From NCBI GenBank assembly GCA_024704765.1, contig JAKMXF010000022.1, forward strand, positions 573,055 through 637,054: a DNA stretch of 64,000 bases. Reading direction: 5' to 3'. The DNA is from Oopsacas minuta (Eukaryota > Animalia > Porifera). Shown in pieces: positions 1 through 64,000 of this stretch (within the stretch, counting starts at the first letter, position 1; each line of letters starts with the position of its first letter). Below the pieces are notes generated by a model, which saw only the letters and a program-made list of their open reading frames with translations, made no database searches and was not told the DNA's origin. A program made the translations under genes and the position numbers.

Positions 1-54
1 GTAATGAATAGAAATTACTATTATCCCCGTCAAAGTATATTTATTCATTTTTAC

Positions 55-3000
55 CTTGGCCATGTCTCCTTGAGGGGGGATAACTGGGGGTTGCGAGTTG
101 ATCCCAACCTTGAACCCAGTTGGACACCATTCTACGAACTGAACTGAACTCAGTCCTTTGATGTGTTCAATGGACTGAGTAATATCTTTAGGCACTAGAT
201 CTCCTCTGTAGAGTAAACAACAAGCCATGTATTTCCCCTCTGAAGGGTTGCATTTGATCATCTGAGTATTCTTCTCGAAGCATTCCAGAGTCAGTTCTTT
301 AGCAGAGAACATGCTTTTAGCAGCCTTACTGCTTGAGATTATAGGCGCATAGGATGAGAGAGGGTAGTGGATTCTAGGAAAGGGAACCAAATTTGTCTGA
401 AATTCATTCAAATCCACATTCAATTGACCTAAATAGAATAATTATCTATTAGTATGTATACTATTGAAATATAATTATTGCTAATATGCTCTGGTATCAT
501 AATACTGACCAGCAAATCTCAAAGATGCTGTGATGGAAGATACAATCTGACAAATCAGACGGTTGAGGTTTGTATAAGCTGGCCTCTCAATGTCCAAATT
601 GTTCTTGCATATGTCGTATATTGCTTCATTGTCAAATAGGAAGCTACATGTTGCGTGCTCCAGTGTGGAGTGAGTTGTATGGATGGCATTGTATGGCTCC
701 ACTACTGCAGTACTGACTTGAGGAGCTGGGTAAACAGCAAACTCTAGTTTGTCTTTTTTCCCATACTAAAGATACATATCAATTAATCATATAACAGCAA
801 TACAATTATACAAGTAATCGTTGATTCTGTATTACAAAATAACTTACTTCATTGTGCAGCTCGGACATGAGAAGACTAGTGAATCCTGATCCAGTGCCTC
901 CTCCAAATGAATGGAAGATTAGGAATCCTTGTAACACACTACACTGTTCAGTCAGTTTCTTAATCTGCTTCAATGCAGGCTCTTGCATGTTCCTACCAAC
1001 AGTATAGTTTCCACGAGCGTAATTATTCGCTGCATCTTCCTTCCCCGAAATCAGTTGATTTGGGTGATACAGCTTGCGGTATGGCCCGCTTCGGATGTTG
1101 TCTGTTAAATGCAATCCAATTATAATACATTAATAGATAATTTCCAATTACTGTACAGGGTGGCTCCAAAGTTCTGATACAAAATCATGATTAATATACA
1201 ACCATTATCAGGAAGTATTCTCAATGGTGTGCTCTCCCATGACATACCTTATACGCTTCCTAACAAATATTATTTCAATTTAGTGTATTCTATTTCGAAA
1301 AAAATTGTGATTGACCATGGAATCTGAGAGGTCAGCAATTATTGAGTTGCATATGGCGGGGAAAAGTCCATCAGAAATTTTGAAACTGCTGAATATTGCA
1401 AAAAGGACGTAGGGCATTTATCTACAGGACGATAAATCGATATAAGGAAACTGGGGACACTGTAGACAAGCCGAGATCTGGTCGTCCATGCTCTGTAACG
1501 ACCTCAGCTCTCAAGAAAGTGGTGCGAGAACGGATTCGGCGGAACCCACACCATTCGATGAGGAAAATGGCCTTGGAGCTCAATATATCTCGCCGAGCAA
1601 TACAAAAGGTTGTCAAAAGGGACCTAGGAATGCGCTCTTTTAAACGCAAAAAGGTACAATTCCTATCTGGGTCGGTGAAAGAAAAGAGAGTGTCCCGGAG
1701 CAAGAGCCTACTTGCTCTACACGCTATTGGAGTTCTCGAAAATACCATTTTCTCAGATGAGAAAATTTTCACCATTGAAGAGGCTACAAATAGCCAAAAC
1801 AACAGAGTCATCTCGACCTCAGTTTCAGCGATCCCTGATAAGTTCAGATATATCAGTCGGATGAAGAAACCACTGTCGGTGATAGTTTGGGCTGGGGTCT
1901 CTGCTGTTGGTCGGACACCACTGATTTTCATCCCCCCAGGAGTGAAAATCAATGCCAAAACATACCAAGAGCTTGTATTAGAGCCTGTGGTAAAAGGTCT
2001 GAGCCAGACCATGTTTTCTGGACAGCAATTTGTCTTCCAACAAGATTGTGCTCCCGCCCATACGGCCAATACGACCCAAGATTGGCTGAAGCACAATATT
2101 CCCAATTTTATACATAAGGATGAATGGCCACCATACAGTCCCGATTTAAATCCCATGGACTATTCTGTATGGTATATCTTGGAAAACAAGGCTTGTTCTG
2201 TGTCACACAACACAGTTAGCTCTCTAAAGATTTCCTTGTGTCGAGAATGGGAGAAGATGCCCCAAGAAACTCTGCGTGCCGCAGTAGAAGGATTCCCGAA
2301 CAGACTCAGGGCTGTCATTTCCAAAAAGGGTGGTTATATTGAATAAATGACTAGGCAATCTCTTCCTAATAGTATGTATTAATTATATATAGAGAATCAA
2401 TAATGTAGGTCATGCTGAATAAATATTATAGACAAAATGGTTTGTATCAGAACTTTAGAGCCACCCTGTATATTTTACAAGTAATGAATTAATTCTACTT
2501 TACTCACCTATAACTGAAGGTTCCAAGTCGATAAATATAGATCGAGGTACGTACTGTCCAGCGCCAGTATGGTTGAAGAAAGTACTTAGTGATTCTTCTT
2601 TACCACCCGTAGTATCTTCGGGTAGACGTCCAGTGGGTTCTAGCCCATGTTCCAGACAGTATAATTCCCAACAAGACTCTCCAATCTGACACCCGGCTTG
2701 TCCAATATGAATCGAGATTACTTCGCGCTACAAAATCAAAATCCATTTCATAAATTTTTAACAGTTTTTGATTAGATTTATTGTAAACCAATTAATAAAC
2801 CAATTATTATGATTTAAGATTTCCCAGAATTAATCTATTGTTTCTGCTACATATATGCTATCATATTTGTGGACTGTTACACAATTCCAGACTTGTTATT
2901 CGAACCTAACCTATAGGACATCACTTGTATTTGCAAATGAACTATCTTGTGATATCCAACAACATCTCTGCCCATTCAACTTACTGGTAATTCTTACTCA

Positions 3001-3617
3001 TGTATACATGTGTGATATTGTGAAGGAATTATTATTATTATATTTCTATAATTGTAATTCTATAGCTAACATTAATAATTCCAGAATTCTAATATAATCT
3101 ATGATGTCATATCTCAATTGTTGCTTGTCTGATTGTCCGTTGTCAAGGAAAGGAAAGCTGGTATGCAATTTTGAAATTCTCGCAAAACTATGTATTTATT
3201 GTATTTTTCAAGGAAGTAAATAGAATTCAATAAAACTGCACGAAATATATCGAACATGCTGAATCCGAATTTCCCATTTTCAAGTCTCATATTCGTAAAT
3301 ATATTGTTGTATTTATGAATATATAGTAGTAAACAAATTTCAAAATTGAGGTAGAATCATACTTTCAACGACTATACTGATATACTCGAGTATGCTGAGT
3401 GTTAATATTGTAAACAACATCAATTTTAATAAATCTCAATTATTGTTTGTCTGAGTATTTGTCCATTGAATACCTCGAGGCGCAATGTGACGAGTTCATC
3501 GCGAAGCGACCAGCCAAAGGTTCGTAATTATTAAGTTCGAATCTTGTTAAAAAATAGTGATTTCTGGTGAATCGTATACAATTTGAGGTCAAATATTTTG
3601 TAAAACAAACTCACCAT
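55..3617 (-). CDS. Divergent alpha-tubulin A, multi-exon; last exon lies beyond the left edge of the window
   Basis: Exons (minus): 3617-3615 (ATG only, then GTGAGT), 2727-2508 ([27 protein letters not shown]), 1101-848 ([14 protein letters not shown]...[10 protein letters not shown]), 765-510 (YGKKDKLEF...VEPYN), 428-55 ([23 protein letters not shown]...[14 protein letters not shown]). All junctions are GT-AG and in phase; alpha-tubulin signature motifs present. Confidence 0.9.
1156..2468 (+). mobile_element. Full-length Tc1/mariner-superfamily DNA transposon, DD37D (maT) family, in tubulin A intron 2
   Basis: 28-bp TIRs CAGGGTGGCTC(C/T)AAAGTTCTGATACAAA (1 mismatch), TA target duplication at 1154-1155 and 2469-2470, length 1313 bp. 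Catalytic triad IFSDEK / QQDCAPAH / SPDLNPMD with 37 residues between the 2nd and 3rd Asp. Confidence 0.95.
1317..2346 (+). pseudogene. maT transposase (~342 aa) with a single +1 frameshift in an A5 run near 1400
   Basis: ATG at 1317 reads [29 protein letters not shown] and then hits TAG. Removing one A from GCAAAAAGG joins it to the 1396-2346 ORF ([17 protein letters not shown]...SRSGRP HTH, DDD core). Could be a real lesion or a homopolymer error. Confidence 0.8.
3105..3525 (-). repeat. Dispersed ~450-bp repeat, copy 1 (in tubulin A intron 1)
   Basis: Reverse complement matches 58750-59215 at both ends (CTCGAGGCGCAATG...GAGTTCATCGCGAAGCGA...AGCCAAAGG; CTTGTCTGATTGTCCGTTGTCAAGGAAAGG...AATAGAATTCAATAAAACT). 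Confidence 0.75.
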
Positions 3618-4849
3618 TTTATTGATGAAATAATAAAGTAAAGAATATCTTACAAGTAGCCAAGGATTGTAGAAATATTGTAATTCTACAATTGCCACTG
3701 TTTGTTCAGTATTTATATAAAACCCTATATTGGATTCTGTAGTATTCTCTCCATATATTATTATAATATCATAATACAAATTGAATCTATTAGCCTAGTG
3801 GCTAGCAACCCTTTATTGTCTGATATATTATTCTCCGAATCCTAAAGTTCTATTGAATAGCTTCATAGTGTTCTCGCTGCCAGGCTCTGAACATTCCACA
3901 GCTTCACTAAATATATAGAATCCTATTTAATTACATTATACCATAAATGCAAAGGTTTTACACCTGTAATAATTATCACCTTATAAACATAATACTATTA
4001 CAAAGCTAAAGTCTAAAATATGGATATACAATTTGTCTCCAGGCATGTCCATTGGAATGTAGTTTCTTTATATTAATAATACATTCGAGGTAGTAATTAG
4101 AGTAACAATTAGTACAATTACAATCTAAGTTAATATAATTGTTGCAACCACAATGATCTAAAGGAATAAACTAAACTAATATTGCTTTTGAAAGGAAGAG
4201 GAAATTTGACATTTTTCGTTTCGAGCTATGTGTCTATTAATATTTATATAGGCGACTCGCTTGCAGTTTGGGGATCTCGGCCACTAAAATATTCCTTATC
4301 TTAAAACTGGAGACTATAATTTACTAACTAAACCAGTAAACCCTCGATTATCCCAAACAGCAGGAATTATGTTTAGTTTAGGAAAATTGTACAAATTTTT
4401 GGTGCTTCTGACTACTCTATTACTAGTCTTTTGAATGCTGTCGTGGTATTAGGCCTTATTGTCATTAATATACAGTAAATATACTAAATTTCAAAATCCA
4501 AATCTTCATGTATCATCCCGCAGTGAATTTCATGCATCAAAATACACTATTTCAGTTATCCGAACAACATATTTGAAATTCAAAGACGAAGGTTCGGATA
4601 ATCGATGGTGTACTGACTGCAAATATCATCCCAATAGCTACTCCAGGAGCCAATTTCTCATGGAATTAATGAATGAATTACTAACTAGAAGTTAAATAAC
4701 CCAGGATACATACAATCACTTTTCTGAATATTTGTGTAATTCTGCCATATTAATGAATGTAGATTGAGTACGAACGTAATACTATTACAATTATTAAATG
4801 TAGTCTGTGGCAACTCTTTGTAAATTATTCCGTTTTAAATTTCATACGA

Positions 4850-5100
4850 ACCTTTGGCTCGTCGCATTGCGCCTCGAGTTATCCATTATTATCCAAATTG
4901 ACGGCCCCTTTGAGTATTATAACATAGATATATTAAAAACAATATAATTCACAAATATACGTATATGGCATATATATTATTGAATTATTTTGTACGATCA
5001 ACCCCCTTTGTAGCCATTGAGAGCAAGTATCTACGTAAATCTTGAGATTTTGCTAATTTGTTTACTTTATATCCATAAAAACAACAATAATTTACATATG
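4850..5100 (+). repeat. Dispersed repeat, copy 2 (partial)
   Basis: Near-identical to 58760-59030 (CTCGAGTTATCCATTATTATCCAAATTGACGGCCCCTTTGAGTATTATAACATAGATATAT...). Confidence 0.85.
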
Positions 5101-5265
5101 AGTTACTTGGAAATGCGAAATTCGGAGTCAGCGTACTGTGTTGCCCCTATGGAGCCGTTTAGAGCAAGCCCGTAGGTATATTTCGAGATTTGGCTAATTT
5201 TGTTTACTTTTTTGAATTAAACTTTGCATAGGAAAATTGTAGTTCGTAGAGTTCTCCTACTCCTA

Positions 5266-5406
5266 TAGTGGAAACCGCATATTAGCAACTTTTTCATGGA
5301 CATAAAGTGCAATTTTGTATGGTAATTAATGAGTATAATAGCAAAATTCTTATGTTAGTAAGGAAATTCTTGCAAAATACGATTTGCTAATAGACGGTTT
5401 CCACTG
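5266..5406. mobile_element. MITE (Tc1/pogo-like), ~141 bp
   Basis: Inverted ends TAGTGGAAACCGCATATTAGCAA / TTGCTAATAGACGGTTTCCACTG; TA on the left flank only. Confidence 0.6.
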
Positions 5407-6386
5407 CATTTCCATTTTGCTCAGAATATCAGTAAATATTTATGGATATCAACTATCTAGAAACCTGATGGTATGGTATATAGGATGAGATCCTTGTTTC
5501 GATGTCAATTCTCGGAATATTATTACTGTGCCGAATATACTATATATATATATACTATAGTGGCGTGTGTTCGCTCTCCTGCTCACACCTAAAGAGATTA
5601 ACAATTTGTTATGTGTATTCGTAGTGATCTAGTTATGCACCCGACATTTGAAATTTTCTTTTGTGTATATTTTCACACTTTTAAGGTGATTAATAATATT
5701 TCCATACATTTCTATACAAAATCAAAAGCTGCTAGAGATTAGGTTTCAAAGGTTCGACAGTAATATATGGGTAATTAAGTACGCTGAATCCGAATTTCGT
5801 ATTTTAAGTTTCTCATATTGTTTTTATGAATGTAAAGTAATAAAATGTTTGAAATCTTGAATTATACTTAGAGAGTAGCTGTCAACAGACATATAGGGGT
5901 AACAAAGTATCCTGAATCCGGTGGTCTAAGGGAAAATTACGTCGGTACAGACGGTGATTTGAGATTTTATTATTATCATATACATAGAGATCCCAGCAGG
6001 GTTGGCAACTATAGCCAAGATAATCCTTTGAATAAAAAGTTTGATTACTATTAGATAATTAGCATACGTAGTTAATGGTAGGAGGAAGCTAGATTGATTT
6101 AGACTACTGCAACATAAGACATAAATCTATTTTTAATTAACCTCCAATTGATTTAACCCCACATCTGTTCAATAATATTTTAAGCAAAAGTACGCATCAT
6201 AGAAATCCTACTCATTGATAGAGAAATTGTGTATTAACTTGTTGAAATACAATAGCTTAGCATTAGGTGCATATATAGGGTCTATGCATAGGTTAATAAA
6301 TATCCAAATCGAATTTAGTATAATATTGTATCGAAGAGGACTATGATACACATATAATCTCTCAACTGATCTTTATATAAGATAAT

Positions 6387-8747
6387 ATGGTAAGTTCTAC
6401 CAATTATATTTTATTTATACAATAACCTGCAATCCGAAACTCGGAGGCAAAGAGAAAATGTGGGATTTTAATAAGGTCTTATAGCTCTTCTGTAAAGACA
6501 AATAGTGTCGTTTCGGGAGAATATTCGGAGTATGTATGCATTATGCAGTTTCCATTGTACACGTCGATCAATAGATCGAAAGTACAGAGATCCATTTCAC
6601 TCTATTACGAAAGATTAACCGAAAAATATGATTAATCATATACATCCTTAAAACAATTATGAATTATGAAATATAAACGTATATATATTTATGCTGAAAG
6701 AATCACTGAATACCAGTGAAGTAAATGAATTATTTAGCGAGTGGATGCTCCAGAGATATATATGGGGGCTACCTAACTGAAAACCTGCCAACTCACTTAT
6801 GAATAATCAAGATATAAGTTACTAGGCTGATTTGTAGAAGATAGTTAAATACTCATAGATATATTTGATTACGTTATCCCTTAGCGAGAAATAATATCTA
6901 TACACATTGGACAAGCTGGATGTCAGATCGGAGAGGCTTGTTGGGAGCTGTACTGTTTAGAGCACGGACTGGATGAGAACGGTTGTCTGACAGACCCTCT
7001 ATCCAACATAATCGGAGAAGACTCAATCAACACATTCTATAATGAACTATCCAATGGACAGTATGTCCCTAGAGCTGTGTTTATGGATCTGGAACCTTCA
7101 GTAATTGGTATTTTACTATTTATTCAGGGATAATCCGCTTTACCGAATAATAAATTTGATGGGCATTTAAGTTTGTTGTGTAATTACTCGGTTATCTATC
7201 CTTAGACAAGGTTCGAAAAGGTCACTACTCTAACATGTACAACCCAAGCCAATTGATATCGGGCAAAGAAGATGCATCTAACAACTACGCTAGAGGTCAT
7301 TACACAGTAGGAAGATTACTAATTGACACTGTGATGGATGAAACTCGGAGGATTGTTGAACAATGCAACTGTTTGCAAGGATTTCTCATATTCCACTCTT
7401 TCGGGGGAGGCACTGGATCTGGATTCACTAGTCTGTTTTTAACAAAACTAATGGTTGATGTGAGTGCTAAAATTCGTGGTTGTAATCCATAATACTTAAT
7501 GGCAAATGTATTCGTTTAGTATTTGAAAAAAGATAAAGTTGAGTGTGGCATTTATCCATCGTCCCGAATAAGCACTGCAATGGTAGAGCCCTACAACACA
7601 ATACACACTGCTCAAGCATCAATGGACTATGCTACTTGTAGTTTGTTATTTGATAATGAAGCTGTATACAATATATGTCAATATAATTTGGATATAGAGA
7701 GACCTTCATATATCCATTTAAACAAACTCATTAGTCAAATCGTATCTTCTACAACAGCATCTATCAGATTTGGAGGTTAGGAATAGTTTAGCTTTAGACT
7801 ACAGAGTAATATTATTTATTCTATCTATTAATAGGCCAGCTAAATATTGACTTAAACGAGTTACAAACGAATCTGGTACCATTCCCTCTCATTCACTACC
7901 CTATATCCTCATATGCGCCTATAGAATCTAGAGTTAGACATACTGGAACTCATTTGTCTAACGATCTCACTTTGGAATGTTTTCAAAAGAACAATCAAAT
8001 GATTGAATGCGATCCTCTAACCGGTAGGTACATGGCGTGTTGTCTATTATACAGAGGTGATATTCTACCTAATGATATTACTCGCTCCATTGAGCATATC
8101 AAAGAATTGAACTCAATAAAGTTTGTTGAATGGTGTCCAACCGGATTCAAGGTAGGAATTAATTCTCAACCTCCAGTATTCCCTCCAGGCGGAGATATGG
8201 CTAAAGTAAGTACATTATTACAGTATACTCTTTGTCTAAAAAGAGGTATCCAAATCCAATTCTGCTGCGGATTAATATGCAGGTTCCGAGCACTTCGTTA
8301 TAACAAGAGTTTATTTCATATAATATTACGATATTACTATACTACACATGACCCGAACTATTCGCTAATAGGTACGATATAATATTTAATTGGTACTTGG
8401 CTAGTCGGATTAGCGAGGCTCTACTGTAATGAGTCTAGCCTATACAAATTTTAATAATTTATACAATTATTTTCTTGGTTGTACTTGTTATTATTTAGAT
8501 AGATCGCTCAGTATGTTTATTAGCAAACAACACAGCAATTACTTCACCTTGGAACCGAATAAATGAGAAGTTCGACAGAATGTTTGCAAAGAGGGCATTT
8601 GTGCACTGGTATATTGGGGAGGGAATGGAAGAAGGCGAATTTATAGAGGCAAGGGATAACCTAGAAACACTTGTTAAAGAGTATATTGAGGCTGGAGGAA
8701 TGAAGGATGGAGATGGTGGGCTCTTTGATGACGTTGATGAATATTAA
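6387..8747 (+). CDS. Divergent alpha-tubulin B, 6 exons, 451 aa
   Basis: Exons 6387-6389 (ATG|gtaagt), 6885-7107, 7206-7459, 7520-7775, 7835-8205, 8499-8747 sum to 1356 nt in frame. Motifs [63 protein letters not shown]-terminal DDVDEY. Confidence 0.92.
8221..8426. mobile_element. Degenerate pogo-like MITE in tubulin B intron 5
   Basis: TA-CAGTA... left end and ...TACTG-TA right end with weak further complementarity; explains why this intron is longer than its neighbours. Confidence 0.35.
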
Positions 8748-9292
8748 ACAATTCTTACCAACCCCTACAAATATCAGCTTGTTGACTCAAATAATTGATA
8801 CAAAACTATTCATAAATAACAATTGAATAAATTTTACAAATGTTCTGAATTATATTAAAGTGGATATTATTTTAAAATAATTCCAATCCTTTCAAAGTAT
8901 TAATCAGTTTACTAGGAAATAGGAATAATGTAAAGATCTAAGCTTTAATTTTGAGATTATATGACAAATGGAAAATTTCGAATTTTAACATTAATGAAAA
9001 TAAAGCATATTTTAGCCCAGGAAACAATCGAGTGTTATCAGTAATAAAATTGTAATAATCCCAAACCAGTATTCTCGCATATCAACCAACTATCATTTGA
9101 TGAATAAATTAAATTTTGATTTACAGCACTTGCTTCTAATTTTCGCAGCTTTCCATTCTAATTAATTATTAAGAGATTTAAATTTAATTAAATAGGATTA
9201 ATTGTAGTTTTAATTGTCATAATCACCTAAAAGCTAACAAATATACATAAATTACCAAGTAATACAACTCAAACACGCCAGTAGCTGGAAGC

Positions 9293-10444
<1,152 letters not shown>

Positions 10445-10586
10445 TTATTGGTTTAGTGAAGAAAGTGAAATTTGAATCTTGAGATAGTAAAGCAACATCG
10501 GTTCCTGACTACTTATAAGAAAATTGGAAGCACAAAGTACACGAAAATGCCTATATATGGTAAAAACTTATAACCCAGATTGAGAT

Positions 10587-10614
10587 AAATTATCTCCATA
10601 TATGGAGATAATTT
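10587..10614. promoter_or_regulatory. Perfect 28-bp palindrome centred on a canonical CArG box, upstream of actin
   Basis: AAATTATCTCCATATATGGAGATAATTT: CC(A/T)6GG core at 10596-10605, AGATAA on each arm. A one-mismatch CArG (10551-10560) and a TATAAG-like box (~10513-10518, minus) lie between it and the ATG at 10423. Confidence 0.7.
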
Positions 10615-11189
10615 GAGCAAAAACTTGATGCACCAAATTTTGAATTAAAAGCAATTTTGAACATAAGAATATCAATTACATGTAAGATAATGTGTTACCA
10701 ATAATGAACTTAGAGTTTGAAGTACAGCAAAATGGATGAGTGCATCAAATTGCAATTACACGAGGTAACGACTAGTTAATCAAATTTGTATTTTCTGATT
10801 AATTTAATTGGAAAACAGATAGATCTCAGACAATTTTAAATTTCTTCTATGGCCTGGACCATCTGGTCTTGGATAATTTTTTAAGACATTTAGGAAAGGC
10901 TCCGTACTTATTTACGAAACGGCAAAGGGAGTGTATATATATTTATTGTACGAAATATAAATTTTAGCGATCTTCACGTTTGAACAAACACCAATAAAAA
11001 TTTTGTAATTATATAGCAAATGTATTATTTACGTTTGTTTCACATTAGGTTGTTTGAACACGCAGAATCAGCTAATATAATAATTAATAAATAATGATTT
11101 AAGAGAATTTAGATTTCTTTACAATAAACATATACAATGCAGCAAAGGATTTTTCCGAAATTATCCCAGCTTGTACTATATCTTACATC

Positions 11190-11433
11190 CAGGGAGGCCG
11201 GATGGATTATGAGTAGTGGTTATCATATATTTATAATTCATAAAATCTCAATCCATTGATTTGGATGGATTTGGATTTGCAGATTCAAAACCCATAGGTT
11301 TCGAATGGATTGGTTCTCGAAAATCTAAATAATCCATCAGATCCATGAAATTTGTAGATTTTAAATGGATTTGATTTGATGTTTGTATTCCATACGAATT
11401 TGGATTATGATTTGAATACATCCGGGCCCTCTG
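11190..11433. mobile_element. Putative MITE with imperfect 15-bp TIRs and internal GGATTT/AAATCC motifs
   Basis: CAGGGAGGCCGGATG ... CATCCGGGCCCTCTG; no clear TSD found. Confidence 0.4.
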
Positions 11434-13722
11434 CTCCCACCTAAATATTTCTATATACAGCCCAACCATTGTTTTTCTAGCCATTTTCCAGGCAATCAAC
11501 CAATAGTTAGAACAAAACAATGAAAATACTCCCAAGGTTAATGATATAGGTGCCCGAAAGTTCCTCCAGCGGACACCAAATATTCCTAAGCCGCGCAGCG
11601 CAAGCAAGTCCTGCGGCATGTAAGATTGATATCTCCCAATGCCTTGAATAGATTTACGCACATTGTAGTTTATACAATGAATTATTTCTCTAAAAAATTA
11701 TAATGAGCCTTTCCTTGTATTGCATGGGTGTTACATGCAAATAATTTTGCTATTCTCTCTTGTGGATTTCTGAGCTATATTAGCTGAAGTTTGCTACCGA
11801 ATTAATTAATACTCCCTATACAACTACTAGAATAATTTCTTACATTTAATTTGATATCAGCTAATACACTCCCTTGTAACACGATCTAGCTGGCACTGAA
11901 TATTCATTATTGGTAAGATAGAATTAAGATACGCCTTGAAGGAGGAGAATGTAAGTAAGATCTGAAACTTAACTTACGTAGAACACTAATGAAATAATTC
12001 ATTGGTTTAACTCCATTCAAACTGATTAAATTCATTGCCGTAAGATAATGAATGATTACGGTAAATTTGAAATCTGTGCGTGAGTTGTTCAATTATTTAG
12101 AGTTTTGCCTAAATAAAATATCATTGATATAGGTTGGATATAACAGCGTATATTTTTACCATATTAGGAAATATTGCTGAATTGTTCCTAGAACAATTTT
12201 AGATAATTAGTTCGGCTGTTGCTTGATGCGATCAGATAGAAACAAATTAAACACCATTTCATGATTTCTAATTAGAAATCTTTCTCCAATTTAAATTTCA
12301 CTAAAATACAAATATGTACATGACAAAGTAAATAAATTTCATACACATTATTGATATCATATATGATATTCCTATTTCTTGCGATGCTTTGCAAACGTTT
12401 GAATGGCGGTTTGAGTCAGTAACACTCTTTCTAGCGTCTATCATAGCATATTAATGAATATCAGAGTTATCCGCAATTCAAGACAAATCTTTGATTTGAC
12501 TCAAGTTGCCAGCTAATACATAAATCCGAAAATAAAAACATTAGATAACCCGGTGTTAAAGTGAAAATGTCCCCCAATCATTATTCACTAGCGTATAATG
12601 CATACTTACGAACGCCTTGTAACTATTTCCCTGAATATTTCTCGAAAATCTTAGATTTTCAAAAGTTCCCTGCATTTAGAAATTTTTCCGATGAATCATA
12701 TGTAAAATCCCTAGTGGATAATGTTCGCCCGAACACTATTCGCTGTTACATCATAACTCACTTACCCTCAATGACTGTGTAAAAAGCCCTATATCCAAGA
12801 GAGGGTGATCCCATCAGTATTTTGGACAGTATACGAGGTAAACTGAAAGGATATATCTAAAACAACCAAATGGATGTTTGAAGATACATTATTATCTCTT
12901 TGCTTCTCCCATCACTGGTGTGTGGCCGAGACGCTTTCAAGCTGTAATTTCACTTACATATTATCAGCTGATATTATAATTGGCCAATACTTTACCTGTG
13001 TTTAGGTCGCAAGTGAACTATTTCTCCTTGCACTACCCACATAGGTTAAATTAACTGAAGACGACAATAAATAATTACAATTGATATCACCACATACCAT
13101 TCACGTTTCATTTTGAATTTTTTACTAAATAACTTCACACTCACCAACCTTCCATGGACCCCTGAATTACCTGGGATTTAGTTTGTTTCACTGAGTTATT
13201 TTGTGAATTTGTCAACTACGAAGTCAATAACTACTTGTTACCATAGCAATAGCATTGTGTTACCGAACAATGATCAATAAGTTATTCTTCCGAATTAGAT
13301 TATAAATGGACCTCTCAAGAATAAATCCGGATAATTACTGGTGAGTCTACATTATTCGTTAGTAGACTCAGCTTAAGGCATCGCTATTGTGAAACTTTTC
13401 CAGCAAGGATTGTTAATCCCATAGAGATAATACAAATATTTCTGTACTACCAAGTGACGCCCTGAAAGGCTGTATCAACTCATTTTCCTGAATGAGTTGG
13501 TAGTTATCGAATGAATGAGTTGACAACGCAAATCAGGCCAGGAGGTATGAAAAGTAGGTATATTATCTGTTTCAATTCATTTATGAAAACTACACGCGAT
13601 TATTACCAAATAATCTCAGTATCAAATAGATAGTATGAGAAAAGGGCGGTTACATATACGTGAAGTTAATCATTAAATTTAAACAATAAGCAAGAGGATA
13701 ATAATAATGCATCAGATAAGTC

Positions 13723-14832
13723 TTAATTTACAGAACTAGGTTTATGTTTCTTCTTTGGAGGCCCAACTACTGGGGGTTGAGTGAGTTGAGTGGCGGTAGC
13801 AAGAGCTCTGAACACTTCTGAAATAAGATTAGGATGAGAAGAAATTAATGTTGACCAGTTTGGGCAATCCATGACGTCAGCAGCATGCCCATATATAAAT
13901 TCAATGGCTTTTGATTTGAGTTGGTCTGCACTGTGTAAGTCAGCTAGTATCAATATGTCAGCTGCGTTTTCGCAAGTCAAATTCATACAAAGTGATTCTT
14001 CACACATAACTTTTAATCTCTCCAGTGCGTACTTATCAGCAGCTGCTAGAAGACGATCAGCAAACTTCTCTAGACAAGGAGAGTTCCCTGTGTATACGAA
14101 ATGAAGCAAGTCTCTAAGTACCTCTATATCTACGTCATCAATAGTAACACATCCTGTCTCGCTCTCCTCCATTTTGTGCTCGAACATTGCTTTGAAGACT
14201 GGAGACCGAGAAGCAAGTATTGCTTTGTGTGCGGGAATTTTCTCATTATTCGCTTCAAGGTAAACGTCATTATACATAGGGGTATCAATGAGTGTACCAT
14301 AATCTTGATTGATAGTACATGGTGGGATAACCAGCTTAGCTACAGAGTTCTGACTACAAGTAGTTACTGCATCAGAGACTACATTCACTTCGCAATAGAT
14401 TGTGAGTTTGTCCATTGGGAGGAGTCCATTCGCATCGTCCATAAGGAAATCTCTCCGGATGAACTTCTTAAACCCCCAATCCTTTCCCTGTACAAATCTG
14501 TAAGCCCTCTGACTCTCCATTGCCTTCCTCTCTTCTCTCTTATGATTTAAAATTGAAAATTTGAACTTAGCACGAACTTCTCCTTTGTTTCCTGATAATA
14601 GAAGGAGATATACTGAGAGATAGTCCTTGCTATCTTCGTCCAAGCCTTTGGGATTTACTCTGAGACACCATTTCAGGGGATCATCAGGACAAGATGAGAA
14701 AGTTGAGCTCTTTAGTGACTCACCCATATCTTCACGACAATAACTAAAATTTTCAATCGTCCAAATATATGAAAATTTATTGACTCGTACTTGAGTCAAA
14801 CACCAATTGTCCACTACACTCTTAGAAGCCAT
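13723..14832 (-). CDS. SPOP: Speckle-type POZ protein (MATH-BTB-BACK, Cullin-3 adaptor), intronless
   Basis: [12 protein letters not shown]...[20 protein letters not shown]...[18 protein letters not shown] (MATH); [17 protein letters not shown] (BTB); C-terminal PPKKKHK NLS. Confidence 0.97.
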
Positions 14833-15461
14833 TGTAAGAAGTTGATACTCTTACAATGTAATAGTATATACTGTTTTGCTAGAATTGTTGAAAACAAATA
14901 AAATAATTTAATTGATTTGAAAAAGATTGAAAAAAACTTGCATACAGGTAAAACCCCGCCGAGATGCAGCATAATGAATAACCCGCTTACATCCCAAATA
15001 ATGTTAGAATAGGAAAACAGTCTGTATCAGTAACTTCTTATCACTGTTTATATCAGGTAGTAATATTGATTATGTGTAAATGCTTCGATATTTTCAAATA
15101 ATTTGCTTGCGACGACAAGTCAAATTGCTACACTGACCTTAAAGTTCCCGAAACTGTATATATCATCACAATAAAATATTGTGTTTGCAATGAAAACTCG
15201 ATTATGAGAGCTTGTTTGGGCGATCAATAACGTATGCACAACCCGGATAATCGAATTAGCATATACATAGTGGTAGAGGAACGGGACCAAGGAAAATATT
15301 CAGATAATTGAGGTTACACTGATATAACACAAACATAAATGCCACGCTAAAATCCTTACAAAACTGCAAATAATTAAGAAGCAAAATTAAAATATAATTT
15401 ACGTGAATAGTAATCAACTAAAACTGTAGACAAATTTCTACAATGAAAATATGAAATTCAA

Positions 15462-16595
15462 TTATTCCTTGCTGTGAGCAATCAAGGACTGGAATACCTC
15501 AGAGAGAAGTCTACTTAAGTAATAACCTTCTCTCGGAATTGTTCCCTCTATGAAGCCAACATGTCCTCCAGCCTCTGTAAGTAACAACATTGAATTAGAG
15601 TTCCTCTCAAACTCTTGGATAGGAATGCTCCTCCATGGTACAAAAGGATCATCTCTCGTGTTCAAACTTATGAATGGAATTGCAATACGATCTACTCTCC
15701 CCGCAGGGCTCGCATCCATATAATACTCCTCAAGTGACTTGTACCCATACATTGGTACCACGACCTTAGAATCAAAAATTGAAATAGTTTTCATCAATTC
15801 TATATCTTGCTGCCTGATTCCAGTAGCTTTGGTTATATTGTCAATATTCACTCGAGTAAATTTTCTCAAGTTTCCAGACAATTTATCATTATATACTTTT
15901 CTACTTATAAAACTCTTTTCGAGGCTAATTTGTGTCTGAAAGCAGTCCCAAGGCATACATACTGCTATTCCATAGGATACTTTACTATTAACACCAGCAT
16001 CAGAAAGATACTTAGTTAGGATCATTCCACCTAGAGAAACTCCCAGAGCTATGATCTTGCTGGAAGGATATCTCTCTTTGAGACAATCCAGCAATGCTAT
16101 AAGAGGCTGCGTCTCTGTCGCACAGTTAATTTTTTCACCAACAACTTTTTCATCTCGGCTACCTCGGTGATTGCAGACTACAACTTGAAGATTTAGTTTG
16201 CTAGCTGAAGCACATAGATGCTCTGTGTAAGGAGTTTGTGAGTTTGCAGTTATGCCAGGGATTATTACCAAAATGTAGTCACTATTTTGACTAGGTTCTG
16301 GATACCAATCAGTTATGAAGTTACGACCATCTTTTGTGAATAATTCCTCTATCTTATACTTTAGGAAGAGTCTACTTTGGAAAAAGTGTCTACCTATAGT
16401 GGTACCATGTCCGCAGGGGGTCCACCATGTCGGGAAGTAGCGTGCATTTAGAATAGGACAAGTAGAGGCTATGTAGTTACTGAAATTGGAATTGGGTTTG
16501 GCGAAAACTTTAGGTTTGCATGATTTGGATTTGTAGTAGATTAGGTATATTCCAATTGAAATTAAGCTTAATGTAGTAAACACTGTAAATACCAT
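15462..16595 (-). CDS. Alpha/beta-hydrolase of the ABHD1/2/3 family, intronless
   Basis: N-terminal TM anchor; GHGTTI, PGITANS, NHRG, nucleophile elbow GVSLGG, DDPFVP, catalytic GGHVGF. Confidence 0.9.
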   Translation of the reverse strand: MVFTVFTTLSLISIGIYLIYYKSKSCKPKVFAKPNSNFSNYIASTCPILNARYFPTWWTPCGHGTTIGRHFFQSRLFLKYKIEELFTKDGRNFITDWYPEPSQNSDYILVIIPGITANSQTPYTEHLCASASKLNLQVVVCNHRGSRDEKVVGEKINCATETQPLIALLDCLKERYPSSKIIALGVSLGGMILTKYLSDAGVNSKVSYGIAVCMPWDCFQTQISLEKSFISRKVYNDKLSGNLRKFTRVNIDNITKATGIRQQDIELMKTISIFDSKVVVPMYGYKSLEEYYMDASPAGRVDRIAIPFISLNTRDDPFVPWRSIPIQEFERNSNSMLLLTEAGGHVGFIEGTIPREGYYLSRLLSEVFQSLIAHSKE

Positions 16596-16638
16596 GGCTA
16601 TAGCTGAAACAAATCAGAGGTAAATAAGGATTTAAATA

Positions 16639-16783
16639 CAGTAGAACTCGGATAAGACGTACCTATCAGCAAACAAAAATGTACGTACTAACCGAAGTTG
16701 GTCTTCCGAATAATTTTCCTATACAATAAGTACAAGAACAGAAATCAGTTTTGGAGAAAAGTACGTACTAGCAGAGAGTACTG
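16639..16783. mobile_element. MITE (pogo/Tigger-like), 145 bp
   Basis: TA-CAGTAGAACTCGGATAAGACGTAC ... GTACGTACTAGCAGAGAGTACTG-TA; TA at both flanks. Confidence 0.55.
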
Positions 16784-17382
16784 TAATGACAGAAATGGAC
16801 CCATGCTCACAATGGATGTAGGATTTCGTATATCTGCTTGGAAGTTGTTTTAAGCATAGTGTTTTAAGGTATTTTTGAGGCACTCCACTCTTTGTTGGAT
16901 TGGATATACCGGATGCTAACAAGTGTGTAATTTGCTCCAATGGCAAGGATTATACTTCCGCCTGCAAGTCCTGAAAAATGTACTATTGGGGACGGATAGA
17001 ATTGTCTCCTTTAATTTATTTCCTAAAGATAATATTCCACACATTTTGATTCTAACCTTTCAGTGTATATGCTTAGTAATATCTGACTAGAGCCACAGAC
17101 AGTGTAATTTTCTATTATAAATGTATGTATTTTAATGCAACTTTAATTCATCCAAACTGCAAAATAGGAATACATAGGAGGTTACTACGAATATATGGTT
17201 TGTCACTTAATTGCAACTTGTCAATAATCACAATATTTAAGTGTGGCCAAATTCTACCGAGTATTAATCAACTTATAAACTAGCAAAATACTAGCACGTG
17301 GTAATCGTTATAATGAAAGAACTACCTAATCTCCCTTGAGATTACTCATTCATTATTTTTCCTCAGTACTAATATTAACAAT

Positions 17383-17721
17383 CTATTTAAATGGTTGGTA
17401 ACACTCTCCAGGTGCTAATACTGGCATTTCCATGCTAGACCTCAGATGTTCATCTTTAACATTTAGTACGTATCTATTCCCTTTGACCTGAGCTTGTAAG
17501 ACAGATTCTCTCAGATATTGTTCTGCATCTCTACCAATAGAAAGTTGTTCTTTTGTCTCAATTGAATTTAAATCTCTATTCTTTTTGAATTCAGATCGTA
17601 TTTTATCGTGAGCTAAGAATATTCCTCTCTCGTCACCTTCAAAAGTTCTCTCTGCTGTTCTGAATAACTTCCTATATAGAACTAGTACAGCACTCCTGTT
17701 GCTAAAACTGCTTCTAATCAT
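17383..17721 (-). CDS. LYRM7: LYR-motif complex III assembly factor (LYRM7/Mzm1-like)
   Basis: VLVLYRKLFR...F.GD...AHDKIRSEFKKN...IGRDAEQYLRESVLQ pattern of the LYRM7 family. Confidence 0.8.
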   Translation of the reverse strand: MIRSSFSNRSAVLVLYRKLFRTAERTFEGDERGIFLAHDKIRSEFKKNRDLNSIETKEQLSIGRDAEQYLRESVLQAQVKGNRYVLNVKDEHLRSSMEMPVLAPGECYQPFK

Positions 17722-18089
17722 TGGGTACTATGCAATAGCCGATAATATTCAAATAATATGTGCTTATCGTAAGGTCTACACTTCCTCCTCACAACTTAAA
17801 GATTTTATTAGTAAATGTTAACAGTTTCTCAATCAATTCTGACGAAAGTAAGTATCATTACAAGTTTGATAGAATAAAGCATTCAGATAATATTCGCACA
17901 AATTATTTGTATATAAAATAATCAGAAATATATGTACTTGGATAACGATTTACAAACTATAAAAATATAAAAAGTATGTACAAATATACAATTCAAAGTC
18001 AAGCAACAACTAAACTATACAAACAAGGTAGAAGGGGGCATGCATAAACTGTTCAAGCAATAATGTCTTTTCTAATTATTTCCATTTCC

Positions 18090-20831
18090 TTACATGGGGC
18101 TATTTTGAGTTGTAATCTTTTCAGCGGCTAAATTTTCAAAAGCTGATTGTTCTAAATTCTCTTTCTTTTCTAATTCAGTGTTTTTATTAGTTCGAAGTCG
18201 AAAAAAGATGATTAATAATAGAATGCCAGCAATCATAGCCAATACAATGACCACAATCAAAATAGGGATAACCACAGCTATTGTGATTATACTGTCGGGT
18301 GTGTCACTTGAAACAACAGCTAAAATAGATGGGTCAATATCTTGACATCTCTCACCAACGAAAGGAAAGGGACACGTGCATTGTAGTCCAAGTTGCAGAC
18401 TTGATGTGCACGTACCCTGGTTAAAGCAATGATCCTCCGGACAAGGAGTTGAAGTGGCTAATACAAGAAAGATAATAGAATAATAATAAGTTTGATAAAC
18501 TTATCCCTAAACTGAATATGTTGTTTATTACCTGACTGCGTGGGTGGGGCAGTTGTTGCTGGGACAACAAACTCACAAGTTGTATTAGATACAAAGTAAT
18601 ACCCGTCAGGGCATCCACAGCTAAAAGTAGCTCCATCTGAGGCGGGGATACAGAAATGAGAACATCCTCCGTTGGTCGTCAAGCAACTGAGATATCCAAA
18701 TCCTAGCAAATACAAATCATGATAGGATTATCATAAATATAAAATAATATTAAGCTCACCTGGTTGTAAAAATGATACACTAACATCTAAAGCATTTACA
18801 GATATCAAATTGCTATCTGGTAGAGAAACTGTAAACGGAATGACACCTTCCCCAGTAAATTTATTCATGTGTATTATGCTATCATAATCTGTAGGTAGCC
18901 AAATTATCCTATCATCTACAATATAGATAAAGAAGGTATGGTTATTAGAATCTGTAGAGTCTGGGAGTGAAGGATAAGGAATTTGAGAACAGTTTAGAGA
19001 TGTATTAATAACTGGACAAGCCATGAAGAATCCTTGCTGCCTTCCACCCCAATAAACGAGGTTGTCTTTCAAATCGTATGCTAGTGAAGCAACAACATAA
19101 TCAACAGATACGCGAAAGATTTCTTCGAGTAATAAATTAACCTAGATGAAAATTATTATTATTTTTATTAATACTATTAGTATAATGTGTTATTCATTCG
19201 TAACTTACACAAATGATATCTGAGTTTGAATTGCCCATGATCACAGAAAAACAGATGATGTCTCGTAGAGGATTAATTGCCAGAGCGATTGCATTTGCTA
19301 TCAGAAAAATTTCAATTTGTGTATTTGGGCCAGTAGGTCGCATTCTTAGAATAGAGCTACCATTAGTCCAGTAAAGATAGTCATTAAGCCAATCATAACG
19401 TAATACTGCAATAGTAAATGTATCGTTTAGAGTCAGGATAGTTGATTTATCGGATGGATCGGTAAGTGAGACTCGAGATAAAGTAGCTACTGCAGCATTT
19501 TCTACAAAGTACAGTTCATCGTTACTGATAGAAATAGCCAGCTGTTCAATTTTCTCCGTTTGAATCCCCATATATTGAGCTAGGACCAGAGAAGGGCTAG
19601 ATGATTGGCCATCAATACTACTACTTCTAACGACACCCAAGTTCACTCCATTAGCTGCCTGCTCATAATAGGAATAGATGAAACTGGTAGTGTTAGGAGA
19701 CAGAGAACACTCTGTAGCAGATGTTAGAGTAAATCCTGGAGAACAACTACACACATACGAATTCGCAGAGGCCTGTAAACATAGGTCAGAACATTGATGG
19801 CTAATACAACAAGTCTGATCATTACAGGAGAATGTAAACACAGGTGCTCCGGGTTGTAAATCAGGTTGTACCAGAGCGAATGAATTGGTAAATAAACTCG
19901 TAGGATAATTAACTATATTTCCAAGGCTTGGAATACTGCGTAACACATAAGTACCATCGTTGTTATTGCTGCTGAAAGAGATCAGAAAGAACATAGTGTT
20001 GTCAAATATACTAAATTTCAATGCATTTGTTGGGAAATTTACTTGTGATGCTAGAGGTTCCGTGTCTACTAATGTTCTGATGACATTAACCAAACGATCT
20101 AGAGTTGAAATGTAATCAAATCGGTGAACGGTTCCATCAGATAGATACACATTTAGATATTGTAAAGAACTGTCACAAAACAAATCTAAAATACTAGAAC
20201 TGGAGGGGAAAGATTCAAAAATGAAAAAATCCATAGAATCAGGCGACCCAAACATAATATCATTACCCTCAATCCAGAAAATCAAACCAGGAGCAGCAGC
20301 AGTACATATCTTAGACATACTTGTAGGAACTGTGAATTGTTGTACTTGAGTAATCTGTTGAGAACTGATGGAGTATACATAAACTCCCTCAATACCGTTA
20401 CCAGTTCCTATGAAGTATAACCTATCCCTAATCCAATCATAGCTTAGGTCTCCTACTGATTCCAGAGTATTGAGATCAATTAAAGTTATGCTTGAAGCAG
20501 GCTGGTCAGCATCGAAGAGAGAGGCGACGCCAATTTTGGTACCGAGGGAAAAATAGACACGATTAGAAGAGATACTATAGTCAATAGCGAAAGTTTGTGG
20601 TGTGGACGGAGAGGACACATTAATTGATTGTTCCCTAATTAGGAAATAACCAGTGCCATCAAGATTGTACCTCAGAATTGTAACACTTTCTTCAAAGCTG
20701 TATAACAACATATAGATGGGTGGTTGTATGTCTTGCCTACGTATTCTTACCGTATCATGCTCAATATTGTGAAATAACCCAATTCCACAGAAAATTCCCA
20801 ATATCAATATAATGCTGGCAGCTAGCTTCAT
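18090..20831 (-). CDS. LRP/LDLR-related single-pass receptor: SP - propeller - EGF - propeller - EGF - EGF - TM; 4 exons, 847 aa
   Basis: Exons 20831-19209, 19141-18760, 18702-18532, 18457-18090 (2544 nt in frame). Signal peptide MKLAASIILILGIFCGIG, RIRR furin-like site, YWTD-like repeats (LSYDWIRDRLYF, LRYDWLNDYLYWTN, LAYDLKDNLVYW), three 6-Cys EGF modules, TM IAVVIPILIVVIVLAMIAGILLLIIFF, tail with FENL. Confidence 0.85.
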
Positions 20832-21172
20832 TTTGGCAAATTAATCTACTAATTCAGATACGTATAAGTGAGGATATAATCTAGAACATATTAATCTTTG
20901 TAGGTTTATAGATATCTCATGTAACTACATTGAATGTGATAGTATCATATTCAAAAGTGTATACATAGAAATATGTAATGTTAGGAATGGACGTAATAGT
21001 CAAAATGCTAGATAATTGATTTACTGAGAAAATGATTCATACAATTAATCAAACAATGCTACGACGTAATCTTTCATTATTAAATTGTCTGTTAGATTAT
21101 TTAAAAGTAATCTGATTGCATTGTAACTTTTCGTATTTAGAATGCCTTAATCATCATATACAAAGTTGGAAA

Positions 21173-21319
21173 GGCTAGTGGCTATTTCTTTCAGAGTAGT
21201 GGCTATTTTTTTTCAGGGTATGGCCATTTCTTTCAGGCTAGTGGCTATTTCCTTCAGAGTAGTGGATATTTCCTTCAGAGTAGTGGATATTTCCTTCAGA
21301 GTAGTGGAAATTTCTTTCT
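21173..21319 (+). repeat. 21-bp tandem repeat, ~7 units
   Basis: Consensus GAGTAGTGG(C/A)TATTTC(C/T)TTCA, head to tail with no spacers, between the two divergent receptor genes. Confidence 0.9.
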
Positions 21320-21538
21320 TTTCTTTTAGGTGGGTATTACTTGTATTAAATTAATTTGGTGCTGAAGTAATATTAATAAATATAGCTACAATTACAATAT
21401 AGTATGTTGGTATGATTTCGTGTTAAACACATAGTAGACACATATCCACATATATAAAAGCTTGAATATTTAAACCTCAAACAAGCCAAACAATTTACAA
21501 ATTCATTGTTCAAAATATTTTAAATTAAATTATTGAAA

Positions 21539-24500
21539 ATGAAGATATTAATTGCAACATTAATCCTACAAATTATCCTCATTCATGGACAGAACAATGT
21601 TTTGTAAGTTATTTATGCAATTTATCATATAAATGCATGGTTATAGGTACTGTATTACCTCGAATAATCGCTTACAGTGAATTATTATTTCTTCTTTTAT
21701 TTTGGTCAATCTACTGTTTGTAAGGATAAGGTATGACTATACCGAAATGATCGTGGTTACAAAAATCGAAACTTCCCTCTCAAGGGGGCTTGAAATTAAT
21801 AATCCCCGGGCTATTATTCGAGATAATACGGTATTTACAATAATAAATTTCAATAATTTAGCAAATTTTAGCAAATATTTACTTAAAATTTACTCAGACG
21901 ATTGTGAACATGTTTTTCGTGTAATTAGCAGTTTCCAAAATGGTCTCCTACCCTTTTGTATATATGAGCCAATTTCTAAAGCATCAAATGATATGTTTAT
22001 ATTTTGCTTACCATTGACATTTCAATAATTGTTGCATAATAACATATGGTGAAAACTTCACAGTAGGAAAACACACCTAACGTTCCTAAATCAAAATTTG
22101 TTATTAGCCTCGTCTTACATCGCTCATGTCAATAAGAATCTCACTTTAGGAGCAGCACTAGTTACAGTGGAGTTTGCTAATTAGCACTCTATTTCCAGGT
22201 CCCAAGTGCAAATTTTGTATTAATTCTGTTCCTTTATTAGCAACTTTGCGTATTAGTTGGTATTCTATTTACTAATGTAATCTAACTTACAAATAAATAT
22301 TTATGAAAAATTTCGTTTAGGCAATGCCCGAGGCTAAGAGTATTCTTTGAAATAGATTCTTCCTTGTCAGTAACTCAAAGTAACTTCAATGACGAGATTA
22401 GACTCGTAAGAAGCTTGATTAACGGTATAAGACACAGTACTGGCAGTGAAGCTGGATTTATCCCATTCAACTCTCAAGTAATATTAAGCAGTCTGAGTGC
22501 ATTATCCACAGACTTAGAGTCTCAATTATCAAGGCTAAGTGCATTAGCTTTAAGTACAGAGAACACTAGTCTTACTAATGCACTAATATACGCAAATGAG
22601 AGTGTGTTCACTGAAATAACAATGTCAACTGTTCCCCAAAATGTACTAGTACTCCTAACTGATGACGTAGATAGTACAGCTGATGATATGGAGTTATCTG
22701 CTTTATCTGCGAGTCTCACCAATGACAAAGCTACAATTGTTATAGTTGTTGCATTTGAGAACATTATTAACACAGCTCAGTTGGGTTTAATTGCATCACC
22801 AGCCCCTGGAGATGTAAACTTACAATTATTCCCAGACTCTGGAACTGCAGCCGACAACTTCCAAAACATTTTCACAGACACCGGCATTTGTAATGCAGGT
22901 AAATATCACAAAATATACTAGTTGATTGTATAAATAAATTTACTCATATTTTTTCTTAGTACCTCTTGAAGCACCGATTAATCCACGAGTTGCTCTATTT
23001 GAATCAAGATCATTGAGAATCGAGTGGACACTACCTTCATCACCTGTTACAGCATTTCGTGTTTGTTACACAACAAACACAAACGCAAATCTCAACAATG
23101 TATGTGAGAACAGCGTTGATACAGGGATATCTTCAAGTTCACAATCTATCAATAATTTAACTCCCTTCACTGTATACAGATACACAGTATTTTCAATTAA
23201 CAATAATCTAGAATTAGGCAGTGCTTTACAAAACGCGGTTACTGACCAAGAAGGTAATTAACAAATCATTAATTAAGATCTGTGAGGAAATGAAAAATAA
23301 TTCAAATTGTATGTTATAGGTTCAGACGTACCCGTAAGATTTATTACAGCACAAGTACTAAGCTTCAATAGTGTTACTGTAACTTGGGAAGATCCAGTGC
23401 TCTTGGGCAGAAATGGAGTAATTACAGAATACGAAGTATGCTACCTTCCAGTTGGAAGAGAAATATGTGAACCCCTTGTAATTGTCAATCAAGCTATACT
23501 AACACATACAACCACTGCTTTAATGGCAAACACTGAATACATTGTTAGAATTACTCCCCTCACTTCTGCAGCTGATCAACCCAGAGGAATGGCCAATGAA
23601 GAATCCTTTACAACACGTAAGTTACACATAATTTATTCCTATAGTGAAGACACCCGTTTGAATTATATAATATTCTTCTAGCACGTTTCCCACAAATCTT
23701 GCTACTAACAGCTGAAGTAATATCTGCTACAGAAATAGTTGTAGAATGGGCCCGACCTGTCTACTCCGTACTAAACTACAGGTTAACAGCTACTAATGGT
23801 GCTAATGTAGTCACAGTGTTACCCTTGGAGTCGTATACCAACTTCACGTTAAATAATCTCAGTCCCTTTACTGAATATACAATAGAAATAGTAGCTATCA
23901 CTTCTAATGGAGCATCTCTTCCAAGTAATAATCTAACAGCACTTACTTTCGAAGCAGGTAATAATTATCCCCAAAAGTATTAATTTGTTATAGAAACATG
24001 TTTTAGTAATTTTATAATCCTTAGCCCCTACTGGTACAGTCCAGAATCTAATAGCTAACGGAGCCAATCCTACTTCCATACAAGTAAACTTTACAGAGCC
24101 ACCTATGGACCAATGGAACGGTGTACTCCTTTCCTATGTGATATGCGTGAGAGCTATACAAGGAACAAGTTGTATTCGAAGAGTGAGTGTTGAGTATGCG
24201 CCATCTGTATCTATCGAAATTGATGGTCTAGTATCTGATACCCCATACAATGTTTCTGTAATAGCAATAAATGGAGTAGATATAGGACCTGAAATATACA
24301 CTCTAACATCAACACCAGCAGGTGAGAATTATTAATAGTTATATATTGTAAATTGTAAATTTCTACAATTAGGGAATTCTACTACAAAAAGACGAAATTT
24401 GCGCTAGTTTCCAAAGTTAGGATAATTTGGTTTCATATAATAAAACTTCAGATTATACGATCGAATTACGCCAAATCCGGTTCCGATATATGTCGAGTTG

Positions 24501-26787
24501 AGTTATGCAGTCAATCTTATGTGTTAAATCTCGGAGGTGTTTTTTATGGTTTTGTTCAAGTTGATTGAAGAATTGGTAAGAGCTAAGAACGTGAAATTTG
24601 GCAGCGAACTCGAAGTGTTCGCCCAAGCCGCAAAGAGTAAGCAAGTGAAGCGGCGTGTTGTATTAATTTTGCTACGGCAAATATGAACTAAATGTTTCTA
24701 TTTAGCTAATATTCCACCTGTGTTTAATTTGAGAGGAGAGCAGACAGGAGCACGTGAAATATCTTTGCAGTGGGAGAACCCACCTGAAGCATCAGACGCT
24801 ACCTTAGTTGGAGGGATCAGAGTCTGCTACGGTATGGTTGGGAGTGATTGTCAGTCCCAAGTAGATCTAGCTGCTACTGAAACCAGTACTGAAATTACAC
24901 TACCAGAGCCAATCAGTCCTTATTTTATTGCTGTCTCACTGGTCACACCTACAGGCAGCAGAGGAGAGGCGGATACTATTCTAGTTGCAATTGGTGAGTT
25001 AATTTTAGAGATAATTATATTTAATAGATCATTTAGCTTGGAAGATGCCCATATGCGGATTGTCCCACTTTATGATATATGAGACTAATATCCATATGCT
25101 ACATCCCACTTATTTCTACCATCAGCTTTTCATGTATGGATTTAGTATTTATTGTACTAAAATATATTTAGAAATAGTGGAAGTAAGCTCATTGAGAGCA
25201 GATGCAGTTTCAGCAAACGAGATTGTTATTGTATGGACAGCACCAATCGTTCCATTAGACTTCACTCTACTCTCTTATTCTGTGTATGTGAATCCGGTGG
25301 GTGATTCTACAAGTGCTATATTCCTCAGTGTAGATAGCGATACACTCACAACTGTAGTGGAAGGATTAGGTCCTGACACAGAATACGAAGTAACAGTGTT
25401 CCCAGTAATCCTGGAGGATTTTTTCATCAGAAACCAAACAAGATCAGCTACAACTTTCCAAGCCGGTAAGTATACTTACAGTAGCATAGTGTTAATAGAG
25501 ATTGACCGAAAATGATTTTAGCGAAATTTTGGTTTTCTTTGTTTTCACTTGTACTCGTATTAGGATGTTCTTTCAAAACTCAACATTTGCGACTACATTA
25601 ATATTGATTGTTCTCCAATTTAGCTCCAGAAAATGCACCAGCAACAGTATGTGTAGATTTTGCACTCTCAACAGCTCTACGAATTTCTTGGACAGAACCA
25701 ATTGCTCCTAATGGTCCAGTATTAGCATACGAGATTATGTATGAAGGTACAGAAGTTGATACCCGTGGAATAAGATTAATTAATGCATCAATTAACCCGA
25801 TGCTCTTCGGCACGCAAATGTTCACAACTCTATCAGGATTAGAAGAAGGAGAGACATACTTGATAAACGTCAGAATTATATATTATGATGGAAGTAGAGC
25901 TTTATCATTGCAAGTACAAGGCACAACACTTGAAGATGGTGAGTAGTATAAATAGCAAATTGGATTGCTTATTAACCATAAATATTTAATCATAAACTTT
26001 ATTCTAGTCCCAGGCAGTCCAGTAACAGATCTAGTAGCAATAACAAATGACGACAGCTTGTTAGTGACATGGCTCCCACCTCCTCTACTCTACAGAAACG
26101 GGCTTATATCTAGTTATGACATCATCTGTCATTATACCGATGCCAACGGATTGAATGCCTATACTATTAATATCGTGGACGGACAAGAAACATCTGCTAG
26201 ACTATATAACCTTCCAGTACAAACAACATGCAATATTACAGTTACACCATATACACTGATAGGAGCGGGACCATCAAGCGATGGTGTGTCGGCAGGAACA
26301 CAGGAAGCACTAAATATAGGTAAATTATATATCAGTGATTTAACCAACATCAATGACATACCACCACAACCCCTTAGAATCATGGATATTTTCAAAATTT
26401 CCTGGATTTCTAATTTTGTATGCCAATAATATAAATTTTCCTTCTTTTATGAAAACAAGCCAGATTTATCCAATATTTCCCTCGATAATCCAGTGATCTT
26501 TTGATGGTTAGCAAGTATGAAATGGACAGTTATAACCAATACTCTTTTATGCTCTTAAAGTTAGATGAAAATTAGTTTATGATAATTTCCTTCATTTAGG
26601 ACTACTATGTAATGACTTCAGGATCAGTCTCTCTGTGATAACTGTCTTCAGTGCTGTACTAATAGTTATCATAATAGTACTGGCAGCTGTGATCATAATA
26701 GGCTGCTTAAAAAACAACAAGCGTGATGATCTTCCTCCACCAGGGATGGAATTGTATGCTCACCCCAACGCTCCTAAACTGCCATAA
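21539..26787 (+). CDS. Type I membrane protein: SP - VWA (intact MIDAS) - 8 x FN3 - TM - short tail; 11 exons, 1067 aa
   Basis: Exons 21539-21603, 22321-22898, 22960-23253, 23320-23616, 23682-23957, 24025-24321, 24706-24993, 25172-25465, 25624-25938, 26008-26319, 26600-26787 sum to 3204 nt in frame. SP MKILIATLILQIILIHG; MIDAS DSSLS...T...LTDD; one FN3 per phase-1 exon; TM ISLSVITVFSAVLIVIIIVLAAVIIIGCL; tail DDLPPPGMELYAHPNAPKLP. Confidence 0.88.
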
Positions 26788-26980
26788 TACTCAACTATGT
26801 GTATATTATGATGTAATTTTGTATAAATAGCTAACATATGCATGCGTAGCGTATAGTAAATACTCATATTTATATCCATTTTGATGTGTGTATTAGTATT
26901 GCATGAATGTGTATTCAGGTTGTATTAAAATTAGTTCTTTGATAATTTAAAATACACAAGAAGGTGATAAATTTCATATA

Positions 26981-27256
26981 CACTCGAACCTCCCTCAACA
27001 GGGCACTATCTTTCTTAAAGGATTGAAATTATTCTGACTATTTTCAGGAAATTTTCCTTATAATAAAGCTGTCTTTACTCGTACTTCATATCTAACACGT
27101 TTCTTTTTAACTAACAAGCGTTAAAACATCTAGATTTGTCAATTCATATACATCCTGATATTTATCCTATAATTGGATCTTCCATAGACTTAATGTTATT
27201 TCTGATTTCCGGGCACCCTCCGGTCCTGCACTGCCCGGAGAAGAGAGGTTCGAGTG
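26981..27256. mobile_element. MITE, 276 bp
   Basis: TA-CACTCGAACCTC ... GAGGTTCGAGTG-TA, with imperfect extension to ~25 bp. Confidence 0.75.
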
Positions 27257-27718
27257 TATAATACTTTTGAACAAATATCGTTTTCGCCGTTACAATGATA
27301 AAATTAAATTAAAATATTTTAAAGATATTATTGATTGATTTCATAAAATGGTTTTATCCTGCATCGACAAAATCGATATTGGCCAACCCTTGGATCATAC
27401 AATGGGACATCAGAAATATAATATAGAAATAGGATTTTCATCGTAAACAGCGGATATGAAAGGTCATTATATGAGTACACACGGCACAAACACTATTAGA
27501 CTGAAAACTTAATAGGATAGGATTTTATGAATTTGCCAGGTCCGAGGAGGGATATCGTGGAATAAGCTCGTGATATATCTAGAGCAACATTTCCTCAAAT
27601 TTAAGCCTAACTCAAGAAACAGCTAATCAAGGGGGCTAAAATAATGTTATTCGGTTATTCCTGATGAATCACAATGTATCTAATGTTCAGTTGAATACAA
27701 AGTGTGAATATAGCAATA

Positions 27719-27904
27719 CAGTGGAGTCTCCAAAAACGGACACTCCGAAAAGCGGACAACTCCATGCAATGAACACACTTCGTAGCACGGATTGAATTTG
27801 CCAAGCATGTAATTAATACTTAAGCAGTCTCCGAGAAGAGGACAATTCTCTACAACGGACAGAAACCATGTCCCCAACGTGTCCGTTATTCGGAGACTCC
27901 ACTG
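27719..27904. mobile_element. MITE (pogo/Tigger-like), 186 bp
   Basis: ~25-bp TIRs CAGTGGAGTCTCC...AACGGACAC; TA at both flanks. Confidence 0.85.
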
Positions 27905-29915
27905 TATACGAATTTTATTCAACTAGGCATGATATAGTTTCCTATCAAATGAGGGAAATATAAATGTGTCATATTCGTTCGAGTACAATTATAATGAAAC
28001 ATGGGATTGGATCGATAAAATATGAATGTCGGGTTGTAATCCCTAGTCAAAACTCTAGGATAACAATCGAGCAAAAGCTAGTAAAGAAAGCTTTGACAAA
28101 TTACAATTTCAAGAAGCTGATAAACAGCTAAATAACCAGTTTGATAATAATATTAGCAATACGGTAATCTCCTATTACAACGAAGTGATTCTTTACCTCC
28201 GATAACTTGACGATAATTGATTTTACTCCGCTTACGACAAAATATTGCTTATAAAGAAAATGAATCCGAGGTCCCGAGTACTTCTTTATAACCAGAGTTT
28301 ATGTATAACATATACATATTTGATTATTGGCTGTGATACATATGTAGAGAAAATTAAGAGTTAAATTAGACAATCTATAGATGTATACTTCCACAAATAA
28401 TCTGCCGTGATCATGTAGTGCATGCCAACTAGGATGAAGATGTTATCAGTACGGAAACGCGAGTTTTAGTTAGACTCTGCATTTTGCAATTTTGGATGGG
28501 ACATCTCATATGTAAATTAGTCTGGTCAACAAAAACAAGACAAGACAATTCCGAACTTTGCATATTTTGGCGGGACATGAAACTCAATTCCACTCAAAAT
28601 ATATCCAAAAAGGCTATAGAGTTATCATGCCTAGTTGTGGTAATGGGTAATATATATCAAAAAGAAATTCACAATATTGGTTGTAGATAAACAGAAATTC
28701 CATTAAATTTCTCAAATCTAATAAAGGAATAAATAATATATAATTATTGAAAGAGTAATAGGAGTTTGATTCTTTAATCAAATATTGGATAATATAAAAT
28801 ATCCCAAATTATAGCTTTTCCTATCAATTTACATTTGTATTTCCATGGAATTATAAGTAAATTTCTTAAAATTTTATTAAGTGAAAGTTGTATTAGTTTT
28901 AATTCTTTTTTAGTTATAGCGAATATTGAGCCGTAATTACGTTAAAATTATTCATTTTCAGTATTTGTGTAAATTCATACAAACTAGTAAAATTGCTTAT
29001 TCATAACAGAAATATGTAATTACATTGTCGTGCTCATGCTCAGGATGTTTCGCTATAAAGAAAACTTGAGACAAATCCCGCCAAAGAGCTTGCTTAAGAA
29101 TCCAAGTATGCATGATGAACTATTGTATAGATAACATGCAACATTTCCTAACATAGTAAAAAGTATGTTTCATAGTTTCAAAATGCTAATATTTTTAACA
29201 TAAAATATTTTGTGATGAATAAACTGGGAGTGTAGCGGGCAAAACTCGAAAATTACAATTTGTGGAGACTCTTTAATAGAATTAATTAAAGTGGAATGCT
29301 ATTTTGAGGCAGTTTAATCGAAATCAAAGTAATAACACTGATAAACAAAATTGTAAAAGTTTTTGATGATTAAATAAAAATAGTTGAAATTGAACAATTT
29401 GAAGGGAATGTTTATGAATTAGTTAAGTATGTATTCACAACAGGTCTAGAATTTGTAATTTTCTGGTTGGAAGATTGCACCAATATGCGATTAAATATAT
29501 GAAATTAAACATACATTCATGTTTATTACCTACTAAATCATACTAATATTAACTATCACTAGCGCGCTACGCGGATTCTAACACTTCGTGTCCGTACTCA
29601 GCCTTCGACCCTCGCTTTGACTATTAGTTTGTGTGGTTTTCGGTAACAGCGTACCCGATTACACCACAATAACCGTTGAAACCACATTTCTAGGATAATT
29701 TTGAAATTTGTTTACTTTTTGTTTACTTTATATTCATATAAACAACTTAAATTTGTATATGACAAATCCATAAGTGTGATTCGGATTCACATATACGCTA
29801 ACCTTTAGTCAAGTTTTATGAAATTTGTATATTTTCCTGATTAACACCATAGATATAATAGATACAAACATTTTTGCAAATACGAATTCCACATTCCATT
29901 TCAGCTTCCTTAGCA

Positions 29916-30132
29916 ACAGACAAACGGATAGACAGACAGACAGATAGACAGACAGACAGACAGATAGACAGACAGACAGACAGATAGACAGACAGATAGA
30001 CAGATAGACAGACAGATAGACAGATAGACAGACAGATAGACAGATAGACAGATAGATAGACAGACAGACAGATAGACAGATAGACAGACAGATAGACAGA
30101 TAGACAGATAGACAGACAAACAGACAGATAGA
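29916..30132 (+). repeat. Compound (GACA/GATA)n tetranucleotide microsatellite, ~54 units
   Basis: Directly visible GACAGACAGATAGACA... array. Confidence 0.98.
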
Positions 30133-30680
30133 AGACGATTTGGTAAATTGAGATCTCTTATTAGGTCATCAAGATCATCTTGATCAATAAGCTGAGGAGA
30201 ATTATCATCTGGTGGGAGTATGTACTCATCAGAATCTCCACTACTATCATTGTCACTGCTAATGTCCAATATTTCTAATGGAACTGGTACAAGTAGGTCC
30301 TCTGAATGTGGAACTGACCTAATGGCGGACGGTACGTCTGGGTACGCAATACTGGATTTATTCTTTTTTGTGATACCATCAATTTTCGTCATACAGAAAT
30401 AACAATCCGAAAGATGACACATTGGCTCTCTCCATATCATTGGAACCGCAAATGACATTTTCTTTCTCTTCCCAGCATACCACAAGCGTAAGTTCTCAAC
30501 GCATGTCTTACATGCATTGTGTGGAGCCCACGGCTTATCTTAAACCCAAGATGGCATCCAAAATATGCGAAATAACAGCGTTCTATAGCCTTTGTGATAT
30601 TTGTCGTTGGTCAGTTGTAGTATACCTCCCACAAATACGACAAAACTTTTGGGAGAATTTTTATAAACACGAGAAGCCAT
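30133..30680 (-). pseudogene. Frameshifted, 3'-truncated N-terminal part of a Chapaev3-like (CMC superfamily) transposase
   Basis: Across frameshifts reads MASRVYKNSPKSF(C)RICG...YFAYFGCHLG..DKPWAPHNACKTCVENLRLWYAGKRKKMSFAVPMIWREPMCHLSDCYFC...YPDVPSAIRSVPH...DLIRDLNL. The family name comes from my recall of this motif set and needs a Repbase/Dfam check. Confidence 0.7.
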
Positions 30681-32170
30681 AAACAATAAAATGAACAAAA
30701 GTGGAATCAAACAGATTATAACTACTATTAGAGGCAATTTACATCATATAAGCAATTAAAACCAAATAAATTGGATAAGGGCGATGTGTAGAATTGAATT
30801 TAGAAATATTTTGACCATGTAGTCAATTAAAATACCGAAATAACTAAAATAGAAATTTCTTACTTTTAGTACCCTTGAGAGTGAAAAAAATACATAATAA
30901 TTCCCAATATATATCTACACTATGCAAAAGTAATAGAGAAAGAAGATCATCAAACATGTTGTATATCAGTGTAATATTTAGTGTGTAGTGTATCAAAGTA
31001 AATTTGCTATTGTTCTTAATTCAATAAAAATAGTGGCAGTGGGCACAGATAATTTTAGATATTTTAAAATCAAATACAGTGGCAAAGAATTCAAGAAGAA
31101 AACGCTGACCAATTTAGTCATTGAATTTGATTTTAACAAATGAAGCATATTACAGATGTAATTTCCAGACAACAATGTTTTGCTCCAGAAAATCTTCCAG
31201 CGCTGGCGCATGCTGGTGCGGACTGGATGGATATACCAAAAACGGATTTAAAGTGAACGATATGTGTTATAGAATGCAAAACGAAAGCGAAGAGGCAAAA
31301 TTTAGCTTTCGTTTTGCGAATTTCCAAAAAGACATATGCGAGTTTCCCAGAAAAAATACAGGAATTACAACATAATATTCGTAATCATAGTATCTTTAGT
31401 GATGAGTTACGTTTATAAATAAAAATACAAATTATTATCAGATATCATTGAAAATACAAAAGACAAAGCAATAGGATAAAGAGCTAAAAATCAAAAGTGG
31501 CGGAAATTCCAATTTACAAGGTTTGATTCCAAAGTATTTTCACTAAAAAGAGCAAATCAACAGAAAATCACATAGAAAACAAAGCTGATATTTTATTACT
31601 AACCTAAACATTCAGAACGATTTCACAGAACTTTTGAATATTCAAAATAATATTTTAGTATAGCATGTAATACTTAATGTGTATTTTGAGTATTTTGCTT
31701 AGTTTGCAGTTAGTTACTTCCTCAACATGTCATAACATCATGACATAAGTTCCGTTTACATTTATATTAATAAATGTCATCAATTATTTTTATAAGAAGC
31801 TACTTTCAATTTGAAATGCAAAAAGTTATTAATAAACTACAAATGAATGTACGCACTAACATACAAAAGCGTCGCTCAATAGAAAGTTCTATTTTCCATA
31901 TATGGCCATTGCTAGTTCGTTATCTTTCTATCTGAGCAACTATTTCATAAACAAAATTAACTGGAGAAGTGTATTGAGCAATTGCCAATAGGAGAACACC
32001 ACTCAGTCTGAATAATTAAAAGAACTCGTTACATAATAGTAAAGTCTTTCGCAAGTCTATTCTAATTAATCATTTACTGACGTATTTAACCTCATTCATC
32101 TAGCTATAATAATTAAAATATAGAAAGATATAAATTGAAAGTGATTTGGCATAAATTGCAAATGAAATAT

Positions 32171-33496
32171 TCACATATTATTTGTAATTGTCTTAATTAT
32201 GAAGTTAATCAAATCGGTTACATTATCGAAATTGAAATAACCTTCATTTCCATCAGATCTCCTGATGATCAGCTCAGCTCCATCACCCTGTCTATCGCTC
32301 AATACAATTGAATAAGGAAATCCGAATAATCTGCTATCCTTAAGTTTGTAAGAATGTGACAACTGCATTCTGTTATCGACAACAACTTCCCCTGTGTATA
32401 TATTGTCAAGCTGATAGTAAATATATTGTGCTCTGTCTAAATGTTTAGAATTATTACAATCACTAGAGGAGAGAGGAATAATTGAAATATTATAGGGAGC
32501 TAGTTTGTCAGGCCAAACAAGACGATCTGGAAACCTATCAGCTGTATGCTCACAAAGCGCGCCTAAAATTCTTGTTACACCCAAACCATAACAACCCATC
32601 TCAACAAAATTTCTATTATTTGAATCATCAAGGAATTTGAGATCAAAAGTCTCAGAGAAAGAAGTTCCAATATAAAATACATGACCCAACTCAATCGCTT
32701 TTTTACCTTCCCTCACACAACAAGTAGGAGACATACAACTTGATGGAATATTACCAGTAGACATTGAGAGGATATCTTCATTAGCCTGTATATCACATTT
32801 TTTACAAATAACCAATGTATTTTCACCGATAGAACATGGCAATTGGAATTCGTGTGAAAGTTTTCCACCCATGCTTTCACCATCTGCGGCTGTTTTCAAA
32901 ACTGGTAGATTTAAATCGCAGAATATTTTGTCATAAGCGATACAAACTTGTGAATAAGTCTCCATAGCATGCATTCTACAGACATCAAAAGTATATAAAT
33001 CTTTCATTAAAAACTCTCTACACCTCAGCAGACCGTATCGAGGTCTCATTTCGTCTCTGTACTTAGTTGTTATTTGATAGAGCTTAAGCGGTAAATGTTT
33101 ATATGATTGTATTAAAGCTTTAGATTGTATAAGATTTGTAATAGCCTCTTCATGAGTAGGAGACAAGCAATATTTTCTAAATTTGTTATCTTTAAGTTGG
33201 AACAACTCGTGACCGATCTTATCCACCCTCTTACTTGCCTCCCATAAACTCAGAGGGGTCAAATTCGCGAGGTGGATTTTAGTAGCCCCGATCTCTCGCA
33301 TACGAATATCGATAAGCTTCTCGAGCTTAGAAATGAATGATAGAGCGGGGGCCATTAGATGAAAAATTCCGGAACAAGCAGGTGAAATTATTCCAGAGGC
33401 TAGAAGTAGCTGTAAGCCTCTGCTCATTCCGTCCCTCTCTAACTCTCTTAGGACTGAGGAAGAAGTTTTCAAAGCAAGAGAAGTAAAAGATTGCAT
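32171..33496 (-). CDS. PARS2: Mitochondrial prolyl-tRNA synthetase, intronless
   Basis: LSPTHEEAIT, LPLKLYQITTKYRDEMRPRYGLLRCREFLMKDLYTFD (class IIa motif 2), ELGHVFYIG, MGCYGLGVTRI, anticodon-binding domain. First ATG (MQSFTS) at 33496. Confidence 0.93.
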   Translation of the reverse strand: MQSFTSLALKTSSSVLRELERDGMSRGLQLLLASGIISPACSGIFHLMAPALSFISKLEKLIDIRMREIGATKIHLANLTPLSLWEASKRVDKIGHELFQLKDNKFRKYCLSPTHEEAITNLIQSKALIQSYKHLPLKLYQITTKYRDEMRPRYGLLRCREFLMKDLYTFDVCRMHAMETYSQVCIAYDKIFCDLNLPVLKTAADGESMGGKLSHEFQLPCSIGENTLVICKKCDIQANEDILSMSTGNIPSSCMSPTCCVREGKKAIELGHVFYIGTSFSETFDLKFLDDSNNRNFVEMGCYGLGVTRILGALCEHTADRFPDRLVWPDKLAPYNISIIPLSSSDCNNSKHLDRAQYIYYQLDNIYTGEVVVDNRMQLSHSYKLKDSRLFGFPYSIVLSDRQGDGAELIIRRSDGNEGYFNFDNVTDLINFIIKTITNNM

Positions 33497-34224
33497 TCGT
33501 AACTCTAAATTTGCTTTGAAATAAATATCAAATAACATACAACTAAACAATTTACAAGCCAAGAAAAAGACCAATAATCAAAATTGAAAGTAAACAAGCA
33601 ATTAGTAATTTACCTATTAGTTAAATAAAGATAAATACGCATCAAATTTCTTTAAAATGGAAAATGGCTGAAATATGTTTTCCCATATTTATGCAAGGCA
33701 AAATGTCGAAAACTTGAAAGACAAAAATCCCCTACGGTACATACAAAAACAGCTGTACCTCAAAAACACGAAATATAATGCCTACGAGCCTATATAGGTT
33801 CCGTAGTAGAGGCTACAGACAATTAGTATAACGAACTATCTTACCGAGATATACTCAGTTTTGTCAAATAAGTAAGTATTTCAGACCTCAGATTCGACTG
33901 CTTGTACTGGTTATGGAATTTCTAAAAGTTAATACAATTTCAATGGCAAATCAAAATGTCACAAAAGTGGGATCAAAAATTCCCTACCGAAGTATAAATC
34001 TACAGGTTACAATAAACCTGTTAACATATTATAGATCTTAATCTTAATGGTGTGGGACTGTGGGAGGTAGAGCGAAAACTGACGAAACAAAAACAAAAAC
34101 AAAAAACAAAAAAGCACAAGATCATACTGGGTGACTATATTTTGTGTAGTCAGCACAGTAAAAATGAAGCCGAACTATTACCAAACATGAAACATGAGGG
34201 GTTAAGTAGTTCACCCGGACTCGG

Positions 34225-34300
34225 CTTTGTTGGTACAAGGAAATAACTTAAACCCCTCATTAAACATGAGGGGTTAAGATATTTCCTTGTACCAAAAAAG
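34225..34300. repeat. Near-perfect ~30-bp-stem hairpin with 5-nt loop
   Basis: TTGGTACAAGGAAATAACTTAAACCCCTCAT-TAAAC-ATGAGGGGTTAAGATATTTCCTTGTACCAA; a third direct copy of AACATGAGGGGTTAAG lies at ~34190-34206. Confidence 0.85.
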
Positions 34301-35295
34301 CATGGGGTATGAATCAGATAGAAATCACATAGACTCGGTATTATCGATATAAGCGTGACATAACCATGTAATAACAATTATCGTAGTAATAACGAAACAA
34401 ATAACTAACGCAATTTGCTTAACATTATTGCAAGGATAAATAAGCTTTTAGTTCCTTAAACGTTAGTTTCCAAGGAACTTTTTCAATTTTGATGCGTCAT
34501 TTGATATGTAGCAAATTGCAAATTAATCAATTGAAAGAAGAATAGAAGTTATTTGTTTATCTTTAAGATGTTCAATTTACAAACTTATGATATTTTCAAT
34601 GCAAAAAAACAATTTGTTTCGAATTCGACTTAATATGATGTAATCTTGACTTTAGTGTGAAGTATATGTAACAATCTGTTAAGTCATCCAATTTTCGGTT
34701 AAGGGAAATGGTGTAACCAGGAATTTCGTGTTTGTAGTGCAAAGTAACAATTAGAAATAGAGTAACACATTTTGCAACGTTGGACGAAATAATATATCCC
34801 CTGGGGCCCCGAGTTCTAGATGAGGTTCTGGAAGCGCTGTTCTTTAGGCCCAAGCGTCGTGTTCAAATTTCAAATTAACACCACACGAAGGATAGAAAGT
34901 AAAATACGAAAATGGACATGAATACGAAATATCCGGCTCAACAAGACACGAACACGGTTCGTGTTTGTGTTGTGATCGCTCAACTCTACGCTGTATACTT
35001 TGAGAAGGTCTCGAACAAAACGAATAGAAAGTTTTACATATGATTCACAAGACCCAGATACGTAGTTGATAATACCCAAATAGCACAACTGCATACAATT
35101 ATATTTATGTACTCTTTTATATGATACCCGTTTGAGAACCCCGCACACCTAGCAGCTACAGGTCTCTTAGCCACATCTACTCTGAAATGAATCAACTAAT
35201 TGATGGTCATATAGACCTACAAATTATGAGGAAATAATACCAAAAGATACGTAATAATACGTAATACAGTTTGTTTGTATGGGAAATAAAGATAC

Positions 35296-35643
35296 TCACA
35301 ACACATCCATAGATCCATCTGCAGCTAAATAGAATAGTATCTTTAGCTTGTCAATCTCTTCTATGTATTTCATTTTTTCAGATTTGAGTTTAGATACAGT
35401 TCCTTCAAGTTTTTGAATCTCCTCCTCCAATTTTTCACACTCAAGAACATGCAGCCATTTTTCCCTTCCACGTTTTCTTAACTTATTCAATTGCTCCTTT
35501 TCCTCGGGAGTTAGCGTACACATTAAGCTCTTTTTAAGCTCAGTGCAGGGTAGAAAAATAATATCCTGAATAGTGATATGCTTGTCTTTCAAGAATTGAA
35601 TTTGTGCAAAACTCAAATTACAAGCAAGCCTGTTGTCTGCCAT
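35296..35643 (-). CDS. Small CNC-type bZIP-like protein 1 with degenerate basic region (115 aa; may splice at GTGAGT 35299 to a short extra exon)
   Basis: ITIQDIIFLPCTELKKSL...LTPEEKEQLNKLRKRGREK resembles the CNC extended region; zipper LEGTVSK LKSEKMK YIEEIDK LK. Confidence 0.7.
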   Translation of the reverse strand: MADNRLACNLSFAQIQFLKDKHITIQDIIFLPCTELKKSLMCTLTPEEKEQLNKLRKRGREKWLHVLECEKLEEEIQKLEGTVSKLKSEKMKYIEEIDKLKILFYLAADGSMDVL

Positions 35644-36913
35644 AAAAATATTGTAAATAAAATTCGTGCCAATAAATTAACAATTTAACAAAAGCCTGAA
35701 TTATTTTTGTTAAGTGAAAATGAAAGAAAGTTTATTTATAGTGACCAGAAAATAACTACTCAATACCTTCAATAAACAGGGGAGCTTACCTATTCGTCAT
35801 ACAGAAAATGTTTATGGGCACAAATTTATGCAAATATCAAGCTATCAACCACAAATTAAAAAATTTCCTACTTCGAATCCAGAGATATCTTACAGCGAGA
35901 CAAAACCAAATAGAACTGCCAAATATTTTGAAGTTTCAAATATTTTATGGCCGTAGAAAATGAATCTCAAAATATTCCGATGATCGCTACATTTCGCTGA
36001 TGTGATCTATAACCAGCATGTGCCGACAGTTTAGTATATTTATTAAATTGTGTCAATGGCACAATTAATTGCAGCCACTATGCGTATTGCGGTCAAATTT
36101 AACAATTCATAAATACTACAATTAATATGCAAAATTAAATAAATTCATAATATAATATTCTGTCGCATACTTGCCAACTGTCCTGTTTTTGGCGGGACAT
36201 CACACTTTTTGGACATGTGTTGAGGGTCAATGAGGCAAACGTCCCGCCAAAACTTGTTAAAAACCTAAAGTGTCCCTCTTTTTTGTAGTCCAGGCTAATA
36301 CAAATATGCTACGTCCCGCGATGTCCGCTAAACAGGAATCCAAATACCATGGAAAAATCGAAATTTCTAGTTACGCATATACTCGAAAAGAAAGGATAGA
36401 ATCCCAAACTAATCGAGGAAACAAGAAATTACAGATATGGGCAACCAATTGGTTATTCAATTGCATCAGATAAAATAATGTACACATAAATACATTCAAT
36501 ATAGCTTAATTGTATTTCAATGCTGTTTACTTTAAAACACATAATCACTACGGCAATAATATGGAGGGCTGCCTCTAGGACACAAGTATGCACAAGTTGT
36601 ACTTTGGCAATGAACTTGGTTATTAACCTTGTTGTAAGGATAAAAGTAGAGAGTAGAGCCACAAACAACTAACAAATTATACATATACACATATGACCAA
36701 ACTTTCGATTTTATCATATTTCCAGTGATGAATTTTCAATCAGATTCTATTATGACTGTGATGTGATTGTGAAATAGAAAATTCGTATTTTCAGAATTAA
36801 AGAAAGTTTGTATACCAATTATATTTGTTTTTTCAAACAGGTTTGTGAAGTATAAATAAGTGATTCGAAGATAACAATAACAAAAATAAACAACAAAAAT
36901 AAAATAAATATAA

Positions 36914-37327
36914 ATGTCAAAAGATCGCATTATAGAATACGAATCTGAATTGAGTTCTTCTCAAATTCGATTACTTCAAGGCAAGAATATTTCACTGGAG
37001 AATGTAGTATTTCTATCGTGCACACAACTGAAGAAAAAATTAAAAGACACATATTTCTCTCCAGGAGAAGAAAAACAATTAAAGAAGTTAAGAAAGCGAG
37101 GAAGAGAGAAGTGGCTTCATATAAGAGAATGTCAATATTTACAAGATGACATAATACAACTGGAGGGAACAGCGAAAAATCTGAAAGAAGAAAAACGCAT
37201 ATTGGAAGAAGAAATAGAAAAACTCAAAATAAAATGCTTCCTAGCTGCTCCAGAAAATGCAGTGTATCAGGAAAATAGAATATTGGATGAAATATGCGAG
37301 CAAGACATACTGCAATGTTTCTCTTAA
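36914..37327 (+). CDS. Small CNC-type bZIP-like protein 2 with degenerate basic region (137 aa), paralog of 35296-35643
   Basis: ISLENVVFLSCTQLKKKL...FSPGEEKQLKKLRKRGREKWLH shared with paralog; zipper LEGTAKN LKEEKRI LEEEIEK LK. Confidence 0.72.
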   Translation: MSKDRIIEYESELSSSQIRLLQGKNISLENVVFLSCTQLKKKLKDTYFSPGEEKQLKKLRKRGREKWLHIRECQYLQDDIIQLEGTAKNLKEEKRILEEEIEKLKIKCFLAAPENAVYQENRILDEICEQDILQCFS

Positions 37328-40106
37328 TAATAATTAGCACCCGATACAAATCACCAAATATTAAACAATTCAAACATTAACATATTTTTCACTACAGCCT
37401 AGAGATACAGATATAACGTAACGAAGCTACTAGCCTGTTGTCAGGATAAAGATCTGTTCCTGAAAAATGTGTTCTAATTCAAAATGATTGCAGAATTACT
37501 TATCTGCAAGAAAACTGTTCATTAAATTAATTTTAGAATTTTTATTAATGAATTAAACTTACAACAAATAATCTACAATTCTACTGAGCTCTCAAATATA
37601 GATAATATATACTAGTATATGTGACGTATGATAACTTACTCTAGAGTATGGAATAGGAATATTCCCCCGTTTATTCGATACACTAGACCCACTGGAACTG
37701 GGGGGAAGGTAAAAGATGTTTCTTAAGACATGAAATATAATGGCTACTAACTCACAACTGTTGTACAGGTCCACTCAGTGAAAAGACTAATTTAAAATGA
37801 GTATAATAAAGTTTGGGCGATTTCCTCCCAAAGGCATAGCAAGAAAACAATCTGGTGAAATCGTTGAAAAGCTAGAATAATTAAGTAAATGAATATACAT
37901 TATGCTATGTAAGTTTTCATGTTGTGGTCTTGCAGTCCCCCAATTGACTCCACTTAATCGGGGAGACCGTTTAATTAATTGGGTACTCCAGGTAATTGCG
38001 GCCAAAATCTGGAATAAATGCGGAGTCAACGGTATAATTCATTGCAGTTTGATACAAATTCTACATCGAGACCAGACAGGACTGAAATGTACTGGATCAT
38101 ATTGTAACTACAAGATTCCCATCTGATGTTAATAAGTGCAATATAGTCATGATAGTGGAACCTCCACAAGCGGGCCTCCTGAAGCTGGGAATGTCTTAAC
38201 AGCGGGGGTAAAACATGTTTCAATTATATCAATTATAATGCAAATGAATCTCTGTAAGAGTAAGCGGCGAACCAATTCTTGAGGACACAACCTCCCCATT
38301 TCACGAGGTCAAATGTACTAATAAATACTGGAAATAAAGTACGAGTAGCCGACAAGCGACAATTCAGTGATTTGGCGATGCTAGTAGTGTTGCATCGGTC
38401 TGGACCGTTATTATACATCAATATTGAAATTGAAATTAAATACGTATAATAAAAGTTCAACCCTTGTGTTCTAGTAAATATCAAAGAAAAGTAGATAAAA
38501 GAGAAAATAATTACGCCATAATGAAATATTATAGTGAATAATTCTAGAAATGTGTCTAAAAGTCAATATTTTGAAAACAAAGCAAAATACATAAGGTTAA
38601 GTCAACTGAGGGAAATGCCGATGCAAATTCTTACCAAGGTAAAGTGAAATGGATACATAAACAATATTTCTGAAAAGTAAACTATTTGCTACACCGCTAT
38701 CAAAAACTGTACGATAAATATTTAATGGTATTTATTAATTAAAGGTTATACTGTTATGCATTCCTAGGAATATAGAAATACTGTAACAGTCTATGTGGAG
38801 CATACAACAAGATAGGGACAATTATCTACCTAAACAACTAGTAGTATATCATCAGCTATACATACATGGTGGTTTTATTAGCCATCATATATCGAAAGTT
38901 TATTAATCTGACAAAATACGAATTCAAAATAGTAAACCAACAGAGCATACGTAGATTATCGATTATGTATATTGAATACAAGATTAGGGATAATTGTAGT
39001 AAATAAAATGCATAGAACTCAAATAACAGCATATTTATGCTTGAATCATATATTTTTCTTATAAAACGAATTATGAAAACAAAAAATGTTGTTGGTAATT
39101 AAATTCAGCTGTAAACACAGGAAATATATAACTAAAAATATAACAAAAGATCCTACAAATATTCTATTCTACAAAAAATCATGAGAGCGAAAAATATTAT
39201 TATAAGGATTACAAAAAAGATCAAACACTTAGGTATCATACACAATTACTTATTATGTATATGAATTGATTTAGAAAACATTGTATCAACATATGGATTG
39301 TCTTTGAAGCTCTCCCCTAATCCAGTTTAATAGTAATGTAATGCAAAATACAAGTAATTCAAACAGCCACTTTCACTATCACATATAATGTCACGAATAG
39401 AGCCCTCCTTTAATTATTTAACATTACATAATCCCATTCAAAGTGAAACATAGATGAAGTGATCGTTAGCAATAGACACGTAATTTGAACTGAAACAACT
39501 CTTGCTGTGATTTAATGAAATATATCTGGCCATCTAAGTCATAGCATTAATATGTTAGACATAGCTATATCAATTGTTGTAAATCAGTAGCTAAATCTCA
39601 AAATACGCAGACTCGTAGGGACTTACCCTCAAAGATTGTCTACACATGGGCAAACATACTACTATTACGATAAATCCAAATTTGCAATTCTAAGTTAATC
39701 ATACATATATACTAATATTCGTCGCTGCCTTATGAAGTAACACAAATAATTGCAACTAAATATTCGTAGAAATATTATTATTCATCATACACGATGCAAC
39801 TTTATTGCATGCAACGAGGCAATATAAATAGTGTAACAATGTTGAGCAAAATTTCATTTTCAGGTTGCATGGAAAATTCAATATCCAAAATGTAACTTTG
39901 TAGCAATATGTATGGTGGGCTTAAGATATATTTTATACATAAAAGGGAATATCAATCGAAATATGTAAGTTTCCGTTTGGAGCCACACATTCGCCTATAT
40001 ACAAATATGTAGCTCCAATCTGAAGTGTGTTTTGGAAATTGATAGCTACGATCAATGAATACATTGAAGTGGAATTACTTACAAATTAAATACATACATA
40101 GGATAA

Positions 40107-41477
40107 TCAATAATTAGCTTTTATAGGTTTGAGGGTTTCAGAGAGCATAAGAGGGAATATTACTTTACAAGCTGTGTAGATTACCCTCAAGGAACGGATC
40201 AATCCTAATGGTAACATCCACAAGCCATGTGACGCCGTAACGTTATACATAGCATAGAAAGCGACGGTAAAGAAGTGTCCGATTAATTTAAGCGGTTTTG
40301 GTGTGACAACTGAGAGGAGGGCAATTGGACCGTCGGCACACTCCCCTCCTAACTGAAAGTAGTTAAAACAGGCCTCTTGTAAATATTTCATGTTGTCCTC
40401 AGTTGCTGAGAATAAGGAGTAGAGAGCTTGAGCAAGAACATTTATCACATACGAATGGTTAGATTTACGTTCCCAATGGAACTTCTCAACTGCTGAGAGC
40501 ACAACTGAATGATCCGACAAGTCAATACCCTGTAGCAGGTTTCTCCAGATTATTACGTCATTGAAAGCAGCTGTCATACCACAACCTGTCAGTGGGTGTC
40601 TCTGGTTAGACGCGTCACCAAGCAAGATAACACCAGGTATACATTTGGGCTGAGAAGCTAAGAAACAATTCGGCATACTTCTTAAACGTCCATTTTCAAC
40701 AGCTCTAACAAATGGGGCTCTGATGTGTTGGGGTACATGATTGACAAAAGATTCGAGAATGTGAGAGCGTAGGTTGGAAGGTATTGGGCCTCTGATATCA
40801 ATAAGAGCACGAGTACAGTGTGGAGATATTTTGTATACCAAAATAACTCCTGCTTCTGATATTATTACCTCAGCAAAATTGGGTTTAAACTGAGGACAAT
40901 CTTCCATGATTATTCCAACAAAATGAGAACAGATTTTCTGTTCAGAAGCAGACAGCTCTCTACGGAACTTAGAGAAACTACCATCAGCTACAACTGTTAA
41001 TTGAGCCTTGATAATAACTTCACTATCAGAATCTTTTGTTTTAACGGAGACACCAACTACACAGCCTGCTTCGTAAATCAGCTGTGTAGCAGAACCTTCG
41101 AGTTTATATACGTTCGTATTGGCTAGAGCTGCTTTCCTGAGGTTCATTACAAATCTCCCGTGGTGGAAGGCACGGCCAGTATGAATTGAATCACCACTCT
41201 CTTTCCTAGGATAAGTTAGAACAACACTCTCTCCATTCCGCATGTAATGCACCACATAACCATGGACAACTGCAGCTTCTATGTTTTCTACACAGTCTTC
41301 TAATTGCAATTCCTGCAGGGCAGTCATGCCGCCTGGTTGCAATAGCTCTCCTACTATCCTGTCTGGCTCTGAGAATTGTCGCTCAATCAATACAACCTTA
41401 CGATTCTGCAGTCCCATTACATGTGCCATCGCACTACCTGCAATGCCACTGCCAATAATCGCAATCTCTGCCTCCAT
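40107..41477 (-). CDS. SQLE: Squalene monooxygenase (epoxidase), intronless
   Basis: FAD fingerprint IIGSGIAG, DRIVGELLQPGG, GRAFHHGRFVMNLRK, LTVVADGSFSKFR, LRSMPN, LLGDASNQRHPLTGCGM, C-terminal membrane helices. First ATG at 41477. Confidence 0.96.
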   Translation of the reverse strand: MEAEIAIIGSGIAGSAMAHVMGLQNRKVVLIERQFSEPDRIVGELLQPGGMTALQELQLEDCVENIEAAVVHGYVVHYMRNGESVVLTYPRKESGDSIHTGRAFHHGRFVMNLRKAALANTNVYKLEGSATQLIYEAGCVVGVSVKTKDSDSEVIIKAQLTVVADGSFSKFRRELSASEQKICSHFVGIIMEDCPQFKPNFAEVIISEAGVILVYKISPHCTRALIDIRGPIPSNLRSHILESFVNHVPQHIRAPFVRAVENGRLRSMPNCFLASQPKCIPGVILLGDASNQRHPLTGCGMTAAFNDVIIWRNLLQGIDLSDHSVVLSAVEKFHWERKSNHSYVINVLAQALYSLFSATEDNMKYLQEACFNYFQLGGECADGPIALLSVVTPKPLKLIGHFFTVAFYAMYNVTASHGLWMLPLGLIRSLRVIYTACKVIFPLMLSETLKPIKANY

Positions 41478-42082
41478 ATTGTTAAGTTGAAATAAAACAA
41501 TCGATTTCGAATACAAACAAATATAGTAATATGATATGGATTAGAAACACTGCCATATAAACGCATGGGATGCTTACCTCTATAAAATCAGAAGATCTAG
41601 CATTCCATCAACTTAGCTAGCTTTACTTTGTGGGGTGATCCTGATATCTGTTCATGCTATGATTATACAACAAAATTGAGTGTTGGGAGTTACTGAATAT
41701 GAGTAATTATATAGGATTCAAATATGCTACACTGGAGCTTGCAGTTACAAGTAACTAGATTTTGGTCCACAAATAGTTGCTAATACGAGTTTAAGAAGTT
41801 GCTAACATAATTAATACTATAAAATCTACAGACTTGGGATTTTGGTTGCTAATAAACAAATATTGCTATGAAGCGAGTTGCTAATAAGTACACTATACTG
41901 TATTATGAAAAGTATAAGAAATAGTATTACTTACCTGCAAGGATTCTTGTAAAGAAATCTGAACTGGAAATACCCAAATGTTAATGTTTGGAAATTATTA
42001 ACTGATTACAAATTACTTATCTCTATCGTTGGTAAATAATATTGAAATAATTACTATTGTTTATATTGAATAACGTTAAACA

Positions 42083-42742
42083 CTATTGAGTTTTGTGTTC
42101 ATTTTCAGAATCCTGAGTGGTCTCAGTGTTACATTGGTCTGTCTCTAAACCAGTTGGTATATTTTCAATATTTTCTGCTTCTTTCATAATTACTCCAGAA
42201 GTGACGGTAGTATCTGTAGTAGTATTAACAGGCTGGGGACTACTAGATGATTCTATCTTTTGTTTCTGAGGTTTCCTCTGCTTAGGAGGCGGTAGAATCG
42301 GACTTTCTAAGTCTATCGTAACAGGTCCGTCGTTCTCAATAAGAATTTGTGAATAAGCTCCAAACACTCCTGATTTAATAGCATCACTCTTATAAAGATG
42401 TCCAAATCTTGTAACACAATACTCAAATATATCTTTAGAAGTATCTCCCGACATTGCTTGATGGAAATCTGGTTTGTTTCCTTTTAGCACACAGCAAAGA
42501 GTAAACTGACTCAAACATAGAATTTCTAGCCCAGCATCTCTCACACTAACTTCCCATTTCTTACCATTAACGTCATCAAATAGTCTTAAATTAAGGACTT
42601 TATTTACAATATACTCAACTTCTTGGAGAGTATCATTCTTGTTAATCCCCAATAATAAACATAACCCCCTTCCTATAGAACTGACCAGATTACCATCTAC
42701 TGACGCACTGGCACGTAGTACACGCTGTATGATCACTTTCAT
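42083..42742 (-). CDS. DTD1: D-aminoacyl-tRNA deacylase 1 with an acidic/Thr-rich C-terminal extension
   Basis: MKVIIQRV, SIGRGLCLLLGI, SQFTL, GNKPDFH, FGA...ENDGPVT (Gly-cisPro motif). Confidence 0.95.
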   Translation of the reverse strand: MKVIIQRVLRASASVDGNLVSSIGRGLCLLLGINKNDTLQEVEYIVNKVLNLRLFDDVNGKKWEVSVRDAGLEILCLSQFTLCCVLKGNKPDFHQAMSGDTSKDIFEYCVTRFGHLYKSDAIKSGVFGAYSQILIENDGPVTIDLESPILPPPKQRKPQKQKIESSSSPQPVNTTTDTTVTSGVIMKEAENIENIPTGLETDQCNTETTQDSENEHKTQ

Positions 42743-43170
42743 ATTTGCAAATATTTTCTTTCTACCAAATTAACTAAGTAACTTAAAGATTAATTATAGA
42801 ATGCTATAGCTAGATATATCACAATAACTATACAAAGACTATGTAAAGATTATGATGTACTTGTTCTCATCCGTCTGGAGAGATTTTATGTATTTTTTCC
42901 AAATTTATGGATAATTATTGGGTCACAGATTGTGCAATCTACATTTTTACTACTTTTATAGGTTAAAAATATGTATTTCCTTTTAAAAAACTTATATCGA
43001 AACCATTATAGCGTTCCCTAGAACGTCGATATAACTGGAGTTGACTGTAACTATGATTTTTTAATGTTTCATTGAAATATATGTAATAGAATGCTTGAGT
43101 GAAAATGTTGCGACGAAATAATTATCCAATAATAGTAAGGAACTAGTCAAATCTAAACAGACTATTCCTG

Positions 43171-43698
43171 CTACTTAGCCTCCAGAATATCTATATAAGC
43201 TTTAGATTCTAACCAATCTTTGTCAATCTTGAGCTCAGTCATAAGTGCTTCTGCTATTTCCACTCCTTCCTCTTTGGTTTGTTTTGCTTCCATCAAAACC
43301 TCTAGCTCCATGTAGATACCCAATCCAGCAACTTTATCTAAATGTACTCGTGTTTGTGCGACCATGAATAGTAATCTCTCTTTAGAAACTTCTCCTCTGA
43401 TACCTAGAGTGTTTTTAAGCACTACCTTCATTCCTTCAGGGTCTGGTACAGATGTTTTGAAGAAATCAGACTGCTTGGGACCAGGTTGATCAGTTCTTTC
43501 ATAGTAAATAAGTGTACTTTCAGGATGGTCTACTATTTCTTCTCTCAGTTTGAGACGACCTTTAGGAGTAACAAAAAACGTGTCTCTCTGAGAAATAACT
43601 TTACCTGAAGTTTGAGTTTTCCTAACAAGATATGACTTGAGAGCTTCGAAAGTGCTGTTATCAGGAATGCGAGCTTTAATCTCAATATTCTGGGGCAT
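43171..43698 (-). CDS. CYTH-domain protein (CyaB/class IV adenylyl cyclase-like triphosphate tunnel metalloenzyme)
   Basis: N-terminal NIEIKAR, QRDTFF...GRLKLR, LIYYERTD, V.K.R, RVHLD.V.GLG.YMELEV, AYID. Confidence 0.88.
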   Translation of the reverse strand: MPQNIEIKARIPDNSTFEALKSYLVRKTQTSGKVISQRDTFFVTPKGRLKLREEIVDHPESTLIYYERTDQPGPKQSDFFKTSVPDPEGMKVVLKNTLGIRGEVSKERLLFMVAQTRVHLDKVAGLGIYMELEVLMEAKQTKEEGVEIAEALMTELKIDKDWLESKAYIDILEAK

Positions 43699-43836
43699 TT
43701 GTAATATCTCTATAATTACAAACCAAAAATTGTTATTCTAATTAGAGGTTAATTCCCTATTGACTCTCTAACATAAACTTAGTTACAGTTGACAGAATAA
43801 GTAATAACATTCTAAGAATACAAAAGATAGCAAATC

Positions 43837-43903
43837 GATTCTATGTATTATCAAGTTCAGACCACTCTAGAATTTAAGTCTGAACTGTCATACTCACAGA
43901 ATC
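43837..43903 (-). promoter_or_regulatory. Eukaryotic SECIS element (selenocysteine insertion sequence)
   Basis: RNA 5'-GAUUCUGUG AGU A UGAC AGUUCAGACUU AAA UUCUAGAGUG GUCUGAACU UGAU AAUA CAUAGAAUC-3'. Helix I 9 bp (GAUUCUGUG/CAUAGAAUC), AUGA_/_GA kink-turn core (43891-43887 / 43853-43850), helix II 9 Watson-Crick bp plus a G:U, AAA exactly 11 nt after the core. Confidence 0.9.
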
Positions 43904-43966
43904 TTTATGGTAAAGAAAGGTTTAATAATTCAATGGAGTTACTTTATGTGGTAATACTCCTGATTA

Positions 43967-44179
43967 CTAGCCTCATCCGCCCCCCTTACTGAATCCGGTA
44001 TCTTGAGTCCATTCGTCCTTCTGCAGCTTATCGCGGTTAGCTCTGGATCTGCTACAACTGTTCCGATCTTTAGACTGACTATTAGGATACATTGACTCCC
44101 TATCAGTCTCATCTCGGGTAAACAGACGTTGAATGGATCTGGAGATTGCCGAGAAACAGTCTATGATCAGTCAAACCAT
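43967..44179 (-). CDS. Candidate small selenoprotein (SelK/SelS class, penultimate Sec); 5' end unresolved
   Basis: Open frame LIIDCFSAISRSIQRLFTRDETDRESMYPNSQSKDRNSCSRSRANRDKLQKDEWTQDTGFSKGGG-TGA(43975-43973)-GGC-TAG, with the SECIS core 82 nt downstream on the same strand. Possible starts: ATG 44179 (M-V-TGA-L..., 70 aa) or ATG 44092 (41 aa). Confidence 0.7.
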
Positions 44180-44408
44180 CAGATCTCAAAAGCGGATCTG
44201 ATACAATATATAATATGAAAAATCTAATAATTAAACAAAAATAAATAAAACACAAAAGATTATTTGATAATTCCAGCCGAATTCCTTGGTTAATATATGA
44301 ATTCTAAAATTCAATTATGAAATTAATTCTAATTCGAGATCAGTGACAAAATGCCATTTCAAAATAATGAATTACAAAATCTCCTAACTACAACTAACAA
44401 GGGATTTA

Positions 44409-46628
44409 TTAAAACAGCTGGACTGGTTCTTTCTCGTAAGGACACATCGCGGCTTTACGCGAGATTCGAAGCCGACCAGAAATAGGTTCTATCCCAAAGT
44501 ATTTAACAATGATGACGTCATCTGGTTTAAAAGCAAGCGAATTAGCTAAAATGCCTGACGGATGTAATTGCGAATTTGGCACAAAACTAGGCTCTTCTTG
44601 GTTAGGATAGAGCTCTACCATCAGTCCATACTGACGGACGTGTAATACCTTAGCTCTATAGAGAGCACCAAATTCAAGTTCTGGTACTGCCTGTTGCTCC
44701 AATATGGTGTGTATTGTTCTTAAAGCTTCTGAGTGTTTTTCAGAAGATGCACCGAACAAGTACAAACGACTTGGACTTAATGTGTAGATAAATACGCCCA
44801 AGGACTCCTCAAGTTTACGAACTTTGTATCTCCAACCTGGAGAGGTCAAGGCATCGGTTTTAGATTTAGAATTAATCACAGATGAAACAGGGGCGTTACA
44901 CTTGAGTGAGGGTCTGTGTACAGAGATTACATTCTCCATGAAGTCGAGAATTTTGTGTCTATCTCCCCAACTCCTGTCTAGACACCGACCAATTAGGTCA
45001 ATTGACATGCCATTAAACTCTTTGATATCTAATTGACAGGCAGTGATCCCCTCTCTGGTACCTCCCACCTTCAGGTCCATGTTACCTAAAGCATCTTCTA
45101 TTCCCTGTATGTCGGATAGGATACAGTGTGTACCGTCAGTTTGATAATTATCCCCCAGAATCAATCCAGTAGCTACCCCAGCAGCTACTGATTTAAGGGG
45201 AATACCTCCATCCAGGATAGCCAGAGAGGCACCACATATACTACTCATTGAGGTTGAACCGCTAGAGGATTGTACATCACAAAACAAATTGACGGAGAAG
45301 GGAAAAGAAGTAGGGAGGAGAGTCAGGAAAGCGCTCTCTGCCAGACGACTGTGTCCTAGTTCTCGTCGGCTAGCCATGCCTCTAGACTTAGAATCCCTCA
45401 CTGCATAATCAGGATTAGAGTATCGCAGACAGAAGTTATCGACAGACAAAGTATTTATAATTTCAGTACCAGTTTCTAAGTCATATGAAAATGTGGGTGG
45501 GAGTAGAGACAGAGAGGACAATATTTGTGTCTCACCCCTCTGGAATATAGCAGAACCATGAGTAGCCTTTAGAGGACTCAAACCAGCTGATAGCTCTCTA
45601 ATATGATCAGAACTACGTGCACCCGGTCTCACCCCATGGACTATAGCATTTTCTCTTAAAGCAGCTCTAAACAGAACAGTTCTCAGCTGTTCAAAAGCTG
45701 ATACGGATAGAGTTGGTATTACTTCTAGAGCAGAAGCTCTAAGATTATTAGTTATATTAGTAGATTGTTTACCTCGTTGTAACTTAGGCAGAGTGGAAGA
45801 TAGATTGGATTTTATACAATCAAAATAATTGTCTTTCATTTTGGAATATAGTGTTTGGTCTAGAAGTTCATCTGGTGATTGAACTGACAATTGGAATGTT
45901 GGATTTGTAGCTGCTTTCAATGCATCTAAATGTTTTATAAATTCTATACAGTGCTGGTATGCTATGGATAACATCTCACAAAATTGAGATAGAGAGAGTT
46001 CTTTCGAACTGCCTTGAATCATAGAAATTCCTTCTTCTGTACAAGATACAATGTAGTTAGCCTCACTATTACGTAGCTCAAAGCGATTCGGGTTGATAAC
46101 CCAACAGTTGTTAACAAGGCCTACTCTAACGGCAGCACAGGTATGCATCCCTGGTGTGCAAGTGAGAGAAAGTGCAGCAGAAGCTGCATTAATCGCGGCT
46201 ATTTCTGGGTCATGTGTCCCGTCAGATGCCAAGAGAACACATGAGAGGTTCAGATTGGAGGTCAAAGGTGGAAGAATGGGACGGATAGTCCTATCAATGG
46301 AGCGAGATATCAAAGCAAACTTTTCAAAATGTCTCGAGGAACGTAAAAAGTATTTTTGAGATAGATCAGTAGATATGTGGTGTTTCTCTGAATAGTCAGT
46401 TGTGAATGGATTGCTCATATTCGTATTATTGTTCTGTTGAGTTTCAGAGAAGATAGCCGCCAGAACAGCTGTATTACCAAAATGTACAAGTGTAGCAGAG
46501 TCTGCATGATGTGCTAGCAGACCTCTGCTAATCTCCCATCTCTTACCGGAGAGGGAGAACTTGTGACTAACCACAGGGAGTGTGGAGAAATAACGTGGGG
46601 AACAGAGATGTATTAAATAACGATTCAT
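44409..46628 (-). CDS. PNPT1: Polyribonucleotide nucleotidyltransferase (mitochondrial PNPase), intronless, divergent
   Basis: Two RNase PH domains (SRSIDRTIRP; HGSAIFQRGETQ, RRELGH, SSGSTSMSS, DIQGIEDALGNMDLKVGG, GITACQLDIK), KH-like region, S1 domain (LEFGALYRAKV...GRLRISRKA). Likely start MNRYLIHL at 46628. Confidence 0.93.
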   Translation of the reverse strand: MNRYLIHLCSPRYFSTLPVVSHKFSLSGKRWEISRGLLAHHADSATLVHFGNTAVLAAIFSETQQNNNTNMSNPFTTDYSEKHHISTDLSQKYFLRSSRHFEKFALISRSIDRTIRPILPPLTSNLNLSCVLLASDGTHDPEIAAINAASAALSLTCTPGMHTCAAVRVGLVNNCWVINPNRFELRNSEANYIVSCTEEGISMIQGSSKELSLSQFCEMLSIAYQHCIEFIKHLDALKAATNPTFQLSVQSPDELLDQTLYSKMKDNYFDCIKSNLSSTLPKLQRGKQSTNITNNLRASALEVIPTLSVSAFEQLRTVLFRAALRENAIVHGVRPGARSSDHIRELSAGLSPLKATHGSAIFQRGETQILSSLSLLPPTFSYDLETGTEIINTLSVDNFCLRYSNPDYAVRDSKSRGMASRRELGHSRLAESAFLTLLPTSFPFSVNLFCDVQSSSGSTSMSSICGASLAILDGGIPLKSVAAGVATGLILGDNYQTDGTHCILSDIQGIEDALGNMDLKVGGTREGITACQLDIKEFNGMSIDLIGRCLDRSWGDRHKILDFMENVISVHRPSLKCNAPVSSVINSKSKTDALTSPGWRYKVRKLEESLGVFIYTLSPSRLYLFGASSEKHSEALRTIHTILEQQAVPELEFGALYRAKVLHVRQYGLMVELYPNQEEPSFVPNSQLHPSGILANSLAFKPDDVIIVKYFGIEPISGRLRISRKAAMCPYEKEPVQLF

Positions 46629-46723
46629 GGTATTAATGACGGAGAGATTGTTTAAAGTTGAGTAGATTGTAGCATCTAACGAGTTAAACAAAGAAATAAT
46701 AGTAATTTCACTAATTTGGTATA

Positions 46724-46940
46724 CCGTAAACTGGGGCCACTTTGGCCCACTGGGTTTGCTTTAGCCCAAATATCAAAGTTTCAAAGAAACTAGATTAGAT
46801 TCAGTATTATACTTGAAAATGACTTGCCAAAATTTTAACGAATTTTCAAATATCGGTAGACAATTTCGAATACAAATACAATATCTATTCGATACGTAAG
46901 CAATTTTCAATATTTGGGCCAAAGTAGCCCCAGTTTACGG
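46724..46940. mobile_element. MITE, 217 bp
   Basis: 25-bp TIRs CCGTAAACTGGGGC(C/T)ACTTTGGCCCA; TA on the left, CA on the right. Confidence 0.85.
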
Positions 46941-47186
46941 CATATAAATAGCAGATATGGAGACGAAAGGAACCTTTCATAGTAGTTACGCCCAATTAAG
47001 TTATGTAACATGGACTAATACCGTCAAATTGACACATGGCTTGAATTTTCACAAATTATTCCTATCAGAGAAATCAAGAAGAAAATGAAGATTATCAAAT
47101 TGTTAAAGCATTAATTATAATTATCCTACAATGCAATTAGTAAGTGAGTTTAAGAGGTAATTACAGACTTTTAATCATAAAATTAA

Positions 47187-47741
47187 TCATGTCACCATAG
47201 AGCTATAATCTAGTGCAATTAACTCTTCAGGCGTAGCGTTATTGGCTACAGCACTCGCCTTCTTCTCTTCCATAATCTTAGAAACTTTCTCCATTAGAAC
47301 AGTTGGGGGTTTAGGATAATATCTAATCTTTGGAGGTAGCTTAATATCAAGATTATTAGAAATAACTTCTAATAGTTTGTAATGGAAATCAATAGCAAAC
47401 TTTCCACCTAATCTCCTATGGTCTGTGTATAAAATGTATGCGTCTAGAGATCCAGCTTTATCCATAAGTCGAACTACATCTGCTGCAACAGGAAACGTGA
47501 ATGTGTGGTTTAGAATATCACTGTGACAAGTTTTTAGAACTATATTTGGGCGCCAAATTCTTCTCATACGTTTGTTCGTGTGTGTAACGTAATATCCATG
47601 CATAACTCGTTTGGTCCCGTGGAGACCTAAATCAGGATCCCTCCTTACCTCTACAGGGATCTTCTGGTCTGGAATAAGTTTAGGAAACTTCAATAAGAAT
47701 TTCTTTCTGCTAAAATGAAAACCTCGCCAAACACCAGCCAT
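47187..47741 (-). CDS. MRPL28: Mitochondrial ribosomal protein bL28m
   Basis: GLHG...GY...RIWRPNI...SDILNHTF...VRLMDKAGSLDAYIL pattern. First suitable ATG (MAGVWRGF) at 47741. Confidence 0.75.
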   Translation of the reverse strand: MAGVWRGFHFSRKKFLLKFPKLIPDQKIPVEVRRDPDLGLHGTKRVMHGYYVTHTNKRMRRIWRPNIVLKTCHSDILNHTFTFPVAADVVRLMDKAGSLDAYILYTDHRRLGGKFAIDFHYKLLEVISNNLDIKLPPKIRYYPKPPTVLMEKVSKIMEEKKASAVANNATPEELIALDYSSMVT

Positions 47742-47805
47742 TTTTTGAAAATCTTCAATAATGGAAATATATAACATAATCATACGCGTGTAATTTATAT
47801 AAATA

Positions 47806-47980
47806 CAGTCAACACCTGTTATATCGAAGCTTAAGGGACCGCAATAATTACTTCGATATAAGAGGAGTTCGATAAACAGATGAAAAATATGACGAAGAAG
47901 AAGTTAGCAAATATGTTACTTTGACAGTTTTGAGACCATATTTGTACAATTTCAGACTTCAATATAACGGAAGTTGACTG
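47806..47980. mobile_element. MITE (pogo/Tigger-like), 175 bp
   Basis: TA-CAGTCAACACCTGTTATATCGAAG ... CTTCAATATAACGGAAGTTGACTG-TA. Confidence 0.85.
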
Positions 47981-48200
47981 TAAATAAACATTCTCATTCG
48001 TGAACTAAATAAAGTACAGACACTACAACAGTTTATGGTCATCTAACACAATCAATCATGATAACAACCACTATCTAATATTAAATGAGACTGAATAGTT
48101 AAGAAAGAAAGTCAGTCTAACAAACATTAAGGAAGCAATTTATTATACACTACAGTTACAATGTAAAAATATAAGCAATCCATGCTCTATAGACAAAAGA

Positions 48201-49892
48201 CTACAGACTGAACATGTCATCAGGTGTGGCAACCTTTTCCTTACTCTTTTTAGCTTTACTACTACCGGCAGATTTAGTGTATGGAGCATTAACTCTCTCT
48301 TCTAGAAATTTATCAAAATCCTCTGAAGTTGTTTGTGAGTCAGGCTTAGCATCAGTAGTAGTTAGATTAGTAGCAGCCAGCCATTCACTGATACCATGTG
48401 CATCTTCTGGAGACATAGAGCGAGGATGTAGTGCTTTAGTAATAGAGGTAGAAGGCTGTGTAGCTGTGTCACTGTAGGAAGTATTAGTAAATTCAGTGCC
48501 ATAAGTATTCTGACGACTCTTTGCGAATATGTCGAACTCATCTAGTTCTGTATTTTGAGCAGGGGGTTGGGCAGCTGCTACCTGTGGAGAGGCTATAGGG
48601 ATGACAGGAGTAGCATCTACACCTGAACTAGTAGTACCGAAGTCTAGGAGTAGGAGCTCAGCTATTGGATCAGAGACAGCTGGTGTGGTAACAGCTGGTG
48701 GAGAGACAGCTGGTGTAGCAACAGCTGGTGCTGTAACAGCTGGCACAGGAGGCTTAGTGGCAGGGCTAGAGAAGTCAGGGGTTGAGCTGTCCAGCTGAGG
48801 ATCAGGAGTTGAAGTAGAAAGGGTAGGGTAGGAGATACCCGTATCAGCTGTAGGATCCTCAGGAATGTGGATAGGTCTCTGAGTACTTTCTGGGTTACTA
48901 GCAGCTTGAGTTTGTCTCAGATAACGCTCATGACGTGTAAACACATTATTAATGTCATCATTTAGCTGTAGGAGTCTTCCTGTTATCTCTTCTGTATTGG
49001 GAGAGTTCAACAGCTCCATTAATCGTGTCTGCATTTTCTGAATAGTATCTTTAAGAGTTTGTATAAAGTCTATGTCATTCTGTCTTTCCTGTCCCGGTAT
49101 GCTATTCAGCATCAGGTCAGATAGCACTTGTACATTAGTCTCTACTATGTCAGCCTCAGAGAGTATCTTAGCCATCTGCTCACCTGTTAGAGGACGTGGA
49201 GGCATGCTGGTAGCATGCTGGGGAGCGTATGTAGGTCTTTGCGGCTGCTGAGGACGGACTTGTTGGGTGTGGTAGGTCTGTTGAGGAGGAGGAGGAGCTT
49301 GAATAGGCATCTGTTGTCTCGAATAAGAAGCACCGGACTGAGGGAATGGAAGGTTCTGTTGGGTAGAGGGAGGAGGGGAACTTCCTGATTGTCTAGAGGG
49401 CGGAGTACGTACTGGTACCATATCGTCTAAGTTAACAGCTGGGAACTCAACACCGTTACTCTTCAGCTGATCATAAATCTCAGCTGCAACTCCCATATCT
49501 TCTTTACCACGATAAGTATCTGCCCAGCTTTGTATTAGCAAGAGACTCTTCTCTCGTACAGCATTGTGTGTTGATTTACCGGTTTGAGCTAACTTAGCAA
49601 TTTCAAGGACAAAATCCTTGGTGATTATGTGGCGATGGAAACGCTTCTGTCCATTCTTTATGCACATATCAAGTATAGCTAAGCACTGCAACACCAGTCC
49701 AGTATCCTTGCTGGAAAATAAGATCTTCTTGAAAGCAGCTTTCGCTTCTTTAGGACCATTGTCCGTGTCATTGATGATATCACACATCTCCATAACTAGT
49801 GGGTAGTCAATAGAGGATTGTCCGTGACTGACAGCTGTATTCAGACGCTGACCTACTGGGGTGGATAGCGGATTCTTGAAAACTGACGTCAT
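48201..49892 (-). CDS. TOM1: TOM1/TOM1L2-family ESCRT-0-like adaptor (VHS + GAT), intronless
   Basis: FKNPLSTPVGQR, CDIIN.TDNGPKEA, CIKNGQKRFH, LIQSWADTY, GVEFP (VHS); KILSEADIVETNVQVLSDLM...LLQLNDDINNVFTRHERY (GAT); EFDIFAKSRQ; C-terminal DDMFSL. Confidence 0.9.
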   Translation of the reverse strand: MTSVFKNPLSTPVGQRLNTAVSHGQSSIDYPLVMEMCDIINDTDNGPKEAKAAFKKILFSSKDTGLVLQCLAILDMCIKNGQKRFHRHIITKDFVLEIAKLAQTGKSTHNAVREKSLLLIQSWADTYRGKEDMGVAAEIYDQLKSNGVEFPAVNLDDMVPVRTPPSRQSGSSPPPSTQQNLPFPQSGASYSRQQMPIQAPPPPQQTYHTQQVRPQQPQRPTYAPQHATSMPPRPLTGEQMAKILSEADIVETNVQVLSDLMLNSIPGQERQNDIDFIQTLKDTIQKMQTRLMELLNSPNTEEITGRLLQLNDDINNVFTRHERYLRQTQAASNPESTQRPIHIPEDPTADTGISYPTLSTSTPDPQLDSSTPDFSSPATKPPVPAVTAPAVATPAVSPPAVTTPAVSDPIAELLLLDFGTTSSGVDATPVIPIASPQVAAAQPPAQNTELDEFDIFAKSRQNTYGTEFTNTSYSDTATQPSTSITKALHPRSMSPEDAHGISEWLAATNLTTTDAKPDSQTTSEDFDKFLEERVNAPYTKSAGSSKAKKSKEKVATPDDMFSL

Positions 49893-50639
49893 CTTAGCAA
49901 TTGTTAATCTTTGTATTTGAGAATTAGTACTAAAATCAAAAGTAATTACAGTACGTATACCCTCTCTAATCCGATTAGCCTGATACTAATGAAAATAGGA
50001 TCATGCCAAAAGCAATTTCGTACGGATTAGTGAATATATACGTAATTACAAATGTTGAAAAGGCTACAAACATTAAATATAACCTGCAGCAGAATGGGAT
50101 ATAATTAGGTATTTTTGAACTTTTACCATCTCTTAAGCCTTATTCAGATTATCAGATGAATCATGGCCAATCGAGCTTAGATAAATGTAATAGCCTTAAA
50201 CTTTAAGAAAACGAAAAAAGTAGCAATAAGCAGAATCCATGTACGTAATATTATATAATTAATTTGTGAGTGTTACTCAGATTCTGACATTCATGAGATT
50301 TCTAGAAGTTAGAGAAATCTATCTACTTAGACTACTCACTATTCGTAGCTATAATGGGTTCAATACCCAAAATTATTCAATATATCCACTTATTAACCTA
50401 TGATTCAAATTTTCCCTGATTTCAAGAAAAATTGCATCGATGTAAGAATTTAATTCGGGAATTGTTTGTTTGGACAACAGTTCACATCAGTCTCGAACAT
50501 TAGCAAATTTGAATGAATTTCCATTCCCTAACAACGTAAATTTCCTTATTCTATTGCCCGTTATCTCAAACGGGTTATGATTACCCAGAGAGCTCGAGAT
50601 ACCGGATATCAATATCAACCGTATTAGTATTTAACCATT

Positions 50640-50975
50640 AGCTAAGGTAATAGTCGATCGTGTTAAACAAGATCGCGATCCCGATCAAGATGCTTTTTCC
50701 GATCGATTGTGTAATATTCAAGACATATATTTTTGATAGTTACATCATTTCTTAGGCCAAAAGAAACTTAGATGGAGAATCAACGCATTCTACGAACGAA
50801 TATTATTGAGCACTCAAAGTATACAAAAATGATCGAAAATTTTTGTGCAAAATAGGATCGCGATCTTACATCCGATCTTTAATAAAACAATGATCGCCGA
50901 TCGTCTCCAGATCGTCAAAAAAGTATCGCGATCGTGATCGAGCGATCAATGATCATACGATCCTAATGCCCTAAC
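50640..50975. repeat. GATC/CGATCG-dense interspersed element (probable degenerate MITE)
   Basis: Roughly 17 GATC sites in ~330 bp, ending GATCCTAATGCCCTA. Confidence 0.55.
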
Positions 50976-51119
50976 ATTAGCGAAAATTATAGGTATGCAC
51001 AATGCTCAATTCTCATTTATTCCGAACAAATACCAGTAAGTGTAGTCCAAAAATCAGAATTCCTGAATTTAGATGAATTCCCTGTATCCCTGATTGCAAG
51101 TTTAACCAGGGATGATAAT

Positions 51120-51932
51120 TCAATTCTTCTTCTGCTTCTTATCTTTACTAGAACTGCGATGTTTGGACTTAGAATTAGAAGGTTTAGGTGCATGCACTGA
51201 ACTAGCTAACCTCTTGTGGTCAGAACTCTCTGATTTGCTTCTTGAACTTTCCCCTGAATATTTATGAGACACTTTCTTAGGTGATTTATCAGATTTCTTC
51301 CTAGAAGGTGAACTCCTACTGGAAGATTCTCTAGCTCTCTTCTCTTGAGTACTCTTGTGTCTTTGAGGGTCACTGGAGTGTGAACTGGTTCGTTTAGGGG
51401 AGCTACTCTTTGGTTTCTCGATTTTATAAGCTGGAGAACGCGAACGATCCCTAAATTTATCATGAGTTTGTTTTGGAGAATGCCTCCAAGAGGGAGAGTC
51501 ACTCCTTTTGGATTTAGGCATTGTTTTGTAAACAGGAATAGTACATTGTGTAGGATCGGCTAGACACGTGATGATAGCTGTCAAATGATTCTCTGGCATT
51601 TCTTTAAGCTGCATATAACAGAGTTTCATCACTTCTTTCGGCTTCAATTCCCTAAAACTCTCTGGTAGCATAGCCTTTATTTCATGTGGTGCTAATATCG
51701 AGAATATTTCTTTGATTAGTTCACGACGGTTACGTATCATCGTAGCGAGGGAGTGTTCAAATATTTCATGAATGTTGAGGTCATCAATCGTGATATGATA
51801 GACAATCTTCTCTTCTTGTAGAGCTTGTGAAGGGTCCATGGGTCTTGGAGGGGTGGGAGGAGCTTTTCCTGGAATTAGGGAATCAGTAGCTGTCGCTTTA
51901 TTCAGTGCATCTATCAGTATTTTCCTTTGCAT
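51120..51932 (-). CDS. CAAP1: CAAP1-like protein with a Ser/Lys/Arg-rich C-terminal tail
   Basis: RELIKEIFSIL...IKAMLPESFR...EVMKLCYMQLKEMPENHLTAI matches the CAAP1 conserved domain pattern. Confidence 0.7.
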   Translation of the reverse strand: MQRKILIDALNKATATDSLIPGKAPPTPPRPMDPSQALQEEKIVYHITIDDLNIHEIFEHSLATMIRNRRELIKEIFSILAPHEIKAMLPESFRELKPKEVMKLCYMQLKEMPENHLTAIITCLADPTQCTIPVYKTMPKSKRSDSPSWRHSPKQTHDKFRDRSRSPAYKIEKPKSSSPKRTSSHSSDPQRHKSTQEKRARESSSRSSPSRKKSDKSPKKVSHKYSGESSRSKSESSDHKRLASSVHAPKPSNSKSKHRSSSKDKKQKKN

Positions 51933-52221
51933 AATTTCTAAGTTCAATTTTTTACAGATTATTAGATATCAGAGTTCAGAAAATTAAAGTTATTCTTAAC
52001 TGAAAATTATAATTTAAAACAATTTTATTGTATAAGACTTCTATGAAATTTGCGATGACCGAAGCCTCCGTTGAAATATTACAGAGATAGTGTAGTCTAC
52101 CCAAAAGGGGAACCAGAACCTGCACACGAGTATTAATTATATTTTTGCATAACAGAAGGTTTATGCTATAAAAATGATATAATCATACTAATCTATATTC
52201 ATAACCTGTCCTAGCATGATA

Positions 52222-53355
52222 TTATTGATATATTTTCTTATTTGCAGCAATAGTTCTTGGCCAGGTTCCATCAAAATTCTGTACTTCAATAAGTACGCAT
52301 TGTCTGTCAAATAATCCAATATCCTGAGCTTCTAAACTCAGATCTTTAATAAGTTCATAATGATATGTCATATATCTGTTGTAAATGCGTGTTTGTTTGC
52401 CAGTATCAATATTGAATAATTCTCTAATCTTATTCTCTAGTGTATGTATAGTATCACATCGTGATATAGTGGTAATTATAAAATCAGACTCTTTAGGGTA
52501 GAGACAGGATTTCAGTTCAAGAGGGTATACTTCTATTTTACATTGTTTTACAAATTTCCCAACCTCTACCACTTGCCTCCTGATACTCATAGATCCCTCA
52601 CTAATCCCATACCATGACAGCAGTTTATACCAAGCTTCTTTAGGTACTAATTTGTAATCAATCTCATCTTCTTGATGTCTCCTTAACTTATCCTGATCTA
52701 ATAAACTTGTGTTATCAATAGGACCTGGTTTAACTTCTTCCATTCCTGCACTAGACTTGTCCCATTTATCATAACCTACGTAATGCTTCCATTGTTTGTA
52801 CCATCTAATGTGAATTAAATACCAGTATTGTCCTTTCTGTAATTCCTTACTTAGAAGAGAATGAATTTCATTGTTTTGTTGTTCATGATAAGGAGGTGAT
52901 ACACGTTTGAAAAACATTTGCTTTTTGGTATTGTATTCTAAAATACAGGTAATTTGGTTAGGAAGGATTGTTACACTTCCTATATTGCTAATCTCAGTGT
53001 ACAGATTCTGAGGAAACCAATCGAATTGTACTATCGTCTCTTGATTTTCCAGGTTCACTATCTTTTCCTTGATAGGTCTAGCTGATTCATCTCCAGTCTC
53101 CTGAAGAGAGTTTGATGACAAACTAGCTAGTAGTAACTCTAATGCATATTTGAGCTGATTTTTATCTGCAGTAATACTCTTGTTATGAGCTCTACACTCA
53201 TTAAGCTTCTCTTCAAACTGTAGAGACAGCTTAGCTTCTCTCTCATTCAGTCTCCGTCTAGCTTCTGAAAAACAGAGAGATATTCTATCTCTCTGCTCTC
53301 TAGCGTACTCTTCTAGCTCAAAGTCTACGTCAATAGACACATCTGCTGTAGCCAT
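52222..53355 (-). CDS. Coiled-coil + DUSP + UBL protein (USP4/USP15 N-terminus without catalytic domain), copy 1, 377 aa
   Basis: LQKGQYWYLIHIRWYKQWKHYVGYDKWD...PGPIDNTSLL...DYKLVP.EAWYKLLSWY...KIEVYPLELK...DGTWPR aligns to the USP15 DUSP-UBL; stop 10 codons after WPR. Confidence 0.85.
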   Translation of the reverse strand: MATADVSIDVDFELEEYAREQRDRISLCFSEARRRLNEREAKLSLQFEEKLNECRAHNKSITADKNQLKYALELLLASLSSNSLQETGDESARPIKEKIVNLENQETIVQFDWFPQNLYTEISNIGSVTILPNQITCILEYNTKKQMFFKRVSPPYHEQQNNEIHSLLSKELQKGQYWYLIHIRWYKQWKHYVGYDKWDKSSAGMEEVKPGPIDNTSLLDQDKLRRHQEDEIDYKLVPKEAWYKLLSWYGISEGSMSIRRQVVEVGKFVKQCKIEVYPLELKSCLYPKESDFIITTISRCDTIHTLENKIRELFNIDTGKQTRIYNRYMTYHYELIKDLSLEAQDIGLFDRQCVLIEVQNFDGTWPRTIAANKKIYQ

Positions 53356-53412
53356 TAGTGCTGTGATATGAAAGTTCTTTATATAATTAATGAATAATTA
53401 ACACAATCTAAC

Positions 53413-54031
53413 GGATCTGTATATTTTGATCGAATTTTTTGTAGAACTTTGATCGAATGATGAAAAAGGCAAATTTTGATTAAAGTTCTATTAAAATGTC
53501 TCCAGTCGAACTTTGATCGAAAAATTGTAGAATTTTGATCGAAAATGACAACTTTGATCAAAATGGGGAGAATATAACAAAAAAATCCAACGATACGCCA
53601 TTTTACAAAGATTAATAATAATCAATCCAAAAAACTCCATCCAATCATAAAATTGGCATAAATTCCACACTCCCGTACTTTAGTAGCTAATAACGAACAC
53701 AAATAAATACTCCCAGAGCCATAAGGTAGCGAAATAAATCCCTAATCCCCTCCAAATGGTATTCTTTCTAACTAATAAAATATAAAGTGAGTGTGAAATT
53801 TATGCTAATTTTATGATTGGATGGAGTTTGTTGGATTGATTATTATTAATCTTTGTAAATGGCGTATCGTTGGATTTTTTTGTTGTATTTTCTCCATTTT
53901 CGATCAAAGTTCGACTGGAGACATTTTAGTAGAACTTTGATCAAAATTTGCCTTTTTCATCATTCGATCAAAGTTCGACATAAGAAATTTTGATCAAAGT
54001 TCTACATAAGATTCTATCAAAATATACAGAT
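53413..54031. mobile_element. Mutator/foldback-like non-autonomous element, 619 bp, ~250-bp inverted arms, 10-bp TSD
   Basis: ACAATCTAAC duplicated at 53403-53412 and 54032-54041; ends ATCTGTATATTTTGAT / ATCAAAATATACAGAT; arms carry tandem TTTGATCGAA motifs. Confidence 0.85.
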
Positions 54032-54297
54032 ACAATCTAACAATCTTAACAAAATTGATTACTCACCACTGAGTTGCAATGCAATCTGTAACAATTTTCC
54101 TACGAAATATAAACTGAAAGATATAGAGCATTTAATAAATGCAACGAATACGCTTAGTTGTGAATTCCTTAGGCACGCATATATGAATAGGTTGTCGAGG
54201 CATCGGATGCCTTTAAATAGTCGGGGAATTAAATGAAAATTTATCGAGGAATTCCTCGCCCCCAACAATTAACGATGTTTCTGGAAATTGTTAATTA

Positions 54298-54670
54298 CAG
54301 TGCAACCTTTATAACTGGGGTCTCTATAAGCGGGGAATGGGGAATACTTTAGAGAAAATTATGCCTCACACCATCGAAATTTACCTCTATAAGTGGGGAA
54401 GTCTATGAAAAATCTTCTTGAATAATCAATTTTGTGCTAATTTATCGCTATGATGAATTGAAATTTTGGGTTCCTCAGAAGAAAAATTGTTACAAATTTG
54501 AATATTTAACCAAAAAGCTTAGGACATATTATATTAATCAAATCGTTTAAATAACAGTCATGGGGGAAGTAGTTAAAAGACGTTTACATTTTAAATTATA
54601 AATGGGGAGTGGGGGGAGGTTATCAGGTGAATCGCCGGCCTGACCTCCCTTACTTACAGAGGTTCTACTG
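54298..54670. mobile_element. MITE (pogo/Tigger-like), 373 bp
   Basis: TA-CAGTGCAACCTTTATAA ... TTACAGAGGTTCTACTG-TA; internal TATAAG(C/T)GGGGAA repeats. Confidence 0.65.
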
Positions 54671-55112
54671 TATTGCTATTTAAAGAAAGGCTATTTGGGT
54701 AGAAAGGATCTTCATCGAAATAGTGAAAGAATAAGGGTTAATCTTTGTATTTGTGCATTTTACTACACTATTACTATAGTTATTTGGAATTTTGGCTTGC
54801 ATTAGTGTCTATCTATTGTCCGGACTTCTTGGCCACTCTATGATTGTTACGAGGTGGATTTTGAAGCGTTATTGGCTGTGGTGGAATGATTTTTTTCGAA
54901 TTAGTTTTGTCGAGGAATTGAATATTTGCATTTTATTTTGTCGGGGAATTGCAGACCTATTTTTATAGAGGGATTGCATGCGTGCTATTAAATTTCCAAA
55001 TTCGAGTGCCGACCATCAATTCCTGTTGCGGAGCGCCAGCGCGCTCGTAGATATAACTTCCCGAATAACTACATTTCAAGATTTATATAAACCTTGTATT
55101 TGATATTTGAAG

Positions 55113-57080
55113 ATGAACGATATTAATCTGGAGCCATCTAGCGATAAAGCGAACGATAAAAGTAATGCTAACTCTACAACAGATCATCCTTCAGTTTCCA
55201 ATGAAGAAAAAGAACAATCTGGATACTATGATGGTAAATGCGGTATCTACAAGTGTTCTCCAAAATGGTTTCAAATATTCAACAGTCCAATAGTTCTTCT
55301 GATTTCTCTCTCTTGTTTTCTTGTTCTTGAGGGGTCTGTCGCTACAGGATTTATTGCTGTTGCACTCTCCAGCATTGAACGTCGTTACAACTTTTCTAGC
55401 TCACTCGCTGCATTTGCTGTCGTATCCTACGAATTGGGAGTTATACTGGGGCTTCCATTTACCAGCTACATTGGTGGAAGAAGCCACAAGCCTCGAGTGT
55501 TAGGAATATCTCTCTTTATATTGGGAGTAGGTAGTTTGATATTCGCATCACCCCAATACTTTAGTGGTGCATACAGTTTCAATTCTACTACTGCGGACAT
55601 TTGTACTAACTCGTCTATGTTTCAACCTAACTGTGGTTCCCCGCTCATATATTTCTATCCCCTCTTCGTTCTCGGTAACTTGATAATCGGAATTGGGTCT
55701 AGCAGCTTATTTACAGTAGGTATTGGATTCATAGATGATAGCACTCACCCAAGGTATTCTTCCATATACCTCAGTGTGTTTCAGATGGTTGGCATTATTG
55801 GTCCAGCTTTAGGATTCGGTTTGGGTGGATTGTTCTTATCCATCTTCGTAGATCCATTCACGCCAACTACGCTGAGTAGTTCAGACCCTCAATTTGTAGG
55901 TGGTTGGTGGATTGGATTCGTGCTCACAGGAGTTTTGAGCATATTATTGTCTTTCCAATTCTTCCTCTACCCCCGACGTCTCAAAGGTTCTAAAGAGTAC
56001 GACGAGTTAAGGAAGGAACAACAGCCAATACAAAACCAAGGTGTTGCATTCGATAAGGACCATAACATAACAATCCTTACATTAATCAAAGAATACCCAT
56101 TCTACGTGATCAGGATCCTCAAAAACTTAACTTTTCTATTTATTACTATTGGAATTGCCATCGGTGCGTTTGTCGTGGGAGGTCTAGTAGCATTCATGGC
56201 TAAATATATGGAAATTCAATTCTCACTGTCACCCAGCATAGCTTCCTACATAATTGGTGCAACAATTATTCCTGCTACTTCTATTGGGATATTCTTAGGC
56301 GGAATTACTTTATTCTTCTTTAAAAAGATAACAGTAGAAAAATTGGCTCTAATGGTTTTGATTCTGAGTTTGGTTGAAGTGTTCACTCCTCCAATATTAT
56401 TAATTAGCTGTGCCAAACCTCGAATTGCTGGGGTCAATGTTAACTATGAAAACTCTACATCAAGAACGAACTTTAGAGTTCGCGAACTGAACGTTAGTTG
56501 CTTTTCCAACTGCGAATGTAGATCTAACTTTTTCCAGCCAGTTTGCTCAGAGGGTGTGACGTATTTCTCTCCTTGTGTTGCTGGTTGTCCCAAGCAAGCC
56601 AAGTCAAACGGTACCTTTGCAAGATGCTCTTGTCTCGCCAATGGATCCCTAGCAACAGATGGAAAATGTACTGATGACTGCACTGTTACAATAGTTATTG
56701 TCTGCTTACTGCTGTTTATTGGGATCGTATTATTATTCTCTAATAACATTCCTTTCCTCAAACTGACCTTGAGAAGTGTAGCTGATAAAGACAGGACTGT
56801 TGCTTTAGGGATCCAATCATTGATAGTCCGAATATTTGGTAATATGCCTGGTCCGTTAGCCCTTGGTGGTATTTTCGATTTGAACTGTATTCTCTGGCAA
56901 GAAACCGCATGTGGTACACGAGGTGCTTGTTTGGAATATAATACGGACTCTCTGAGGTATTCTGTTGTCGCATTTTTGTTGGCTGGAGTCGTGCTAAACA
57001 ATTTATTTTTCCTTTTGGCCTGGATCTCATGGAAATATAGAAAAATTGAAGAAGACAATGAAAATACTAATGAAAAGTAA
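55113..57080 (+). CDS. Organic anion transporting polypeptide (OATP/SLCO, SLCO4-like), intronless
   Basis: IERRYNFSS, YIGGRSHKPRVLG, GIGFIDD, GPALGFGLGG, OATP signature FVGGWWIGF, Kazal-like CECRSNFFQPVCSEGVTYFSPCVAGC, PGPLALGGIFDLNCILWQ.CG.RGACLEY. Confidence 0.96.
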   Translation: MNDINLEPSSDKANDKSNANSTTDHPSVSNEEKEQSGYYDGKCGIYKCSPKWFQIFNSPIVLLISLSCFLVLEGSVATGFIAVALSSIERRYNFSSSLAAFAVVSYELGVILGLPFTSYIGGRSHKPRVLGISLFILGVGSLIFASPQYFSGAYSFNSTTADICTNSSMFQPNCGSPLIYFYPLFVLGNLIIGIGSSSLFTVGIGFIDDSTHPRYSSIYLSVFQMVGIIGPALGFGLGGLFLSIFVDPFTPTTLSSSDPQFVGGWWIGFVLTGVLSILLSFQFFLYPRRLKGSKEYDELRKEQQPIQNQGVAFDKDHNITILTLIKEYPFYVIRILKNLTFLFITIGIAIGAFVVGGLVAFMAKYMEIQFSLSPSIASYIIGATIIPATSIGIFLGGITLFFFKKITVEKLALMVLILSLVEVFTPPILLISCAKPRIAGVNVNYENSTSRTNFRVRELNVSCFSNCECRSNFFQPVCSEGVTYFSPCVAGCPKQAKSNGTFARCSCLANGSLATDGKCTDDCTVTIVIVCLLLFIGIVLLFSNNIPFLKLTLRSVADKDRTVALGIQSLIVRIFGNMPGPLALGGIFDLNCILWQETACGTRGACLEYNTDSLRYSVVAFLLAGVVLNNLFFLLAWISWKYRKIEEDNENTNEK

Positions 57081-57458
57081 ATTATGTAATTTGAGTGTGC
57101 ATTATTTTGTAACTTATCTACTTGCCTGAGGTTGTAATACTTTCGTTTTGTCAGATTATACCTGTTTCATTGGAATTAATTTCTTTGAGCTATAAGAAAA
57201 ACTATTAACTCATGGAATCGCTGGGTCCTACCGTACTAGAGTGGAATCTGCTTCGGTGCTAATTGCAAGGTACGCAATATGTGAAGAAGTCCAGGCAAAT
57301 GGGAGCTCCTTCATTAAATATCCTTAATAATAATTTCATTACATTAACATTATTGCAGGTAATTCATAGGAAAATATATTCACGCATAACAGAAGGTTTA
57401 TGCTACAATAATGATATAATCATACTAATCTATATTCATAACCTGTCCTAGCATGATA

Positions 57459-58610
57459 TTATTGATATATTTTCTTATTTGCAGCAATAGTTCTTGGCCA
57501 GGTTCCATCAAAATTCTGTACTTCAATAAGTACGCATTGTCCGTCAAATAATCCAATATCCTGAGCTTCTAAACTCAGATCTTTAATAAGTTCATAAGTA
57601 TGTGTCATATATCTGTTGTAAATACGTGTTTGTTTGCTAGTATCAATATTGAATAATTCTCTAATCTTATTCTCTAGTGTATGTATAATATCACATCGTG
57701 ATATAGTGACAATTTTAATATCAGACTCTTTAGGGTAGAGACAGGATTTCAGTTCAAGAGGGTATACTTCTACTTTACATTGTTGTACAAATTTCCCATA
57801 CTCTATCACTTGCCTCCTGATACTCATAGATCCCTCAATAATCCCATACCATGACAGCAGTTTATACCAAGCTTCTTCAGGTACTAATTTGTAATCAATC
57901 TCATCTACTTGATGTCTCCTTAACTTATCCTGATCTAATAAACTTGTGTTATCAATAGGACCTGGTTTAACTTCTTCCATTCCTGCACTAGACTTGTCCC
58001 ATTTATCATAACCTACGTAACGCTTCCATTGTTTGTACCATCTAATGTGAATTAAATACCAGTATTGTCCTTTCTGTAATTCCTTACTTAGAAGAGATTG
58101 AATTTCATATTTTTGTTGTTCATGATAAGGAGGTGTTACACGTTTGAAAAACATTTGGTTTTTGGTATTGTATTCTAAAATACAGGTAATTTGGTTAGGA
58201 GCAGGGATTGTTACACTTCCTATATTGCTAATCTCAGTGTACAGATTCTGAGGAAACCAATCGAATTGTACTCTCGTCTCTTGATTTTCCAGGTTCACTA
58301 TCTTTTCCTTGATAGGTCTAGCTGATTCATCTCCAGTCTCCTGAAGAGAGTTTGATGACAAACTAGCTAGTAGTAACTCTAATGCATATTTGAGCTGATT
58401 TTTATCTACAGTAATACTCTTGTTATGAGCTCTACACTTATTAAGCTTCTCTTCAAACTGTAGAGACAGCTTTGCTTCTCTCTCATTCAGTCTCCGTCTA
58501 GCTTTTGAGAAACAGAGAGATATTCTATCTCTCTGCTCTCTAGCGTACTCTTCTAGCTCAAAGTCTACGTCAATAGACACATCTGCTGTAGCCATTAGTG
58601 CTGTAGCCAT
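57459..58610 (-). CDS. Coiled-coil + DUSP + UBL protein, copy 2, 383 aa
   Basis: Direct duplicate of 52222-53355 with a 15-bp tandem duplication at the start (MATAL-MATAD) and a one-codon insertion (TIPAPN vs TILPN). Confidence 0.85.
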   Translation of the reverse strand: MATALMATADVSIDVDFELEEYAREQRDRISLCFSKARRRLNEREAKLSLQFEEKLNKCRAHNKSITVDKNQLKYALELLLASLSSNSLQETGDESARPIKEKIVNLENQETRVQFDWFPQNLYTEISNIGSVTIPAPNQITCILEYNTKNQMFFKRVTPPYHEQQKYEIQSLLSKELQKGQYWYLIHIRWYKQWKRYVGYDKWDKSSAGMEEVKPGPIDNTSLLDQDKLRRHQVDEIDYKLVPEEAWYKLLSWYGIIEGSMSIRRQVIEYGKFVQQCKVEVYPLELKSCLYPKESDIKIVTISRCDIIHTLENKIRELFNIDTSKQTRIYNRYMTHTYELIKDLSLEAQDIGLFDGQCVLIEVQNFDGTWPRTIAANKKIYQ

Positions 58611-58749
58611 TAGTGCTGTGATATGAAAGTTATTTATATTAATAGCAAACTTGTATGTGTAAATATAATTAATTAACAATTTTATAGTATCACTGCTACA
58701 AATGAATAACAACTAACAAGTACCACTTTTAAATAATTTCTTTTTAATA

Positions 58750-59215
58750 AATAACGAGCCTTTGGCTCATCGCTTCGCGATGAACTCAGCGCATTGCACC
58801 TCGAGTTATCCATTATTATCCAAATTGACGGCCCCTTTGAGTATTATAACATAGATATATTTAGAACAATGTAATTCACAAATATACGTATATGGCATAT
58901 ATATTATTGAATTATTTTGTAAGATCAACTCCCTTTGTAGCCGTTGAGAGCAAGTATCTACGTAATCTTGAGATTTGGATAATTTGTTTACTTTATATTC
59001 ATAAAAACAACAATAAATTTACATATTATTAATCCAAAAGTGCGAAAATTGGATTTAGCATGTTCGATATATTTTGTGAAGTTTTATTGAATTCTATTTA
59101 CTTCCTTGATAAACACGATAAATACATAGTTATGCGACAAATTCAAAATTACATACCGTAAATCCTTTCCTTGACAACGGACAAATAAACATAAAGACAG
59201 ACAACAATTGAGATT
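58750..59215 (+). repeat. Dispersed ~460-bp repeat, copy 3, with terminal tandem hairpins
   Basis: Starts GAGCC-TTT-GGCTC and CATCGC-TTC-GCGATG; homologous to 3105-3525 (inverted) and 4850-5100. Confidence 0.8.
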
Positions 59216-59492
59216 TAATAATATAGATTGTATAATATCATGTCGGCATAGATTGTTATTTTAGATTTTAAGTAACGGACTATAAGTGTAAATTATTAGA
59301 AGGCAAGAATAATATGAATAATAATAACATAGCTACTTAAAACTACTATAAGGACCCCAGGGTGTGTTTGAAAAAATAGTAAAATATATTTCTGATGGTA
59401 ATCACTAATCTCTTAAGATGAATCCGTCTCTTGCTCTTATAGCCGTAATTTTGTCAATTTTTTATCTTTTATAGATTCTCACTCTACCCTAG

Positions 59493-60308
59493 ATGGCACA
59501 AAGATCTCCAGAAAAACTCCCAAACACCAATAAAATATCTCCAAAACATAAAAGCTACGATATCATGAATGAGATTCCTGACATAACAGCAAATAACATA
59601 TTCTCTAAACTAACTAATGATGAACGTAAGCAGTATACTTCTAAAGTAGCTCGTTATCTGCTGCTGGGACAGAATAGAGGGGTTCCAATCAAGAGGAAGG
59701 AAATCCAGGAACAGATTGGTTCAACACACTCCCGTGCTGTGTTACCCATCTTAAAATCAGCTGATAAAGTTCTCAGAGATACAGCTGGCCTGGCTATCCT
59801 TGAGTTCTCGAAGGGTATAAATAACAAATTCTATGTTCTAATCAATATACTGGAAGTAGATCCAGAATTACAAAGAGAGTTTGTAGAGAGAGATACAGAG
59901 AGCAGTGCTCAGCTGTCTCTCCTCCTCGTAATCCTCTCCCTCATCATGATGAAGCAGACTAAGGTTAAGGAGGAGGATATCTGGGACTTCCTATTACACC
60001 TAAACATTCCTGAAGGAGACGTGCAGCACCCTGTCTTAGGAAACGTAAAGAAGCTTCTAGAAGAATGGTGTAGACAGATGTACCTTGATAAGTACAAAGA
60101 GCCTATTCCAGACAAAGTAAACTATTACTATATATGGGGAGAGAGGGCTAAAGTGGAATTTCCTCCCGAGAAGATACTCCACTTCATAGCTAAGGTACAT
60201 GGAGACGATCCTCGCAGCTGGCTACGTATTCACAAGCATTTGTTAGCTGACAAACTAGAACAGACTGAGAGCTTAACAAATCCAGATGATACCTCTACCC
60301 AAAAATAA
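59493..60308 (+). CDS. NSMCE3: MAGE-homology-domain protein, NSE3/MAGEG1 subunit of SMC5/6
   Basis: KVARYLLL...PIKRKEI...LRDTAGLAILE...YVLIN (WH-A); LLLVILSLIMMK...EEDIWDFLLHL...HPVLGNVKKLL...QMYL...YYYIWGERAKVE (WH-B). Confidence 0.88.
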   Translation: MAQRSPEKLPNTNKISPKHKSYDIMNEIPDITANNIFSKLTNDERKQYTSKVARYLLLGQNRGVPIKRKEIQEQIGSTHSRAVLPILKSADKVLRDTAGLAILEFSKGINNKFYVLINILEVDPELQREFVERDTESSAQLSLLLVILSLIMMKQTKVKEEDIWDFLLHLNIPEGDVQHPVLGNVKKLLEEWCRQMYLDKYKEPIPDKVNYYYIWGERAKVEFPPEKILHFIAKVHGDDPRSWLRIHKHLLADKLEQTESLTNPDDTSTQK

Positions 60309-60490
60309 TATTTGTTGCTTCAAGCTAATTTTCCTTATTCGTTACTTCTTTTATTCTTACAAATAATTAAATAGAAATAACGTATCCCTCTGTCTTTCAA
60401 TTTTTAGTTTGTGTTTAGAAAAGTGAAATCGTTTGGATAACTGGAATAATAGATTTTGGTGATATGTGTGGTATTCAGTGCTAGGGGATA

Positions 60491-60649
60491 CAGTAGACTC
60501 CGCTTAATAGGATTACATTGGGACCAGACCAATTTCCGATTAAGCGGAATAAGGTGTTAGCCTGATTAACCAGAATTTAACACTATTTGTACAGTTCTGT
60601 TCTGGCCAAGTGACCCGATTAAACTAGTTCTATTATGCGGAGTCTACTA
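60491..60649. mobile_element. MITE (pogo/Tigger-like), 159 bp
   Basis: TA-CAGTAGACTCCGC ... GCGGAGTCTACTA-TA. Confidence 0.75.
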
Positions 60650-60899
60650 TATATTCCAACAGTAATTTTGGAATCGGGGATATTTGACACTATTGGTGTG
60701 ACATGACATCAGGACATAGTATCAAATACTAGCACTGAAGCAGTACACGAGTAAAGCTATGATAATAGCTAAATTATAGCAAACTTTCAAAACTTAGATT
60801 TCTTCCTAGTGTTCGGATAACCCAGATGTCGGATAACCTATTGGTATATAATTACAGCAATAATATTCACTCATAAATTAATTACAACTAATGTGACAG

Positions 60900-61958
60900 C
60901 TAAACTGCTGTTGAAACGTTCAATTCATTCTTGTCAAAGTCAAACGCCAGAGTTGCCTCACCTGTATCTTCTACAGGTGTAGAGAGTGAGTTATTTGGAG
61001 AAGATAATTCAAACTCTCTAATTTCTTCTTGTAACTCTTCAGTAAGTAAATTTAGTAACGCATTGCTACACAACATAGCTTGAGACCAGCATTCTAGCAG
61101 AGATCTGAAGTATACAATCTCTGCAGCTTGTAATGTAGCTAACAATTCTGATTTGTTTAAACAGAATTTTAAACCTTGACACATTTCTACTAGCAAGCTC
61201 TCTGATAATTGAATACGTTGTTTCTTCTGTAGAGAATTTAGCTGAGAATTAGCCACCATATTATGCTCTTGTTTGTCGAGAGAATAAGTGAGGTAAGGAG
61301 ATGAGGGAACTTCTGATATACCTGATGAACAAATTACAGTGACTGCTCTACAAAAGGATAGTTTAACAGGTGTAGCAATTGAGCTGAGTTCTTCTGTGAA
61401 TATAGCTAGGAACATGGACAGTAGTAGAGGCCTAGTAGATGCATTTATCTTATCTATATATTTGAAGGATTCTGTGTGTGCGATAGGAGTAACCCCCTCA
61501 GATAAACTGTCTCCTCTAGGTGTAGTCTGCTTGTCTAGAGGAGTATTGGGGTAGTAATAGAGAGATATGTAGTTGGTAGCGTTCTGTATGGATATGATAG
61601 AGTTAGGAGGCTCTTTTAGGTGTACCAGAAGGGCAGACAGGCAAACCTCACACCTTTTCTTTAGTGTACTACAAGTAGCAGCTGTTGAATATATAGCAGA
61701 TAGGTATGTGGATAGAAGAGGGGGGATGAATTGTATAGAATAGCATCTGAGAGAAGTTATGAGAGATGAGAACCAAAGATATAGCCATTTATAAACTAAT
61801 TCACTAGTCTCTGATTGATAGGGCTCTAAACATTGGCAGATATGAGTATGGAAATTAGTATGCTCATCACACAGCTGTAACAGATGGTCTTCTGTTACGG
61901 AGCCATCTTCTGTCAGTTGTATGAGGGTGCGTAGGAGGGGGAGAATTTCTTCATTCAT
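60900..61958 (-). CDS. FAM126: Hyccin/FAM126 (PI4KA complex subunit), intronless
   Basis: SIQFIPPLLSTYL, CEVCLSALL, SLYYYP, SFCRAVTVICSSG, RIQLSESLLVEMCQGLKFCL, AMLCSNALLN follow the hyccin domain pattern. Confidence 0.8.
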   Translation of the reverse strand: MNEEILPLLRTLIQLTEDGSVTEDHLLQLCDEHTNFHTHICQCLEPYQSETSELVYKWLYLWFSSLITSLRCYSIQFIPPLLSTYLSAIYSTAATCSTLKKRCEVCLSALLVHLKEPPNSIISIQNATNYISLYYYPNTPLDKQTTPRGDSLSEGVTPIAHTESFKYIDKINASTRPLLLSMFLAIFTEELSSIATPVKLSFCRAVTVICSSGISEVPSSPYLTYSLDKQEHNMVANSQLNSLQKKQRIQLSESLLVEMCQGLKFCLNKSELLATLQAAEIVYFRSLLECWSQAMLCSNALLNLLTEELQEEIREFELSSPNNSLSTPVEDTGEATLAFDFDKNELNVSTAV

Positions 61959-61983
61959 TCCTAGAGAATTGCCAACTACTTAG

Positions 61984-62084
61984 GTTATAGGTCGCAAGCC
62001 CGGCCCAAATCCCGAAGCCTGATCGTGCTCGGTCGTTGGTTAAAGACCTCAGGCCGAGAATTCAGGCCCATTGCGACCTCTAAC
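61984..62084. mobile_element. GC-rich 101-bp MITE 25 bp upstream of the hyccin ATG
   Basis: 14-bp TIRs GTTA(T/G)AGGTCGCAA with 1 mismatch. Confidence 0.65.
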
Positions 62085-62337
62085 TTAAATTAGCCGTCCA
62101 AAACTAAGGATTATCCTTATTGCGATGATGAGAACATTTAGGTATGATAAATGTCAACATGACTGGGAATTTCTTGCGTTGCCATACATTATTTAAAACG
62201 TTTTATTTTCCTGACGGTTCGAGATAGCGTATGTGTGTGTGTATTTATATACGCGGATTTCATTATAAGCTTATATGAAACAGTCCTGTGAGCATTCGAT
62301 AAACCCTGCACGCATGTACATTCGCATATGGAATTAG

Positions 62338-63055
62338 TAGGGTGACAATTGTCCAGGATTTATCCTGAACAATACACAGGGCTCTCAACTCTCACGAGAG
62401 CTCTGTGTACTGTCCATTTTGCTCTCCCATATGATACATAGTACACAGACATGCGCGTTAAATGTTTTGTGCGAAGCTTGTGCGATGTTTGTGCACAAAA
62501 CATTAGTGCCTTCTTGGATGTTGTGCCAGTGTATTTTACACACTATTTTACTTGTTGTCGAGCGTATTTACCTTGGATTAGTGGTTAAGAAACCCTGTAT
62601 GTTATGCCAGCGAATTTTAACACATTATTCGAGTTCAAAAGAGGAAACTTCAACCATTGATATTAAAATGACGAAAGGGTTACACTAGGTTTTTACACAC
62701 CACTTAATAAACAAGCATGCTCTGTGTACTTTTAATTCCTCGATATTTCCAGGTTGAGAGGCCTGCATTACAGCCAAAATTCCTGTGTCCAGGATTCGGA
62801 TTTTAATACCTATGTTACAGGATTCTCGAGATTATTATATTGAATAGAAGGATACGTATTACAATTCTTAATTAAACTGGCTATCAATACGAGCGGCAGC
62901 CATGTTAAATAAGGTTTCACGCTATTTCTATTACAAAGTTAAACATCCAGTTATAATTCTATAACATATACTTGTCAAAGATATAGTGCCCACAGGAATA
63001 TTTGTGGATGTGCTCCAATGTCCAGGATTTATACCGAAACATGTTCGTCACCCTT
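62338..63055. mobile_element. Non-autonomous hAT element, 718 bp, 8-bp TSD
   Basis: TSD GGAATTAG at 62330-62337 and 63056-63063; TIRs AGGGTGAC/GTCACCCT; subterminal GTCCAGGATT repeats. Confidence 0.85.
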
Positions 63056-63235
63056 GGAATTAGCAAATTGGCATTGTGGGTTTAAGTAACTATCTTTGGG
63101 GATGATCAGTGTCTTTGGTTACGATTTTTTAGGTAGGGAAGGTTATATTTGTGCTAGTTAAACACAATTCTATTAAGAGGGGATCATGGCCTATATTAGA
63201 CTATATTTGCTGTTGGGGAAGGTTATATTTGGAGG

Positions 63236-63697
63236 TATTAAAAAGTACAATGAACGTGTCCATTAGGTACAGTAGCTAGTAGTCATGTCCATTAGGTAAA
63301 CTGCATGTACGTGTTCAAGATTAGTGTCATTGGACATAAGAAATCCCCTCCCTCCCGAGGTATTAAATAGTCGAGTGCGCATGCTCACAGAGTCCACGTC
63401 ACGATCGTAACGAATCCAAGAAAGAATAACAATTTCTCTTCACTTATAGTGAGTATAAATCCACTGACGAACAATATTGTCTCTATTTTAAGAAATTTCC
63501 AATTCAACATCTTGTATAACTCCTTCTATCGCTACTCTAGATACTAAGCATGCACCCTCGACTTAGAGTTATGAGCATGCGCACTCAACTTTTTAATACC
63601 TCGAGAGAGGGAGGGGATCTCCTATGTCCAATGACACTAGTCTTGAACACGTACATGCAGTTTACCTGATTGGACATGTCCACTGTACTTTTTAATA
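63236..63697. mobile_element. Foldback/long-TIR element with ~125-bp inverted arms
   Basis: GGTAAACTGCATGTACGTGTTCAAGA(T/C)TAGTGTCATTGGACATA...GAGTGCGCATGCTCA at ~63295-63387 is inverted at ~63572-63697; ~180-bp spacer; TSD not clear. Confidence 0.75.
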
Positions 63698-64000
63698 TAT
63701 GGAGTATTCGAAAACTATACAGTGGAGACTTAACTGTATGTATTTCTATTGGATGTTGACCAGAACCTCTAGAAATGTTTAAGAGCAAGTCGGTTGCTTT
63801 ACCTTCTCTCTCAGATATTCTCTGGCAATATTCTTCTAATTTCCCTGCAAAATACGTTAGGAGTGTATGTGAGGGAAGAAATGCATAATAACTGCATGAA
63901 TTGACTCGGATCGTTGTGTAAAACGCCCCCTAGTGTCAAATATTCCATGCTCACCTTGAAACCCATTGTGCTTTTCGTTCATACAAACTCTGCAACCATT

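What the first reader, a model, noticed from the sequence alone, without database searches (positions are those of the whole stretch)
35296..37327. Head-to-head pair of CNC-like bZIP proteins whose DNA-contact residues are systematically replaced: candidate natural dominant-negative (A-ZIP-like) inhibitors
Seen: two small paralogs (115 and 137 aa) transcribed divergently, with ATGs 1271 bp apart. Both keep the CNC-like extended helix region, RKRGREK, exactly 16 residues to the first zipper Leu and an L-KxEK-x-x-L zipper. Established: Nrf2/CNC reads [25 protein letters not shown], with the invariant Asn, Ala-Ala, Cys/Ser and Arg contacting DNA. Here the same positions read RKRGREKWLHVLECEKLEEEIQK-LE and RKRGREKWLHIRECQYLQDDIIQ-LE (Asn to Glu, AA to LH, Cys to Glu, Arg to Cys, basic to acidic/neutral), identically at key sites in both paralogs. 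No activation domain is present. Inference: these dimerise but cannot bind AP-1/ARE sites, like Id for bHLH factors. The Cys at the invariant-Arg position could add redox sensitivity. The shared REKWLH suggests selection rather than decay.
Basis: partly seen in the sequence, partly recalled or inferred. Interest (0 to 1): 0.75.

Follow-up and report, generated by a model that had tools for sequence, protein, structure and literature searches.

The report
Glass-sponge mini-bZIP pair, acidified basic region
Two small, conserved genes in a glass sponge descend from Nrf2/Maf-type gene switches. They kept the dimerising zipper but swapped the DNA-reading stretch for a conserved acidic one, so they probably modulate or block related switches rather than read DNA.

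Summary
Window 35296-35643(-) and 36914-37327(+) are intact, intronless paralogs of 115 and 137 aa (54% identical), with start codons 1271 bp apart.

- **Conservation:** the pair sits between the same neighbours in seven other glass-sponge assemblies. dN/dS is 0.10-0.25.
- **Ancestry:** CNC/Maf bZIP descent is supported by profile comparison (hhalign 97.2%), by a profile search that reaches a canonical CNC protein, and by the predicted fold, whose best matches are Nrf2, Skn-1 and Maf.
- **Context:** the pair is not isolated. This 61 Mb genome holds at least 86 mini bZIP_Maf ORFs, and only 29 of them keep the Asn...Arg DNA-reading signature. The scan had already flagged other such clusters on other DNA of this genome.
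- **What is special:** the pair and a third paralog are the extreme case. They are the only members whose former basic region carries a net negative charge (-2 to -4, genome median +4).
- **Selection:** that rewritten stretch is the most constrained part of the protein (pN/pS 0.08).

A structure model pairs the 137-aa protein with a large Maf through the zipper (0.63 against 0.01 for the best control).

An inhibitor role is plausible but unproven. I found no RNA data and no binding data. The Arg-to-Cys mapping depends on the alignment chosen. The verdict is a new variant of a known kind (CHOP, CREBZF and A-ZIP-like proteins).

The parts
35296..35643 (-). Gene A: 115-aa mini-bZIP-derived protein on the prolyl-tRNA-synthetase side. 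It is the faster-evolving copy and lacks the C-terminal tail motif.
   Evidence: ORF. 54% identical to B. Synteny. Long branch in the tree. Sponge bZIP_Maf HMM E 4.5e-5. Pfam bZIP_Maf 15.5 bits, below the cut-off of 22.
36914..37327 (+). Gene B: 137-aa mini-bZIP-derived protein on the squalene-epoxidase side. It is the slowly evolving copy.
   Evidence: ORF. Orthologs at 66-76% identity. dN/dS 0.12-0.15 against orthologs. AF2 pLDDT 84.6. Sponge bZIP_Maf HMM E 8e-9.
35644..36913 (.). 1270-bp divergent intergenic region between the two start codons, presumed to hold both promoters.
   Evidence: No conserved ARE, MARE or TRE sites and no shared k-mers of 10 or more across 8 orthologous loci. It contains an interspersed repeat at about 36166-36332.
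36956..37057 (+). B residues 15-48: three short helices equivalent to the CNC domain / Maf extended homology region.
   Evidence: AF2 helices 15-23, 28-33 and 36-42. They align to the Nrf2 and Skn-1 CNC domain.
37082..37111 (+). B residues 57-66, KKLRKRGREK: the retained basic stub. It looks like a nuclear localisation signal (inference). Glu65 sits at the position of the invariant bZIP Asn.
   Evidence: R60, K61, R64 and K66 are invariant in 14 sequences. The alignments both place E65 on the Asn.
37106..37150 (+). B residues 65-79, EKWLHIRECQYLQDD: the former DNA-reading part of the basic region. It is now net acidic, with hydrophobic residues at heptad positions a0 (C73) and d0 (L76).
   Evidence: Net charge -2, against a genome median of +4 over 86 proteins. 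pN/pS 0.08 for residues 58-72. Residues 69, 72-73 and 76-77 lie in the modelled interface.
37139..37246 (+). B residues 76-111: leucine zipper with d positions L76, L83, L90, L97, L104 and A111 and an invariant Lys94 at an a position.
   Evidence: Continuous helix 50-111. Heptad analysis. Interface residues.
37226..37255 (+). B residues 105-114, KIKCFLAAPE: a conserved cap after the zipper.
   Evidence: 76% mean identity and pN/pS 0.11. K105, I106, L110 and A111 are invariant.
37292..37324 (+). B residues 127-137: C-terminal motif EQDILQCFS. It is conserved in the B-side copy of six of the seven other loci examined, in the proS-side copy of L087 and in L042, and is absent from A in this genome.
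   Evidence: Alignment. Predicted helix 129-136 at low confidence.
35419..35484 (-). A residues 54-75, KLRKRGREKWLHVLECEKLEEE: basic stub followed by the acidified former basic region.
   Evidence: Net charge of the Asn-equivalent +14 segment is -4, the lowest in the genome together with the third paralog.
35323..35430 (-). A residues 72-107: leucine zipper.
   Evidence: Alignment with B. Heptads.

Best explanation
The two genes encode small, nuclear-type proteins that descend from CNC/Maf bZIP transcription factors.

**What they kept.** They keep the three accessory helices, a short basic stub (RKRGR, probably a nuclear localisation signal) and a five-to-six-heptad leucine zipper.

**What changed.** The part of the basic helix that reads DNA bases has become a conserved, net-acidic, amphipathic stretch (EKWLHxRECxxLxxE). 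This stretch continues the zipper's heptad pattern towards the N-terminus.

**Most likely mechanism.**
- The zipper disfavours self-pairing. It has two repulsive g-e' pairs and an invariant Lys at an a position.
- It therefore pairs with a DNA-binding member of the sponge's greatly expanded bZIP_Maf family, for example the large Mafs.
- The acidic extension lies against the end of the partner's basic region.
- The resulting dimer has only one DNA-reading arm, or none, so target binding is blocked or altered.

**Shown:** real conserved genes, bZIP/CNC-Maf ancestry, loss of the Asn signature, acidic charge, and strong constraint on the rewritten stretch.

**Inferred:** dimer partner, nuclear location, and an inhibitory outcome.
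For: **Genes are real and conserved.**
- Intact paralogs.
- Conserved order of prolyl-tRNA synthetase, A, B and squalene epoxidase in L001, L083-L087 and L088.
- dN/dS 0.10-0.25 wherever synonymous sites are not saturated.

**Ancestry.**
- Family profile against the PDB: the top hits are Nrf2 (E 0.002), Skn-1 (0.0066), then MafB, MafG and BACH1.
- hhalign against canonical sponge CNC/Maf proteins: 97.2%, E 4.6e-11.
- Profile search of 1.84 billion proteins: only 29 hits, including a canonical CNC protein ([17 protein letters not shown]) at E 4.6e-4.
- An HMM built from 29 sponge bZIP_Maf proteins, none of them focal, hits B at 8e-9.
- AF2 pLDDT 84.6. VIA-align 2 gives Nrf2 Z 7.7, Skn-1 6.4 and Mafs 5.1-5.7.

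**Loss of the DNA-reading surface.**
- Glu sits at the Asn position under both alignments.
- The focal trio are the only 3 of 86 paralogs with negative charge over Asn to Asn+14 (-2, -4, -4; median +4).
- Hydrophobic a0 and d0 occur only in their clade.

**Selection on the new stretch.** pN/pS is 0.08 for residues 58-72, against 0.35 for the zipper.

**Dimerisation.**
- Heptad electrostatics.
- ESMFold2 complex with a large Maf: score 0.63, best control 0.01, runs agree in at least 98% of contacts, partner pLDDT 81. The mark was reached by 51 of 78 solved complexes and 2 of 108 mismatched pairs. On eukaryotes it was reached by 39 of 65 solved pairs with no like complex among older structures and 2 of 126 unrelated pairs.
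- The interface runs from H69 to A112.
Against: - **No expression evidence.** The only public runs that hold the locus are DNA-like, covering the intergenic DNA evenly.
- **No binding data.** The complex test cannot tell which family member binds. bZIP dimers are solved structures, so the pass may partly reflect memory.
- **Crude partner choice.** The large Maf was picked with a crude electrostatic heuristic.
- **Constraint is too strong for a passive blocker.** The rewritten stretch, with its invariant Trp67, could be a new binding surface for something else.
- **Residual DNA contact is possible.** The basic stub plus accessory helices might still touch the DNA backbone, as in Skn-1.
- **Pfam thresholds are not reached.** A scores 15.5 bits, B gives no hit, and the cut-off is 22.
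- **No regulatory link found.** No conserved ARE or MARE sites in the shared upstream region tie the pair to the CNC/Maf circuit.
Confidence: 0.5

Rival explanations
1. Specificity-changing partner rather than inhibitor. The heterodimer still binds DNA through the partner's arm, while the mini protein's accessory helices and RKRGR stub grip the backbone. This would retarget the partner to half sites or new composite sites.
For: The basic stub and accessory helices are strictly conserved. Skn-1, a top structural match, binds DNA with the CNC domain plus a basic helix and no zipper (Skn-1 biology from established knowledge). Two thirds of the 86 paralogs have rewritten but still basic regions, which suggests that the family explores new DNA specificities.
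Against: The focal clade alone is net acidic where the helix would enter the major groove. Under the better-scoring register the stub sits one heptad closer to the zipper than in canonical bZIPs.
Confidence: 0.2
2. Repurposed coiled-coil adaptor. The conserved REKWLHxRE block and the KCFLAAP cap bind a non-bZIP target, so the protein no longer acts in transcription-factor dimer networks.
For: The rewritten block (pN/pS 0.08) and the cap (0.11) are far more constrained than the zipper (0.35). B has its own conserved C-terminal motif. The zipper is the most variable part.
Against: The whole CNC/Maf architecture is retained and modelled with confidence. The genome offers about 85 potential zipper partners. 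The modelled pairing with a Maf passes its controls.
Confidence: 0.17
3. Redox-switched homodimer. The conserved Cys73 and Cys108 lie at a positions at the two ends of the zipper and form inter-chain disulfides, so the protein self-pairs only under oxidising conditions. This extends the first reader's Cys idea.
For: C73 and C108 are conserved in most A and B orthologs and lie in the modelled interface.
Against: The third paralog clade has L, V, E or N at position 73. A in this genome has Phe in place of C108. Homodimer electrostatics are net repulsive.
Confidence: 0.08
4. Decaying duplicates with no function: a bZIP gene that lost its basic region and is drifting.
For: Pfam thresholds are not met. 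Copy A evolves fast, and one ortholog (L085 A) has a scrambled stretch.
Against: dN/dS is 0.10-0.25 while synonymous sites are saturated between most species. Reading frames are intact in eight genomes. The supposedly decayed stretch is the best-conserved part.
Confidence: 0.03

Closest known systems
CNC bZIP factors (Nrf2/NFE2L2, NF-E2 p45, Skn-1) and Maf factors
   Same: Three accessory helices followed by one long helix. An RxRG(K/R) stub precedes the basic region. The zipper prefers heterodimers. These are the best sequence-profile and fold matches.
   Different: The focal proteins have no Asn...Arg signature and no Ala-Ala. The DNA-reading stretch is acidic. They have no Neh-type regulatory domains and are only 115-137 aa. 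They fall below the Pfam bZIP_Maf cut-off.
CREBZF (Zhangfei / SMILE) and CHOP/DDIT3
   Same: Natural bZIP proteins with a defective basic region that dimerise but do not bind DNA on their own and act as repressors. For SMILE this comes from the abstract of PMC9917820, listed. For CHOP it comes from my own knowledge.
   Different: Those are larger proteins of the CREB/ATF and C/EBP branches, with a few disabling substitutions. Here the whole reading stretch is rewritten into an acidic amphipathic segment, in a CNC/Maf-type scaffold.
A-ZIP designed dominant negatives (Vinson laboratory; from my own knowledge)
   Same: An acidic amphipathic extension replaces the basic region and continues the coiled coil onto the partner's basic region. 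The focal proteins show net negative charge, hydrophobic a0 and d0, and a modelled interface reaching H69.
   Different: The natural extension is short, about 1.5 heptads. It still carries Arg71 and the upstream RKRGR stub, and it is far less acidic than the designed one. No inhibition has been measured.
Id/Emc HLH proteins and plant microProteins (LITTLE ZIPPER); small dominant-negative Nrf1 gamma/delta isoforms (PMC4188613, title listed)
   Same: Small proteins derived from a transcription-factor family that keep the dimerisation module and titrate full-length relatives.
   Different: Different folds, or isoforms of one gene that keep the basic region. Here separate genes have been kept for a long time, and the replaced segment is itself highly conserved.
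Other mini-bZIP clusters of this same genome noted by the scan (s1-221489, s1-205310, s1-221519 and others)
   Same: The same lineage-specific expansion of tiny intronless CNC/Maf-type genes with rewritten or shortened basic regions.
   Different: Most of those keep a strongly basic region (+4 to +7 over Asn to Asn+14). The focal clade is the only one that is net acidic.

Membership tests
bZIP superfamily (Pfam bZIP_1, bZIP_2, bZIP_Maf) | Score at or above the curated Pfam cut-off | tested here: not met
   A scores 15.5 bits on bZIP_Maf against a cut-off of 22. B gives no bZIP hit. The third paralog scores 20.3 bits.
bZIP superfamily | Basic-region signature N-x2-AA-x2-(C/S)-R | tested here: not met
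   Glu sits at the Asn position under both alignments, with no Ala-Ala. The Arg position holds Cys in the ungapped alignment or is possibly retained as R71 under hhalign. Asn and Arg are nearly invariant across eukaryotes (PMC4736632).
bZIP superfamily | Leucine zipper directly continuous with the basic helix | tested here: met
   Continuous helix 50-111 with Leu at 76, 83, 90, 97 and 104.
bZIP superfamily | Common ancestry by profile methods | tested here: met
   hhalign 97.2%, E 4.6e-11. The profile reaches a canonical CNC protein at E 4.6e-4 in 1.84 billion proteins. Sponge bZIP_Maf HMM E 8e-9.
CNC subfamily | CNC domain helices N-terminal to the basic region | tested here: met
   Helices 15-23, 28-33 and 36-42. 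Nrf2 gives Z 7.7 over 104-105 residues and Skn-1 gives Z 6.4. A Z below 8 is common for helical models, but the top nine rows are all CNC or Maf.
CNC subfamily | Phylogenetic placement with CNC rather than Maf-type paralogs | tested here: inconclusive
   In the 82-sequence tree the focal clade (support 94/97, seven members) lies in the half that lacks the canonical CNC-like genes, but the deep nodes have support of only 22/78.
Dominant-negative (A-ZIP-like) bZIP inhibitor | Acidic amphipathic segment in place of the basic region | tested here: met
   Net charge -2, -4 and -4, against a genome median of +4. Hydrophobic a0 and d0. It is shorter and less acidic than designed A-ZIPs.
Dominant-negative (A-ZIP-like) bZIP inhibitor | Heterodimerises with a DNA-binding bZIP | tested here: inconclusive
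   The model supports pairing with a large Maf (0.63 against 0.01). It cannot show binding or pick the partner.
Dominant-negative (A-ZIP-like) bZIP inhibitor | Abolishes the partner's DNA binding or transcriptional output | not testable with these tools
   This needs EMSA or reporter assays.
Expressed protein-coding gene | Transcript evidence | tested here: inconclusive
   Only DNA-like runs hold the locus. A member of the same seven-member 'RKRER' clade is a Vazella pourtalesii TRINITY transcript. Purifying selection gives indirect support.

The most novel reading that the evidence does not exclude
Glass sponges lost many classical developmental transcription factors. They may have built a combinatorial regulatory network from about 86 mini CNC/Maf zipper proteins. 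In this reading the focal clade is a dedicated natural A-ZIP. Its conserved acidic REKWLHxRE extension would clamp the basic regions of chosen partners. Cys residues at both ends of the zipper would make the clamp redox-switchable.
Probability: 0.12. Interest if true: 0.8.

Novelty: new variant of a known kind. Interest (0 to 1): 0.6.

Why it matters
Animal bZIP repertoires are described as remarkably stable, and the Asn and Arg of the basic region as almost invariant across eukaryotes (PMC4736632). This genome breaks both rules.

- It holds at least 86 CNC/Maf-type mini genes in 61 Mb, and two thirds of them have a rewritten basic region.
- One clade, which includes this pair, has turned the DNA-reading helix into a conserved acidic extension of the zipper.
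- If these proteins do titrate or retarget partners, they would be a CNC/Maf-type natural counterpart of engineered A-ZIP inhibitors; I found none described in the papers searched.
- They would also give a handle on how a genome that lost many classical transcription factors regulates itself.

The papers on the Oopsacas and Aphrocallistes genomes held in the library do not describe this family.

Tried and rejected
1. **RNA evidence.** Their contigs cover genes and intergenic DNA evenly and carry Nextera adapter ends, so they are DNA. Ortholog contigs in Logan and ENA are metagenomes or of unknown type. Expression stays open.
2. **Shared regulatory sites.** I found no ARE, MARE or CRE sites and no conserved words of 10 or more bases in the divergent intergenic region of 8 loci. 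The sigma-70 promoter scan is irrelevant for a eukaryote. Rfam gave no hit.
3. **Heptad-register test.** Sliding the focal zippers by seven residues improves the match to canonical zippers by 0.38 to 0.82 per column. Only 1 of 29 canonical proteins behaves this way, but so do 43 of 56 other non-canonical paralogs. The test therefore cannot prove a seven-residue deletion. I report both alignments.
4. **A and B as separate orthologous groups.** The tree rejects this. In three species A and B are each other's closest relatives, with within-species dS of 0.10-0.25 against 0.55-0.9 between species. Gene conversion between the inverted copies explains this best.
5. **Pseudogene reading.** I rejected it on dN/dS.
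6. **Partner ranking.** My g-e'/a-a' score is crude, and I used it only to pick one pair for modelling.
7. **Foldseek alone.** It gave no match at E of 0.001 or better.
Full report
**1. The observation**

The window belongs to a 61.5 Mb assembly of 365 contigs, at G000:C22:573055-637054. Earlier scan notes call the organism a glass sponge, and one names Oopsacas minuta. I did not verify the species name. Genes here are compact and mostly intronless.

- The two ORFs are exactly as described: 35296-35643(-), 115 aa (called A here), and 36914-37327(+), 137 aa (B).
- They are divergent, with start codons 1271 bp apart.
- They are clear paralogs at 54% identity, E 2e-33.
- Both carry KLRKRGREKWLH followed by a heptad Leu series.

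**2. Real, conserved genes**

Word-indexed protein search found orthologs at 45-76% identity, all in large sponge-derived assemblies. Fetching their contigs showed the same gene order in seven further assemblies: L001, L083-L087 and L088. The order is mitochondrial-type prolyl-tRNA synthetase, A, B, squalene epoxidase.

My Nei-Gojobori estimates give dN/dS of 0.10-0.25 for every pair whose synonymous sites are not saturated. Most other pairs are saturated at synonymous sites while the proteins stay alignable.

| Pair | dN/dS | dS |
|---|---|---|
| L001_B / L084_B | 0.148 | 0.31 |
| L083_B / L085_B | 0.148 | 0.55 |
| W_B / L001_B | 0.128 | 1.2 |
| L001_A / L084_A | 0.237 | 0.89 |

A and B do not form separate clades across species.

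- In L083, L085 and L086 the two copies of one genome are nearly identical. Their dS is 0.10-0.25, against 0.55-0.9 between species. Gene conversion between the inverted copies fits this best.
- The A copy is always the longer branch (W_A 0.95 against W_B 0.19).
- A has lost the C-terminal tail in several species.
- One A ortholog (L085) has a scrambled stretch.

**3. Ancestry**

- **Pfam is only suggestive.** A scores 15.5 bits on bZIP_Maf against a cut-off of 22, and B gives no bZIP hit.
- **Family profile against the PDB.** A 12-sequence profile puts Nrf2 (E 0.002), Skn-1 (0.0066), MafB, MafG and BACH1 at the top of 177,635 sequences.
- **Own genome.** It holds 92 six-frame matches to bZIP_Maf, about 80 of them over the cut-off. 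An HMM built from 29 of these, none focal, hits B at E 8e-9, the third paralog at 1.3e-10 and A at 4.5e-5.
- **hhalign.** The focal alignment (A2) against ten canonical CNC/Maf proteins (A3) gives 97.2% probability, E 4.6e-11.
- **Exhaustive profile search.** Of 1.84 billion representatives only 29 score at E of 0.001 or better. The clear relatives among them are small proteins carrying an RKRER-type stub. Two canonical proteins also appear, one reading [19 protein letters not shown] at E 4.6e-4.
- **Predicted fold.** The AF2 model of B is confident (pLDDT 84.6), with short helices at 15-23, 28-33 and 36-42 and one long helix at 50-111.
- **Fold matches.** Foldseek's best rows are Nrf2 (probability 1.00, E 0.012) and Skn-1. 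VIA-align 2 gives Nrf2 Z 7.7 (104-105 residues, rmsd about 6), Skn-1 6.4 and the Mafs 5.1-5.7. A Z below 8 is common for helical models, but the top nine rows are all CNC or Maf.

Whether the family is CNC-like or Maf-like is open. In an 82-sequence tree the focal trio groups with four other genes that share an RKRE(R/K) stub (support 94/97), but the deep nodes are unresolved.

**4. Genome context**

I recovered 86 ORFs with a complete basic region.

| Residues at the Asn and Arg positions | Number of ORFs |
|---|---|
| Asn...Arg (canonical) | 29 |
| Met...Arg | 20 |
| Ser...Arg | 9 |
| Other | 28 |

Most of these ORFs are 100-170 aa. Several sit in identical inverted pairs, for example C345 (67097- / 70310+), C321 (250484- / 251549+) and C55.

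The scan had already flagged several such clusters elsewhere in this genome. The family is therefore not a new sighting. The pair's head-to-head layout is a recurrent feature of the expansion.

- The Oopsacas genome paper never mentions bZIP or Maf.
- The Aphrocallistes paper mentions one bZIP of unknown function.
- Jindrich and Degnan describe animal bZIP repertoires as stable. They describe Asn and Arg as almost invariant across eukaryotes, and they sampled no glass sponge.

**5. What sets the focal clade apart**

- Over the 15 residues from the Asn-equivalent onward, A, B and the third paralog (G000:C321:231375-231719) are the only 3 of 86 proteins with negative net charge. The values are -4, -2 and -4, against a median of +4 and a maximum of +7.
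- The orthologs read -2 to -4, except the divergent relative P0010 (+2).
- Hydrophobic residues at both heptad positions a0 (Asn+8) and d0 (Asn+11) occur only in 5 of the 7 genes of their clade.
- The rewritten stretch is not drifting. Residues 58-72 are the most conserved segment.

| Segment of B | Mean pairwise identity | pN/pS |
|---|---|---|
| Former basic core, 58-72 | 88% | 0.08 |
| KIKCFLAAPE cap, 105-114 | 76% | 0.11 |
| Accessory helices, 15-48 | 49% | 0.27 |
| Zipper, 77-104 | 54% | 0.35 |

It also means the stretch does something specific.

**6. Two alignments**

- HMMER aligns the region almost without gaps. L83 is then the first zipper Leu, and the contact residues read E, L, H, E, C.
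- hhalign inserts gaps of 2 and 5 residues. L76 becomes the first zipper Leu, R71 falls on the invariant Arg, and the C-terminal FLAAPE aligns with GILPPE of a canonical 97-aa sponge CNC-like protein.
- The ESMFold2 complex uses the same slid register, pairing B L76 with the partner's first zipper position.
- My register test favours the slide for the focal proteins (+0.38 to +0.82). It does so for only 1 of 29 canonical proteins, but also for 43 of 56 other non-canonical ones, so it is not decisive.

Robust under both alignments: Glu replaces the Asn, the Ala-Ala is gone, the C-terminal basic cluster is gone, and the coiled-coil pattern starts at least one heptad closer to the stub. Not robust: 'Arg to Cys', and with it the redox idea in its original form.

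**7. Dimerisation**

- In a B homodimer the g-e' pairs D79-E84' and E93-E98' repel, and the invariant K94 sits at an a position. The net g-e' score is -2.
- The four tandem large Mafs at G000:C88 score +4 to +5, and their own a-position lysines are staggered relative to K94. This is a crude heuristic.
  - It scored 0.63, with the best of 3 controls at 0.01.
  - The runs agree in at least 98% of contacts, and partner pLDDT is 81.
  - The tool reports that the mark was reached by 51 of 78 solved complexes and 2 of 108 mismatched pairs.
  - On eukaryotes it was reached by 39 of 65 solved pairs with no like complex among older structures and 2 of 126 unrelated pairs.
- The interface is a parallel coiled coil from H69 to A112. 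B's E72 and C73 face the partner's R270 and K271 at the end of its basic region.
- The tool warns that this supports binding but does not show it, that it cannot pick the partner within a family, and that solved bZIP dimers may be remembered.

**8. Mechanism and odds**

| Claim | My estimate |
|---|---|
| Conserved CNC/Maf-derived genes without a canonical DNA-reading surface | about 0.9 |
| No sequence-specific DNA reading through the helix | about 0.7 |
| Zipper-mediated modulator of other bZIP_Maf proteins | about 0.5 |
| Outright inhibitor | about 0.35 to 0.4 |

- The retained KKLRKRGREK stub looks like a nuclear localisation signal. This is inference.
- The rivals are a specificity-changing partner, a repurposed adaptor, and a redox-switched homodimer.
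- Neutral decay is excluded for B.

**9. Limits**

- I have no RNA evidence. The four runs that hold the locus are DNA.
- One gene of the same seven-member clade is a Vazella pourtalesii transcript, which shows only that relatives are expressed.
- No conserved ARE or MARE sites or shared words lie in the upstream region.
- The species name comes from an earlier unchecked note.

Noticed in passing
G000 genome-wide (e.g. L012-L041, L043-L082): At least 86 small, mostly intronless bZIP_Maf-type ORFs sit in a 61 Mb genome. Only 29 keep the Asn...Arg signature, 20 read Met...Arg and 9 read Ser...Arg. The glass-sponge genome papers held in the library do not describe this expansion.
   Followed up: partly
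window 36166-36332: An interspersed repeat of about 168 bp lies in the intergenic region. It has short terminal inverted repeats (TTTTGGCGGGAC / GTCCCGCCAAAA). Read depth there is up to 100 times the flanks, and at least 155 candidate copies occur genome-wide at 78-90% identity. It looks like a MITE.
   Followed up: partly
L083 3126-5429, L085 1990-5435, L086 3278-5402: In three other glass-sponge assemblies the two head-to-head copies are nearly identical to each other. Within-species dS is 0.10-0.25, against 0.55-0.9 between species. This suggests gene conversion between the inverted paralogs.
   Followed up: yes
L085 1990-2409 (-): The A-side ortholog has a scrambled 24-residue stretch (RAAVESSLTSHVRECSVSNVHSAQ) where the accessory helices should be. 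This is either a pair of compensating frameshifts in a decaying copy or an assembly error.
   Followed up: no
G000:C55:198717-201981, C353:123808-124137, C332:1354491-1354835, C44:832386-832730, C354:575831-576175 and others: One clade of Met...Arg mini-bZIPs ends in a shared acidic motif, SSDEDDEYGEFV(I/V)VD. It resembles an acidic activation motif or an LIR-type docking motif.
   Followed up: no
G000:C88:838941-846343 (L012-L015): Four tandem large-Maf genes of 256-320 aa carry Pro/Ser-rich N-termini and canonical NxxYAxxCR basic regions. They are the only long Maf-type members seen, and they are electrostatically complementary to the focal zippers.
   Followed up: partly
G000:C321:229878-252875: The third focal paralog (231375-231719) lies near two inverted pairs of related RKRE(R/K)-stub genes (238491/241124, which match each other in score, and 250484/251549, which are identical). 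This forms a second cluster of the same clade.
   Followed up: partly
window 29910-30485 (-): A 191-aa ORF has a C-terminal half made of a (LSVCLSVY)n-like repeat. This is probably translated satellite or low-complexity DNA next to a Cys-rich N-terminal piece.
   Followed up: no

Follow-up and report, generated by a model that had tools for sequence, protein, structure and literature searches.

What, if anything, is encoded in the short interval between a PNPT1-like gene and a gene for a CYTH-domain protein in the genome of Oopsacas minuta (Hexactinellida)? The initial annotation of the window, that is, the whole 64,000-nucleotide stretch of DNA that was analysed, had proposed that this interval hides a selenoprotein gene with a penultimate selenocysteine (Sec) in a G-G-U-G end, and this proposal is borne out. 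Taken jointly, our observations are best explained by a minus-strand gene of one exon that has escaped annotation, probably encodes a protein with two Sec residues and appears to be limited to the glass-sponge lineage (Table 1). The ORF track overlooked it because UGA is read there as a stop.

Table 1. Features of the selenoprotein locus and its neighbours (window coordinates)
Feature	Position	Strand	Remarks
Small selenoprotein CDS (predicted)	43967..44179	minus	70 codons + TAG; ATG 44179-44177, TAG 43969-43967; one exon
PNPT1-like polynucleotide phosphorylase, 739 aa	44409..46628	minus	Upstream neighbour; synteny anchor
CYTH-domain protein, 175 aa	43171..43698	minus	Downstream neighbour
Candidate spliced-leader acceptor AG, uaucag|AUC...	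44198..44199	minus	18 nt before ATG; predicted
First in-frame UGA, codon 3, read as Sec3	44171..44173	minus	TGA invariant in 6/6 genomes
Amphipathic N-terminal helix, codons 4-20, L-I-I-D-C-F-S-A-I-S-R-S-I-Q-R-L-F	44120..44170	minus	Includes invariant Cys8
Invariant internal Met30, start of the ORF-track ORF	44090..44092	minus	Surroundings vary; possible reinitiation site
Second in-frame UGA, codon 69 (penultimate), read as Sec69	43973..43975	minus	Followed by GGC (Gly) and TAG
Proximal 3'UTR hairpin, GGAGU...ACUCC outer stem	43935..43960	minus	Begins 6 nt past TAG
SECIS, type 2-like	43837..43903 (helix I extended)	minus	AUGA 43891-43888, AAA 43875-43873, GA 43852-43851

Five related assemblies (ENA) were retrieved via the adjoining PNPT1 gene, giving, with O. 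minuta, a comparison of six genomes. The PNPT1 proteins of these relatives show 57-76% identity, versus at most 34% for those of named animals, and from this identity together with the shared gene order we infer that all five are glass sponges. The small gene occupies the PNPT1-to-CYTH gap, on the same strand, in each of them. Its reading frame is kept throughout, with a product of 68-70 residues (70 in O. minuta) and with all indels multiples of three. An aligned UGA and a covarying SECIS, for which the initial annotation had proposed to search relatives, were both found: the two in-frame TGAs coincide with the O. minuta positions in 5/5 relatives, and the SECIS has accumulated compensatory changes. 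Given that the ORF, both TGAs and the SECIS all recur in the same intergenic gap of five relatives, the gene is not a product of chance.

The SECIS element was originally described as canonical, and it holds up as such. With Rfam in permissive mode on a short stretch, RF00031 (SECIS_1) is matched across the full model (1-64 of 64) at 43841-43899, minus strand, with a score of 36.7 bits (E 3.4e-5; gathering score 35), a match that is missed, as an effect of filtering, when the whole window is scanned at the gathering threshold with default filters. The element consists of helix I, the AUGA, a 10-bp helix II, the AAA, a mini-stem and the GA, and the stretch 43837-43903 folds with a dG of -24.3 kcal/mol (z -3.8), a value that none of 200 shuffles attained. 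The previous estimates of a 67-nt element about 82 nt from the UGA were essentially right, the second UGA and the AUGA being 81 nt apart. Across the six genomes, the columns ATGA, AAA and TGAT are invariant, and the quartet, the AAR motif and the two helices are all in place; helix II is 98% paired and contains five compensatory pairs. In the element as a whole, 10 pairs are changed on both sides, a covariation score matched by 0 of 500 shuffles, and 90.8% of the cells are paired, versus 31-45% in slid controls. The orthologous elements score 42.9, 34.5, 31.4 and 29.7 bits with SECIS_1 in four relatives; that of the fifth (L005) is not reported by Rfam even on 621 nt, and it aligns with the others and folds alike. 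A separate possibility, that the SECIS serves PNPT1, was rejected, the PNPT1 frame closing with a TAA ~520 nt upstream.

The end of the ORF is as first described (TGA 43975-43973, TAG 43969-43967) and reads AAG GGG GGC GGA TGA GGC TAG. The pattern GG(N) GG(N) TGA GG(N) TAG is found in all six genomes, the Gly codons varying synonymously. Upstream of the codon-69 UGA lies a conserved tail, W-x-x-D-x-x-F-x-x-x-G-G-Sec-Gly; downstream there is just the Gly codon, itself varying synonymously between GGC and GGA, and the stop. Shortly after the stop codon, the mRNA would form a proximal hairpin, the outer helix of which is 100% paired in 6/6 genomes, with G-U changes only and z scores from -2.1 to -3.1; the mRNAs of SelS, SelK and SelO carry such proximal stem-loops (PMC6844570).

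The other end of the gene presents a less familiar picture. In each of the six genomes, it opens with ATG-GTN-TGA followed by 17 near-invariant residues, and the Val codon preceding the first TGA varies at its third base alone (GTT/GTG/GTC). Over codons 1-20, first, second and third codon positions contribute 3, 1 and 15 variable sites, respectively (chi-square p 1.2e-4). The pN/pS ratio amounts to 0.05 for the whole set and to 0.00 within the close trio, with dS being ~1 or saturated between lineages. This third-position bias and the low pN/pS across codons 1-20 argue that the codon-3 UGA is translated. Conservation sets in exactly at the ATG, and in three relatives (L005, L006 and L007) an in-frame TAG or CAG acceptor directly precedes it. 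The comparison of the six sequences is decisive in placing the predicted opening of the coding frame at ATG 44179 and not at the inner ATG 44092. Hence the range of 41-70 aa initially given for the product stands at its upper value and fails at its lower one, the best-conserved coding part lying upstream of the inner Met. Coding constraint on both sides of a conserved UGA, as looked for in eukaryotic selenoproteins, is found at codon 3, with Met-Val upstream and the 17 residues downstream.

We are aware of no earlier description of a selenoprotein with Sec at codon 3, which is the most start-proximal Sec position known to us, and the gene offers a natural test of how near the gene start Sec insertion can occur. 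Translation would begin at AUG 44179, and the codon-3 and penultimate UGAs would both be recoded by one type-2 SECIS. As a natural case the gene is remarkably compact, with 70 codons, UGAs at both extremes and a lone SECIS beyond the second. The clear protein-level selection on the codon-3 UGA implies that recoding is possible as soon as the ribosome has formed a single peptide bond. Certain SECIS elements confine Sec insertion to C-terminal UGAs, so that the efficient decoding of the two UGAs by a lone SECIS is presumptive; the codon-3 case bears on this positional restriction as well as on when and how SECIS, SBP2 and eEFSec engage the ribosome (PMC3737529).

The product is predicted to be an unusually simple protein. 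AlphaFold2 models a helix at residues 5-21 (pLDDT about 80) and a 4-residue turn at 49-52, with the remainder disordered and with neither a globular fold nor a coiled coil. Codons 4-20 are identical in three of the five relatives and show one conservative change each in L004 and L007. A hydrophobic moment of 0.61 and a mean hydrophobicity of 0.25 mark the N-terminal helix as surface-seeking and amphipathic, and no transmembrane helix is detected anywhere in the protein with a 19-residue Kyte-Doolittle window (maximum mean 1.25 versus the usual 1.6). The helix may dock the protein onto a membrane surface or a partner protein, and the near-invariance of this 20-residue N-terminal Sec/Cys segment points to a specific partner or chemistry. 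The middle linker is fast-evolving, charged and disordered, and rich in Ser, Arg, Asp, Lys and Gln. Cys8 is the only invariant Cys, none being conserved in the C-terminal 25 residues.

The affiliation of this protein was sought extensively. No Pfam family was matched by any of the six orthologues at E<=10 (models of SelK and SelS being presumed to be among these families). An exact look-up of the 39-aa product of the ORF-track ORF returned no record. An exhaustive phmmer search of 1.84 billion protein representatives gave 0 matches, and among 5.8 billion proteins a word-indexed search found no candidate for the 65-aa piece that separates the Sec codons; the six-species profile retrieved 32 candidates from the same number of proteins, none at E<=10. 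The sole match in a sequence-profile search of the PDB (E=2.2) is meaningless, and the best score in a feature search of the ESM Atlas (0.55) amounts to low recognition and gives no lead. Two degenerate DNA patterns for the N-terminal peptide found 0 occurrences in JGI metagenome contigs, a collection that may hold no glass-sponge DNA. The literature searched contained nothing relevant on hexactinellid selenoproteins, and selenoproteins go unmentioned in the O. minuta genome paper. New families of eukaryotic selenoproteins are seldom found, and any reconstruction of the selenoproteome of ancestral animals depends centrally on sponges.

The protein is not a SelK or SelS member, being set apart from both by the lack of a profile match and of a transmembrane helix. 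The argument for homology made in the initial annotation is not supported, none of the orthologues having a Pfam match: the "SelK-like helix" on which it drew is strongly amphipathic and not membrane-spanning, and the SelS-like "ANRDKLQ" falls in the poorly conserved middle, where S-R alone is invariant. The accompanying guess, that this might be a new member of the class and not a canonical SelK or SelS, fared better and is supported. SelS, ~189 residues long, is anchored by a membrane hairpin or transmembrane helix and possesses a long coiled coil, a p97/VCP-interacting motif and a Cys about 14 residues before Sec that forms a selenenylsulfide, and SelK combines an N-terminal transmembrane helix with a Gly/Pro/Arg-rich cytosolic segment. 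The O. minuta protein lacks the membrane anchor, the long coiled coil, the p97/VCP-interacting motif and the Cys of SelS; unlike SelK, it has an amphipathic helix and no Gly/Pro-rich stretch, and its Sec3 has no counterpart in either. With SelS it shares the penultimate Sec in a G-G-U-G end, found here in 6/6 genomes, a disordered C-terminal tail and a conserved proximal stem-loop directly past the stop codon, and with SelK a very small size, a Sec located 1-3 residues from the C-terminus after Gly-Gly, a disordered tail and, again, the proximal stem-loop in the mRNA (PMC6844570). Common to SelK, SelS and the O. minuta protein are only the GG-Sec-Gly tail and the proximal 3'UTR hairpin.

Two other kinds of selenoprotein are instructive with respect to possible function. 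In animal thioredoxin reductase, Sec is likewise penultimate, within a flexible C-terminal Gly-Cys-Sec-Gly arm, the proposed role of which is to move back and forth between substrates and a redox centre in the N-terminal part. The likeness is one of mechanistic analogy only: the O. minuta protein has no flavoprotein domain and no Cys beside Sec, and consists of 70 residues versus about 500. SelL resembles it in having a short ORF with one SECIS for two UGAs, but the two Secs of SelL (U-x-x-U) are two residues apart inside a thioredoxin fold, whereas here they are 66 apart, at the ends of a protein with no globular fold. By analogy with two-Sec proteins such as SelL, the chemistry is likely to be that of a diselenide or selenenylsulfide redox pair. 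As for the mechanism, we infer, purely by analogy, a small redox protein with a flexible Sec tail, which might act on a partner or on the Sec3/Cys8 centre at the N-terminus much as the GCUG tail swings in thioredoxin reductase or as Cys and Sec pair in SelS.

Several other interpretations of the locus have to be weighed against a two-Sec protein of 70 residues. The selenoprotein could have only 41 residues, starting at the inner AUG 44092, with AUG-GUU-UGA left outside the protein as a three-codon regulatory uORF. The inner Met is invariant in 6/6 genomes and opens the ORF listed by the ORF track, and a three-codon uORF would permit efficient reinitiation. This is nonetheless very unlikely, given that protein-level constraint is strongest, within the gene, at codons 4-29, a pattern that untranslated sequence would not show, and that codon 4, being CTG, CTC or CTA, provides no conserved near-cognate start in place of AUG. 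It is extremely improbable, in turn, that the ORF is the last exon of a larger gene, with one or more upstream coding exons cis-spliced onto the YAG that precedes the ATG by 0-18 nt in every genome compared: upstream of the ATG, a PNPT1 3'UTR block alone is conserved, the O. minuta acceptor is separated from the PNPT1 stop by just 211 AT-rich, stop-filled nt, an in-frame TGA intervenes between acceptor and ATG, and the RNA-like run contains no joints here, whereas acceptors directly preceding start codons are the pattern of a spliced-leader genome. Finally, the protein might be a highly reduced member or orthologue of SelK or SelS that, in glass sponges, lost the greater part of its length along with the transmembrane helix. 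L-I-I-D-C-F may loosely resemble the start of the SelK membrane helix. The G-G-Sec-Gly end, the small disordered tail and the proximal 3'UTR stem-loop (PMC6844570) are all compatible with such an origin, and the demosponge Amphimedon encodes one SelK and one SelS (Amphimedon selenoproteome paper), which implies that the ancestor had both. However, neither Pfam nor profile nor single-sequence searches gave a match, there is no transmembrane segment, coiled coil, Gly/Pro-rich stretch or conserved Cys ~14 residues before Sec, and the extra Sec3 is unmatched in both families, so that a reduced SelK or SelS seems unlikely.

The transcription of the locus raises the further question of whether the two-Sec protein is its sole product. 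In the RNA-like run, depth, which was summed over assembler contigs in 150-nt bins and is therefore a poor measure of abundance, rises from 4.6k at 44210-44360 to 146k at 44059-44209; counted in the same way, it is 93-146k over the ORF versus about 1-3k in the SECIS bin, that is, ~30-100x lower. There are contigs over the ORF and a separate one over the SECIS (43750-43904, depth 962, at least the PNPT1 depth), with no listed piece spanning both. Given the lower depth over the SECIS, most transcripts may end before it. The idea that the deep signal comes from a known non-coding RNA was rejected, as the SECIS alone matched Rfam in 43000-45000. As this gene shows, even in well-assembled genomes ORF-based annotation conceals short, apparently highly expressed selenoproteins.

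Conceivably, then, the gene has a dual output. With selenium and a SECIS-bearing mRNA, the 70-residue two-Sec protein would be made; with a SECIS-less transcript or in selenium shortage, ribosomes would terminate after Met-Val, begin anew at Met30 and terminate again at the second UGA, releasing a 39-residue Sec-free peptide with a Gly-Gly end. We regard this as possible, short of probable. The fall in RNA depth occurs near 43905-43935, just past an AUUAAA at 43926-43921 and before the SECIS, Met30 is invariant, as is the Gly-Gly preceding the second UGA, and human SelS provides a precedent, with SECIS-less transcripts and a UGA-terminated product that is degraded by CRL2 (PMC5133445). Yet the drop is read from contigs summed in 150-nt bins, with no poly(A) junction seen, the AUUAAA is not kept in relatives, and the 39-residue peptide is hypothetical. 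A more elaborate version, which we consider doubtful, envisages a glass-sponge micro-selenoprotein family in which one SECIS decodes the third-codon and penultimate UGAs and the codon-3 UGA doubles as a selenium/SECIS checkpoint: on the abundant SECIS-less transcripts, or with Sec-tRNA in short supply, failed recoding would result in release of Met-Val, reinitiation at Met30 and termination at the second UGA, yielding the 39-residue peptide with Gly-Gly as a C-terminal degron. Should there be such a checkpoint, one gene would give rise to two products, the ratio of which reports selenium status.

Whichever products are made from the two-Sec gene, its mRNA is probably capped by a trans-spliced leader, added at about 44197, as suggested by the rise in RNA depth there and by the YAG shortly before the ATG in each genome. 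Another glass sponge, Aphrocallistes vastus, has a trans-spliced leader, and in the RNA-like run of O. minuta leader-like letters of non-genomic origin, the same in both cases, adjoin positions 46677 and 42783 on the same strand.

The gap between the PNPT1-like and CYTH genes contains a real, conserved, unannotated selenoprotein gene on the minus strand. The end of this small gene reads AAG GGG GGC GGA TGA GGC TAG, and 81 nt separate its UGA, the second in frame, from the AUGA of a SECIS, the 3'UTR hairpin that directs the decoding of UGA as selenocysteine (Sec). The Rfam SECIS_1 model, covered in its entirety, matches at 43841-43899 with 36.7 bits against a gathering score of 35 (E 3.4e-5 for that search); a scan of the whole window at the gathering threshold did not report the element because of speed filters. 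With helix I extended, the SECIS spans 43837-43903 and folds at -24.3 kcal/mol (z -3.8), a stability that none of 200 shuffles attains. Given the match, the fold and the sequence reading, the initial annotation was correct in placing a SECIS and a G-G-G-UGA-G-stop frame on this strand of the gap, and also in noting that the ORF track had missed the frame: the track holds only a 39-codon ORF from ATG 44092.

Elements of the small selenoprotein gene and its flanking genes
Feature	Position	Strand	Remark
PNPT1-like gene	44409-46628	minus	upstream neighbour of the small gene
Second in-frame TGA	43975-43973	minus	sequence reading
TAG	43969-43967	minus	sequence reading
Proximal 3'UTR hairpin	43935-43960	minus	starts 6 nt past TAG; conserved
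SECIS core, AUGA	43891-43888	minus	
SECIS core, AAA	43875-43873	minus	
SECIS core, GA	43852-43851	minus	
CYTH-domain gene	43171-43698	minus	downstream neighbour of the small gene

The CYTH protein is recorded under GCA_024704765.1, contig JAKMXF010000022.1, and papers connect this accession prefix with the glass sponge Oopsacas minuta. Six proteins closely related to that of PNPT1 (57-76% identity) lie on ENA assemblies; identity to the best matches in named animals does not exceed 34%. Five of these six contigs continue beyond the gene on its downstream side, and the order of PNPT1 and CYTH is preserved in each of the five. In four of these relatives, Rfam reports SECIS_1 in the gap on the same strand (42.9, 34.5, 31.4 and 29.7 bits); the fifth, L005, yields no SECIS_1 report, and its SECIS region aligns column for column with the others and gives the same fold at -24.1 kcal/mol. 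The same small frame, of 68-70 codons, lies 5' of each SECIS, both TGAs align in all six genomes (O. minuta and the five relatives), and all length differences are multiples of three. An aligned UGA and a covarying SECIS were what the initial annotation had proposed to seek in relatives, and both are present: helix II, with 98% of cells paired, shows compensatory changes at 5 of its 10 pairs. When the SECIS and the proximal hairpin are pooled (29 pairs), both sides change in 10 pairs, 90.8% of cells are paired versus 31-45% in slid controls, and the covariation score is reached by none of 500 shuffles. The outer stem of the proximal hairpin, GGAGU/ACUCC, is paired in every genome and varies through G-U changes only, so that conservation of structure and of sequence are inseparable there. 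Mammalian SelS, SelK and SelO mRNAs, all encoding C-terminal Sec, carry proximal stem-loops at the same position, and in SelS, the 3'UTR region adjoining the stem-loop modulates recoding (PMC6844570).

The conserved frame starts 29 codons upstream of ATG 44092. In all six genomes, it opens with ATG-GTN-TGA followed by a 17-residue block, L-I-I-D-C-F-S-A-I-S-R-S-I-Q-R-L-F, which O. minuta and three relatives share without any change; a single substitution sets apart L004 (S to A) and another L007 (L to A). Over codons 1-20, nucleotide differences at the three codon positions stand at 3:1:15 (chi-square p 1.2e-4), and the pooled pN/pS is 0.05 (0.00 among the three closest genomes), with synonymous divergence between the main lineages at about 1 or saturated. 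Upstream of the ATG, which is immediately preceded by TAG or CAG in three of the six genomes, conservation ends abruptly. The third-position bias, the low pN/pS and the sharp edge at the ATG imply, therefore, that codons 1-20 are translated, and a coding signature past codon 3 is incompatible with ribosomes always stopping there. Because a SECIS is present, the first UGA, too, quite likely encodes Sec, which would make the product 70 residues long, with Sec at positions 3 and 69 (Sec3 and Sec69). For the Met-Val-UGA start, the comparison between genomes thus speaks for a second Sec rather than a mini-uORF. Of the 41-70 residues initially allowed, the upper value thus stands; the shorter version from the inner ATG does not, since strong conservation starts 29 codons earlier.

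Beyond codon 20, pN/pS rises to 0.31 (codons 21-30) and 0.66 in the middle, and is 0.38 over the last 17 codons; Glu28, Met30, a Ser-Arg pair, Trp57, Asp60, Phe63 and the Gly-Gly preceding Sec69 are invariant. AlphaFold2, run on the six-row alignment, predicts a helix at residues 5-21 (pLDDT about 80), with the remainder disordered (mean pLDDT 62). The helix is strongly amphipathic (hydrophobic moment 0.61-0.70) and, with a best 19-residue Kyte-Doolittle mean of 1.25, too weakly hydrophobic to span a membrane, in line with the earlier remark that no strong transmembrane segment is present.

Like SelS and SelK, the small protein ends in Gly-Gly-Sec-Gly and has a disordered tail, and its mRNA likewise carries the proximal hairpin; a demosponge, Amphimedon, has one of each (PMC3473315), so a drastically reduced SelK or SelS comes to mind. 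However, the small protein lacks the profile match and transmembrane helix of both families, the coiled coil and Cys partner of Sec found in SelS, and the Gly/Pro-rich segment of SelK, whose absence had been noted at the outset, and its position 3 carries an additional Sec. It is, therefore, filed under neither family, and such a reduced form seems improbable; the SelK/SelS likeness initially proposed for the body is not supported. No Pfam family matched the six orthologues at E<=10, and no relative was found among PDB sequences, in a word-indexed library of 5.8 billion proteins (single-sequence and profile queries), in an exhaustive phmmer search of 1.84 billion representatives or in the ESM Atlas; two degenerate DNA patterns had no match in JGI metagenomes. 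Gene callers stop at UGA and so leave Sec-containing homologues invisible in protein libraries; what these negative results exclude is, therefore, chiefly Cys forms and known families. As far as the tools used can see, the family is new.

Three of the four sequencing runs covering the window show flat, DNA-like depth; the fourth, X4, is RNA-like: its depth drops to zero between genes and differs from gene to gene. Summed contig depth in X4 is about 700-1,800 over PNPT1, 22,000-46,000 over CYTH and 93,000-146,000 over the small gene (43908-44209). Immediately 5' of the gene it is 4,600, and in the bin of the SECIS about 3,000; the contig 43750-43904 has a depth of 962. This 30-100-fold fall between ORF and SECIS could stem from a predominantly early 3' end, for which an AUUAAA lies at 43926-43921, although this signal is not conserved in relatives; just as plausibly, it is an artefact of deriving depth from contigs, against which the tool itself cautions. 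Human SelS also has transcripts that lack the SECIS, and CRL2 degrades the product that terminates at their UGA (PMC5133445); with its invariant Gly-Gly ahead of Sec69, a UGA-truncated small protein would have a similar C-terminus.

In X4, the same non-genomic stretch, 5'-...AAATCTTCATAAAAAACTTAC in minus-strand orientation, is attached at 46677 (the PNPT1 5' end) and at 42783, both in minus-strand genes. It probably represents the 3' terminus of the spliced leader of O. minuta and is not encoded in the window, searched with up to 2 mismatches. A trans-spliced leader is on record for another glass sponge, Aphrocallistes vastus (PMC10282587), and the O. minuta genome paper mentions neither selenoproteins nor trans-splicing. 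The X4 depth rise fits a candidate leader acceptor at 44199-44198, 18 nt 5' of the ATG. In O. minuta and in L004, the relative closest to it, these 18 nt (44180-44200, minus strand; L004 6319-6339) make up a short perfect inverted repeat, CAGATC...GATCTG, which the other four genomes lack.

The analysis shows a single SECIS, two conserved UGAs and translation past that at codon 3. In the mechanism we propose, this SECIS would decode both UGAs, and Met1 would be removed, because Val follows, so that Sec becomes residue 2. The amphipathic helix might dock on a membrane surface or a partner, and the flexible tail could then pair Sec69 with Sec3 (diselenide), or with Cys8 or a client protein (selenenylsulfide), much like the swinging Gly-Cys-Sec-Gly arm of thioredoxin reductase and the Cys-Sec pair of SelS. 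Sec insertion is limited to C-terminal UGAs by some SECIS elements, whereas others permit any position (PMC3737529); if both UGAs are decoded, this SECIS must permit both extremes. The underlying system, SECIS-dependent recoding with a C-terminal Sec tail, is already known; the putative Sec at codon 3, the two terminal Sec residues and the very small size are unusual.

The neighbourhood presents further features. In the window (42700-46700) and in L003-L007, MRPL28, PNPT1, the small gene, CYTH, D-Tyr-tRNA deacylase and squalene epoxidase follow each other tightly in one direction (in some relatives, a histone deacetylase comes instead after CYTH), with the order kept and spacers of 130-700 nt; in a trans-splicing genome, this chain looks operon-like. 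In L005 (6400-7750), the PNPT1-to-selenoprotein spacer is enlarged to about 1.55 kb, probably by an insertion, and holds GC-rich repeats GGAGCCCCGTACAGGG (twice) and a called 80-aa ORF of no family. Just 3' of the PNPT1 stop (44330-44380, minus strand), a block TTTGTAATTC ... ATGGCATTTTRTCAC ... GATCTCGA is largely kept in relatives, including the short contig L002, and only partly in the most distant, L007; an RNA contig over the PNPT1 3' end terminates at 44334, and the block is probably a PNPT1 3'UTR or 3'-end-formation element. Just 5' of PNPT1, an element of about 225 bp (46720-46944) with 30-nt terminal inverted repeats, 93% complementary, reaches depths of 15,000-69,000 in the three DNA-like runs versus a baseline of 100-200, with many contigs branching or inverting there, and looks like a very high-copy MITE-like transposon.
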